NCBI GenBank assembly: GCA_964247055.1
Contig: OZ176051.1
Span: forward strand, 3,720,001-3,784,000
Direction: 5' to 3'
Source of the DNA: Paragordius varius
Lineage: Eukaryota > Animalia > Nematomorpha
DNA: 64,000 nt
This document shows, in pieces, positions 1-64,000 of this stretch. Numbering within the stretch: position 1 is the stretch's first letter; each line of letters starts with the position of its first letter. A program made the translations under genes and the position numbers. A model generated the notes under the pieces. The model ran no database searches. It saw only the letters and a list, made by a program, of their open reading frames with translations, and was not told the DNA's origin.

Positions 1-452
1 TGTTTTGCTATCATATAAAACTACATCTGGGCACGGTTTCTTATACATATTGAATTTTGTGGTATATATTTTTATAGTTTTTATATAATAATAATAATAT
101 ATACTATATATTTATACAGTATATATTTATAAATTTCCATTTATATTTTTTATGGTAATGTATACAATAAATGCCATAACATCTAACTTTGAAACGATAT
201 TTTAATTTAAAGCACTTCGAATTTTTTTTATATATTATGTTTTATATAACTCATTTAGATATTCCCCAACATATTCGGCGTGCGCCTGATTTATTTAAAT
301 ATCCATCAGCTAAAACCCAAACATTATCACCTCACTTTCGTCATTTAACGAAGCGGTTTGCCCGAGCTTTCAAACGATTTGTTAAAGCCAATTCATACAA
401 TTTAGTTGGAAAACGTGCGTCAATTTTGTACAATAAGTTTGCGGCTGCTAAA

Positions 453-3416
453 ATGAATGTTTTAACCAGCGGTGAAAATAATTCAGGCTTTTCATATATG
501 TATAACGGCGCCCAATACAGTAATGAAAGACAAACGTCTCAATTTCATTCTACGACAAATAATAATTTTGGTAACAATCACTATCCAACATACCCAAATT
601 CCGCCAATTCTAACTTTCCTACGCTACAAAATCAATATTCTACCCAGCCGAATGCATACGATGCCATGGGGTTTTACGATTCAAATTATCATAATAACTC
701 AAATTTTAATAATTCTTCAAACATGCCTACTCCCCCCGTTCCTTCCTATCAAAATCAGAGATATTATGGTGGTTCTTTTGTTAAATCTGGATATAACAAC
801 AATCTAAATAATAGTTATCAAGCTACACCTAAATCGAGTTATAATTTTTGATTCAATTATAATTATTTTTTGTTTTTATTGTTTTAGGTGGTTAATTAAT
901 GATTTATTTAAATCCAATTTGACTTTTTTATTTAAGATCGATTAGGCTCACATTTTACAACCAGAACCGGACAATATTTTTTTCTTTGAAATATGGTAAG
1001 AATTTTATAAATAATCTTTAAAGTTTTGTATATGCCGATAGCGTAGATTAATCAAAAATATATGTTTATATAACGATATCCATATCTTAAACATGATATT
1101 CAAATGCTTTTTATAGGCGCACTAATCAACAATTCTTCCCTAATTCAATTAACGAACCCAGGTCCAAAAAACGGTCCTGACGGAGTTCCAGAATACACTA
1201 TTAATGATCCAGTTTTTAAGGCTTTGAATGACGAAGTTGTTAAGCGACTTGTTCCAAACACCGCTGGTTTTGGTTTCAACAATGATAAATCCTCTATGGG
1301 CAAGGTTAAATTATCGCGACAGGAGAAAACGCAGTATGAAAAATACATATTTTATAAAAAAAATTAGTTTAATTTTGAAATTAAAAGGATTTTTTTTCTA
1401 AATTTTTTTTAAAAAACTTGTGTGCCTTACCAATATATAAGAATTTTATTCGCTATTAATCTATATATTATTTTTAGCTAATATAGGGGCTCCATAAGAC
1501 ATATAAACCGTTAAGTTTGTTGAAAAATGCTTTCTACTTTTAACGATTATAACTTAAAAACGAAAAGGTGGATGATTATCAGCATAAGCTAATTAGTTAA
1601 AAGGGCTGTTTATTTAAAAAAATCTTGCTGTGGGTTTACAACTGTATTAAATACTTTATTGGTTTCCATGAAATGTTTAAAATTAAAAAATTAATGGATT
1701 TTTTGTCATTTGTCGAAATATTACTCTTGAGGGTGTAAAATAAAGATGCATTTAAATGGATTAGTTAGCTGGCAAATAAACATACCTTGAGCACAATATA
1801 CCTCAATGTTTGTTAAATAAAAGATAACACGCAAAAAGTTTTGATCTAACATCTTTAAATATTACAACCACAAACGCTGGAATTTTCTTCAAAAAAAAAA
1901 CAGAAAGTTGCAGTTAAAACAATCCTAATTAACCATCTAAAAAATCTAAATATTACCTTGGTCATGAAGGTAGGCTTCTAAGGGTGATATATTAATGTTT
2001 TTATTTTACAAAATCAAAAAAGGACCCATAAATTTAAAAGGTGTTGAGCTGGCAAAGTAACCTACTAGTAAAATTTTTTGTGTTCATAAACAATTTCAAT
2101 CTAAATATTTCACCGCTTTACCGTATATTTAAAACAAAAAATTTTTTTTTAATATAATTAAATAACATTTAATTTGTAGTATTTTGGTGAATCGTTTATA
2201 TTTGCATGTTAAAAGCGCTACAATTTTTAACATGGTTAATGGTAATTATACGAATCCAATTTGACACGCATTAGTAAATTACTGTCCATTGTATTTATGA
2301 GAGCATTTCATCAGTTATAACTGCGTTATAACTGCTCTTTCTTTCACTCTATCATTTAGCTTGCGGTTTTTGACCTTATATCAACCACATTTAATTATTA
2401 ATGAATACATAAAATAAAATCACATAACATTTCAAATTACATTATAGATTTAGCGGTACTAGTTAGTCAATTTAATCTTTGACAAAAGCTGAATACAATA
2501 TTAATATTATGGATGAAAAATAAAGGGAGGAGGGCATCATTATAAATTTCATGAATGTCCTGATAAGCCTAATCTGTGATTTTAGTATATTACTAATTTA
2601 GTGTGTTTAGGTCAATGTACTAATCCATTTTTTTGATCAAAGTAAAATCTACTACTGTGGGGTCTTTATTACATAATTAATCTGATCTGCATTCACCACA
2701 TTAAGATAAATAAATTAAAGTCAATAATTTACAAAGGAAAAATATACCAGCACACAAGAGTAGATTTTGCTTAAAATTTATTTTAAAGCATGTATTGAGA
2801 TGAATATACTCTCTACATATTGATTGGTTGTGTCGTCCAATAATTACATATATAATTTTAAAAATGGAAATATGAACGAACTCTCTCTCTACATTAAGCA
2901 GATTAAAAATTTTAAGTAATCCATCCATATTGTAATAACCAGTCAATTATCAGTGTTTATCTATAACTTTTATCACTTAATTATCTATATATATGGTATG
3001 ATGATGTCAAAATTATTTATATCAATAGTTAATTGGATATATTTAATTTCAATCTATGATTCACATTACTTAGAAAAAAATATGATATGTCCTTTGTGTT
3101 TTATTAACTAAAACAGGGGTGTTTTCAACACAAATAGCTTCGCGGGCCGTATTTATGACTCAAAATTGACAGGCAGCATTAAATTTATATATGGGCATTC
3201 ATAAGAAATTTATTACATTTCAAACATAAAAACTGTAAAATGCAAAGACAATATAGTATTTTTTTCTAGTTCTTGCCAATAGGATAAACTAATTTGTTTA
3301 GGATATATCAATTTTTTTAACATTTCATATGCATATTTTTATAATTTATGGATTAGCAAATTTCTCGCGGTCCGCACATAAATGTTGGCCACCCCTGAAC
3401 TAAATTATACCTTAAA

Positions 3417-3458
<42 letters not shown>

Positions 3459-5804
3459 AAAAAAATGCAAAATCTATAATTGATATATATTTAATGAAAT
3501 ATATATTAAATAGAAAATTTCGTCATTTACGGGCCACTCATGTATGTGAACCGTGTGGAGGTAAATTTTTGACACCCCAATTATATCAGGCCCATTTGAA
3601 AACTGATAAACATGCTCAACGATTGGAAGCATATCAATCTGCACTTAATGCTATTGCAGAGGGTATTTGCTTTTTATTTTGGTCTATAATTAGGCATATT
3701 AGTAATTTAATTTAGTTTTTTTTTGTTCTTTGATAGATAGATTTTATGGGAAAATAACTTTGCTGAGAGGGTTTGGTTTTTTTTCCTAATTAGCATTTAG
3801 AAATTTATTTGGGTACATTATTAATTTGAACTAAGTTTTTTTTTGTTTTTCAATAACTTTATTTATTTTATGGAAAAAAACCCAATGTCTGAGGGTTTTT
3901 AATAAGTATTTGAGAATTCTAATTTGGTGTATTATTTAATTTAAAATAAATATTTTTTAATTTTTATGGGATAGTAGTTTTGACAATGTGCCCTTTTTAA
4001 TATGTTGTCATTTTTTAACGATAAATAAATCAAATATAAGTATAAAATTGGAAAATATTAGATCTGTAATTGTCAAATGACCAATAATTTTCAAATTATA
4101 TTATAAATGCACCACCCTATTAAAATAGTCAAATTGCTTGTTCACTGAAGCTTAAATTTTTGCCAAATCTAATTATCTTGCCAGACCCCGTATTTATGTA
4201 CTATCAATTTTTTGGGTTTTTTTTTAAATTTTCTTAGGCTACTTATTTTTTGAATAAATTAATTGTTGATTTCTCTAAAGTATTGCATAGTTTAATGTTT
4301 TATCATTTATATTATAGGTTCAATTTTGAAGGTGGAAAGTAATGGGCTAAATCTTCAAATGTATTGTGAACCATGTAAATTGCATTTGAATTCTGTCATA
4401 CAATACGAGGTTCACGTTAAAGGTAATATTTAATTTTATAAGCCATATTTTCAAATCAATAAAAATTAAAAATATCTTTGTTTCTAATGTAAAAACTTAT
4501 ATTAATAAATTTAGTTTAGTTTCTAATGTATACGTATATCGTCTTTCCATAAAATTTGAAATTTGTTTTACAAAATAGGTATTTATCATTTTATTCGATG
4601 TTAGGATCTAAGCACATTAAAATGGTAAAAAATGCTGAGTTAGCAAAAGAGGGAAAACCCATAAATGACCAACAAACTAAAGTTAACTCACAACCAGAGG
4701 ATGGAAAAATTTTCGAACAAAATAACAATCAACAAAATGGTTTATTTTATTTGGATATTAATTTTTTAAAATGTAAAATATTTATGTCAATTAAATCACT
4801 GTTTAAATTTTTTTGCCATACATAATAAATATTTTAACAATAATGGGTGAATATTTACCTTACTATGTTTCTCAATATGTGTTTTGTTTTATTAATTAAT
4901 TGTTTTGACTTTTAATTGGATAATATTATGATATATAGCAATAGTAAATCAAAACATTTATGAACAAATGCAACCAGCAATGGAAAAGGCGGGGGAAAGT
5001 CAGATTGGTTTTGAACAAAATTTACCTTTTATAATGCCAAAAGTAATTTCCACTAAAATTTTTTTCCATATATTAAACAAATTTTGTAAATAATCTGTGA
5101 TCATAATTAAATTTTAATTTATTGGTATAGAAAAACTTTGTTGATTCTAATCAAACACCCTTTTATTGTAACAGTTGCTGCCTTCCCTTGAACTCTGCAA
5201 CGCAATATGAACAGGTATATAAAACTTTTTAAATATAATTTTTGAATACAATAATTCGAATTCACATACATACCTTAAAATTTGCGCATACTATGGTTTA
5301 TTAAAAGTGTTTTATATAAATTATTGTTAAATTTGTTTTTATCGGGGAGAACTATATTGTAATTTGACCGGCTTATATTTTAATTTTTTTGTGAAACAAA
5401 AAATGAAATTTTTGAAATATTGCTCATAAATTGGGTAATTTATTATTTTTTTCCGCACAAATCGAATAAAATCTTTGTAAACCATTTTTTTGTAAATACC
5501 TATATAAAAAATTTTAACAAAGAACCTTTTTGTGTTTGCCCAATTTTTCGCTTAAAAAGGATATAGGCAAGTAATATTAATTTCTGATTTATGGTTTGAG
5601 TATCATTTTCACATGTTTATTAACATAATAATTCATATATTGATTATGCTTTTTTAGCACATTGGAAGTAGGAAGCATATTAATCGAGCCAAAATGTTTC
5701 AAGGTATATCTCAACAAATGTCTGAAGAGTCAAATAATGAACCGATCGTTGAAGAAAATACCATGTTAAATATGGTAAGCTTAGAGGGCCAAAGTGAAAT
5801 GTAG
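453..5804 (+). CDS. Multi-exon matrin/U1-type C2H2 zinc-finger protein (ZMAT3/ZNF385/ZNF346-like) with an Asn/Tyr-rich N-terminus
   Basis: Three spliced CxxC-x12-H-x5-H fingers: VCEPCGGKFLTPQLYQAHLKTDKH (about 3540-3615), YCEPCKLHLNSVIQYEVHVK|GSKH (4365-4421 plus 4606 onward) and YCNSCCLPLNSATQYEQ|HIGSRKH (5165-5214 plus 5658 onward). GT-AG boundaries; TAG at 5802-5804. The start could be ATG 237 or 453, and the join from the first ORF (ends 851) to the next exons could not be resolved by hand. Confidence 0.8.
3114..3397. mobile_element. hAT (Charlie/Buster-like) MITE in an intron of the zinc-finger gene
   Basis: Ends CAGGGGTG...CAAC / GTTGGCCACCCCTG; near-identical 8-bp flanks AACTAAAA / AACTAAAT. 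Same family as 21426-21706, in the opposite orientation. Confidence 0.75.
3420..3453. repeat. (TA)n microsatellite
   Basis: Uninterrupted TA run; similar runs near 6268-6286, 33855-33891 and 50975-50991. Confidence 0.9.
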
Positions 5805-6437
5805 ACCAACATTTTTTCACGTTTAGGGGGAATTACATATGCTTTTTTGTAATTTGTTTTATAGATAATGTTTCAATATTTTGATTAATTAATTACATAT
5901 TTAAATATATTATTGATGTGATTTTGTATTGTATATTATTTTTTTGTCAACTATACATTTATACAATTGAAAGTATAGGACACGTTAAAAGTATAGCAGT
6001 TAAAACATTATATTAAACGGTCATTCAAAATTTTAAACTTAAAAGACTGACTTTGTAATAAAGGCATGGTGTTAACTTTATATAAATAATTTACAGTCTA
6101 TGCGTTTTAAATTTGACTCTTTATGAAAAATGTTTAAAACTTCTTTTACTTTTCACGTTTTAAATTTTCAATATATTTACTAAACAATTCTTTAAGTTCA
6201 TAATTTCAGTTTGTTTTGTATACAATACATTCAATTCATTTTTATATGTTCATTGGCAAATAAATAATATATATATATATATATATACTTCTATTATTTC
6301 AAGGTGTGATTAATAGAATGAATATGATATTTTAATAAGCCTTGCTGGTTTAATATTTATAAAAAAAATGTAATTACATATAATAAATAATTTATTTATA
6401 TAAATTTTTTATAAACTTTAATTAAATAAATATATAA

Positions 6438-9400
6438 TTAATTTTCACCACCAGAGTCATCTGAACTTGTTAGATTAGCCGAAACATTTGTTAAATCTTT
6501 GATGCTTTCAAAGTATTCTCGAATTTCTGACAAAGTTGCTCCATTTTCTAACATTAAAAAGTATATCAAAAGTTTTAAAAATTTAAACGTTATATTTAAA
6601 ATAATCAGAAACCTTCCATTTTATTCATGTGTCTTAAAGCTTTTTCAATTTCAGTAATGCGGGATTTATGTTTAGAGTAAATTTTTTTGATTGTATCAAT
6701 AGATTTTTTAGTATTTTGTATACGGATGTTGGTTGGTATATCTTTATCTATAAAAGAAACAATGTTAAACATACATATAGTGAATTAATCTTATCAAGCA
6801 TTTTTTAAACAATGTTTTAAAATAAAAAGAATATTTGATTATTATGCGAATATTATTTTTATTCCTGCTTTCATAAATATTATATTAATTTGTGTTTAAT
6901 AATCACTTCCCCGTAAATGTTTGACGACTAAATACTACGACCTCTTTTTGCTAAAAAATAATATTTAATTAGAAAAACAATAAACATGAGTAATGTTTCT
7001 CTACCCTCACTAATGTTAAAAAATTGAATTGGTTCTAATGTTTGAATAAACTATTCACAATAAAAAATAAACATAAACGCAATGATATCGATTCGGAAAA
7101 AAATTGAGCTAAATTTTAAACAGTGAAATTGGGTTAGCAATTTTATGTTACAATTCAATTGCAATTTTTTTTCTTAAAAAATCAGCATGGTTTCATAAAA
7201 CCTTTTTTTAAAATTAATAAGCATACAATACCTTGTAAAGGCGTAACAAAATCGAGCGGGCAAACATAATCACAAGGAACGTCGTGTATAAGAGGCTGTG
7301 ACGATACATTGGTTAATGTTGGAATTGAGATTGATTGAAAAACACCACAAGTTGTTGATACATCTAAAGTATTATATCCAAAAATTTAATTAATATATTG
7401 TGTGTTTTCGGCGTAATTAGATCAACAAAAAAATATAAATTAAATTTTCTTTGCAAATATTTGATAATTCCCTTAATATATGCTTGGCAATCAATAATCA
7501 GATATCAGGGTTCAAAATTAGGTGCAAATTTTACACTTTAGACCAAAAATACCAACATTTAAAAATTTTAAGGTCAAAATTTTTCAAACTATTGTTTTGT
7601 TAATTTTCATGATTTGGTAAAACAAAGTTAAATAGAATCATTATTTTATTCATTGTAAAATCAGGATACAAATTACTATATAATGTATATGCTGGTTCCA
7701 ATTAACACAGAAACTTCTTTTGTTTGACAAATATAACCGTTTCATAAATTAAAACAATTTCTTGCGATTCTAACTAGAGGTGGCTTAGTCAAAACATTAT
7801 TTATATTAATTTTTATGAAATTATTTAGGTAGTACAACATAATTTTACTCATTTTGGAATCATGGGAGGTTTTCTTTTTACCCAAAACTGGAGCTAAATT
7901 TGGTATTAAGGGCGGTGTTTGATTTGGAGATTTCTTTAATATCTGATGTTCAAGTAAACTTAAAGATGTTATGGATGATGAATCAATATAAGCCGTCGAG
8001 AGATGATTATTATTAATCTCTGACATGAGTTCTAAAAAGATTTTTTAAGTCAAAATATTTAAAAATATCGTAATTTTATAAAATAATAAATAAAATTCAC
8101 CTTCTTTTGTCGATAACAAACTCAATCCGTCCATTTTTTCAGACTCCGCCTATAATTAATATTATATGGTAAAGAATACTTTTTCAATTTCAGATTTAAT
8201 GTTGACCGTTTTTCTATAATTTTTATATTAAAAAATATACTTATTTTCTTCGGATATACTAGTGGATAATCCAAATTTTATATCGATAGCCTATTTTAAT
8301 TATATAAGGTAAAAAAACTTCATCTTGAATATTTTCATTTGATACTAAATCCTCGGTTCTTGCCATTTCATTAAAGGTTTCCTTTAACACTAAACACCAT
8401 ATAAAATAATTTAATTTTTTTTTAATGAAATAATTAAATTTATTAGTATACCTTTAACATGTTTTTTCTTAGCTTCAAGTCTTCTACTAGATCGGGTTGA
8501 ATTATTCTATGATATAAATATGTTTGATATATAACTTTATATTTCATTAGTATTTGGTAATAATGGTAAAATTAATAGAATGCTCTAAAATGTTAAAATT
8601 TAAATAATGTTCAAATAACAACACGTATATATATACTTCTTTATCTGCATGTGGTTGAAACATGGGACTTTTGCTAAAGACTGGAGACAATAAAACATCT
8701 AAAATAATAAAGATAGAAAATTAATGGAAATAAAAAATAAGTCTATTTTTGTTTCTGATAAACATATCATGATTTTATTATATTTACCCCGTCAAAAATT
8801 AAAAAGGTATGACATAACTTACGATTATAACCAAAAATAGGGTTGGCTCTATTTAAAAATCAGGAAAATGCGTGGTTTAAATGAGCTGATATTACAAAGA
8901 GGTCATCAAAGATGCAGGGAGAAAGATTTTTAGAAATACTACATACTATTTTCTATACCTTTTCTCAAGCGTTGTCCATCCTCTTTCCCCAATAATGATT
9001 GCGGCGTATTATGGATTTGATTGGGTTCTTCGGAATCTGAACTGCTGGCTCCCCCAGTCAAATTATCCGTTGATGAGATTGACGAAAGGGAGGAATTATC
9101 ATCTAATGCATGTTCTTCATCAATAGTATCATTATATCCTGGTTTTAAACCAGAAATCCCTAAAGAGTGAAATGTAAAAGACACCATAGATTATTTTATA
9201 GCGATTTTTTGGCCTTTACCAGGGGAAAAACGTATGAAAAACAAAACTGGAAAACAAAATTTTGACTCTAAATATAATATTTATTTGTAAAAAAATATCG
9301 TTAATTATATACATAATATTTCAACAATATATGGCATACTTGAAGATTTTCGTTTGGATTCGTCAGAGGTTGATTTTACCACAGATTTTTTTTCCGTTTT

Positions 9401-12400
9401 CACGGAATCTAAAAACATTATATTCATCAACAATAAAGATTAAAATGATCAAGTAATTTTTTTGAAAAAATTTTAGGAATATTAACCTTCTTTAGGGCGC
9501 CTACTAGACTTGTCATATGTGGTAAAATTGAGTGGTGGACCAAATCTTGATGGTGAGACATCCTTTATAATCAAAATTATCACATTAAATATTCTCGGTT
9601 TACAAAATTTATATATGATATATTAAAGCGATTTCATATACAAAAACATAACCAAATATATAAAATATAAAATTGCAAGTAAAAGTAATAACTTCAAATC
9701 CCTATTGACCTTTATTTAAAAATTGATTTCAAATAATAATTATTATTTCAAATTTGTTCATTACGAGGAATTTTAAAATATGGATAACCTAGTTAGTTTG
9801 TGTAAAGTTGCACTCTGCTTTAAACCAGTTCCAACCTTTTTTTGTTCTAGCTCCACTAAATTGAAAATAAAAATTATTGTGCCCACCTCTCCAAAAAAAT
9901 CCACGATAAAAATGTATAATTTATTATATCATATTATAAAAATTTCGATCAATGAAATTGTATTTGAAATTATTGAAATATTTTTTCATATCGGTGACAT
10001 TTTTGATAATTTACACTTGAACTCCTTCAATTCGTTTCTGTTTTTGTTTTTAATTAAATTCTCCAAATTTTTCGCGCCCCCCTGTTGGGAACCACTGTTT
10101 TAAACAAAATTTCACTTTTATACCTTAGATTAAAATGGACAAAGTTAGTGCATAATGATCAGAAAAAATTAATTAATTTATAAAAGCGGTTTATTAAAAA
10201 AAATTTATTCAAGGGTCATTTAAAAACCAATATAAAAATCTATAAACCTTATTATCAGTAGTTTTTACACCGTTACTTTCTTTTTTATTCTCAGATTTAT
10301 CAATCGTGGTAGTTGTCTGAGTTTGAGACGATATTAAAGCAGGGATTTTCTTACGTTTTGGTATTTTATAAGAACTATCTACGAGGTGCATTGATGAAGT
10401 AGGGACATTATTAATACCGCTAATCGTAATGGTAGAATTACTATTTTGACCCAGTAAAGTAGGACTTGGTATTAAATCAATAATATCATTATTTGTAGAG
10501 GAATAATTACTATTTACAATTGGCATATTTGATGATTGTGAAAATGATTGATTCGTTGGATAAGGTGATATAACATGGTGTGGAGAAGGTTTAACTTGAA
10601 GTTCTGATGTGCATTTAAAAAAAAATGTTTGATCAAATGTAATAAATGAAAAATGGTAACGGAACGAATTTGTGATTCAAATTTTTTGAAAAATCAATTC
10701 TATTTTTTAATTTATATTGAAATAAAGACAGTTTTATTTATAGTCTAATTATATATTCTATACAATATAAACGATCATTTTACCTTTAGCAAAAAATGTT
10801 GGTGATTTTTGAGTATTAGGTGTTGTGGGAGTTTCCAACTTATTTGGTACTGTCGTATTATCTAAGTTCTGTAAATATAAATTTTTAATAAAAAAATATT
10901 TATTTCATGATATTTTTAAAAAATTCCTCATCTCATGTAAATATTAATGTAGGACATTATATTTTACAATTATTTTATAAAAATATTCCAAACTTTTTCT
11001 GCGTTTGATATTGTTGTTCCCTTCAAGCCTTTAGTTTCGGCCTGATCGCAAATGATGGCATTTTTATCGAATTTAAATTCTTTATCTGTCGAATTAGCGT
11101 TGTATTCTTCAAAGTTTAACAAATACCTAATTAAACAATAAAAGATTTATTACTCCTGAAATCTAAAATCAATGCGTTTTTCTACAACATTTATATCCAT
11201 GTAAAACTTTAAAATAATTATGTGAATTATATTCGAAACTTTTCAAAATCAATGAAGTTGGTAAAAATCATAAATTTTATAAAGAATTTCGATTCCCAAG
11301 ATCAAAAGTTTATTTTTTGATTAACACGTTACGGATAAAAATTTAAGTAATAATATAATATATATATAGGAAACGTTAGTGTGCATCGTATGAAAATAAC
11401 TGATTTTTTTGAAATCGGCTTACTTAAAGCCTAAAAGGTCCAAAATGTGAGGGACCTTAAATATAAATAAATATATTCCAATAAATTTCATTGTAAGAAA
11501 AACATTTTTTCACAATTAAATATTCTTATGTATCGCCATACTTTTTGTAAAACCCTTGAACACGTTTAGTAATCATAGATTTGGGCCAATCGCATTGCTT
11601 AAAAATGCCGGCTTTAGAGCACACATCCATCCATTTATCATTATACGTTACCTGTTTAATCACAAAATTTTACCCTTAATATATAAAACATATAAATTAT
11701 CCAATAATTGAATTTACCAAAAATATAGTTTATGGTATATGTATGTTTAAATTTTTTTATAAAAAAACCTTTTTATAAGCGCCCATTGATAAAACAATGT
11801 GATACAATTTGTACAGGTTAACATCCATAGAACCAATACTGGGTAATTTGTTTAATGGTGTACCTAACCAAAAATAATCAGTAAAGTCAATAAATTTGGA
11901 AACATAAAACTAATAATTCTGATAAAATACTTTACGGATTTGGAAAAATCCGTTCGTGAATTTAAACATAAACATTGACATATTAAAATCAAAAAAGATG
12001 CCACTTTTTTCAAACCGAAAGAGCGGATACAAAAATTGTTTTTATATACAATGACAAACTTTAATTTTTATCTTCTTTTCATAGGAAATATAAGTCTTTA
12101 AAACTTATCAGAGATAATTAGCATTGTATTTTGTAATTTTTATTTTTAATGACATTATTTCCATTGTTCTTTTGATCACTAAAAAAGGTCAAATAACCAA
12201 AAAATAATAAAATAACCAAATGGGTATTATTTTAAAACCTTTTTTAAAAAATCTTTTCGAAACCGTTAACAAAAACGGTTCCAATCTATAATTGATATGT
12301 GCCATTTAAAATAATTTGGCATAGAAATACCCCTCACCTCTATCCTCCATAAATTTCATTAAACATGCCACAAAATGATCTCGTTTTTCTTGTTCTATTA

Positions 12401-15123
12401 CGTTAGGAGTTGGAGTTGGGGCATTTAAGACTTCTGCATTATCGTTATTAGTGTTTATGATACTTTCCGAAACATTTTCAATCATTTCTAAGGCACCTAA
12501 ATTTGATGATGCGTTTGCATTAGCGGTAAAAACTTCATTTTCCGTTAAGTTTTTGGAAACAACCAATGAAACATTTGTAGCTGTTATAGGACCAAGAACC
12601 AAATCAAACGGTGTTTGAGATCTTTCTCGTTTGGCCCGAGGAGAAAAAACTTTAGCGCCTGTTTTTTCAATGTTGGTATGGGTAGTGGGCATATCAGATT
12701 TAGCTGTTAAATGTCAAAAATTGTAGGTTGGTAATTTATGGTGTTACATGTAAAATATTTTGGAAAAAATAGGGTTTTCTGCTAAAAAACAGAATTCATT
12801 AATACAACAAAAACAAAAGAGTTTATATCTATTAATATTATTATACTCTTTGGGTTTGCAAAATACAAATTTGCTCCTAAGCCCTGCAAAGTTTAAAATT
12901 AAGATATAAAATTCTGAGGAAAAGTTTAATAATTAAAAAAATCCTAAATCCAACTTTATACAAAAAATCTTAAATAAGTAAATTTTAATAGACTTTTTTA
13001 TCCCGAATGTATATTTTTAGGAATAATATTTTTTACAATTTTATACTCACTCGATTTAAGTTTAGGAGTGAGAGTGCTTAAATCATCCACAGGTTTATTT
13101 TCATCTTGTTGTGTTGTGTCCATCATCATTTTTTTTCGTTTTTTAGTTGTTAAGGAACTACCAGCTACAATATTTTTAGCATTTGTCAACGATAATAATA
13201 TGTTATTATCTTTTGAAGGCTTGTTTAAGGTATCATTATCAGTCGTATCACTAACATCTTCGCTAGATAGTGTTAATGAAACTTTCAGGCCGCTTAATTT
13301 ATTTGGTGTTTTTGCCACAGTGTTATTACCCGTATCTCCACCCAATATATCAATATTCGTATCATACACTGTATTATTTCTTAAGTTTGGTTTATTTGTT
13401 GTGCTTGTATTTGATGGGGCTTCACCTATTTTTATCACATATGTACAATAGGAGATTTACATCGCCAGGATGCATATACATCAAAGATAATTATTATAAA
13501 CTGATAGCTAGTAAAAGCAAAAAATAATAATTTTTAAATCAATAATATTTCCTTTTGCTATACAAACTATCTGGCAGTATTAAATAAAAAACAAGGATCT
13601 ATACTCACATGGTAAAATTACATATAAACTTTTTAAATTTAAATTTTGATCAAATTTACTTGAAATTTCGGTGGGTTTCCGTTTTCTACCAGATTTTTCA
13701 TCATTAATTTTGATTCCACTTTTAGGGGTTTTTCCTTTCTCAACTCCAACCGATTGAATATTCTTTTTAGCTGAAAATATAAAATAAAATATAAATTTGA
13801 AGTTGTTTAATTAGCCACAATTTAATATATTTATAAATTAAGTGGCTATAAAGAATGAAAACAAAATTTTCAAATTGTTAGTTGAGCAATATTTGCCATA
13901 ATTTATAGTTAATTTAAAAAGCTTTTATTCAATAAAAAACACTTACAATGGGCGATGTCATCTTTGGATTTTTTGTCGGTTATCTAAATGATTAATTAAA
14001 TAATTAGAATATATTCAAAAAATTGCTCCCAAAGAAATTAAAAACATTAAGAATTTATTTATATTCTATAAATTATTTTCAAATTCACATCCAATAATCA
14101 GTTATACTATATCATATTTGCTTACCAACTCACGATTTTTGTTTTCAGATGTATTTTCTTTTGATTTTTTATATTTGAGTGGATCTGATTTGCTTTTTCT
14201 ATTCAGAAACATATTAATTACTAGTATATAACATGTATGCATAGATAATAAATATTTGAAAACTAAAATCTAGCTAATATAAAACATATCGCATATTAAT
14301 GCATTATACTGTGATATACATATATTTATATCAAATATAAAAAAATAACCATAACCAATAACAACGGTAATCTTGATAAAACAAAACCCAATTTCAATTT
14401 AAAAAATTAAATTAGGGATTTTTTTTAAAAAAATAATATTATTATTAACTCAACTTAGAGTTAAAATTACAGAAATTAAGTAGTTTTTAAGATAATAAAT
14501 TTAAAATATTATTATTAAATACTTTTCCCTTAATTCACTACCACTCTCGTCGTCTGATATTTCAATTTTCTCTTTCGAATGCTTTTTAGCGCTCACAACA
14601 GGTGTGCTAAACAGTTCTGGATTCGTAAGAGGTAATTTATCCAAAGTCTAGAGGTATATTATTTAAAATTTAGTACCTGACTTTCTTGAAAATGTTTTTG
14701 GCCTTTAAGGCAAATAAGATTTCTTTTTAAAACTCTTATATCGCCGTCATCAAATTCTAAAAGTGATTTAAATAAAATAATTATACCGACGGTATATGTG
14801 CTTCCATCTAATATTTTTAAGACCTTTGCATTATAATAATGATTATTTAATTGGGGATGTTTAGCTTTAACAATACTTCCAATCTAACATAGAGTTTAAA
14901 AAATAATACCGTTAAATTATCTGTTGTAATATCATCATCGGATATTTGATAAACATTGTTTTGAGGAGAATTAAGAAACAAAACCTAGGAGATTATAGGG
15001 CAAGCTTACTTTACATTTAACTGATTTTACAACTTTTTTGATTGTTGCTTCGCAAAATGCTCCTTTAAATTTCGCACTTACCTCAGTCCCGATTTTTAAA
15101 AAGACAGGCTCCTCAGCGTTCAT
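6438..15123 (-). CDS. ARID4: ARID4 (RBBP1-like) chromatin protein, about 20 exons
   Basis: N-terminus [30 protein letters not shown] and [26 protein letters not shown]|[17 protein letters not shown] match the ARID4A/B double Tudor. ARID domain [16 protein letters not shown]|[20 protein letters not shown]...KAGIF...FYKK|YLLNFEEY at about 11070-12390. C-terminal coiled coil [32 protein letters not shown] at 6438-6440. Confidence 0.92.
9826..10097. mobile_element. hAT MITE in an ARID4 intron
   Basis: Right end GTTGGGAACCACTG (reverse complement CAGTGGTTCCCAAC); degraded left end CAGTTCCAACC; 8-bp flanks CTTTAAAC / TTTTAAAC. Confidence 0.7.
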
Positions 15124-15514
15124 TTTCAAACATGGAATAAATCATGTGGTATTTTTAAATTCAAAATTTGGGATTCAAAATTTGGGATTTAAAATTTTCA
15201 GCAAATGGAAAATAAAAAGAAAACTCTAATACATATCTTCGATAACTTTTTCGATCCTACCCAATTGAACCATTTTATAGTGACATTTTTTGTATAATAT
15301 TAGGTAAAAGAAAAAATCAAAGATAAAATTGTCGATTTAGATAAAAAGAAAAAGATATACCATACCGCAATAGTTTGTGACATAAAAACCAAGTTGTGCA
15401 AAACGTGGCATAATTTTTTGCTCCTTTTATGTCAGTGCTCAAACATCGAAACCTTAGTTTATACCAATTTTTCTGCCGCAGTTTCAAATTAATATATTAA
15501 ATTAGATATATAAA
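15124..15514. promoter_or_regulatory. Probable bidirectional promoter / 5' UTR region between ARID4 and the unidentified gene
   Basis: Divergent ATGs at 15123 (-) and 15515 (+), 391 bp apart. Inferred from geometry only. Confidence 0.55.
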
Positions 15515-18500
15515 ATGTTGAATAAACTTTACGAATCACTCGAAACAATCGATAAAGAGCTTGAGGATTTATACCATAAAATTGAGTGTAAATTAAAAAA
15601 TGAAGACTCTATCAAAACATTTGCCACTGGGAAAAAGATTATTAGCACCAATACCCAAAGAGAAAACTTAAATGATATATGTTTTAGCCTTTACTCCTGC
15701 AAATATGCCATGCTATATATTACGTTTCGGATTAATCTATTGCAAAAGTTTATCTTAATTTATTTTAGAATTTATTTATATGCCAAAATAAATTTTTTAA
15801 CAAACGCTAAAGACAACACACCGCATCAAAAACTATGGGATCATTTATTGAAATTTTCAAACAAATTATTTCTAAACCCGTGTTTAATATGTTTGCTGTC
15901 AGATAAATCATTTTGGTTGCAAAATAATTATCAGACTCTTCTTTTATATGTAACCCTTAAATTATCTGATAATCTTTCGACTTGTATAATTGCAAATAAT
16001 CAAATAAAAATATCCGATAAAAATGGCGGTATATTTTCTTCTATAGAATTTTAGAGTACCCAGAATATGAACCAGCCAATTACACAGAAATTGGCATATT
16101 GCACGCTTTAGATTGCAAATTCAATACATTTTTTAATGATAGCCTATACAAAGATCTCATTAAATTACATAAGTATAAGTCTACATAATACTCTTTTTAC
16201 TTATTTATTAGTTTGTAATATAAAATTTTGGCTTCATATTGTGTCCATTATATTAATATTTAAACTTTTATTTAAAACCGCTGGTAAAGCTTATTTTTTT
16301 AACAATTTATTCAGATATATAGTGATACATTTTATTATAAATCCCTAAACTTTTAAAATGTTAAATTTAGTCAAAGTTGTCAAACTTTATCCGATCTTTT
16401 ACGGGCAAAAGTTTTTGTGGATCAACACAAATTTCTCCCAACTATCAATGCAATGCTGGCCTTCAAGAAAAGTTATGAAGTGTTTTGCGGATTTTTGCCC
16501 TCTTTAGATGATGATAATAAAAGAATTCAAATGACAATGCCTTTTACAAGTGACACACCTATTGTTAAATTAAAAGTTTGAAACTATAAAATTATATAAA
16601 TTTTAATAATATATATAAATTCAAAAGAGGAAATATGATGGATTCGAACCGGAACTGTATTGCAGAATTATTATTTTAATGTTTAATACTATTATTTTTA
16701 TATTGCTTGGTTTAATATTTTTTAAGAAATACAATGCAGATAAATTTATTCTTTGTAATGCACAAAATATCCAAAATCGCCGAATTAACGATAATCCAAT
16801 CCGTGAAAATTGATATTGATAAGGTTATTTTAATTTTTTTTCTTTGACAAAAAAACTTTAGAAAGATACAAAGAAAAAGTGGAACCTATTTGGTTTTATT
16901 GGGGAATCTGTGAAAGATCAAACAACTCCACCCTTTGACATGGCTATGAAATCCAGCCGTACTAATGGACCGTCTACCAGAAAATCACTTAGATTTTACA
17001 TTGAAAGGATTTATCTTGGTATTTCAACAAAGGTTTTGCATATTTTTATTTACTATAAATAAATTTTATACGTAATTAGTTTTATAAACAAACGTTTAAT
17101 ATTTTAGAATTATTTATTGATGAACGCTTTATTACCCAACAATAAAGGATTGGCCAAAATGACTCAAGCAACTGAAATCGTAAGGAATAGGTATGATATA
17201 TTTAAATTTTGTTTTCTCTATTGCTTATAATAATTACCATCTAATAAAAACTTTATTTTAAATATTATTAGGATATTTTATTAGACCAATTAAACCTCAA
17301 GTCCGATTTTTATTCAATCAAATGCATAATTTAAATTTATTTTAATTTTTTCATCGGTTAATTTTTGGCGAATTTTAATAATAATTTTTTCATAGCCTTA
17401 AACTTTTGCAATCGCAACTTGGCGAGCAATGGGAAATTGCAATTGTTTCGTGCAAAACATCATTAAAATCAGCAAATAATATTAATTTAAGAAATCAAGA
17501 ATCTACCAATAATATTGGGAATCATAAAATAATGGATTTGGTTCCGATTTCCAGAGTATACACGGAATTTTCAACATTGCTTGACAATTATGATAACCGA
17601 TTGCCAAATGAAAATGGTCAACTATGCAATTTAAAACTTTTAATACATGTCCCTTCTTACATTAGTGAAGTAGTGTACTTATTATATATAATTTTATAAT
17701 ATTTTATATCATTTTTAAACATTTAACATTGAATTTATTAATGATAATTGAATCCATTCCTTACTGAAATACTTAACTATTTAAATTATCAAATTAATGT
17801 TATATTATCTATAAGGATATTTGAAGATACCTAAATAGTTATATGTTTTATACGCTTTTTGCCATTTTTAGCTTTTTATATGCGTGAAAATTAAACTATA
17901 TAAAGTTTTCCAAAAAATCTCCTTATTTATAAATATATTGTTTTACATTGATATGCGGTTTTATGAATATTTGTTTGCTTTATATGCTGTTAAATCGCAC
18001 AACAACTTGTAAAAAATGTATAATTTACAGGCTGACCATGAAATGGAAAATCCATCTATATTTCACACCCTGCTCCCCAAAATAGAAGAAATGATCATTA
18101 ACAATTTTTCCAACTCTGCTTTTACGAATCAAAATTTAGACGTTTCATTCAAACCATGTGATCATAAATTATCGCCAATACTAAAAAATAATTATAAGTA
18201 TCTGTTTTAATATATGATTCAAAATTTTAAATGTGAAATTGAGAAAATTATTTGGGGTAACTGAAAGAATCATAACTTTTTTACAGAACCGTTTAAAAAG
18301 AGATATAAAACTATTTTTTGCAAATCTTATCATATTTTATATACAATCAATCAATCCTTATTTATTTAAATCATCTTCTTTTGTTTGAATGTACATTTTC
18401 TTATAGTTCCTAAAGAAAAGTAGCATATAATATATGGTTTGACCTAAATGTTTATTTTTTTATTATATTTATTCATTACTAATAAAAATTTCTAAAAGGG

Positions 18501-19998
18501 TAATTGAAAGTTTGAAAAAATATGATTAGAAACCAAAACTCAAATTTAAAACGATTCCACACCCTTAATAATGTAATAAAAATTTGTTGCATTCAAACAC
18601 TATTACGTGTTAAATAAAATATTTCTTGGAAAATCCCTATTTTAAACAAATCGGATATTTTTTACCCATCTTTTTTAAAAATTCAAACATATAATAATTG
18701 CCTACTTATCTAGTAAAATGACCCAATCAACCGATTCATTAATGACGACAAACACTGTAAATACAAATATTTCCGAAAGGCGAGACTCTCAAAATTCCCT
18801 GAAACTTTCCCTTAATTTAACACAACTAAGTCATCGAAATAAGTTTTTTCAATACGGGAGTATATCACTCAGTAATAAAAAAGACAACACAAAAACTAAA
18901 CCAATCATAAGTCCCAACAATGAAAGTTGTTTGGTGTTATCATCGTATAAATCTACTCGTAAACCAAGTTTTTTTACCCTCCTGAATTATTTTAACCCAC
19001 AAACTGATTCCAGCAAATTATCGAAATCTCTATCCTTTCGCCAAGATCCAGGTATAATGGTTTTTTTATATTAAGAGGTCTTAAATTTAAACTGATTATT
19101 ATTTTTGAAAAATTCATAATTTGAAAATTTGATGCATATTTTTATTTTGCAAATGTATCTTAGTTGGAAACAAGAATATATCGAGTTCCGGGTATATATC
19201 GGCTAAAAAATTTCCAAAAATAGGACTTACCACAGATTCAAACAAATATCAGACAAAGTAACGCTATATATTTGATATTACTTATGCTATTTGAATTCCA
19301 ATAAAAAAACATTATACAATAGAATTTTTTACTATATATCTTTAGATCTCAAGACGAATTATGTGAAAACGCTTCATTTAAATCCGAAGAAATTAACATA
19401 AAAACCGAAGACCCATTTATACACACTAGTTTGGATGTTAATGAATGCATGATTGCCCAAAAAACTTTTGAAAGTATTTTTGTGTGTAGGAACAAAAATA
19501 CCAACACATATCTTACATACGATGAAGTTTGTTTTTAAAATTAATCTTTTTTGTATTTTTAAGCAAAATTTTTTAGTAGGCTCTATAAGTTCTAAATTGT
19601 ATTATAGAAAATTATAAGAAATTTATATAAGCAGGTTCCACAATATCGCAAATTTTGAAAATTTAGCTTTTTCACGAGTCTTGTTAAATATAGGAATAGA
19701 CATTATAGACCATTTTAGGATAATTTTTTTATTAATCAATAGTAAAACGTTACTTTTATTTTTTATATTCAAATTTATATTTCTTTAACAATAATTATAT
19801 TTTTTACCCATTTTTTAGGATACCCAATCACATTATGCAATCAGTAGTTTGGATAGTTTTTGCCTATATTTATTGTGCATTACCAAAAACGATCAAAAAA
19901 TAGATTGTGATTTTGTGAAGGGAGAAATCAATCACTTCATTTCTCAACATTTATCGTCTTTACAAATGCTTACTCCATTATTTGAATTATTTTATTGA
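15515..19998 (+). CDS. Unidentified multi-exon protein (about 12 exons)
   Basis: 179-aa first ORF, then in-frame GT-AG exons, e.g. EYPEYEPANYTEIG, QSCQTLSDLLRAKVF, KDTKKKWNLFGFIG, LQSQLGEQWEIAIV, ADHEMENPSIF, SQDELCENASF and DTQSHYAISS...LFELFY, with TGA at 19996-19998. No family recognised; one junction near 19560-19640 is unresolved. Confidence 0.7.
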
Positions 19999-21425
19999 AA
20001 ACCATATATTTTTATCCTCTATTTTACATATATAAGCTTTTTCCTTCAATTTTTGCCTTTTTGTGAAATAAAAATCTATATCTTTATTATTACTCTAGTA
20101 GCCCATTTCAAAAAATATAGTGTGCTTACGTAAGTAAAATATTAATATTTTTCAAAGTTATATTGAAGTATATGGTAAATATACAGGATGAGGTGTTAAT
20201 TTAATATTATTAATTTTTTACATAATTCATAAATAAAATTAATGTGACATATTTGTAATCAAGTTTGTTTTTCTCGCAATAAGTAACTATTTGACGTCAA
20301 TCCATATATACAAAATTAATTTTTTATCAACATTCATATTAATTAAAACATCGTAAAAAATTACATTATTTACTCTGTATGATGTCTATATCTAAAAGAT
20401 TTTAAAAATTGAACTTTTCTTATTTCATGATTTTTGTTCTTTTTTGAAAAGTTGTTAAAAGGGTTTTTGCCCTTTTCCGCTTTATTGGTAAACCATCATT
20501 TAAAATTGTTAATATTGATTTTTAAAATGTGTGCATTGCATGTACCTAATTAAATTTTTATTCAAGTTATAATAAAAAATGGCGATTAAAAAGTTTAGGA
20601 TATTAATTAATTCACATTGATTAGAATTTCTGGTGACACATTGTTAAATATACGTCAAAACTGGGTATTTATTTTATATACATTACAAAGACTTTGTCAA
20701 ATATCTATGCAAATCGAAATAATAGCTAAAAATTACATATCGATAATAATAATTTTAACGAAAAATAGGACTTTTATTCAACTATAAAATTTTTAATAAT
20801 ATATAATTTGGAATCATCGTAAATAGAATGGATTTTTACCAAATTTGCAGTGTATAATTCCTGTATCATTCAATCCTCATTAAACTCCTCCTAGATTATG
20901 ATACAAATATATTTGATATGGATTTTAATTAAACTAATTATTACCAATCTTAGCATATTTTTTATCGCACAATAGCGGCTTTTTTCGTTAATTGTTAAAA
21001 GTGAGCGTATTTAAATTTTTGTTGTGACTTTATTTGGTATAAAACTAGCTTCTTACAACATAAAATAGCATAATATGCTCGTTAATTTGGCCCAATTTTG
21101 ATTAAAAGAATGAAAATATTGCCATTTTAACAACTCTAACCAATCAAATCATGATACTTTTATTGGTTTTATAGTTATTTTAATTTATGTTGTCATTCAA
21201 TTTCGTCGTAGGTTAGTTTAAATAATGTTTGGGCTTTCTTTATTTATTTATACAAAGTACAATTTAAGTGTCTATTTGCCTTTAAGTATTTTATTTAATA
21301 TGCAAAAAAATACCCCTCATGCAATACAATTTTATTATAAATCAAACAAAAATAAAATTAACCGACCTGAAAATTTCTATAAAATACTTATAAAAAGATA
21401 TTTTTCACCTTTCAATTATCTACTG

Positions 21426-21706
21426 CAGGTGGGTTCAACATATAGCCCTTCGAGACATAATGTGCGGCCCGCGAAAGTGTGGAAATTCATAATTTGCAAA
21501 AATATGTCGCAAAATCTCATTAAAATTGACATTTATTTAGCGAATTTTTAATTAGTCCATCCAATTGGCAATAAACTAGAAATTATTGTATTGTATGTGA
21601 ATTTTAAAGTCTACTGTTTTAAATCTAATTAAACATTAAAAGCCCATATGTATGTATTTCAAATGCGACCAGTCGATTATTTAGAGTCAAAAATGCGGCA
21701 CCCCTG
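21426..21706. mobile_element. hAT MITE, same family as 3114-3397
   Basis: Ends CAGGTGGGTTCAAC / GCGGCACCCCTG; degenerate flanks ATCTACTG / ATCTAATA; internal similarity to the reverse complement of 3114-3397. Confidence 0.7.
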
Positions 21707-22585
21707 ATCTAATATATAATTAATAAAAGTTACTAAAAAATCATAAAAATAAGGCAATAAAAGGTTTATACCACGTACAAAATATATGGTTTGGTGGAAA
21801 ACGTTAAGGTATAAATTTTATATAGATAGGAAATTATTTAATAGCATTTTTATGCAAAGAAATAAGATCAATTATTTGGTTAAAAGTTTTTCGATTTTCA
21901 ACATTCAAAAACACCATTATGTATAATTTTGAAATTGATAATTCATTCCAAGCGTCATGTCAAAACAGCCCAATATTTAAGATACCAAAAATGCAGTTTT
22001 AGTCTCTTTTTTATTAAATATCTTTTTTTATTAAAGGCTGCATATAGTTTGGAAGCTTTAAACACTGACCAGCCCAGGATTGATATATCACAACGCATCT
22101 TCAACTTTTATTGTTCGACCACCTGAGCTTTCAAAATTTATATAAAAAGGGTCAAATTTAACCCAAACTATGTTTTTTAAGAGATTGATATTGGGTTTCG
22201 GAATCCGAGCAAATTGGACATTATACCACAAAAGAAATGTTAAAAACATTAGAGCGAAAAATATATTATAATTAATAGTGGTTTTCTATAGATTGACTAC
22301 CGTAAGTAAAACATTTTTAGAGGTGTAAAATTTTGTACCATAACCGATGATGCCACATTTTTTATGCCAACATTTATGATTTGGTGAAAAGTGAAAACTA
22401 TTTGAAATCAAATCCACCCGCGCTTATTGTATTTGTAAAATCACTTCCTTACATTTTTTTGCATACCAACTAATATCCGCTACAGCATGTAAACTTTTAA
22501 TCGTAAAAAAATTGATTATAATGGATATTTTTCGTAATTTTTACATTTATTAATATTGAGATAACTAACAAAGTCAAAAAGTAAA

Positions 22586-24817
22586 TTATGTATTGCAAAA
22601 GAGTGTTTGTCGCAAAAAGTTAATTACTATCCATCGGTACTTGGAGTTTGCTATGCAATTCAAATAAAAATGTAACGTTGCATAAGAATATTCAAGCATT
22701 AGGCAAATTGATATCATTAGTGCTATAATATCGGGTGTTGTAATTCTTAAAAAAGTATCCAAAAACATTTGTACCACAGAAATGGGTAACAAAAGGCAAA
22801 CAAATTCGAATGACAAAAGGATAAAAGTTTTTATGTGTTGTCGATATTCCCGTATCTTTCGTTTTTCTCTCCTCATCTCATGCGTACTTGGAGTTTTAAT
22901 TGTGCTATTATTTGTCAAATTAGATATCGTACTAATATTTAAGGTTAGAGTCTCACTTATTTTTGGACCACTTAAATTTTTGGCTTTAATATCAGTAAGA
23001 AGATTTGTTTTAATTGGTTCATTCTTTTTCATAGTAGTTCGTAGAGAAAGCTGGTAATTTAATTTTGCTTGGTTTTGGACTTGGTTTTGACCGTCAGTAG
23101 GAAAATAAACTGTAGTCGATTGTCGCACATACGGTGATATTTTTGGACCCAAGGATGTTTTACGTTTAATCCGCCAATTTTTTGTGTCTTTGTTCAATGA
23201 ATTATTCATTGTAGATTGATTATTTTTGGCATCTGTTACATTGTTTTGGGAATTACTGTAATTACTATATTTATCACAAAGCGCAAATTTATGAAATCTA
23301 ACATGGTTCATATCAATTTTCCGCTTAGCCCGGATATTTAGCAATCTAACTGCTAAAATAGTAACAAATGGAATTACTTTAACCATTAACTCACGCCATA
23401 ATTGATATTGGGTCCAGAGTTGTTTATACTTTACCGGGGAAAAAATGCTATATTCGTAGTAGGATACTATCCGAAAATAGTATTCAACTATATTTATCGA
23501 TCTTATGTGATTCGATAAACATGTTGCCGTATACGGTTCTCTTTTCAATGTAAAATTGGTATTATTTAGCCTATTGAGAGATATCTCATTAGCAAACATT
23601 TGATTTAAATTAGTGTACAAAGATTTAAAATCATAAAAGTATTGACATTGTTCCATACAATGAGCGCAACACAGTTGCGAAAAAGCGTGTTGAAATGGAT
23701 AAAAAGTTGAATTTGTAGCCGCTAGACCGGTCCTTAGCGCCATAGAACTAAATTTATGTTGTCTTCTAAAGGCCATGACGATACGGTCTTTACGTTCTAC
23801 CTTAAGCCATAAAAATGTTGGGGCATACCAAATACAGGCATAGAGAAGTGTACAAATAAGTATACATCTTATACGATACCGTGTTAACCATATCTTATAA
23901 TTCACTGGGCTCCAAATAGCCATGATTTGATTCAGAGAAATGAACAGGTATATCAAAAAACTCCAAGCCAAAAATGGTTTAAATAGGGGATTCAACAAAT
24001 GAGCACCAAAAAAGTTGTAGGATAACCGTTCCCACCAAACCGATGACTGACGCTTTTGTAATATTTTTAACACTAGCGTACAATCAGAGCCATTACCTTG
24101 CTTATTTTTGTCAAATTGATTGGTTAGTTCTTTAATCGATTCATTCGTGTAATTTACCACAGGATTCCCAGATTGATTAAAATGGAATGCTTCCAGACTC
24201 ATGTTTGATGTTATTGGCGCAGGGTGAAAAATATCCATGATGGGGAAAACTATTAGGCTACACGAATATATCATATTACTAAGGTAGAAACATCGTAACA
24301 AATGTTGGTTAATATCACACGTTTTACCGGTTTGTTTGTAACATATATTGTTTGATATATGCTTGGCCCATTTTTTGGTGTAATAACCCAGGATGGCAAA
24401 TGATGACTTATGTTTTATTCTATAATTTGAATGGGCAAAATCCAGAGCTGAAAAGGATGTTGTTCCAGAAGATAAATTTTCAATGTTTCCAATATTGTTA
24501 GCAACATTTATATTTCTAGTAGTACCATCTTTAGACATATTGCTTTGATTATTTTGATTATTATTATTATTGAAATCCAAAATATGGTCTTTCCTTGATT
24601 GTCGCATTATTCGTGAAGTTGCTTCCTTTTTGGAGTTTGGGTTAAATGCCAAATAAATACCCAATATATTTCCAATGACACCCAAAATTAAAAGGGTGGG
24701 ACTGAAAATTTTATATATCAAAACGGAGTTGAGGATACTTAGAGAATTTGATTTGGTATTTGTGTGAAACTCAAGGGCCAGCGGTTTCCACTCTTGGAAA
24801 TTTGAAACATTTTTCAT
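22586..24817 (-). CDS. Intronless rhodopsin-like (class A) GPCR of the FMRFamide/sex-peptide-receptor type, with long loops
   Basis: Single ORF (first ATG at 24817, about 743 aa) with seven hydrophobic segments: TM1 LLILGVIGNILG, TM3 FLIYLFISLNQIMAIWSP, TM5 VIPFVTILAV, TM6 FEFVCLLLP, TM7 ATLHFYLNCIANSKYR. Confidence 0.85.
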   Translation of the reverse strand: MKNVSNFQEWKPLALEFHTNTKSNSLSILNSVLIYKIFSPTLLILGVIGNILGIYLAFNPNSKKEATSRIMRQSRKDHILDFNNNNNQNNQSNMSKDGTTRNINVANNIGNIENLSSGTTSFSALDFAHSNYRIKHKSSFAILGYYTKKWAKHISNNICYKQTGKTCDINQHLLRCFYLSNMIYSCSLIVFPIMDIFHPAPITSNMSLEAFHFNQSGNPVVNYTNESIKELTNQFDKNKQGNGSDCTLVLKILQKRQSSVWWERLSYNFFGAHLLNPLFKPFLAWSFLIYLFISLNQIMAIWSPVNYKIWLTRYRIRCILICTLLYACIWYAPTFLWLKVERKDRIVMAFRRQHKFSSMALRTGLAATNSTFYPFQHAFSQLCCAHCMEQCQYFYDFKSLYTNLNQMFANEISLNRLNNTNFTLKREPYTATCLSNHIRSINIVEYYFRIVSYYEYSIFSPVKYKQLWTQYQLWRELMVKVIPFVTILAVRLLNIRAKRKIDMNHVRFHKFALCDKYSNYSNSQNNVTDAKNNQSTMNNSLNKDTKNWRIKRKTSLGPKISPYVRQSTTVYFPTDGQNQVQNQAKLNYQLSLRTTMKKNEPIKTNLLTDIKAKNLSGPKISETLTLNISTISNLTNNSTIKTPSTHEMRREKRKIREYRQHIKTFILLSFEFVCLLLPISVVQMFLDTFLRITTPDIIALMISICLMLEYSYATLHFYLNCIANSKYRWIVINFLRQTLFCNT

Positions 24818-26248
24818 TTTAAAACTCAAATATCATTTTTCAAGCTAGTATTTATAGACTCCTGATTTATTTATTTTTCTAAATGGATTTTTCACAAATT
24901 GATTTCAGGTCAAAGTTCAGTTTAGGAGTTAATGGATGTTGTTTGTTATCAAAATATTTAAATAATAATAACATAATTTTGACAAATAAAACAAAGTAAT
25001 TAGTATACTAATTGCAAATACGGAAAAAAAAGTTGTTGTTATAGATATGAAAACTATAAAATAAGAATATATGATAATTAATGGATTCCACGTTTTTTTT
25101 TTTCAAAAAAAATTTATGAGGATTCAACCAAAATAAAGTTGTTAAATTATATTTCACAGCAGGATAATTGGATTGATAATGTACCATAAATTGCGTTTTA
25201 TATTTGGTGAATTTTTGGCAAAAATAGTATCCATGAGATTTGGATACTTTTGGGGTTTAATAAATATGTAGTTATTTAATAGTTTTTAAATTTTTAAACC
25301 GAAAAATAAAAGTTAATAAAATACACATTTTAATGCAGTATACGATAATTAATATTATTTTTAAAAAGGTTTGTAAAATAGTTTTCCTTTTCAAGGTTCA
25401 ATTTTAATTTCCTTGTTTCCTCCTTATAGACGGCTTCAAAATTTAACACTCATCTCATAATAATTAAGAACTTATATTTTCATTTCATATTTAGGCGAGA
25501 GGAGTCCCTTTGTAAACTCTATACATATACAAAATTAAACTAACAAAACAGTTAAGTTATATATAGGTGTACATTATGATAAATTGATATTTTAAAGCAA
25601 TTAGTATACAGTCAAATTTGAAGCTAAAATTATTGCATTTTTACCATTTTTAGGAATATTTTAAAATTTGTTAGTACGACACACAGAAAAAAATTTAACA
25701 ATGTATATAAAGATGTTATATCAAAATAAAAATTTATTTTCAAAAAACCAAATCAACCCTTTTATCTATATATATGTATTTGATGAAAAGAAATCTCCTT
25801 GATTTAAAAAATATATAGAAAATTTGGAAGTATATCTAAAATTCTGTTTCTTTTTAGCTTAATTCTTCCCTAATTGATAAATTATTTATGGTGTAAAAAG
25901 TTGGTACAGCTAGAGTATACTATTTGGATTATGAATGAACTAAAAACCAGAGTTAAATACAGGCAAAGGTTTTTTAAATAAATCAATAATATTTCTTTTT
26001 TTATTCTTTTTTTAAAAAAAAAACTTATTTTGAGTCAATTTGTTCTTTCTAATTCAAAATAATAATTAAAACTACTAATCTACAAAGGATACATAAAAGA
26101 TGTAATCGAATTAACTACCTTATTAAAATATTTAATATGTATAAATATGCATTAAACATTTATTAATAATCTTTTATTTGAATGAATCTCACGCATCATT
26201 TTGTGCAAATATGCATAATAAAAATTATAAATATAAAAAGTACATTAG

Positions 26249-27164
26249 TTAATTAAAATTGTAAAATCCATTGTTGTCACTGGCATATACCAATCTTAAA
26301 GCTACAGACTGTCCATTCGCATTTACGGTCTATAAATTACAGTATGAGTAAGTATATATATATATATATTGTTAGAAAGTTATTAATTATTGCCGAATAT
26401 ACTTCCCCCTTGTTGTATATGCGATTTGGCAATAATTAATAACTTTTTACCAATATATAATACTTACTCATACTGTAAAACAATTTTACCCCTATTCATT
26501 TCGTTTATTTAATTAAGGACGAACCTTTTTTTATACCATACGCTACTGTAATAATATTAGATTAAAAATAATTTTGGTAATTAGTTCATGCTGACAATCA
26601 TACATTTTTTTATTCTAAACAGAGATCGTAGTTTTTAAGTTATAGACAATATATCATTTTTCAATATTTCCACAATATTAACTATTATATATTATTTGTA
26701 AAAACAATGGATATAAGTTAAGTATAGTAAAATTTTCATTTAAATCAAAAAAAGGTTATGATGATGCGGTTACTAAGCCATGCATTTTTACGCGGTTATT
26801 TAGCGGGTCTTAATCTTAAATAATGCCAAATTTTAAGATAGTTATTATATATATTGTATTTTCAAGAAAAGCAAATTAAATTATAATTTATAAATAAAAT
26901 TACATACATCGATTCTCAAGACAGGGTTATTGGTAATGCAAAGCGTGTCTATCGTTATGCGATTTATAATTTGGTTATCTTGTACATAACTTGGGCTTAT
27001 GGTGATGGCTTGTTTGTTGCCATAATAAAGGACACATTTAACACGGCCTGTCCCAGTTTCTCTATTGAGGGCGCAAAAACATTGTTGTATTGACTAAGTA
27101 AAACTCACTCAATATTGATTTTGTTTTAAAACCAACAACGTAAACGCAATAATATAGTAAACAT
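26249..27164 (-). CDS. Small, probably secreted protein B; 5' end unresolved, possibly frameshifted
   Basis: Exons 27093-26904 (SIQQCFCALNRETGTGRVKC...NNPVLRIDV), 26808-26774 (YPLNNRVKMHGL) and 26329-26249 (TVNANGQSVALRLVYASDNNGFYNFN-stop) join in frame at GT-AG sites. The ATG at 27164 opens a hydrophobic segment that does not splice in frame as written. Confidence 0.5.
26340..26475. mobile_element. Tc1/mariner-type MITE (136 bp, almost entirely inverted repeat)
   Basis: TA|CAGTATGAGTAAGTA ... TACTTACTCATACTG|TA, with arms continuing about 55 bp inward. Confidence 0.8.
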
Positions 27165-28787
27165 TAAATAATCAAAGGTTATCAAACGTTAAATTTCGTA
27201 TTTTGGTCTAAGGATAGGCTACAAATTTAATATGTATAACACTAGACAACAAATAACTTTTTTTAACTGCCATTCTTGTAAATTTAAAATTTATTTCATT
27301 AAAGTAGATAATTAGTATATCTGAAAAGAAAATTGGTCTAGCATGAAAGAATTTTTTTATATTAGAGTTTATCGATAATTTTTGGCTCCGATTAAACATT
27401 AAACTTGAAATTTCGAAAATTAAAAGTTTAAAATATGAAGCCATGTATTTTATATCATTCGAAAGAGCTCAAAAAACTGCATCTTTTAAATGGTAGTAAG
27501 TCATTTAAATCAATCGTATATAAAAGTTATTTGGATTTAAATGGTCGAAATTTTCAATCCTTAAATAAGTCAGGAATTTTCACAGACAAACTAATTTGAA
27601 AATCATATAAATTATTTTAATATAATTATTAGGGATATATTAGTATTTAATTTATAAAAAAAATGTTTGAAAAAGCTTTTGTTTGCTTTTTTTATAAAAA
27701 TTATTATTACCATAAATATTTTACTTAGTGGATACTAAAATGCATAGTTATAACTATAAATTTATTACATAATGGCTATAAAAGATCAAAAATACCTTAA
27801 ACTTTGTTTTTATCTTTAAAATTTCGAAATTATCAGCCTCGTAAAGAAAATAAATTAATATTGATGAGATGGTAATTTTTAAAAAACAAAAACTTAAAAA
27901 TGGCTGTTTTGAGTGACATAAAAGCAATAAAAAAATGTTTTAATCAAAACAACTTTCTTGTGTTATCTTTTTTGGACATTCATCACCATCTAAACAAAGT
28001 TTTAGCTATTTTTATCTATTAGTTTTAAAAATATAATAATTAAAAAAAATGCTCTCGCTTCGCGCGTTTGTCGCTCTTTGTGTCCAATATTAACTGTCGA
28101 TGTAATACATATTAGTATACATTTTATAGAGTTTTTAATAGTCTTTCGAATGATATATTACAAATGGGCATTACTTGTATATTTTCAAAGAAAAACATTT
28201 TTTAGTAAAATTTTGATAAAGAGGGCGCATAATCAAAAAAATCAAATTATACAAAACTCTTCCAACGAGTTATATTATTTCGGATTTACTGTTAGAATGA
28301 TACTAAATATCAAAAAATGCAAAAAACTCGAGTGGCAGAAAAATTTGTTGTCCAGTGTAATCCTTATAATAGGCGTAGTGTTATCAAATTTGTGAATTAG
28401 TGATCGACATATCTGCACAATAATGACTCTAAATACAAATGTTTTGATATTGATTTTTAAAAATTAATTTATTCGGTCATATTTTAGGATTCAATTCTTT
28501 GGAGAAAAATGTTATGATTGGAAAAGTTAAGGTAAGCGAAAATAAAATTGACCACAGCGTAACGCACCAAAGGGATGAACTAAGACGACTTTGATAAGTT
28601 AAATGATAAATTTGAAGGTCAACAGTGTGCGTACAATAGAAAAGTCGGATTCGACTTAGGCAAACTTAACTAACTAATATAACAAGATATCTATAAAAAA
28701 AGGGGTCTAAATTGCTTTTTAATAAAATGATTTTTATATACCTTTTAATTTTATTTATACTTTTATTCAAATTGATTATAAATATTA

Positions 28788-29537
28788 TCACGCTTTATGT
28801 TTTAACCTAAAATTTCCATAACGAGCTTGCTTTTGATTCGTATAATTTGAGGATTGCTCATTGTTTTGTAAGCCTGGTTGTTGGGCGGCTAACTGTTGCC
28901 AACCAGGGTTAATATGGCGTTTTCTCCTCCAATTTCTTTGGGAATTAACCCCATAATAATCTTTGAACAGGTTGTAGCATACAGCACCATTTGTAACACC
29001 ATTATTACTTTGACTGTTATCGGCTTGTAGTAATCCAATTTGAGTGTTTTGAAAATTAAAAACTAAATATATATTATGATAATCAAACGTATTCGAGTTG
29101 AAATTTTGTGATTAGAATACAAAGATAATTAAGTTAAGAGCTAATACATAAAATAAAATAAATTATGACTTATATTAGATAGTTCACGATCTAAGGGACG
29201 TGATGTGTCTATAATGGCATAACATCCTTGAATTCGCAATAAATCTGGTGTACTTTGATCTGTTTAATAAAAAAGAGCTAATAAAAAAGTAAAAACTTGC
29301 CACAATAATACGATTATTTAGATTGGGTATTGTTGAGCCATTTTGCGAAACGATGCATTTTCCACAGTCAGGCCGATTCCAATAGTAATATCCTTTTGTT
29401 TAAAATATTTATTTATGCTATATGAATTAAGGAATACATTGATTTAAATTGATATATAAGTTATACATACCGTAAGCTTGAATATAATGAAGTTTAAATG
29501 CAAGGAATACAGTTAAAACCAAAATGATACAATACAT
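28788..29537 (-). CDS. Small secreted protein A, 175 aa, with a signal peptide and an RRKR cleavage site
   Basis: Four exons (29537-29471, 29392-29297, 29259-29170, 29062-28788) total 528 nt in frame: MYCIILVLTVFLAFKLHYIQAYG-YYYWNRPDCGKC...RPLDRE...CYNLFKDYY...WRRKR-HINPGW...HKA-stop. An alternative spliced 3' end is possible. Confidence 0.78.
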
Positions 29538-30144
29538 TAATTATATTTATATATAATTTGGTTTATTCAATAAGGAAAAAATTAAAAACTCAATTAGCTT
29601 AACCAAGTCACTTATTTGTTTTAGATGTGGTATATTCAATGATATAGGCGTGTAATTTTTATGTTTGATATGATGTTTATTTATTTGTTTAGCGACATCT
29701 AACATCCAAAAAAAATTCGACATATATCTATTTTTGTTGTTATCAGCCTTTTGTGACAAAATAATTTTGAAACAAATTTTTTCACGAGTATTGTGTGGGG
29801 GAAGGTCGTTCATACATTATTTGGTAAAACTAAACATTGATAGGGAATCAATTAATGAAATTCAATACTTGTGATTATAACGATGTTTTAAATTAAAAGC
29901 GAAATGTATCGTTAATAAATCTAAAATTGGAAAACTTCGAAATTTATATTTTGGAGGGGTATGACCGCTAATTAGTAAGCTCTATATTAAAAATATATAT
30001 TTATTAAAAATATTAAAAATTCGCATTTTTAGTGGCATCGCATTATATAGAACGAATGGTTTTACAATTTTAGAGTGTCATTATATCATTAGCTTGCTTC
30101 ATCATACTATATAATAAAGTAGGCTTCAGAAAAATTTTAATAAA

Positions 30145-30560
30145 CGGGGCGTCCAAAAAGGTGACCAACGTCGACTTCGTGACCGCGGCAGATCAAAGTA
30201 AATTTTGAAAATTTTAAGGAACGTAAGATTAAAATAAAAAAAGATTATTTTTTTAACCGTCCTACAATATTGTTTATTTAAATACAACAAGGACTATAAA
30301 AAAGTTAAGATTGCTTCATTTAAGGTAGCTAAAATCTTAATCCGGAACAATAAACCATTTCAAGATCATGAAATTTGGAAACAAGCTTTTATTAACGCTC
30401 GCTTGCGAAATATTGTTTTAAACTTTGAGAACAAACATAATATCATAACAACAGCAGGCCTATACATCATTTGAAATGTTGATTAAATTTTTAGCTAATA
30501 TTTCTGATCGCGAAAATATTTTTCAAAAAAAAGCGTGGTAATATATAATAAAAATGTTAT
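30145..30560 (+). mobile_element. Decayed hAT (Buster/SPIN-like) fragment
   Basis: TIR-like CGGGGCGTCCAA at 30145, then a transposase remnant KIASFKVAKILIRNNKPFQDHEIWKQAFI at about 30305-30395. Confidence 0.6.
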
Positions 30561-32032
30561 GGCGTAATCATGGCTTAATTTAATATTTCAGATTTTATGA
30601 TAGCAACTTTTGAAGCATATGTAAATAGGTAAAAGTTTGATCAAATATTGTTTGAATAACAAATATAGTTTATAATATATCAAAATAATTTGGTTTGAAA
30701 AATTTGTTACAAAAATTTAAACAGAATGTCCGAAAATCAACGATTTTTAGATTATAAGTAAATAATGTTGTTCTTAAATGACTCTTAAACAAAATGCCAA
30801 TTTTTCTTCCAAATATATTTTATGAGATCATTTTTGTGTGCAATATGATATCAAGCATTTTACATGTTCCCAGTAATGCTAAGTACTAAAAAAATGATAT
30901 CGTATTCATAAATTAATATTCTTTTGCAAAAAATTCTCGTTAAGCTATCTATTAAAAGGTGATTAATAATATTTTAGGTTGGGTGGCATTAAAAATATTA
31001 GGAATTGGATGTTTTGTAAGAGTAATATCCTATTTTAAACGTATATTTCACATGCAAAATTTATTGATGCTTATATTTATATATATAGATGGAAAACCAA
31101 ATTATACAATGCTATAAATGATAAAAAAATTCTGATTAAGATACATATTACAATATATTTTTTTCAGAAGTCGATATAATTGAAAGAAATAAAAATAAAT
31201 TATAATGAATATATTTATATTATATAATTTATATTGGGTTTGAAAAAAATGATCCAAAACTATTACAAGATTCTAGCAAATAGTGTAAAATGCGATGTAT
31301 GATAAATATAAATTAATTGATTAATGTTTATATTAAAATTTATTTGTAATATATTGTGTAAATTATAAAATGAGGTGATTAATTCGCTTTTTTGTCATTC
31401 TATTTTAAATAATAATTAATTTATTTAAACGAAAATTCTGATATAAAAATAAAATGTTTCAGTAGAAAAATTATATTCTCGGGGTTTTAATAGTATTTAT
31501 TCAGCTAGCTACTTTAAAAATAATTATTTTGGGTTATTCTTGCAAAATCCAATTTCACAAAAATATTTCAAAAAATAATATTTTCCAAGTCTCTTTGTGA
31601 AGATTGATTTATTAACACCACCCCCTAAAATTTCAGAATTGCGACTATATGTAAAAATAATATTATAAAATCTTGGACAAAATTTTAAGAAATAACAAAA
31701 TAGGATTGACCTGTATAAGAGCCTTAATAACAAAAAAGGCGTGGTGTATATTTTGTATGATATAATCTTCAAAAGCGCCATAACTTAAATAAACTTTTTG
31801 TTGTAATATGGAAATCCTACTTAGATATATTTATGTGATAGATAATTATGTAGATACGATATCGGTAAAATTTAAAATTTATAAAATTAGTGTTTTAGAT
31901 GATTGGATGTGAGATTGACTAACAAATATGTTGTTGTAATAATTTTTATATTGATGTCCATTTCCTTGTATCTTCGATAAAGTTTGCTGTTTATTATAAA
32001 TGCAAAATCCATAATTTTATTCAATATGCTTT

Positions 32033-33851
32033 TCACAAAAACGGGTTAGTAGGGGACACTGGTTTAACCATTGCAATTGAACGATTGTTGTAATTTGTGG
32101 CATTGAAACACGAAGACGATGTGTTGTTGTTTTGGGTATGGTTAAAGTTGATATGATTATCCCACCCATTAGTCTAAAGTATTACAAATCGGGTAAAATC
32201 AAATTTATTCAAGAATGGTGGGTAAAATTAACTAAAAATGTTACTTACATTTAGCAATAGAAGAGAGGTAAAGATGGTGCATAACTTTGATATTTATTCT
32301 CCATTTTAACTTTAAAATTAATTATTACAAAATTTTCGGATCTAAAAGGTCATAATTGAATGTAGTTTCCATTATATTATTTTACAGGCTTAAGTTGCAC
32401 TTAATTTACTGTTTCAGCCTTTTATCAAAAAATGAATAATAAATATCTTGAATTGAGAGGTAAAAATGGATGGTGCATAACAACTTTAAAGCTGTAACTT
32501 TGATATTATTCTTGATTTTAACCTCAAAATTAATTATTACTTAAAATGTTGGATCTTAAAGGTCACATAATTGAAAGTCAATAGTTTCCATTATATTATT
32601 TTACAAACTTAAGTTGCACCTTATTGTTTAAACATTTTATCAAAAAATGAATAATAAAATAATACTTACCACCATTTGAAAATCGCTATGTGATTTATTG
32701 TGATAATTGTTATTAGGATGTTGACCGTAATTTGGTGGATGGTTGTCATATGAGGTAACGTTACCCTCACCGTTGTTTGAAAATGATTCAAAAAAATTAA
32801 GTGCTTCTTGAGTACTTGAATCAGAATTATTTTGAGAATAATTCTTCTTTAAAGCAAACAAATCTATCTGTGGTTTTTGTTGTTTATGTTGTTGAGAGTC
32901 AGGCAAAGGCCAATACGATTTATCCATAATACGAGATGGGATAGGCTGTTCAATACCGTTAAAAGCTAAAAATATAAAACGAACATCAATTGTTAAAATG
33001 CTTATAAAAAATTTTGTGAAAATAGTATAAAACGAAATCAGTCTATAAATAATGGCAACAAAAATGTGTTGTGCAAAATTACACCCTTTATATTTATTAA
33101 TGTTTTCTTCCCAAACTTACTGGAATTAAACTGATATGTATACCATTTATACCTCAAATTCACCCTTGAACATGTTAAATTCGCCCTTGAACAATTGAAA
33201 TTTACCCTAAAAAAATTATGTGTTTTTGGATATATAAAAATTACCTATACTTTTTTATATTTTTAAAAAAAAATGTATGACATACTGAAAAAATAATAGG
33301 CTATGTTATATTAATGATAAAACACATAATTTATTTTTAGGGTAAATTTGAGGAGTAGATGGTATATTATAATCATTGTAAAGCTCGAGATATTCGTTTA
33401 TAAACCAAATCAAATTTCAAAGCGTTATTTAAATATTATAAAATAATTTAAATTTAAAAAACCTTTCTTATGCATTCGTTATTAATACAAAAATACCACC
33501 CCTGTTTTAATGAACAAAGATCAATATTAAATGTATATAATTTGAAAATATTTGATTTATAACTAAAAAATAAAAAATATAAATTTGCTCAAAAACAATT
33601 TCATGAATAAACCTCGAGATTCTAAAGTGGGAATACCATTCCTCAAACTGCCATTATATTGGTTTTGGCATTTTGATTTTGAATTAAACGATAAGTTTTG
33701 TGAGTTATTTGCCGAAGCCTGAGTAATAGAGTTCAATGTTGGATCAGGCCATACATTATTTTGGGTGATTTGTAAAGTGTGGTTGGTTAAAACATGTTTC
33801 GTAATAGAAACAGGTAGCGGTACCAAAAATGGATTTTTGATTGCTTAATTA

Positions 33852-33895
<44 letters not shown>

Positions 33896-36800
33896 AATGT
33901 TAAATAGAAAAATATATTTTATAAACGATTCTACTTTAAATATATATGGACATTCAATTTACCTTTTAAAAACCAAAGTCACAACTACTTAAAAGGTTAA
34001 AATTTAAAATTGATCATTTGTGACAATTGGTCATGACTTTTAGAGTAATATACATTGTACCCAATAAAACATATGATGCCGAAAGATGATATGAATTACG
34101 CATTGAGATACAAAATCAATCAATTCTTATGATTTTTAAAAAAAATAAATCATAAATTAATTTTTCTAAATATTATATAAATTTTTAATTAATCATCCTA
34201 AATAATTTATATATATCCTAATGATAAAAATGTTTCAAAAGACGGCTTAACTTAAATTAGCAGCGAATGATTTGTGTTTAAAGGAACTTTTTATCAAGTA
34301 TGTCTTACTCTATTTTAATTTGTTTGTATAATATTTTCACCGTCTTTAACATTTATACCCATAGCTAGTGCAAAGATACAGATTTTAATCTAAAAGATAA
34401 CTCAATTGACTTTAAAACAGATCATCTCTTTGATATTTACTAATAATAACCATATTTTTAATCTATATATTTATATAAAAATATGTTATACCTAGAAATG
34501 AAATAAAAAGTTCTGTAATAATATCATAATGTCCGATACTTAAACTTAATTTTAAGAAATATCGCCTAACCTTTTAAATCTGCGACAGATCCTAAAGTTG
34601 AATGATTCACATCATTACCAAAGGGTGGTAGTAGGGCAGAATTGTGATAATTAGTTGTTGTTCCAAAAAGTGCAGAGTCATCATTTAGCGTGTCTGAATG
34701 TATTTTTGTAGCGTGAAAAGCTTCATCCAACTCAGCCAAAGCACTGTATCTAAACATAGCAAGTATTGAAATAAAATAAGTTATTCAAAGAGTGTTATAT
34801 ACAACAAACTAAAACCAAATAAATGATATAGGGAAACCTTAAATTTCTGATTACAAGCTGTCAGGAGAAAAAAAAGTTAAAATAACATCAATTATTATCA
34901 AAGTAAATTTAAACCCAGAGACTGAAAAAGTTAATGCCAGAATAAGTTAAAACCAAAAGTTTTAATAACAATAATAGTATGAGTAATATATGTATTCAGG
35001 CGTTATGCATCTGACCCAGTAATAAAACTTGGTTGTTAAACAATAAACCCATGGCTAAACTGGTTAACACTAAAAAATAACATTTTAAAAGAATTCTTAA
35101 ATTCTAAAGAGATCATATAAAGTTATTCAAAAATGCGAAAACCTGGTTATTAATAACAACAGAAACCGGCTTTAAAGGCTGTAATCGAGGTTTAACATAG
35201 AGCTATGGTACATGCAAAATGTCCACATTAAACATATAAATAACTTTTTACCTTACAATTAGGATATAAGATGTCTCAAAACAATTCTGAATCAATAGTC
35301 ATTTTATAATATTCCTGCCATAAAATGTGCATATATTTTAAAACTCGTAATGTCAAAAAATACCTTTCAGCCGGTGGTACAGAAGTAGAGTGTAGGACTG
35401 AAATATTATTGTTGTTTAATGTATCTTTATTACATAAATTTGATGGGTTATTGGAAGACTGCGTAGTGGGAATTGAATGGATCCCATTTGTCAAAGTTGC
35501 TATGTGTCCACAATCAGCTAAACATTATCAATTTATTTTTTTAGAAGAATGATTTATATTCGGGCAAAATTTTCAATTTAAATAAGCAGTTGATGTACCA
35601 TAAAAAGTAATTTGAATATAATAGACAAATGATAAAAAAAACTACAAAAATTTTGATGATATTTACCAAATGGATCTGCAACATAGGGACCATCAATCAC
35701 CTTTTCATTTTCTACAGGCATATGTTCACCATGGTTTATTGCAAAATCATCTTCAAAATGTTGTGTTTGCCGTGTTTTATTATCAAAAATTTTATCAACT
35801 CTATCCTTACTACTATGATTTGTGATGATCGAATTATTTATGTTTTTGTTGGATGTAACTGATGATATTCCACCATTTGAACGCACAGAAATTTTGCGTT
35901 TTGTTAGGGGTTGATGGGGCGGTTTTAGGGCAAATAAACCATCTTGTGTCTATTATATTTAAAAATTAAACATAGATAGCTTAACTTTAAAATGTATTTG
36001 TATAAAGTTCCATGTTTTCCGATTTTACATTATAGAGTGTCACAAAAGTTATCATAAAATTTTTTTAAGGCTTCATGTCGTTATTTAAAATTCAAAGTTG
36101 TTAAAACTCCAAAATTTTATAACCACCACCAAATATACTATATATATCAAAAGAAATTTTCGAATCAAAACTTATCTTTATTATTTAAAAATTATTCCAC
36201 ATTAAAACTTAAAATTTTTTTTTCCCTAAATCCCCTTATAAGACAAAGTTTACCTTTGGTGAAAATGACGAAAGCGAAGCATAATCCGAATATGACGTAG
36301 AAGATGAAACAGATTTTTGGTTAATTTCCAATTCAGCGGTAGTACCATTTGAATGATCAAACGTTTCAGAAGAAGTTTTAAACTTTGTATTAATAATTAT
36401 CTCTCCGGAGCCATTTTGATGTTTTGTATCGCTATTTATTTTATCATCGTTATTGTCATTAGAGAAAAGTATATGAGTAAATCCAGAACTGTGATTATTA
36501 TTAACATTATTATTTAAACTGTTTAACGATGATGTTACACTATCCGATGAGCAATTCGAAGTTGGGATTGGAAGAACCGAACTGCCCAAAAATAATACAA
36601 AAATATGAATATTTTTTTTCTGAAAAAATTATGTTGGATATAAAAAATGGTGGCTAAAAATATAACTTCCTTTATAAACTTTAAAATTCCATGGTATAAC
36701 GGTAAATTTAATTAAATTATGGAACACATTAAACTGGCTAAATATTTACCATTATATATTGCATATTTTATAGGTTATACAATAATATATTTATCCTAAT

Positions 36801-39800
36801 TATCTCAATAACATATTCCATTGATTAAATATCACATATATATTTTTAAACAATTCTTTCTTTTTAATAGACAAATGATACTTTTTTACAAATATAAATT
36901 ATATTAAATGTTTAAATAATGGTTTTTATATTTTCAACAATACAGAATTGAAACACAAAAAAGTAATTTTACTATCAAAATGTATAAGATTTTGTTAATA
37001 ATTTGGTTAATATTCTACATATAAACATGATTGATCAACATTTCAATAATAGATAAACAATCTTTGTAAGACCAAAAATAATTGATTAGGCGTAGACCAA
37101 GACCATAAAAAGTTGGTATTAAAAACTATCCCCACAAAAATAACGAATGAATAAAAATAAGTCTTGATTCTCACCAATTCCCATTTTTCAGCGATGTTTC
37201 ATTGAGTGAAGTTTTACGATTCCTTCTGACCAAATAACAATCAGTCCCTGGTGTAGCGTTCAATGAAACTGTCTTTTTACAGGAATTAGAGGGCGGTGGT
37301 TTAGCTATATGAAAGGCGGCGGTTACACTTTGTGAATATGATGGTTGTTGCGTACATTGTTTAGTATTGTTGCTTTTGTGATAATTAGAAGCATAAAAAG
37401 GTTCCTCGGAATTTGTATCAAAATTATCTTCAAATGTTTCACCCAACATACCTCCACTAATATTATTGGTTCTTCCAGCCGATAATTTTTGATTTATGGT
37501 AGATTTTGTGCCAGATTGTTGTGATGGCGTTGGTGAAGGATTATGATCAAGAATGCAAAAACCATCCTCATCTGAAAAAATCGAAAGGCAAAAAATGGTG
37601 TAAATGGACGATTGGTATATATTTATTGTAAACATCAAATAAAGCTTAATGAAACTATTTAAGTATGTAAATAATATCTAAGGATGTTAATAGTTTTATT
37701 TCATAATAACAAATAACTCAAACTTACATAGTCCAAAACTAATTAGTTAAAGATATATGATTATGCAATCGGTATTATCATTCATTTATTTGCCGATTTA
37801 TGTTTAAATGATTAAACCTAACCTATCGAATATATTCAAAATTTATAAAAATAATTTTACTACCTGTAGAAACAAAATTGTTTGGTGAATTTGTCCCACC
37901 ATGACCATCATTGCCGGATGATGAAAGAAACATGGAAATTGAATCGGGAGCCCCTTTAACGTTAGCCAAATTAACTGGCATTTTTTTAGTTGACATAATT
38001 TGTAAACTTTTATTGCCTTTATGTTTCATTAGGGAATATGAACAACTTTTTTTGTTGTTTTCCATGTCATAATTTGTGTTTGTGCTGCCTTGATCAGATG
38101 AAGATAAAATTGCAAAAGACGAATTTGAAGTGGCGGATGTATTGGTTGATGATGAATGATTATCCTCGCCTCTACTCACCATTTGATTTTGGCCTAGGGA
38201 ATGAAAAATATATAATTTGTGAATATTTAAGTTTGAAAAAAAAAGTAAAAAATCCAATATGGAAACTGCAACTAAACACTATTAAAAGAATGACGGATAT
38301 GTTTCTTAAAGCTGATTTAGAATTGTTAAACTTAGGGTAAGGGGAATCTCTATACTACATTTTTATAACCCCGTATTTGACTAACAAAAAATCTAAAACT
38401 ATGGCATTTCTAGCTTACTAAGGCTAACTTAACGCTTAAGCCTTATTTTTTTGAAATTTCTGAAGTTAATTTGTAAAAAAATTGTGAATGTTTGGTAATA
38501 TATTTTAAATGGCAAGAATAATAATATACCCTAAAAAATAATACAGTGTAGTTTTAAAGTTTCATAAGGAAATCGAAATGGTTTTATAAAACGTAAAATA
38601 TGTATTACTGGGCTTACAAATTTTTTTATTTGCATAAAAATAAATTTTAAATAAAATCAAAAAATACTGCTAAATATTAATTTTTATAAAATAGTTTGCC
38701 GCAACCTTTCATTTTTAAGAGGAAATACGGACATGTTTAATTAATTACATTGATCATTATGCAATATAAAAATATTTTTTTAAAACAAAATAGTAATTAA
38801 GTCTATATTTTGAAGTATTCATTATTTGCAAAATTATACGGTAAAATATTGTTAATAATTTAGCAGACTCTCGCATCATTAATTAGCAGAAAAGTAATTT
38901 ACAATTTTTTTACTTTAGAGTTTAAATATGTTTTTTGGTCTTACGGTAAAAATTAAATTATACAAATAGAATGTAAAAACTTTAAGGCAAATATGTTTTT
39001 TAAAGACAACTATATTTTTGAAACCATGATTCTTTTTGACATAGCCTATCGATTTGAATTGTACAATAAGGATTAAAGGTGAATGTTAGTAACATTCTCA
39101 ACTATATATTTCTAAATTGTATTAGGAAATCAAAGCTGTGTCTTTAGTTTTTTTCCTGTATAATTTTAATTTTTAGCTATTTCGCATTATTATAAGCAGT
39201 ATTTTGCATTTTTTAATTTATTTTGCAAAATTTAAAGTAAAGAAAAAACCTGTATTGTGGCGTTCAATAATGGCAACATCGGTAGATGAAAATGAAGCAC
39301 TACTTCCAGTTTTAACTGACGTTTCACCGGACTTTTTATCTTTATGGAGTCCCACTAACTCTTTTTCCCGTTCAATCTAATAAAGTAATTAAATAATAAA
39401 AAAATAAAAATATTTAAGATTTCCAAAGAATATAAACTAAATTTAAAAAGAATTAAGCCAAATTTTAAATTTCAGAAGTGTCATTCAACACATGGCTCCG
39501 GGGCAGCATTTTATATATAAAAAGACTGATAGAGCCATATATGTAAAACATACAATTTACAATTCAAATTCACCCTTGAAAAATTCAAATTCACCCTAAC
39601 TATATATTATGTGTTTTCGGGATAATATAACTCATCATTAATATGAAATATATTTTTACGACATAGTATCTTATTTTTTTAAGCATTATATTGATTTTAA
39701 ACAGAATTTCATATTTTATAAATATCATAAAATAAAGGTAAGTTTTAATCTAAAAAAACACATAATTTATTTTGGGGTGAATTTGAATTGATCAAGGGTG

Positions 39801-42800
39801 AATTTGAACTCATCAATAAGCAATTTATTACAATTTAAACGTAAAAGTGTAAAAATGATGCAAGCACAATATAAGTCCTAGGGTTCACCAACTTTTTTAG
39901 TTTTACTAATTGTCAAGACTTGTTCAAAAAAATTGTTAAACAAATATTAACTTTCTAAAATATCTATATTTTGCGACCAATGGTTTTTATCAAGACTGTT
40001 GATTTCATATTTTGTAAATTTTAAATAGTCCCAACTTTCCCGTTCAATCTGAGCGAGTGTTTGATGTTTAAATTACAATATTTGGGATTATTTGGACTGA
40101 AAATTATAATTAAATTGATAGATATAATAAAGTTTAACATTACTGGGTGTGCAAATTATTTTTTTACAAAATTAGGTGGGAAAAATTAATATATATATAT
40201 TACATTATATAGTATTTATCATGTACATAAAAGAAAATTAATTTGATATAATTATGAGTAATTGATGAGTTATTTAGGGTCAAATATGGTATGTATTTTA
40301 ATGGTTGCTTATTTTACACACTATAATTGGGTATTTGCAACACAGTAGTGTATGGAAAAAAACAATAAAATGTTGATTAAACAATTATTTCTTTCCTTTT
40401 TTCCATACACTACTGTGTTGCAAATTGCCCAATTATTAGTGTGAAATAAGCAACCATTAAAATGCATAAGGTATATCATAGTGCTACCTATAAAATAAAA
40501 AAATAACCAAATTCGTATTTATAAAAACCATTTATATATATAAATCATATATTTTACATCAAAAACATATTGCGTATGAAAAAGCGCATTTTCGGGGAAT
40601 AATTATTTTAATTAAAGTATAATAAATAGGATTTTGTTTCAACTTAATTTATAAATCTGATATATATATATCATCATATCAACATTTTGTTCAAATTTGC
40701 AAACAAATAAAACAAAAATTATTGTTACATTTGTAATCTTTAAATTTAAAGTTTGTTGGTTATTAACCTTATTTTTTATGCATCCATAATTAAATTTTAA
40801 TACAGCGAAAGAAAAGAGTTAGCTTATTCAATAGCCAGCTAAAAAGCTTAAAAAATGGAAAAATGCCATAAATTTTTAATGAATAAAACTCAGTATTAAA
40901 AAAGTATTTTTGAAACAAAAATTAAGAAATTTAAATTTCGGAATATTTAATTTAAAAAAAGTATAATTTTGCTAAATAATCCATTTCAGCACATTTTAGT
41001 TAAAAAATTAATTATAGAAAAAAACTTGAATTTTATTTTTAAAATATATATCCCGGCCATGTCCCTAAGAAAATAATTAGTTTTTCATAACATATTGATA
41101 TTCTACAAATATTTATTTTTAAAAAGTAAAAAAAATAAATTTTATAGTATTTATTAATTAAGAAAGCTTCTATAGGAGCTCCAAATAAACCATAAACTAT
41201 AGTTTATAGAAGAGTATGCTTAACTTTAAACAAACACTTAAAAAATAATAAGACCTTGTTTTAAACGATTTTTTATATTAAAAAGCTCAATAATATATAC
41301 TTTAAAAGAAAAAAAAATAAGATCAAATTTTTAAAAATTTTCATCAATTGTTTTACCTGTTGTATTAATTCTTCGGGTGCAACATACCACATTTTCTTTT
41401 CATATTTATCGATGAGAAATTCTTTTTGTCCTTCAATGCTTGAATGCTCATTCAAAAGATTGTTGTGTTGACTATCCGTTTGAGAATCGTACAGACCCAA
41501 CCAAATTTTTTGACAATACTTTATTTAAAAAAAACCAAAGATAATTACATATATTACAGTAAAAACTGAAATTATACGAACAAAACGTAAAAATATAAGG
41601 ACAAATATTTTTTCTAAACGACAACCATATACTTTTTGAATCTAGATTTATATTAATATATATCACTGTTTTAAATGGCAAAGTGTGAAATAGAGTTATA
41701 AGATACTACCACAATCAATTCTATATTTTACAATTGTAACTAAATAGCTTATATGAGAAAAAATAATGTTTTGAAAAGTATGGTTGTCTTTTAGAAAAAT
41801 ATATTTGTCTTTATATTTTTACGTTTTGTCCGTATAATTTCACTGTAAAAAAAATTTTGCTTTATAAATTATATTTTTGGTGGTGTAATACAATACATAT
41901 GGTGGTATTGCACACATACAATTTAAATTTAGATTTTGTTAGTAATTTATATTTTTCACATGATTAAAAATAAATATGGTATTATTTCGCAAATATATAA
42001 TACCTCTTTGTGTAGACAGGATATTAAACTCTTTTTTGTATAAAAAAAAATTTTTGGTTATTAACATAAATTTTAACCCTAAAGTTTTGGGGAGTCTTAA
42101 ACAAACTGCTTATGCATGCAAAAAAAACTTTAAAAAAGATTTTAATAAATGTGATATATATAAAATATAATAAAAATGATAAAACATTTAAGGTATGTAA
42201 AGGTGTATGCATACAAGTAATATTGTAATATATTTTATAACGTTTTTTTTTCAGCAAAAACATTAATTTTTATTTTCGTTTCCATTATGATGTCAAAGAT
42301 TAAAAAAGCGAAGCAAAGCACACATCAACTCATATTTTAAGTCTTTACAATGTTAAAAGTTCGCAGACTTTATATTATCATAAAAATATAATATATTAAT
42401 TTGACAAAGGTTATATATTTCATTAATTGCATAACAAATAAAATATATATATGTGTGTATATTAGGCCTTTTCAGATGGTTTATAGAAAAATAATAAAGA
42501 AATTAAAAAAATCCTATAAAAACAAAAGCATCAAAGTTTTTAGATATCTTATATTGGTCAATAATGAGAAAATTAAATATTTTGTGTATAAACAAAAATT
42601 ATATTTTTATTATTTTATAAATTCAAATAAATTACTGCGTTTCCAGTATTTTCCAAAAAGGTTAATTCTTTTTGTGAAAAAGTGGCCATTGAAATCGATT
42701 TGACGCGATGTGGCGGATTTAATCCCCTTCTAAAAAATTAGATATAAGTAATAAATAATTGGCACTTACATGATCCCACTGCATTTCATACAGATAAATG

Positions 42801-42933
42801 ACCCAATTGTCAAGTTAACATAAGTGGGTCCACGTTGGTCACAATCAAAACATATTTTATTGGCAGGAAAAAAAGCTAACCGTTTAATCTGTGTATCTGA
42901 ACTCTCATTTGATTTTTTATCGAGTTTGGACAT
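32033..42933 (-). CDS. AGFG1: ArfGAP domain and FG/NPF-repeat protein (AGFG1/HRB/drongo orthologue)
   Basis: ArfGAP zinc finger ANKICFDCDQRGPTYVNLTIGSFICMKCSGI|RGLNPPHRVKSISMATFSQKE|YCQKIWLGL...KEFLIDKYEKKMWYVAPEE; long Ser/Asn-rich exons; C-terminus SPTNPFL-stop (TGA at 32033-32035). Confidence 0.93.
32262..32660. repeat. Diverged direct tandem duplication (two copies of about 190-200 bp) in the last AGFG1 intron
   Basis: GAGAGGTAAA...GATGGTGCATAAC...TAGTTTCCATTATATTATTTTACA...TTTTATCAAAAAATGAATAATAAA occurs twice in a row. Confidence 0.85.
33139..33365. mobile_element. Foldback-like MITE with about 21-bp subrepeats, copy 1
   Basis: TATACCATTTATACCTCAAATTCACCC pairs with GGGTAAATTTGAGGAGTAGATGGTATA; three AAATT(C/T)(A/G)CCCT units in the left arm. 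Confidence 0.65.
39562..39808. mobile_element. Foldback-like MITE, copy 2 of the same family
   Basis: TTCAAATTCACCCTTGA...TTCAAATTCACCCT...ATTATGTGTTTT is mirrored by AAACACATAAT...GGGTGAATTTGAA...TCAAGGGTGAATTTGAA. Confidence 0.65.
40290..40468. repeat. Long inverted repeat (about 72-bp arms, about 35-nt spacer), probably a TA-flanked MITE, in an AGFG1 intron
   Basis: TATGTATTTTAATGGTTGCTTATTT...GCAACACAGTAGTGTATGGAAAAAA versus TTTTTTCCATACACTACTGTGTTGC...AAATAAGCAACCATTAAAATGCATA. Confidence 0.8.
41557..41845. mobile_element. Tc1/mariner (pogo-like) MITE in an AGFG1 intron
   Basis: TA|CAGT...GAAATTATACGAACAAAACGTAAAAATATAAG...GACAACCATA mirrored at 41770-41845, ending CACTG|TA; arms about 80 bp. 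Confidence 0.75.
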
Positions 42934-44050
42934 ATTTATAAAATTTCATAAACTATGTAAAAGCGTAGATTTGGCCTAATTTCCGCAAACGGTATCAAGC
43001 GGCTTCAAACAAATTTATCGAGCCATATCTAACCACTAAACAAATAATCATACGAGTCGTGTACATAATCGTGCAATGATTGACTGATATTCGAATAATT
43101 TAATTTTAATAATTATTTCTAAAACAATTTCCAACATTATCATTATGAATTATTTAATAATTTAGTCTTTTTTATAGAATTTGTTTCATATTAAAAAATT
43201 ATTTTAGTACATATTATTATAATTTTTTTCGTTGATGGAATTCACTCTAACGTTTTTAATTAGAGCAAAAATCATCGGGATGGTGATGATCCAATAAACA
43301 AATATTACAAAAAACTTTATAATCTTTTTATTTTAGACAATTAAAGAGATTAGACTCGTAAATAAACTACTGTTTTAAATGTTGTTTTGGTTAAAACCTA
43401 ATTATCAAACCCTTTTCTTCTCTTTAAGACAAAAAAACCTATATATTACAGTTTATTGTCTTTTAGAGTATAAAATTCGGATAGCCCCACCACTAAAGCA
43501 TAGAGCCGATTCAAACCCAAAAAATTAAAAGTTTCCTATAATTGAAAACTTTTTAAACTTAATCTATATTTTGTTAAAAAATAAATTTTGCGAATTTCAC
43601 GCTTGAAAACGAATAAGGCTATTAATTGCAATGTGATATTATTACACATTTATGAAGGCCGACAGGTACCAAGCCTTTTTTATAGTAACCCCTTAATTTA
43701 GCCCCACACTTATAAAAGTAAGGTTTTATCAATAAGTGCTAGTAAACACGATTCCTGTAAAATGGGACCGCAGGTTTTATAAATAACTTTTTTAAGACCC
43801 TAAAACCTTTTGGGGTAGTTTTATATTTTATGGTGAGTATTTTTACTATATAAGGTATAAGCCAAATTTAAAAATTCTTTTTTAGGCATATTATGTAAAA
43901 AAAGTTTTTTAAATACTTTTTGTCGCTATTTTTACATAAAAAGTTAACACTTCGATTCAAATTAAGGTATCTAAGTACCCCAGACTATATTTAAGTTGTA
44001 ATTATAGAAACTACTGAAAACGGTCCCAATTTAAATTTATGCTTCTATCC

Positions 44051-46890
44051 CAGTGGGACTCAAACCACGGCCCGCGGGCCACATGCGACCCTATGAGCAC
44101 TTTAAAATTGCCCTATGACCATATTCATGCTTATTTTTTTATTGGTAAATTATTAAAATACTCATAAACGAATTTTAGCTTATTTTAATATTAATTTATT
44201 TTCTTTGGATTTAATTTTGGTAATTTTTATTATTACCCAATTCGATATGTAGAAAAATTTCCCTACATTATAATGATTTGAAAATTTTGGCACACGTTGT
44301 TTCTCTTTCTGTACTATATTTTCTTTTCTATTTTGAAATTTTTATTCCATTCCTTTTTATATTTATAAAAGCCTTTCACCCAAATAGCCATATACATATT
44401 CTTTTCATTGCTATCCTGCATCCTTTTTTGTAACTCATTCCCATAAAATATTTTTCCAATACACATTTCGACCTGTTTTTTTATAGCATAATTCAAATTA
44501 TATTCCTATTTTTTGAGAAAATTACAATATTTAAACATAAATTCAAAAGATAACATCTAATACTAAAAAACGTAAATTATCCGATGAAATCGCTTTTTTA
44601 AAAAAGAATGGGAAGAAAAATTCTTTTCCTTTTTAAATGTTGTTAGGTGCCTTATATGCAGGGACACATAATTATAAAAAATACTAATTAAAAGACATTT
44701 TATCCATAGTTCTCATATATTACCAGAAAATCATGAGAAAAGAAACGAAAAATATAAAAAGTTTAAGGAATTATACCAAAAAAAAATTTATAATGTCCAT
44801 AGCTTTCTCCCAGGAAAAAGCCGTAATATTATCGTAGGAATTTTGATATATTTTAGTAAAATTTATGATTTACTGATTCCCAACTACTAATACAATGTTT
44901 TTTAAATGGTTGCACTTTTTTATTTGATAAATTCCATAATAAAAATCAAATCATGAGTCAAATTAACACTTGATACAACACATTCATTTTAGTTTTTCGA
45001 TTCGATTGGGGTAGTTGGATTCCCGAGGCCTGTAAGTAAAAATTTAGTCAACGTGGCATGTGTTCAATGGTAAAATTGAAAAATAATACAAAATAAACCG
45101 CTTTTTCTATTTCTACCAATGCTAGTTGTAATTTTAATAAAAAATAACCTAAATTTTACCCTTAATATAAAAAGACGATATTTTGCAATTTTCTGTAAAA
45201 ATGGTGTCGAACTAGTACTAGTTTAACATATAGAACTTTTTTTTCAAAACGAAATTTTGCCTAGATATTTTGGCCTATTTATATAATTTTTAGGATAGAA
45301 GCATAAATTTAAATTAAGACAATTTCTTTCAGTAGTTTTTCAAAAATAATAATTTAAATTTAGTCTGGGGTATTTAGATACCCCATTGAATCAAAGTGTT
45401 AAAAAACTTTAACTTTCTGATTCAACATGTGCTCGAGGCATTGAAGATATGTCTTAATATATTTTTAACAATACATTATTGGCTCTGAAAAACTGCAAAT
45501 ATTTTAGTATTATTATTCCATCACTGATATTAGTTCTACACCTCAATGTGCGCTCTTAGATTTTGCAACGATACAACATAATCAACCAGGAATATTTGAA
45601 ATTTTACTTAAATAATACCACAAGTGGTTTTCTCGAAATAATTAGCAATTTTTCAATAATAATAATGGTATATCTATGAAAAAATTGGTTTCGATTTGCA
45701 CAGATAGTTTTCCCTCTATTATTGTAATAAACAAAGTCTCTTTAGAAAAAACAAATATAATTTGCAAAATATTTTATCCTTTCACTGCTTTATTCATCAG
45801 CAAAACTTGGCCCAAAAGATAAATCACTCAATTCAGTAATTAAAACAGTTGTGGATATAGTTAACCACATCCGTGGCAGAGAATTCAACCGCAGTAAATT
45901 CAAAAACCTTCCGAAAGTTATCATAGTGAATGTGATAATATTTTTAGTACACCGATGTGAGATGGCTAAGCCTTAGCAAATTAAATAGATTTTTGAAGTG
46001 ATGAAGTTTTCTTATAAAAGATAACAGATAGTTTGACCAGGAAATTCATAGCGACAAATGGTGGGATTTATCAGCCTACCTTTGCAATATTACTTATAAA
46101 TTAGTTTTTTTAATACAAATCTTTAAGGGAGCAAAATAATACCCCAATTTGCTAATCAAATATTTGTTTTTGAAGAAAAATTTATAATATATAAACAAGA
46201 TTTTATAAACAAAACCGTCCTATATTTTCCAGCACTTAAAACATGAAGAATATAGGGAATTTATCGTGGAGATTAATTTAAATATAGGCAATCATTTAAC
46301 GTTATTATCTAATGAGATGAAATTGCTCAAAACTCGTTGAAAATCCATGAAATAGGAGATATCCAGTATCAAGCAAATTGAGCATTCGATTTTGATGAGG
46401 CGCATATCATTGAATTCGTATATTTTAAAAATGATTTCAATTTGGAGATATTAAAGGATTGTAGAAAAGAAAGATATGTAGAGTTTTGGCAATGCCAAAT
46501 AAATATGAAAATATAAAAAAATGTGTTCCAGTTATCCTATCTGTTTTTCTCTCAACTTTACGAAACGGCATATTCAAAAATGAAGTATGTCAAGAATACA
46601 GACAGAAATCGCTAACCGATGATCTATGGACGACGTATTAAGATTGGCCTGTAATGCGGCGAAACCAAATTTGATAAAAATTATTGGTTTATATCAAAAT
46701 AAATGTTGTAACAAAATATTTAAATTTTATAATCTAAATGGTGCAAAATGAGTTTTTAACTGGAGTTACATGCGATCCGGAAAAATTCATTGTGCTGATT
46801 TAGAGTATAAATATGTGCATATGCGAATAAGGTTCATGTCCCTCGAAAAAAATATATTTTATTTGGCCCGTCAAATTTTGGTGACCACTG
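44051..46890 (+). mobile_element. hAT (Charlie/Buster/SPIN-like) transposon, 2840 bp, with a degenerate transposase
   Basis: Perfect 8-bp TSD TTCTATCC (44043-44050 and 46891-46898); TIRs CAGTGGGACTCAAA / TTTTGGTGACCACTG; broken remnants KRKLSDE..EWEEKFF..CLIC, KLVSICTD, FHCFIHQQNL, VRWLS, ETAYSKMKYVK. Confidence 0.88.
44967..45398 (-). mobile_element. TTAA-flanked MITE (same family) nested in the hAT transposase
   Basis: TTAA|CACTTGATAC ... TCAAAGTG|TTAA; reverse orientation relative to the other copies. Confidence 0.82.
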
Positions 46891-47988
46891 TTCTATCCTA
46901 ATAAAAATTTTACAAACAAGCCGAAATATCTACATAAAATTTGGTTTTAAAAAATGCTCGATATAAAACTACTTTGACGCCATTTTTATTTTACAACATT
47001 TTTGCAAAATATCGTGTTTATTTGATTTTAAAGGTGAAATGAAACCTAATTTTTCATTTAAATCACATCTAACATTGTTAGAAACAGAAAAATTAGTTTA
47101 TTTTGTATAATTTTTAAATTTAGCTAATGCAAACATGTCATTTTGACTAATTTACTTTGAGGTTTCATCTAAAAATAAGTAATATCAAATATTTTCGATG
47201 AAATTTTTTATATATTTCGGTTCATTAATGTTATAAATGTGCAAATTTTTGCCATAGTTTCAATTCATATTTTTTGAATGATTTAATTTAATCAGGCTTG
47301 GGGTATCCAACTACCCCAATTTTTATCGAAAAACTGAAATGAATGTGTATCCAAGTGTTTATACAATAGCCAAATGAATGTATGTTATGGTATAAAAATC
47401 TTAACTATTAACTTTAACTTTCAGGCGACATTTTACCATCAATAATTTGATAAATATTTATTTTAATAATTGCTCGTTTCATTCTTATCTGTCCCAATTT
47501 TAGACTCCACATAGTGTCCACAATAACTACCCTGTTAAAATATATATTCACATAGGAAAACATATCAATTTTATCATGGTGCTTTCGATTTGGTCCTAAT
47601 GATTAATTTACGAAAGTTATTGACATTTTTGTGGTAATTTTTTAATATCAGAAAATATCAAAATTTGCGCACATTTAATATTTTTTTTAGTTATACATAC
47701 AAAAAAATAACACCAAAATCAAGATTAATATGTAATTATTAATTTTAACATATTTTTAAGGATCAATGTTTTTGCGGTTTACGGAATTGATAAATTTATC
47801 ACATTTTTGTATGCATTGTTCTTAAATATTAGCGGAGTATTTTCAAATATATCCTTTTTATCCACCCTATTTGGATAGGTTAATTCAAAAATAATCAAAT
47901 TAACACTTTACCATTAACAGAGATTTTACATATACAATCTAAATTATATACATAAATAGTTCTAAAATAATTTTATCCATTTTTTTAC

Positions 47989-48541
47989 CACTTCGATTTA
48001 AATTGGGGTCTAAATACCCCAAACTTAATTTAAATTAATATTTAAAAAACTACTGAAGGAAACTGTCACAATATATATTTATGCACTAATAAAAATTATG
48101 TTAAAAAGCCAAGATATTTAATTAAAATTTCGTTTTGAAAAAAGTTCCATGTCAAACTACTTCGACACAATTTTTATTTTACAAAATTTTTGCAAAAATC
48201 GTGTTCAGTTAATTTTAAAGGTAATAAAACTATTTTTTTATTTAAATCATATCTAACATTGTTAAAAGTAGAAAAAGTGGTGTATTTTGTATTATTTCCA
48301 ATTTAGCGAATGCACGCATGTTAGATTGACTAATGTTTTACCTTTGGGATTTACATTAAAATAAGTATTATCAAGTATTTTTGAATAATTTTTTATATCA
48401 GTTTATTAATGATATATAAGTGTAAACTTTTGCCAAGGTTTTCCTTCCTTCCATATTTTTTAAAATATTAAATTACGCCAGGGGTATCCAACTACCCCAA
48501 ATTTGATCGAAGTACTGAGATGAATTTAATGTATCCAAGTG
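47989..48541 (+). mobile_element. TTAA-flanked MITE copy
   Basis: CACTTCGATTTAAATTGGGGTCTAAATACCCC ... GGGGTATCCAACTACCCC...TATCCAAGTG|TTAA. Confidence 0.8.
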
Positions 48542-49169
48542 TTAAGATATATATAGGAATTTGTGAATTTTTTAGAGATTAATTTAGAAAAGCAAAAAAT
48601 TTGGAATTTTTAACCCCCACATAAAAGTTATTATTTAAATTATGTTTTACTTTTTTGGTAGTTTATGATTTAAGTCTAACTTTTTGAAATGAAGCTGAAA
48701 TTTCCCCAAAAAATTTATTTAAAATATGTGGGCAAACCATTTCCTTATATAGACCACTTACCACAAATTTTTAAATGACTTTCTTATAACACTCATAAGG
48801 GCCAAAAAAACATCATGATAATTATGATTATATATTTATTTGAACAGGCAATTTATTGCGTTGTGTAAATATTAATACTTGATATGAGACATTCTGAAAA
48901 CTTTTTAATCTTATATTGAATTGGATTCTTTGGGAAACCACATCTAAAATTTTAAATTAAGTGTAGATATATAATAACTTGTGCACTTTTTATATTTTTC
49001 GTTATCTGCTATGTTGCAAAGCGGAATTCTTAAAATAACAGCTCTAACCCAAAATCATAACACCATAATTATCTATATAGGTGCACATATTTTAAAATAT
49101 TTCTCCGTTTCCCCAAACCTCCTTGTAATAAAATAATTTGCAATTTAACATTTGTTGACCCTTTCGTAT

Positions 49170-50824
49170 ATGCCAAGACCTATGGCTGACACAAGATTAT
49201 TTATTGGTGACGTTAAAACTTCCACAAAAGAGCAATTAGAACACGCTTTTGCACCGTTTGGTGAATTAAAAGAAGTTTGGATAGCTCGCGATCCAGCTGG
49301 ATTTGCTTTTGTTGAATATTATGATAAAGAATCAGCTATTGAAGCTCTAAGAACCATGAATCACAAAACAATTGGTCAAGACGTTATACGTGTAGAAATG
49401 TCGAAGGTTCGTAAGAAAGATAACAGCTCAGGAAATTCGCGTTTAAGTGAAAGAAATGGTGGAGGTGGTTCTCGCTCACAACGAGGCGGACGTGGAGGCC
49501 CTCCACGCGAAAAATATCCTCCGAGACGTATGCCTCCACCCCCTTCTCATCACGATTATGATCCATATGAACCTGCTGGTCGAAGAGGTCCCCCGCCATC
49601 TTTCTATGGAGGTGGCCCACCACCACCACCTAGCTATCGAGGCAATGGTGGACCTCCACCGCAACGCGGTGGTGGTGCAGGATATGATTATGGTGGACCA
49701 CCGGCTCCTCTTTCATCCCCATATGATCATCCGCCTCATCATTCATCGCATTATCCCCCGTATGAATATGCGCCGCCTCCTTATTCCCATCATCCCTCAG
49801 AATATCATGTGGGTCTAGGTGGGAGAAATCCTCCTGCAAACGGCAGTAGCGGTCCACCTCCTTCAGCTTATAGTCGAGGGGAGAGTCGTTATGATCCCTA
49901 TCATCACCCACCTCCAATGTCGTCTGCGGCTCGGGCGCCTCCGTCAGGTATTATGATTTATATTACAAATTTGGATAAATTTATTAGTCCAATGTTAGTT
50001 TTTAAAGTAAATTGTTTTTGGACACACAGCTTTTGATAATTAAATTTTTATACACTATTTTAACAACCGCGCTTTTTATACGCACACAAAATATATGTGT
50101 ACAACAAAAACGCTTTATAGTCGGTCGTAGAACTGCATCGGGGTCCACGCCAACCGATCATCATCGTAATAACCCGGCGGATCATTATTATGCTTATGGG
50201 GGTGCTGAACCACGAGAAAGGTATCATCCACCTCACGTAGAACATCGTAGACCTCCTCCATCTCACCCTTTGTATGAGGACCAAAGGGGCGGTCCACCAC
50301 CACCCCCTTTAAACGGGTTCGAACATCCTTATGGATCTTTACCTCCATCGCATTTCAGTGGCCGTAGGTAGAAAAACAGCTTTGCTGTATATTTTAACTC
50401 AAAAAATATTTTAGCCAGTATTATTTTATATCTAAACTGTTTTCCCGACCTAAAATTATTGATTTACAAAAATAGTTTAAAAACTTTTAAATATTATGTG
50501 ATTGGTTTACTTTATTAGACCTGCATAGTTTTATATATTAACCGTTTTTTTAATAACAATAAAAATTTAATTAATTTAACTAAACCTCCAAGTATCAGTT
50601 AATTACCTAATTTTTAAATCATTTTTGACCTAAAATTGACGATTTAAGCTAAACTTCTTACCCTAATAATTGATTAACTTTCGTCATACGATATGTGATT
50701 AATACGATACAATAGATCGCCGCCATTACGAGATTATCCGCCTCGCGAACCGTATGGATCTCGATATCCGCCTGCAGGGCCACCTATTGGCGGTCGAAGA
50801 ATTAGTCCACCGAGACGCTTTTAA
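49170..50824 (+). CDS. SRSF3/SRSF7/Rbp1-like RRM protein with a Pro/Gly/Tyr/His-rich tail; 3 exons (49170-49947, 50121-50367, 50716-50824)
   Basis: RRM with RLFIGDV (RNP2) and VWIARDPAGFAFVEY (SRSF3-type RNP1). GT-AG junctions keep the frame to RRISPPRRF-TAA. Confidence 0.85.
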
Positions 50825-51082
50825 TTTACACTAAGATTTTTTTTCCTCCAAATCATGCATTATAAATAACATTAGCTTGAAATTTGTTTGTTATTTAATC
50901 ATCGTATACACGTTATATTAATTGATTTTATATTATAATCATATAACTAGCTAGATAAACCATTTATTCATATGTATATATATATATATATACATTCGTT
51001 CCAATTATAATTTTTACATCATACATAGTAATAATAAAAAAGGTGGTTTAAATCAATAATTTGTCCCCTTCCCTGTGTGCTA

Positions 51083-54000
51083 CTATTCTTCGTCGCCCTG
51101 TTCTTCCCTCGATATCATTAAGAAATGATCTTTATCATCTATCACACCATTGTCACGTTCCATACTAATATTATTGCGTTCATACTCGCTATCCGCTGTC
51201 GTCGTTTCCATGACAACCTTCGTAAATAATGATTCCAGTTCAGTTAGCTCTCTTTCTAAATCCTCTTCACCCAAAGATGCGTAATCAGGACGGGTGGCCG
51301 CTTTGTATTCCTCAATGAGTTCATACACCACGGTTCGCGAATCATCGAGTTCATGTAGATCGTTGGCAAATATTTCTTCTTTGCGAAACATGTCGAGAAA
51401 GGCTTCTCGTTTCCGCAATTTATCATATTGTTTGAGTGTTTGATCAAAAAGCTAATTTGTAAGAGAGAGAGAGATTAAATTTGATGATAAAAATTAAAAA
51501 GTGTGCTAAAACATACTGAAACAACATTGGTGTGATTAGCTAACATCAAACCACTAATTTTATTAGTTTTATCAATGTACGGTGATTTTCGCGATAAAGC
51601 CACTTGAATTGACGACGGGCACCATGGGACAAATTTTACTGGGTGGCGTTCATTTATACGCTGTAAACTTTTATGAACCTAAATTATCACATATAATATA
51701 GCCCCCCAAAAAAATAAAAAAAATAATATTCATGGTTTAGTCGTTTTAAAAAAACAGCCCACTCAAACTTAATAATCGTTTTTAATTTTTAGATGCGTAT
51801 ATCATATTAAGTTGCCCACTTATTTTACTAGTCCTTAATATCGTGTAGACCCAGATATATTGAAGCCCCGTTAAAATAATGTAATTACTTGGCAACGATC
51901 GAAAAAATACAAGGGTTCAGAATTATAAAAATACAGAATGCAAAAAACCAAAATACATAAAATAATTGTTTTTAAAGAAGTTACATTTTTTCAAGCTGCC
52001 CTATTTCATTAACACATTTTGATGGTTAAAAATTTTAAATGTATTTCGTATTAATTTTTGTTAGTCATTAATTAATAATAACCATTTATTTAAATAGTAA
52101 ATACCTTAAACATTGGGTTTTATTGGTAATTCAGATATCGTTAAGAAATTTTCTGCTCTGAATACCTAACTTAATCCTCAATTATATATGTATTCAATCA
52201 ATAAATTGACTTTGTATATATCGCGCTTATTATCATTTTAGCTTTTAAAAGTTTAATCCTTAAGAAGTTATGTATCATTCCACATTATACCTCCGTAGAA
52301 TCGATATCTCCCTGTATGATATTGAGAATTGACAGGTAACAATGTTCCAACGTTTTATCATGATTCATGGAGACCATCATATTTTTTGGCTGGAGTAATC
52401 GTCTCATCACATCTAAAACGGTCGTTTTTCGCACGTGAGAATGAATACTCGCTGATGATGATTGCATATTACTGAAACTTTTTAGTGATTGATTACTTGC
52501 AGAGTTTGATATCCCCTGCAAATGTTATAAAAGACAATCGAATAGTTCCTGAAAAATAAATCATAAATTTTGAAAAAACACATACGTCCATAGAACCCAT
52601 TCCGCTTTTCACACCATCAGTTAAAGGAGAAAGTAACACTTTTCGCTGATCTTCGAAAACTGGGAGCGGCGTATAACCAGTCATAAGATAATGCAATCTG
52701 TCAAATGTAATTATATAAATATTGTAGACTAAGTTTAAAAAGGTGTTAATTCAAAAAAAATCGATTTGAAAAATATGTGTCTATTCAAAAAATCCATTTT
52801 AACTCCACATATGATCCCGAGAATATTAATTATTGCTATAATGGTTGTATAGGTTTTTAAATTTGAGGGCTAAAACACATTATATAATTTAAGTAAGAAA
52901 AAAATTAAAAAATCATTAATGCGTGCATATGCATGTGTTTCCTTATTAACAAATTTGAAAAAACCCATATAACTAATAAAATTGCTGTTTGATTAAACAA
53001 ACGTAACACATGAATCAAACATTAAAATTGTCAAAGTTGCATTTTCTAATTATATCTTTTATTTGGAATTGATTTAAAAAATTAAGTTATATTTTTTTAT
53101 TAAATATTTTCTCCTAATTTCGCACCAAGCTTTTTTCTAAAGGGGTATTTTGCTTAAAATATAGTAAAAACTCATTTTGTGATAACGAGACCGCACAAAA
53201 GAGGTGTAAAATTTTAGTAATATCGCAAATTATTATTGGTTGACATAGAACAAAATTTTTTGTGATATCATCACTTTTAGTTCCTCAATTAGAAACATAT
53301 ATGAAAGTATAAAAATCTTTGCCGATTTCTTCGCAAATAGCATTGGAATAAACTTATTTTTCGCAAAAAGACATTTAAAATTGTCCGCACAAAAAACGTT
53401 TATATTTTTACCTTGGTGTAGGTATTAAGCTAGCTAAAATGCCAGCCAAATCATTATGCATATAACCAGGGTATCGTAATGTTGCAGTGCTTGATGCCAT
53501 GATTGTTGAAACAAATAAATTGATTTGTGGAAATGATACTTTGTTTAATTTCATTCGCTCCGTAGCTATGCGATTAAGGGCGGTATTATCCAAAACAATC
53601 TAGATATTTATCATATAACCAATAAAGAATTTGTTGATATTGCAAAATGTAAATGAAACAAATTGGTGTAATATCACAGTAGTATCTGGTTGTTTATAAA
53701 AAAATGAGTAAAAGCTTTGAAAGAGACACTCAATATTTTGAGACGATTAAATTGAATAATATATAATAAACAAATTATAATTTTGTACCACAGCGTCCGT
53801 ATTTTCTGTCAATCTTTTGAGCGTTAAAATTGAATTGTAGGGTTGGACAACCACATCGCTAACTTCATCTTGGTTAGGAAACACGGAATATGTTTGTAAT
53901 AATTTTTTGGGGAATCTTTAGGGAAATAAAAAAATTTAGTTTTTTCTCAAAAAAATGATTATGATGCCATGTGTTTTATATATAAAAATTAAAAAGTAAT

Positions 54001-57000
54001 AATATCTATAATTATATATCTTTCGTATGAATACCTCTATTCGAACAAATTAATTATTAATTTTAGCCAATTCGATTCTTAAAATAAATATAGTGCTTAA
54101 GAGGCAACGTCAGACCGTTTATTATAACCGCTCTAATATTTAGCTCCATTTTTGAAAATTTTTAATGTTGAAAGCTCTTTTATTTCAAGTGAATTCCATA
54201 TTTTATTGCGTAGATATTGTAATATTTATAATCAAAAATACTTTACCTATCATGAAGTGTTTCCATAAAGTATGATCCCATACCGGAACCAGTTCCTCCA
54301 GCAATCGAGTGGCATATAACAAAGGCCTTGACATAAAAAAAATAATAGTCAATAAATGATTCAATGCTAAAATATTAAAATATACAGCAAAAAGGTGCGT
54401 ATATAGTGAATATTGATCATAAAGCTACTTGATACTTGATACTTGATGGCTTTTTGTCTTCAATTTTGAAGGTGGCCGTGAACGGTCTTATTCCAAAGGT
54501 CCTTATCTAGACATTTGGTAATGTCGAGGTTTAGGGTTTTTATGTCATTTTTAATGTTGTCGCTCCAGGAATGTGTTGGGCGCCCTTTGCGGTTGTTTCC
54601 AAAGGGTTGTATGTGCTTGATGGTTTGGAGTGGGTGGTCGGTTTGTCTTCTTTCAATGTGACCCAAGTATTTAAGCCTGCTTCTTTGTATAAACTTTTCT
54701 ACTGTGTCATTTTTGTGTTTAAGATGAATATTGTAGTCAGAACAGCAAGCTTTAATTATTTTATTTTCCGTATTTATCATTTTGTCAAGATTTGTTTTGT
54801 TTAGGGGCCATGTTTCGGTGGCGTAAGTAAGAGCTGGTCTGACACCTGCTTTGTATATTAGCCATTTATTATTGTTAGATACATTTTTATTTTTAAGGAC
54901 AAATTTTAGGGAATTGACTTTACCCCATGCTTGTTGGATACGTTTCCGTATTGCTCCAGTTACATGACCTTTAGAGTCTATGACGTCTCCTAGGTATGTA
55001 AACTGGTCTACTATTTCTATTGAGTTTTCGTCGATTGTCATATATGTCGAGCGTGTTTGAGTTGTATTATTGTTTTTACAGTTGTCACATTTAAAGTTTA
55101 TTTGTTCGTTGAGTTTGCCGGTGATTTTGGAGCATTTTTTGTGAACCCAGAATTTGCATTTGTTGCATTTTATTGAATTTGTTTTGACCTCTTTGTCGCA
55201 GATGGCGCATGGATATTTGGGGCGCTGCGTACGATCTCCTGATATCATTATTTTTGTTTTATTAATATTTATTTTCAGCCCATGGTTTTCTAAACAGATT
55301 TTCCATGTTCTGAATTTGTTTGAGATGTTTTCCATTGAAGTATCTGTTAAAACGATATCATCCGCGAAGATTAACTCCCAGGGCGGTTGAGTAGATATGT
55401 TTTTTGTTATACTGTCTAATATTATAATGAATAGTAATGGACTAAGTACAGACCCTTGGTGTAGGCCAGTGTTTGTCTTGAAAGGTTCCGTGTCTCCTAT
55501 TTGCGTGCGTACCATTGTAGTTGTATTTTCATAAAGGAGTAATATTATTTCTATTAAATATTCTTCGATGTAATTTTGTCTTAGGGCCCATTTGATTGTT
55601 GCCCTAGGGATATTATCAAAAGCTTTCTCCAGGTCTAGAAATATGTGGAAAAGTTTTTGATTTTTTGAAAGGTATTTTTCCTGTAGCTGCCTGATTATGA
55701 AGATGGCATCTGTGGTGCTGTGTTCTTTACGAAATGCAAACTGGTTATTTGATATTGTAATGGTTTGTCTAAGGCGATTGTCAATGATGCTTTCAAATAT
55801 TTTGAATGTGTGTTCTAAAAGTTTTAAGGGGCGGTATGAGGAGCAGACGAGACGATCCCCCTTATTTTTATATATAGGGATCGTTATACTTTTATTCCAG
55901 TCATGGGGAATTTCACGTTTGGTAAGAATTTCATTAAAAAAAGTTGTTAGGTAGGATGTTAAGCATGGTATTGGTTTAAGCAGATCGATTGATAGTTCGC
56001 TGGCACCTGACGACTTGTTTGGCTTCATTTTTTGTATTGCTTTTAATACTTCATTTTCTGTAATATCGTGGATGGGTCCGCTCGTGGGTGGTTTTAGTGT
56101 TAGAGGGATTTTTAAATTGTTGGTTTGGTTCATTGATTTTTCTAAGCTTTCTTTCCATATCTTGATTACACTTTCTGGGTTTGAGATTATTTCATTCATA
56201 TTGTTTTTTATACATTTGGTTTTAATGATGTCTTGTTTGTTTGAGTTTATATTCTTTATGTATTTAAAGATTTTTTTATTTTTAACCTGGTCCTCTAGTT
56301 TACTGGCCAGTTTTAGGCAATTTTCATTTATAGTTTTTCTAATTTCTTTCTGCGCTTTGTGTTTTGCGATCAGATATGTTTGTCTGTTTTTATCGTTGCT
56401 ATCCCTTTTCCATGCTTTGAAGGCGTCGTTTTTTTCTTTAGTAACCTCTTTTAATTCCTTTTTCCACCACCAATTTTTCTTTTTTCTATTGTATGGTTTG
56501 CATCTCCCACAAATATTATCTGCTGTTTTAACTATTGTTTTTAGGTTATCCCATCTTGAACTAATGGATTCATTGTTTTGCTGGAGCTTTTCGGATGCCT
56601 GGTTGATGTATTTGTTCCTGGTTGTTTGATTTTGTAGTTTATTGTGGTTGATTTTGGCAGGTCTTTGGTATAAGGGTTTAGTTTTTAGTGTTTTCAAGAC
56701 TGCAATCACTATTTTGTGTTGAGTGAAGCTAGTTTGATGAGTTTTAATGTTAAGTAATTGTGGCCGTTTTATTTTAGGCAAAAGGATATAATCGATCATG
56801 GTAGATGAGTTTGCTGTTTGAAAAGTGGTAAGTTGATTGTGGTTTTTTGTGAAGTGGGTGTTGGCTATGATTAGTTGGTTTGCTTGGCAATATTCTAACA
56901 TCTGTTCTCCCATCTTGTCAGTACTGCCATAGCCGTTTCCACCATGGACTTCCCTGAAATCGTGTTCATTATTACTGATGTGACTATTGAAGTCACCTCC

Positions 57001-58504
57001 TAAGAAGATGGATTCCTTGCCTGGTATTGTATTTGTTAGATCTTGAAGTTCCGTCCAAAATTGTTGTTTAATTTCGTCTTTTAAACCTGGTTGGGGCGCG
57101 TATATCGATATTATATTTAGGATGTAGTCATCGTGCACAACCTTAAGCTGTATTATTCTTTCATTGTGTCTCGTTACTTGGATAACGTTTTCGCGAAGAC
57201 AATTTTTAATCGCTATTGCTACACCAGCCTGACCATTTTCTTGTCCTTGATAATAGAGTGTGTAATTGTTCGTGGTAATTAAGTTGTCTCCTTTTAATCT
57301 GGTTTCTTGTAAGCAGCAGATGTCGACATTCTTAGATTCGAGAAAATCAATTATCATGTGTAGTTTTCCATTTAAAGTACCGATGTTCCAGGTAGCGAAT
57401 TTAAATGTGTTGAGATTATTCATAATTCAGGTGTCGTGTTTTTTATATTGTTATATCAGTTTATTATTATTATAATTATTCGGTATTGGTATCGTTATGA
57501 TGAAATAAAAAGTATTAAATTAATTGGTAGGAGGATTTTGTAATGAAGATATAATGTTAATAGTAAGAAAAATTAAATAAGTAAATATATATTATTGTTA
57601 TGATCGTAGGTAGAAGTTATTAATAATGTAATATCAATTATTATTATCGTTTCGTTTGAGAGTAAGTAGTTTTTGAATAAGACGTGTTCATGGTGTATAG
57701 GTTGAGGCGAGGTTTTTACTTTTCACATGCCCTTGTGAAAAAACTCCTTACGGAGTAGATGTTTTTGCAGAACATCCAAAACTGGCCTCTGCTGTTCGTT
57801 CACCAAAGGTGATCCGACCAACACCGCGGGGAGGTAGCAGTAGGACTTTGTTGGTCTGATCATAAAGCGTAAATTATTTAATTTATTAGTCAAAGTTTAT
57901 ATATGTAACTATATAATTATCATCGTATTTTATAAATATCTAAAATACTTGTAAAAATAAAATTATTTAATAAAATATCGCTAGCATTTTTTATAATTAA
58001 GTTATTTACTTCTAAGCTATCGCTGTTATCGGCTTCTCGATCAATAATTTCAAATATATCTTCACTTAATTTCCCAGCCTATATTGTAATTTAAATCCTA
58101 CTTGGGAATATCCACTGGCCCAATTATTTCCAGCACCACCCCCATGTTCAGAAAGATAAATATTTTCTCGGTTGAATAAATCTTTATTGGTGGAACTTAA
58201 AATTGAGTTTATTACTCTGGGTTCCAAATCCAATAGAATAGCTCGCGGTATATAATGTTGATCATCGGACTAAAGTTTTTAAGACACAAAAACTTGATAG
58301 AAGAAAACGTCTTTTCTATCAATGCCTTCTGTTACAAAGTCCTCCAAAGTTCCTTCTAAAAAATATAACAATACATATTATACTTGGTGTAATACCGTGC
58401 TCTTTGCACAGTGTTTTCCAAAACTCTAAACCAACTAAAATAACAAAATCCTAACTTTGATTTCCACATTGTCCAATTTGTAATGTTATAATTTCTCGGG
58501 GCAT
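51083..58504 (-). CDS. TUBG1: Gamma-tubulin, 11 exons
   Basis: [16 protein letters not shown]|[14 protein letters not shown]|[108 protein letters not shown]; TAG at 51083-51085. Confidence 0.97.
54460..57423 (-). CDS. RTE ORF: APE endonuclease, reverse transcriptase and a PHD-like zinc finger
   Basis: [23 protein letters not shown] (APE); [34 protein letters not shown] (RT); CAIC..CNKC..WVHKKC..CDNC insertion; FTYLG and KYLGHIERR downstream. Confidence 0.95.
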   Translation of the reverse strand: MNNLNTFKFATWNIGTLNGKLHMIIDFLESKNVDICCLQETRLKGDNLITTNNYTLYYQGQENGQAGVAIAIKNCLRENVIQVTRHNERIIQLKVVHDDYILNIISIYAPQPGLKDEIKQQFWTELQDLTNTIPGKESIFLGGDFNSHISNNEHDFREVHGGNGYGSTDKMGEQMLEYCQANQLIIANTHFTKNHNQLTTFQTANSSTMIDYILLPKIKRPQLLNIKTHQTSFTQHKIVIAVLKTLKTKPLYQRPAKINHNKLQNQTTRNKYINQASEKLQQNNESISSRWDNLKTIVKTADNICGRCKPYNRKKKNWWWKKELKEVTKEKNDAFKAWKRDSNDKNRQTYLIAKHKAQKEIRKTINENCLKLASKLEDQVKNKKIFKYIKNINSNKQDIIKTKCIKNNMNEIISNPESVIKIWKESLEKSMNQTNNLKIPLTLKPPTSGPIHDITENEVLKAIQKMKPNKSSGASELSIDLLKPIPCLTSYLTTFFNEILTKREIPHDWNKSITIPIYKNKGDRLVCSSYRPLKLLEHTFKIFESIIDNRLRQTITISNNQFAFRKEHSTTDAIFIIRQLQEKYLSKNQKLFHIFLDLEKAFDNIPRATIKWALRQNYIEEYLIEIILLLYENTTTMVRTQIGDTEPFKTNTGLHQGSVLSPLLFIIILDSITKNISTQPPWELIFADDIVLTDTSMENISNKFRTWKICLENHGLKININKTKIMISGDRTQRPKYPCAICDKEVKTNSIKCNKCKFWVHKKCSKITGKLNEQINFKCDNCKNNNTTQTRSTYMTIDENSIEIVDQFTYLGDVIDSKGHVTGAIRKRIQQAWGKVNSLKFVLKNKNVSNNNKWLIYKAGVRPALTYATETWPLNKTNLDKMINTENKIIKACCSDYNIHLKHKNDTVEKFIQRSRLKYLGHIERRQTDHPLQTIKHIQPFGNNRKGRPTHSWSDNIKNDIKTLNLDITKCLDKDLWNKTVHGHLQN
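57786..57856 (-). ncRNA. HDV-like self-cleaving ribozyme at the exact 5' end of the RTE element
   Basis: Minus-strand read: P1 GACCAAC (57856-57850) / GUUGGUC (57822-57816); P2 CUGCU / AGCAG plus CCU / AGG; P3 ACC / GGU; L3 UCCCCGC; GG for P1.1; P4 UCACC-UUU-GGUGA; J4/2 ACGAAC with candidate catalytic C at 57798. Folded by eye. Confidence 0.88.
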
Positions 58505-58769
58505 TTAAATAATGCGCTTAACACATTGAATAAGGAATGTACTATTTATACCATTTTTATCAAAATGATTAGTACAAATTGGGAAAAAATACTTTAGAAT
58601 TTTAATTTAAATGTTTGTTGACTTTTAAGTTTTGGTAATTTAAAAAAAATTATATTTAACACAAAAACATATATTTTAACCAACTTTCTGAGGTGATTAA
58701 AATTAGCACAATTGAATTATGTAGAAAAAGGTTTTTTTATTACTTCGATATTTAAATTAGGATTTCTAA

Positions 58770-59215
58770 ACGTCTATCCTAATAAAAATTATATAAATAT
58801 GCCAATATATCCAACTAAAATTTTGTTTGCAAAAAAAGTTCCATGTCAAACTACTTCAACGCCATTTATTTCACAAAATTTTGCAAAATATCGTTAAGTT
58901 TTAAGGGTAAAATTAAAGCTAATTTTGTATTTAAATTACATTTAACATTTTTATATATAGAAAAAGTGGGTTTTTTTGTATTATTTTTTAATTTTAACAT
59001 TGCACATGTCACGTTGACTAAATTTTTACCTTTGGGTTTTAGCTCAAGATAAGTAACATCAAGTATTAAGTAAAATTTATTATATATGTGCAAAATTTTG
59101 CCATGATTTCGATTCCTTCTATATTTTTTAAAGAATTCAATTTTAAACAGGCCTGGGGTATTCAACTAACCCAATTTGAATCGAAGGACAAAACTGAATG
59201 TTTTGTATACAAGTG
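58770..59215 (+). mobile_element. 5'-eroded TTAA-MITE copy upstream of gamma-tubulin
   Basis: Internal CTATCCTAATAAAAATT...AAAGTTCCATGTCAAACTACTTC and right end GGGGTATTCAACTAACCCAATTTGAATCGAAGG...ACAAGTG|TTAA. Left boundary approximate. Confidence 0.7.
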
Positions 59216-59219
59216 TTAA

Positions 59220-59866
59220 ACTAGGGTATCTAAAAGATTTATGTATAATAATAAATATTATATGAATAAGCCAAAATATTTAAATAAAATTAGTTTTTGG
59301 AAAAAGGTTCTGCATCAAATTTGGACGCCATTTTTTTCAACATTTATGAAAATATCGTGTTTATTTGATTCTAAGCCTAAAATTAGGTATATTTTTTTAT
59401 TAAAATTACATGTCACATTGATATAAAAAATTGGTAAATTTTACATTATTTTTATATCTAGTGCACACATGTCATGATGGTGGCTGCTTTAGGTTTTACC
59501 TTTGACTAAGTACAGTCATGTAGGTTTATAAATGTCAAACATAGGTTTTTAATTGATGTTACTTTGTATTTAATTGTTTACAAGAAATAGGCTATTATTT
59601 TTTTAAGGCTTAAAAATGCGCATGTTGAAGTTGACATATCAAACATCATAACAATCAAAACAAAGAATCAATTAAAAACGTATGTTTGACATTTATAAAA
59701 ATACATGACTGTAATAAGTATTTTTGAACGAATTTTATTATATATAAGTGCAAACTTTTGCCATGGTTTCAATTTATATTATTTTTTGAAATATTTTATA
59801 CAAGCCTGAGGTATCTAATACGTTAATTCCATAGAAGGACTGAAATAAATGTGTTGTATCCAAATG
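59220..59866 (+). mobile_element. Diverged TTAA-MITE copy carrying a nested TA-MITE
   Basis: Family body and right end (...TGTATCCAAATG|TTAA), interrupted at 59513-59711. Confidence 0.65.
59513..59711. mobile_element. Tc1/mariner-type MITE
   Basis: TA|CAGTCATGTAGGTTTATAAATGTCAAACATA ... TATGTTTGACATTTATAAAAATACATGACTG|TA; arms about 45 bp. Confidence 0.82.
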
Positions 59867-59979
59867 TTAAAGCGTTTTGGCGTTTCCATCACTCAACATA
59901 TATTAATTACGATCCAACTAATTTAAAAAAAATTAAATTTAGGAAAAGGTATGAATTTTGTGAAATTAATTTTAGTTAA

Positions 59980-60528
59980 CACTTCGATTCAAATTGGGGT
60001 ATCCAAATACCCCAGACTAAATTTAAATTAAAATTTTTAAAAAACTACTGAAGGAAACGGTCCCAATTTAAATTTATGCTTCTATCCTGATATATATTAT
60101 ATATACATATGCCAAAATCTTGATAAAATTTTGTTTTGAAAAAAAAGTTCCATTTATTTTACAAAAATTTTGCAAAACGTCCTCATTTAATTTTAAGGGT
60201 AAATCTAAAGATTATTTTTTAATTACACAACATTGATATAAATAGAAAAAGCGGTTTATTTAGTATTATTTTTTAATTTTACAATTTGACACATGTCACG
60301 TTGACTAAATTTTTACCTTTCAGTTTTAGCTCAAAATAAGTAATATCAAGTATTTTTGAATAAAATTTTTTATATATTTCGGTTTATTAATGTTATGTAA
60401 GTGCAAAATTTTGGCATGGTTTCGATTACTGCCATACTTTTTAAAGTATTTAATTTTAAACAGGCCTGGGGTATCCAACTACCCCAATTTGAATCGAAGG
60501 ACTAAAATGAGTGTGTTGTATCCAAGTG
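59980..60528 (+). mobile_element. Intact TTAA-flanked (piggyBac-like) MITE, 549 bp
   Basis: TTAA|CACTTCGATTC ... TATCCAAGTG|TTAA; subterminal palindromes GGGGTATCCAAATACCCC and GGGGTATCCAACTACCCC. Confidence 0.85.
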
Positions 60529-63500
60529 TTAATATAGCAAAATTTATATATTTATTATTTTTATCGTGCAATCCGGAATTCTTGCGTCCAAAAACTTCCC
60601 CATTTTGGAAAAGTTAAAAAAATCGGGACTTTGGAGTCCTGATCAAAAAATTAATTATTTCTATTGTTTTGCTTTTTATTTGTAGTTTATAAATTTTAGT
60701 GGTATTCTTTGGAATGAAGCATTTAACTTTGCGCAAAAAAATATTTAAAAATTGTGGGTAAGTTTTGCAATTTTTCTGATATGGAGCACTTATCACAAAA
60801 GTGTAAATAATATTTTTATATTGAGCCATAACCAAAAGCACCATGATTATCCTGATACATTCCCTATCAGAATAACTATATTTCATCACATTTTTTGTGG
60901 ACAGTGATAAGGAGAGGAATAGCCGGCAAAGTAAATATGATAAAATACAAAAAATATAGTCCATGATATCAAACTTAACGAAATTAGACTAGGCAAATCT
61001 TTGATCATTTCAAGCATTTTACGCCACAAAGTGTTGGACACTAATGAAGGGACATGAAGATACAGCAATGCTTTTGTAATGTGGTGTTTAAAAAATTGCT
61101 TTATCTTAAAAATAAAGTTAAAAATTTGGAATTCCTTGATAAAATCGAATCTGAAATATCCATATGCGGTTTATGCTTAATCTCTCTTACTTCGCATCAC
61201 TAGAGCCAAAATCTTGGATTATCGGCTTATGTTGGTAGATGCAAAATGGGTTAAATTGATAGTTTATTAAACACACAAAGCTAACAATGCAACAGTTATT
61301 ATCCATCACACCTAACCATATAAACTGGCGTAACAACAATAACAAAATAGCGACAAATCTAGCTACATTTAAAGTTAAATTGAGTTTTGCTAAAAAATTT
61401 AAAAATGCTCATATTTTATTTCTAAATTTTGTTATAATTTTTTAAACAAAACCGACACTAATTTATTTTTATTCTTAAATCTCCTTATATATTTTAAATA
61501 GGAACTTTCTAGTTTAAGTAAAAATCTGATTTTTGCATTTTAAACGCTTAAATGCCAACGCAATTAGAAACAACAACTCATAAATTTTGCATTTTATAAA
61601 TATCTAATGATTTGCAAAGTTTTAGCCATTCTTCATAAGAAATTTTCTCAACGAAATTTTTAATAAAAGGGCATATTTAAAATCAGTTTTTTAGGTTAAT
61701 TCGTTTATTGCAACGCGATCCCCAAATTTTTTTCGGATTAAAAACTGGGGATCTCTATCCAAACGAAAATTAGAAAAACTATATTTGTAACCTTAATCGC
61801 CATGGAGGTTTGGGAGATACCATGATAATAAAGCTAAATTTGCATTAAAATTCCACAAAGCCAAAACACCATGAAAATTTTGCAATATTTTTGTTCGGGT
61901 ACTACCCCCGATTTCGTGCACTGCTTTTATTGATATCAAAAACAGAGTGCCAGTTAGTAAGACCAAATAATTTAAAATCGATATATTTTATCAATATATC
62001 TTTACAATCAATCAAAGTTTTTTGATGGTCAATGATAGTTGGTTATTAATATTAATATATTTTTCAATACGAACACATACATCTCAAAATATATTAAAAC
62101 AAAAACATCCAGAATGATTATTTATTGCTAAAACATGGATTAGGATTACATATTATTATCATTTTGAGATTAAAACAATTTTTTACTGAGACATATTTTT
62201 TATGCGAAAAATTTACCTCTTATTGAAAAATTTATATTAACTCACATACATTATGTGACATATTGATTAGAAATTTGTTTCAAAAGTAACTCTACATGTT
62301 GTAAATGGACATTATATAGATAGAGGGTAAACCATCGTTTTTTGGTTATTGATTTATAATAAGATATTTATTTTATATATATTTTGAAAATATTGGCCTC
62401 GATGGTTTCTATTTTTGATATTTTTAGGTTAGAAAACAGTTAATTATGTCGAAAATATATTGAAAAACTAAAAGGCTTTAAACACTTTATTACCTTTTTA
62501 TTTTTTTGTCCTAGTTTACCTTTTAGGGTAGTTTTATATACCAGAGCTAAATTTTGTAAATAAACTACAGTTTTAAAAGTTATTTAAGTTAAAATTTAAT
62601 TATGAAAATTTTTCTCATCTATTAGATAAAAAAAGCTTATATTTTTTACAGTTTTGTAACTTCTCTACCCTAAATTGGGACAGCTCCAAAACACGATTGA
62701 AACGAACAGCTGATAATATCAAAATATATCAAGTATTTGCTGGTAAAATATAGCCTGAAAGCTTTTAGAGTTATTTACATGCTAACTATAATATACATTT
62801 ATTTGCCTGTTGCATTAGCGATTTAACAATTTTTATAGAAAATTGGCGGAAAAAAAAAAATTTGTATAATGTGCAAAAAAAACTAAAGCATCCCTTAAAT
62901 ACTTTAAAATAATCAAATTTCGAATCGCTCTGGGATATAAAATCTCCCCAAAAGGTTATGTGTTGAGGTTCTATACTAACATATGAATATATGTAACCAG
63001 GTTTGATCATAAATATCATTAAATCCTAATAAGTAATGAAACAACCAAATGTCCCATATAATTATTTTTTAGTACGACATTTTTTGAAAAATTCAGTTTA
63101 CAAAAAGCTACTTTATGGTTTTATATTAGCATTAAATTATTAACATGGTCTGTCATATACACAGTTATAGCTCTTTCAGAATACATTTATCACTTTTAAG
63201 GAATAAACCAATAACTGTCTTACATAATTAATCATGTCACTAAAAATATTTTGTTTCAGATTAGCCATTTGGATATTAGGAAATATTGTTTTTTTCTGAT
63301 AATTAATATATCAATTATATAATTTCTAGATAATATTAACATCGTGGAAATTTTTTATTGCCATTTTTGTTTTTTATAATGGTGTATTCTGACTTTCAAT
63401 TATTGTAAAAAAATAATAATTTCCATTGAAAAATTTCTATCAACCATCACGGTTTTTATAAACCTTCAATCCAAAATATAATTTTAATTATATACTGCGG

Positions 63501-64000
63501 TTTATATGACCATATACTCTGACAATTAACTGATGGTAAGTAGTTTTTATACATTACATGCATGCTTCAAAATTTAACACCATTTCACAAATATGAATTA
63601 AAATTAAATTTGAAAATCCCAGGAATTTCCCTAACTTTTTGACTTTTAAATTAAAATTCTATATTTTTATTTCCATTTGGATATGTATACCTAATCCGTA
63701 AGTATTTAAGTTTTCTTGATATATAGGTATTAGATAAAATTTAATTAAATTTATTAGCATACATCAACTTGATATGATATGTAATTATTTTTATATTAAA
63801 ACTAAAACGTAAATTTAATTTAAATATAGTGTCAGCTTTTAAACATCTATATTCTCCAAATTGTCATCCATTAACTAAAAAATATATATAAAAAACTTAT
63901 TTCTCATAAATGGTAAATTTTACCTGTATTTTTTATTGTTTCAAGGAAACCTTAATTCCTTACGCTTTTGATTCTAACAAAAATAGTGGTTGATATTATG

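Follow-up and report, generated by a model that had tools for sequence, protein, structure and literature searches.

A ribozyme-headed RTE-like retrotransposon in sense orientation within intron 5 of the gamma-tubulin gene of Paragordius varius

The window analyzed here, a stretch of 64,000 nucleotides from contig OZ176051.1 of Paragordius varius, carries a gamma-tubulin gene on its minus strand, and intron 5 of this gene has very likely received, by chance and in sense orientation, a young full-length RTE-like element that bears an HDV-like ribozyme at its 5′ end. The anatomy of the insertion can be read directly from the window, the fold at its head covaries across several ribozyme families, and its 5′ end is common to other copies in the genome.

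Anatomy of the insertion and of its host intron

The insertion is a 3,431-nt non-LTR retrotransposon, identified by direct reading of the window at positions 57856-54426 of the minus strand. Its parts, and those of the host gene around it, are listed in the order of transcription.

58010-58078, minus strand: gamma-tubulin exon 5 (translation; donor GT from 58009)
54327-58009, minus strand: gamma-tubulin intron 5, 3,683 nt (direct reading; acceptor at 54327)
57857-57868, minus strand: 5′ copy of the target-site duplication (TSD), GCTTTATGATCA (direct reading; identical to 54425-54414)
57786-57856, minus strand: predicted HDV-like ribozyme of the drz-agam-1 type, the first 71 nt of the element (Rfam RF01787, own model, covariation, shared 5′ end)
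57424-57785, minus strand: remaining 5′ UTR, a short conserved segment directly after the ribozyme and then AT-rich sequence (reading and comparison of copies)
54460-57423, minus strand: single intact ORF, 987 aa, with the TGA stop included in the end coordinate (ORF list, Pfam)
56776-57396, minus strand: APE-type endonuclease, aa 10-216 (Pfam Exo_endo_phos, E 1.6e-15)
55216-55863, minus strand: reverse transcriptase (RT), aa 521-736 (Pfam RVT_1, E 1.4e-30)
55075-55209, minus strand: PHD-like zinc finger directly after the RT, aa 739-783 (Pfam PHD, E 1.1e-4, 22.6 bits for a cutoff of 24)
54426-54459, minus strand: 34-nt 3′ UTR (direct reading)
54414-54425, minus strand: 3′ copy of the TSD, GCTTTATGATCA (direct reading)
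54247-54326, minus strand: gamma-tubulin exon 6, 3′ end approximate (translation; Pfam Tubulin, E 3e-6)

The first-pass annotation had described the ORF and the TSD as intact, and both descriptions were borne out by the open frame of 987 aa and the perfect 12-nt duplication. The bases immediately beyond the two TSD copies are not the same (C versus A), which fixes the length of the duplication at 12 nt. Homology with other copies begins at 57856, directly adjoining the TSD, which agrees with the proposal that the element starts at G1 of an HDV-like fold. At the other end, the 3′ tail consists of (ATCAAGT)x3 plus A (54447-54426, minus strand). The GC content of the element is 0.35, versus 0.175 in the 240 nt of host intron. 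Twelve AATAAA motifs occur in sense within the element and might give rise to premature polyadenylation.

The host exons, which were searched one by one and not as a spliced model, encode gamma-tubulin, exon 4 matching gamma-tubulin structures with an E value of 2e-25 versus 4e-8 for beta-tubulin. The geometry that had been reported for the locus holds at the level of coordinates: G1 lies 153 nt past the intron-5 donor at 58009, the element is in sense orientation to gamma-tubulin, and intron 5 has grown from 240 nt (the intron minus the element and one TSD copy) to 3,683 nt. The "tiny introns" attributed to this setting are found in introns 1-4 of gamma-tubulin, which measure 21-28 nt, but not further on, where the later introns reach about 300-700 nt. 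The exons downstream of the insertion are intact by translation and Pfam. Gamma-tubulin occupies a single locus in the assembly, in which neither a second haplotype nor a paralog of this locus was found.

Related copies, classification and age of the element

A search of the genome with our own ribozyme model returned at least 128 ribozyme matches, which fall into three or more families. The first-pass annotation had set copies starting elsewhere against its own proposal; at least 10 other copies were found to start at the same G, with unrelated upstream flanks, and most copies of the sister families B and C likewise start exactly at G1 with unrelated flanks. On the 3′ side, at least 40 other copies terminate within query positions 261-275, corresponding to window positions 54440-54426. 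Identity to other copies ranges from 87.5 to 97.8% over about 2 kb, and family comparison showed that the conserved 5′ UTR segment, CCAGTTTTGGATGTTCTGC, is common to related families.

RTE elements are characterized by a single ORF that combines an N-terminal APE with an RT domain, by the lack of an ORF1, by a length of about 3.2-3.5 kb, by a very short 3′ UTR that ends in short tandem repeats, and by TSDs of variable length. The gamma-tubulin insertion has this architecture, with 3,431 nt, one 987-aa ORF, a 34-nt 3′ UTR, (ATCAAGT)x3, and a 12-nt TSD, and thus appears to be RTE-like, its clade being placed by architecture. The closest proteins found are 31-34% identical, and the named protein matches (marsupial and dog RNA-directed DNA polymerases) show 22-24% identity, a level that does not discriminate the clade. 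Three distant relatives (P0001, P0003, and P0005) also have PHD annotations. No match to the ribozyme was obtained, either with Rfam or with our unfiltered model, in the metagenome contigs of the closest protein relatives (L031-L033), whose 5′ ends may be cut.

In the known ribozyme-headed LINEs of the RTE, baggins, R2, and L1Tc groups (PMC6765202, PMC3774820), the ribozyme likewise lies in the first ~70-80 nt and the cleavage site is the first base of the element. Further shared features are a single ORF with APE and RT domains and a length of about 3.4 kb. The gamma-tubulin element differs from these in that its lineage has a PHD-like finger after the RT, that its site is a gamma-tubulin intron, and that its cleavage is predicted.

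The insertion could also be private or polymorphic, and perhaps heterozygous, in which case the ribozyme would be present in some gamma-tubulin pre-mRNAs only, and the allele might be a mildly harmful hypomorph in the course of being lost. We regard this as a serious possibility, although we tentatively lean away from it. The perfect TSD, the intact ORF, and a divergence of about 1.6-2% from the nearest copies all fit such a history. In addition, a 212-nt contig from one sequencing run (X3) follows the locus from 58045 to 57858 and then continues with 24 letters unlike the element, an ambiguous match among the rows listed, and neighbouring contigs vary in depth and carry variant letters. However, a joint skipping the element, as expected of an empty site, was not listed among the assembled DNA-like contigs of four sequencing runs (4,361 letters), and the assembly contains one copy of the locus. 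These contigs likewise gave neither a spliced joint nor an accumulation of starts at 57856, and the one run that may represent RNA yielded nothing, results that do not speak either way on expression.

Fold and covariation of the HDV-like ribozyme

Judged by its sequence and by the fold that this sequence permits, the first 71 nt of the element are a genuine HDV-like ribozyme, with cleavage predicted 5′ of the G at 57856, the site that sets the 5′ end of the family. When G1 is set at this window position, P1 is formed by nucleotides 1-7 with 35-41, P2 by 13-21 with 64-71 (A16 being bulged), P3 by 22-24 with 32-34, and P4 by 45-49 with 53-57. P1.1 pairs C26 and C27 with G43 and G42 in the gamma-tubulin copy (G47 and G46 in alignment columns). 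The five helices of the HDV-like double pseudoknot (P1, P1.1, P2, P3, and P4) are thus present in canonical order, together with the core nucleotides: L3 reads UCCCCGC and supplies its U and G, P1.1 has both pairs, and J4/2 has the catalytic C, which is C59 (window 57798) and lies within AACGAAC. The same double-pseudoknot layout is found in drz-agam-1 of Anopheles gambiae (RF01787), with the core ACCUCC.CG.GGU followed by GG and then by the C in J4/2, whereas the gamma-tubulin copy has a shorter P4 and a J4/2 that reads CGAAC instead of the consensus CUAAC of the model.

The search with HDV-like covariance models, which had been suggested as a check, located the ribozyme where it was expected but left it short of formal membership. 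RF01787 matched at model positions 1-82 starting from 57856 (E 1.9e-4), but with 32 bits against a gathering threshold of 37. Nineteen sister ribozymes in the genome pass this 37-bit cutoff, the best with 50.6 bits, and the gamma-tubulin copy was therefore filed as HDV-like of the drz-agam-1 type and not as a curated member of the family. Our own model (R1) scores it at 85.5 bits.

Covariation was analyzed in 37 distinct sequences from three ribozyme families. Because a MAFFT alignment of these families placed the 3′ half of family C wrongly, a model-based alignment was used instead. P1 was not included in the aligning model. Across the five helices, 93% of the cells were paired, versus 30-50% with slid partners, and 65 cells with double changes, a number reached in none of 500 shuffles, were observed versus 20 in shuffles. 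Compensatory changes were found in three of the seven pairs of P1, five of the eight of P2, and two of the four of P4, and the two P1.1 pairs are C-G in 32/35 and 35/35 of the distinct sequences with letters at both positions. The compensatory changes in P1, P2, and P4 are explained only by selection on the fold.

It is highly improbable that the ribozyme is inactive or irrelevant in the gamma-tubulin copy and that the common 5′ end instead marks the +1 start of an internal promoter, as in jockey- or I-type LINEs: the score under the Rfam cutoff and a minimum-energy fold of the 77-nt head no better than shuffles (z -1.22) would point that way, but the z value is uninformative since this method cannot represent pseudoknots, the core nucleotides are complete, compensatory changes preserve P1, P2, and P4 across families, and the 71-nt sequence is identical in four other copies (L002, L004, L006, and L009).

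Ribozyme cleavage and gamma-tubulin splicing

A young RTE-like copy very probably came to this site by target-primed reverse transcription, which left the 12-nt duplication, its sense orientation in intron 5 being a matter of chance. Since the first base of the element is G1 of the ribozyme, the RNA that served as template must derive from a longer transcript begun upstream. The ribozyme would then serve the element itself by trimming this longer transcript to the exact 5′ end; at the present locus, the transcription from upstream would be that of the gamma-tubulin pre-mRNA. We infer that the gamma-tubulin copy cleaves and that its RNA is derived from the host pre-mRNA. Because gamma-tubulin harbours a ribozyme-capped LINE that lies in sense within an intron, pre-mRNA from the insertion allele probably carries a self-cleaving site.

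Such an arrangement had been presented as an undescribed race between ribozyme and spliceosome, a claim that the literature does not sustain, as there are published accounts of RTE/baggins elements transcribed from introns, of the CPEB3 ribozyme, and of ribozymes engineered into introns. RTE/baggins elements with HDV-like ribozymes have no promoters and are transcribed through their intronic location (reviewed in PMC6765202); by analogy, the gamma-tubulin element would likewise be promoterless and reliant on read-through or co-transcription, including that of host introns. Neither ribozyme-headed LINEs of this type nor the idea that they ride on transcripts of the host are new, and the locus adds no new principle.

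The CPEB3 ribozyme is likewise HDV-like and lies in sense orientation in an intron of a protein-coding gene. It cleaves with kinetics that match those of co-transcriptional splicing and lowers host mRNA and protein (PMC10274809); cleavage of this type can pre-empt splicing. However, the CPEB3 ribozyme is stand-alone, conserved across mammals, and has a proven effect on the host mRNA, whereas the gamma-tubulin ribozyme heads a young mobile element. It is thus not a stand-alone conserved intronic ribozyme, but part of a TSD-flanked element that matches other copies at up to 97.8% identity. The same contest of cleavage versus exon tethering and splicing was set up with engineered intronic ribozymes (Dye, Gromak & Proudfoot 2006; Fong, Ohman & Bentley 2009), which, as summarized in PMC2995048, either leave splicing intact or abort it, according to how fast they cleave. 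Those were reporters in human cells, whereas gamma-tubulin would offer a naturally occurring contest in an essential gene.

It is rather unlikely that most pre-mRNAs from the insertion allele are cut long before the acceptor 3.5 kb further on is transcribed, the allele being then either a natural hypomorph of an essential single-copy gene or rescued by exon tethering. If this were true, the locus would offer a natural and genetically tractable test of ribozyme-versus-spliceosome kinetics, and sense intronic copies would act as sources of the family that are fed by transcription. Should the insertion be carried by some animals and not by others, the mRNA cost of an early intronic ribozyme versus tethered splicing, so far addressed with reporters and with CPEB3, could be asked in a natural essential gene. 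The locus in any case shows a ribozyme-headed LINE with clean, sharply defined boundaries, and the ribozymes of the genome, at least 128 in three or more families, strongly support the HDV-like fold through their natural covariation.

There is very little likelihood, in our view, that the ribozyme races the spliceosome on every gamma-tubulin pre-mRNA as a functional arrangement, in which the host promoter feeds the element and gamma-tubulin output is tuned. The geometry permits it, as Pol II would transcribe the ribozyme 153 nt past the donor, with about 3.5 kb, or some 1-3 min of travel, still to go to the acceptor, and gamma-tubulin is single-copy; fast intronic HDV ribozymes abort splicing in engineered genes (PMC2995048) and CPEB3 ribozyme activity reduces the host mRNA (PMC10274809). 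However, slower intronic ribozymes keep splicing efficient via exon tethering (PMC2995048), the insertion is a young copy of a mobile family and not a conserved host feature, and the downstream gamma-tubulin exons are intact. Gamma-tubulin is essential, so homozygous animals would not tolerate a strong loss. If gamma-tubulin output is affected at all, this would be an incidental consequence of the insertion, tolerated or mildly harmful, rather than evolved control.

In the upstream flanks of 61 related insertions, host Pfam families were found in sense at about 7 loci and in antisense at 7-8, a comparison of low power. Sense and antisense hosts being about equally frequent, sense targeting is not evident, and the youth of the mobile copy together with this lack of sense bias argue against an evolved host-feeding arrangement.

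Anatomy of the element and of its host gene

The exons on either side of the element are, by similarity, those of gamma-tubulin. Exon 4 matched gamma-tubulin structures with an E value of 2e-25 versus 4e-8 for beta-tubulin, and it occurs once in the 110.6-Mb assembly. The exons were searched singly and not as a joined protein; those downstream of the element are open and match Tubulin and Tubulin_C, and thus the gene looks intact.

Exons and introns of the gamma-tubulin gene, derived from reading of the minus-strand sequence
58504-58456, minus: exon 1, 49 nt
58455-58435, minus: intron 1, 21 nt
58434-58384, minus: exon 2, 51 nt
58383-58356, minus: intron 2, 28 nt
58355-58294, minus: exon 3, 62 nt
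58293-58270, minus: intron 3, 24 nt
58269-58102, minus: exon 4, 168 nt
58101-58079, minus: intron 4, 23 nt
58078-58010, minus: exon 5, 69 nt
58009-54327, minus: intron 5, 3,683 nt
From 54326, minus: exon 6, about 80 nt

The insertion was read as 3,431 nt on the minus strand, from 57856 to 54426. It lies on the same strand as the gene, with its first base (G1) 153 nt from the donor of intron 5, and removal of the element and one copy of the target-site duplication (TSD) leaves an intron of 240 nt. The element coordinates, the TSD, the donor-to-G1 distance and the enlargement of the intron from about 240 to 3683 nt, as given in the first-pass annotation, were all found to be correct on re-reading. 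Its mention of tiny introns applies only in part, since the introns of this gene (51086-58504, minus strand) fall into two modes, with introns 1–4 at 21–28 nt and several later ones at about 300–700 nt.

Features of the inserted element (both TSD copies from sequence reading, open frame from the ORF listing, domains from Pfam)
57868-57857, minus: TSD, 5' copy, GCTTTATGATCA
54425-54414, minus: TSD, 3' copy, GCTTTATGATCA, exact match to the 5' copy
57423-54460, minus: single open frame, 987 aa
aa 10-216 of the frame: Exo_endo_phos, E 1.6e-15
aa 521-736 of the frame: RVT_1, E 1.4e-30
aa 739-783 of the frame (55075-55209, minus): PHD-like finger, E 1e-4, slightly below the Pfam cutoff

The TSD is exactly 12 nt long, because the bases immediately beyond its two copies are unlike. 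The element ends in (ATCAAGT)x3 followed by A. One ORF encoding APE and RT, a length of about 3.4 kb, a short 3' UTR and a microsatellite tail are hallmarks of RTE elements, and the element fits this type by its architecture, its 3' UTR measuring 34 nt. The nearest proteins found share 31–34% identity and are about 1,050 aa long; the metagenome contigs that carry them measure about 3.4 kb, and PHD is annotated in some of the proteins. The PHD-like finger is of the C4HC3 type and adjoins the RT domain on its C-terminal side; speculatively, it could bias insertion towards certain chromatin. PHD annotations are also present in three distant protein relatives (P0001, P0003, and P0005).

GC content is 0.35 in the element and 0.175 in the surrounding host intron. 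Between 54426 and 57856, 12 AATAAA motifs lie on the sense strand of the element versus one on the antisense strand, and host transcripts could be polyadenylated prematurely at the sense motifs.

Aligned with other copies over about 2 kb, the element shows identities of 97.8, 96.5, 96.4, 95.6, 95.1, 92.9, and 87.5%, and its 71-nt ribozyme is the same in four others. On sequence divergence, this copy is young, though not the sole recent one.

Support for the HDV-like ribozyme

Positions 1–82 of the Rfam model drz-agam-1, an HDV-like ribozyme, aligned end to end with 57856-57786, beginning at element base 1 (32 bits, E 1.9e-4 in a search of 701 nt, under the gathering score of 37 bits). The C previously placed at 57798 agrees with the J4/2 C.

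Predicted ribozyme structure, in canonical layout (position 1 is G1, 57856)
1-7 with 35-41: P1
13-21 with 64-71: P2
22-24 with 32-34: P3
Loop UCCCCGC: L3
Two Gs following P1: form P1.1
Short hairpin: P4
59 (window 57798): J4/2 C

Genome-wide, 19 sister ribozymes passed the cutoff of the same model, with a top score of 50.6 bits. A custom model built from P2, P3, and P4 only, with P1 excluded, matched at least 128 of the 150 candidates scored, and the ribozymes of this genome sort into at least three sequence families. Minimum-energy folding, being blind to pseudoknots, was uninformative here. When 37 distinct sequences were aligned by model, the complete structure, pseudoknot included, was 93% paired, versus 30–50% when partners were slid by 1–3 columns. 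Double-change cells numbered 65, a value that none of 500 shuffles reached; shuffling gave 20. Compensatory changes were found in five of eight P2 pairs, two of four P4 pairs and three of seven P1 pairs; P1 was 93.8% paired, and its counts were not fitted to the custom model, because P1 had been left out of it. We consider the element and its HDV-like ribozyme to be genuine and well supported.

Among loci L034-L063 (other copies in the genome, ribozyme from 1501), the catalytic junction J4/2 differs by family: the window family has CGAAC, family B has CUAAC and family C has CCAAC. All three retain the C, and P4 of family C is about twice as long. One family-B ribozyme (L058) continues after GGCAAA with AT-rich sequence in place of the 3' P2 strand; this copy is broken and is not expected to cleave.

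A common 5' end at the predicted cleavage site

Many copies were recovered by a genome search with the 5' junction. At least 10 (L002-L006, L008, L009, L010/L012, L011, and L014) start at G1 or within 1–2 substitutions of it, and their upstream sequences are mutually unrelated; the earlier concern that other copies might start elsewhere is not borne out by these copies. Most copies of the sister families likewise start at the first base of the ribozyme, and 3' ends of other copies lie at that of the window element or up to 14 bases short of it. The predicted cleavage site (57857/57856) defines the 5' end of the element. Because the DNA copies begin at G1, the RNA template must also begin there; such an RNA starts with the 5' strand of P1 and must therefore be excised from a longer transcript initiated upstream. 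The same logic has been published for R2, L1Tc, RTE, and baggins (PMC6765202; PMC3774820).

At one locus (L048), the 25 bases 5' of the ribozyme repeat an internal part of it (positions ~5–28), as if an element head had been partly duplicated at its 5' side, in tandem or nested. Antisense open frames with RVT_1 and PHD (L050:1579-3075, 499 aa; L043:1572-2948, 459 aa) lie directly upstream of other ribozyme-headed copies, as head-to-head or nested LINE insertions.

Ribozyme cleavage, splicing and allelic state

The competition between ribozyme and spliceosome had been proposed as undescribed, but the concept has already been described and tested. RTE and baggins elements with HDV-like ribozymes are described as promoterless, their transcription being owed to a location in introns (PMC6765202). 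The self-scission half-life of the mammalian CPEB3 ribozyme matches the arrival of Pol II at the next exon, and blocking this ribozyme increases CPEB3 mRNA and protein (PMC10274809). In reporters, splicing stays efficient with an intronic hammerhead ribozyme, through exon tethering (Dye et al. 2006), and is abolished by a fast intronic HDV ribozyme (Fong, Ohman and Bentley 2009; both recounted in PMC2995048). The race would thus be new only in its occurrence in the gamma-tubulin gene of this animal. A regulatory role as an evolved function is unlikely; the locus is valuable mainly because it may offer a test case in nature, provided that both filled and empty alleles exist.

To survey placement relative to host genes, 1.5 kb of sequence upstream of each of 61 copies (ribozyme-headed or 5'-truncated; 91.5 kb in total) was taken, and the 60 longest open segments per strand were searched against Pfam. 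Host-type families were in sense with the element at about seven loci (Lyase_1, eIF-5_eIF-2B, Mito_carr, GTP_EFTU, PRMT_C, CycT2-like_C, and a RING finger) and antisense at about seven to eight (Lectin_leg-like, Pus10_C, ECH_1, SH3/RhoGEF, DUF7819, NAD_binding_1, and UDG), so that no sense preference was seen in these 61 flanks, at low power.

The sequencing runs matching the locus consisted of assembled, DNA-like contigs, with no RNA run among them, and neither element junction was bridged in the contigs listed. One contig of sequencing run X3 (record 14, 212 nt) fits the upstream intron flank (58045-57858), after which it carries 24 letters that differ from the element. Next to it, a contig at 58115-58341 has six variant letters and greater depth. 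These two contigs may represent an empty allele or a second haplotype.
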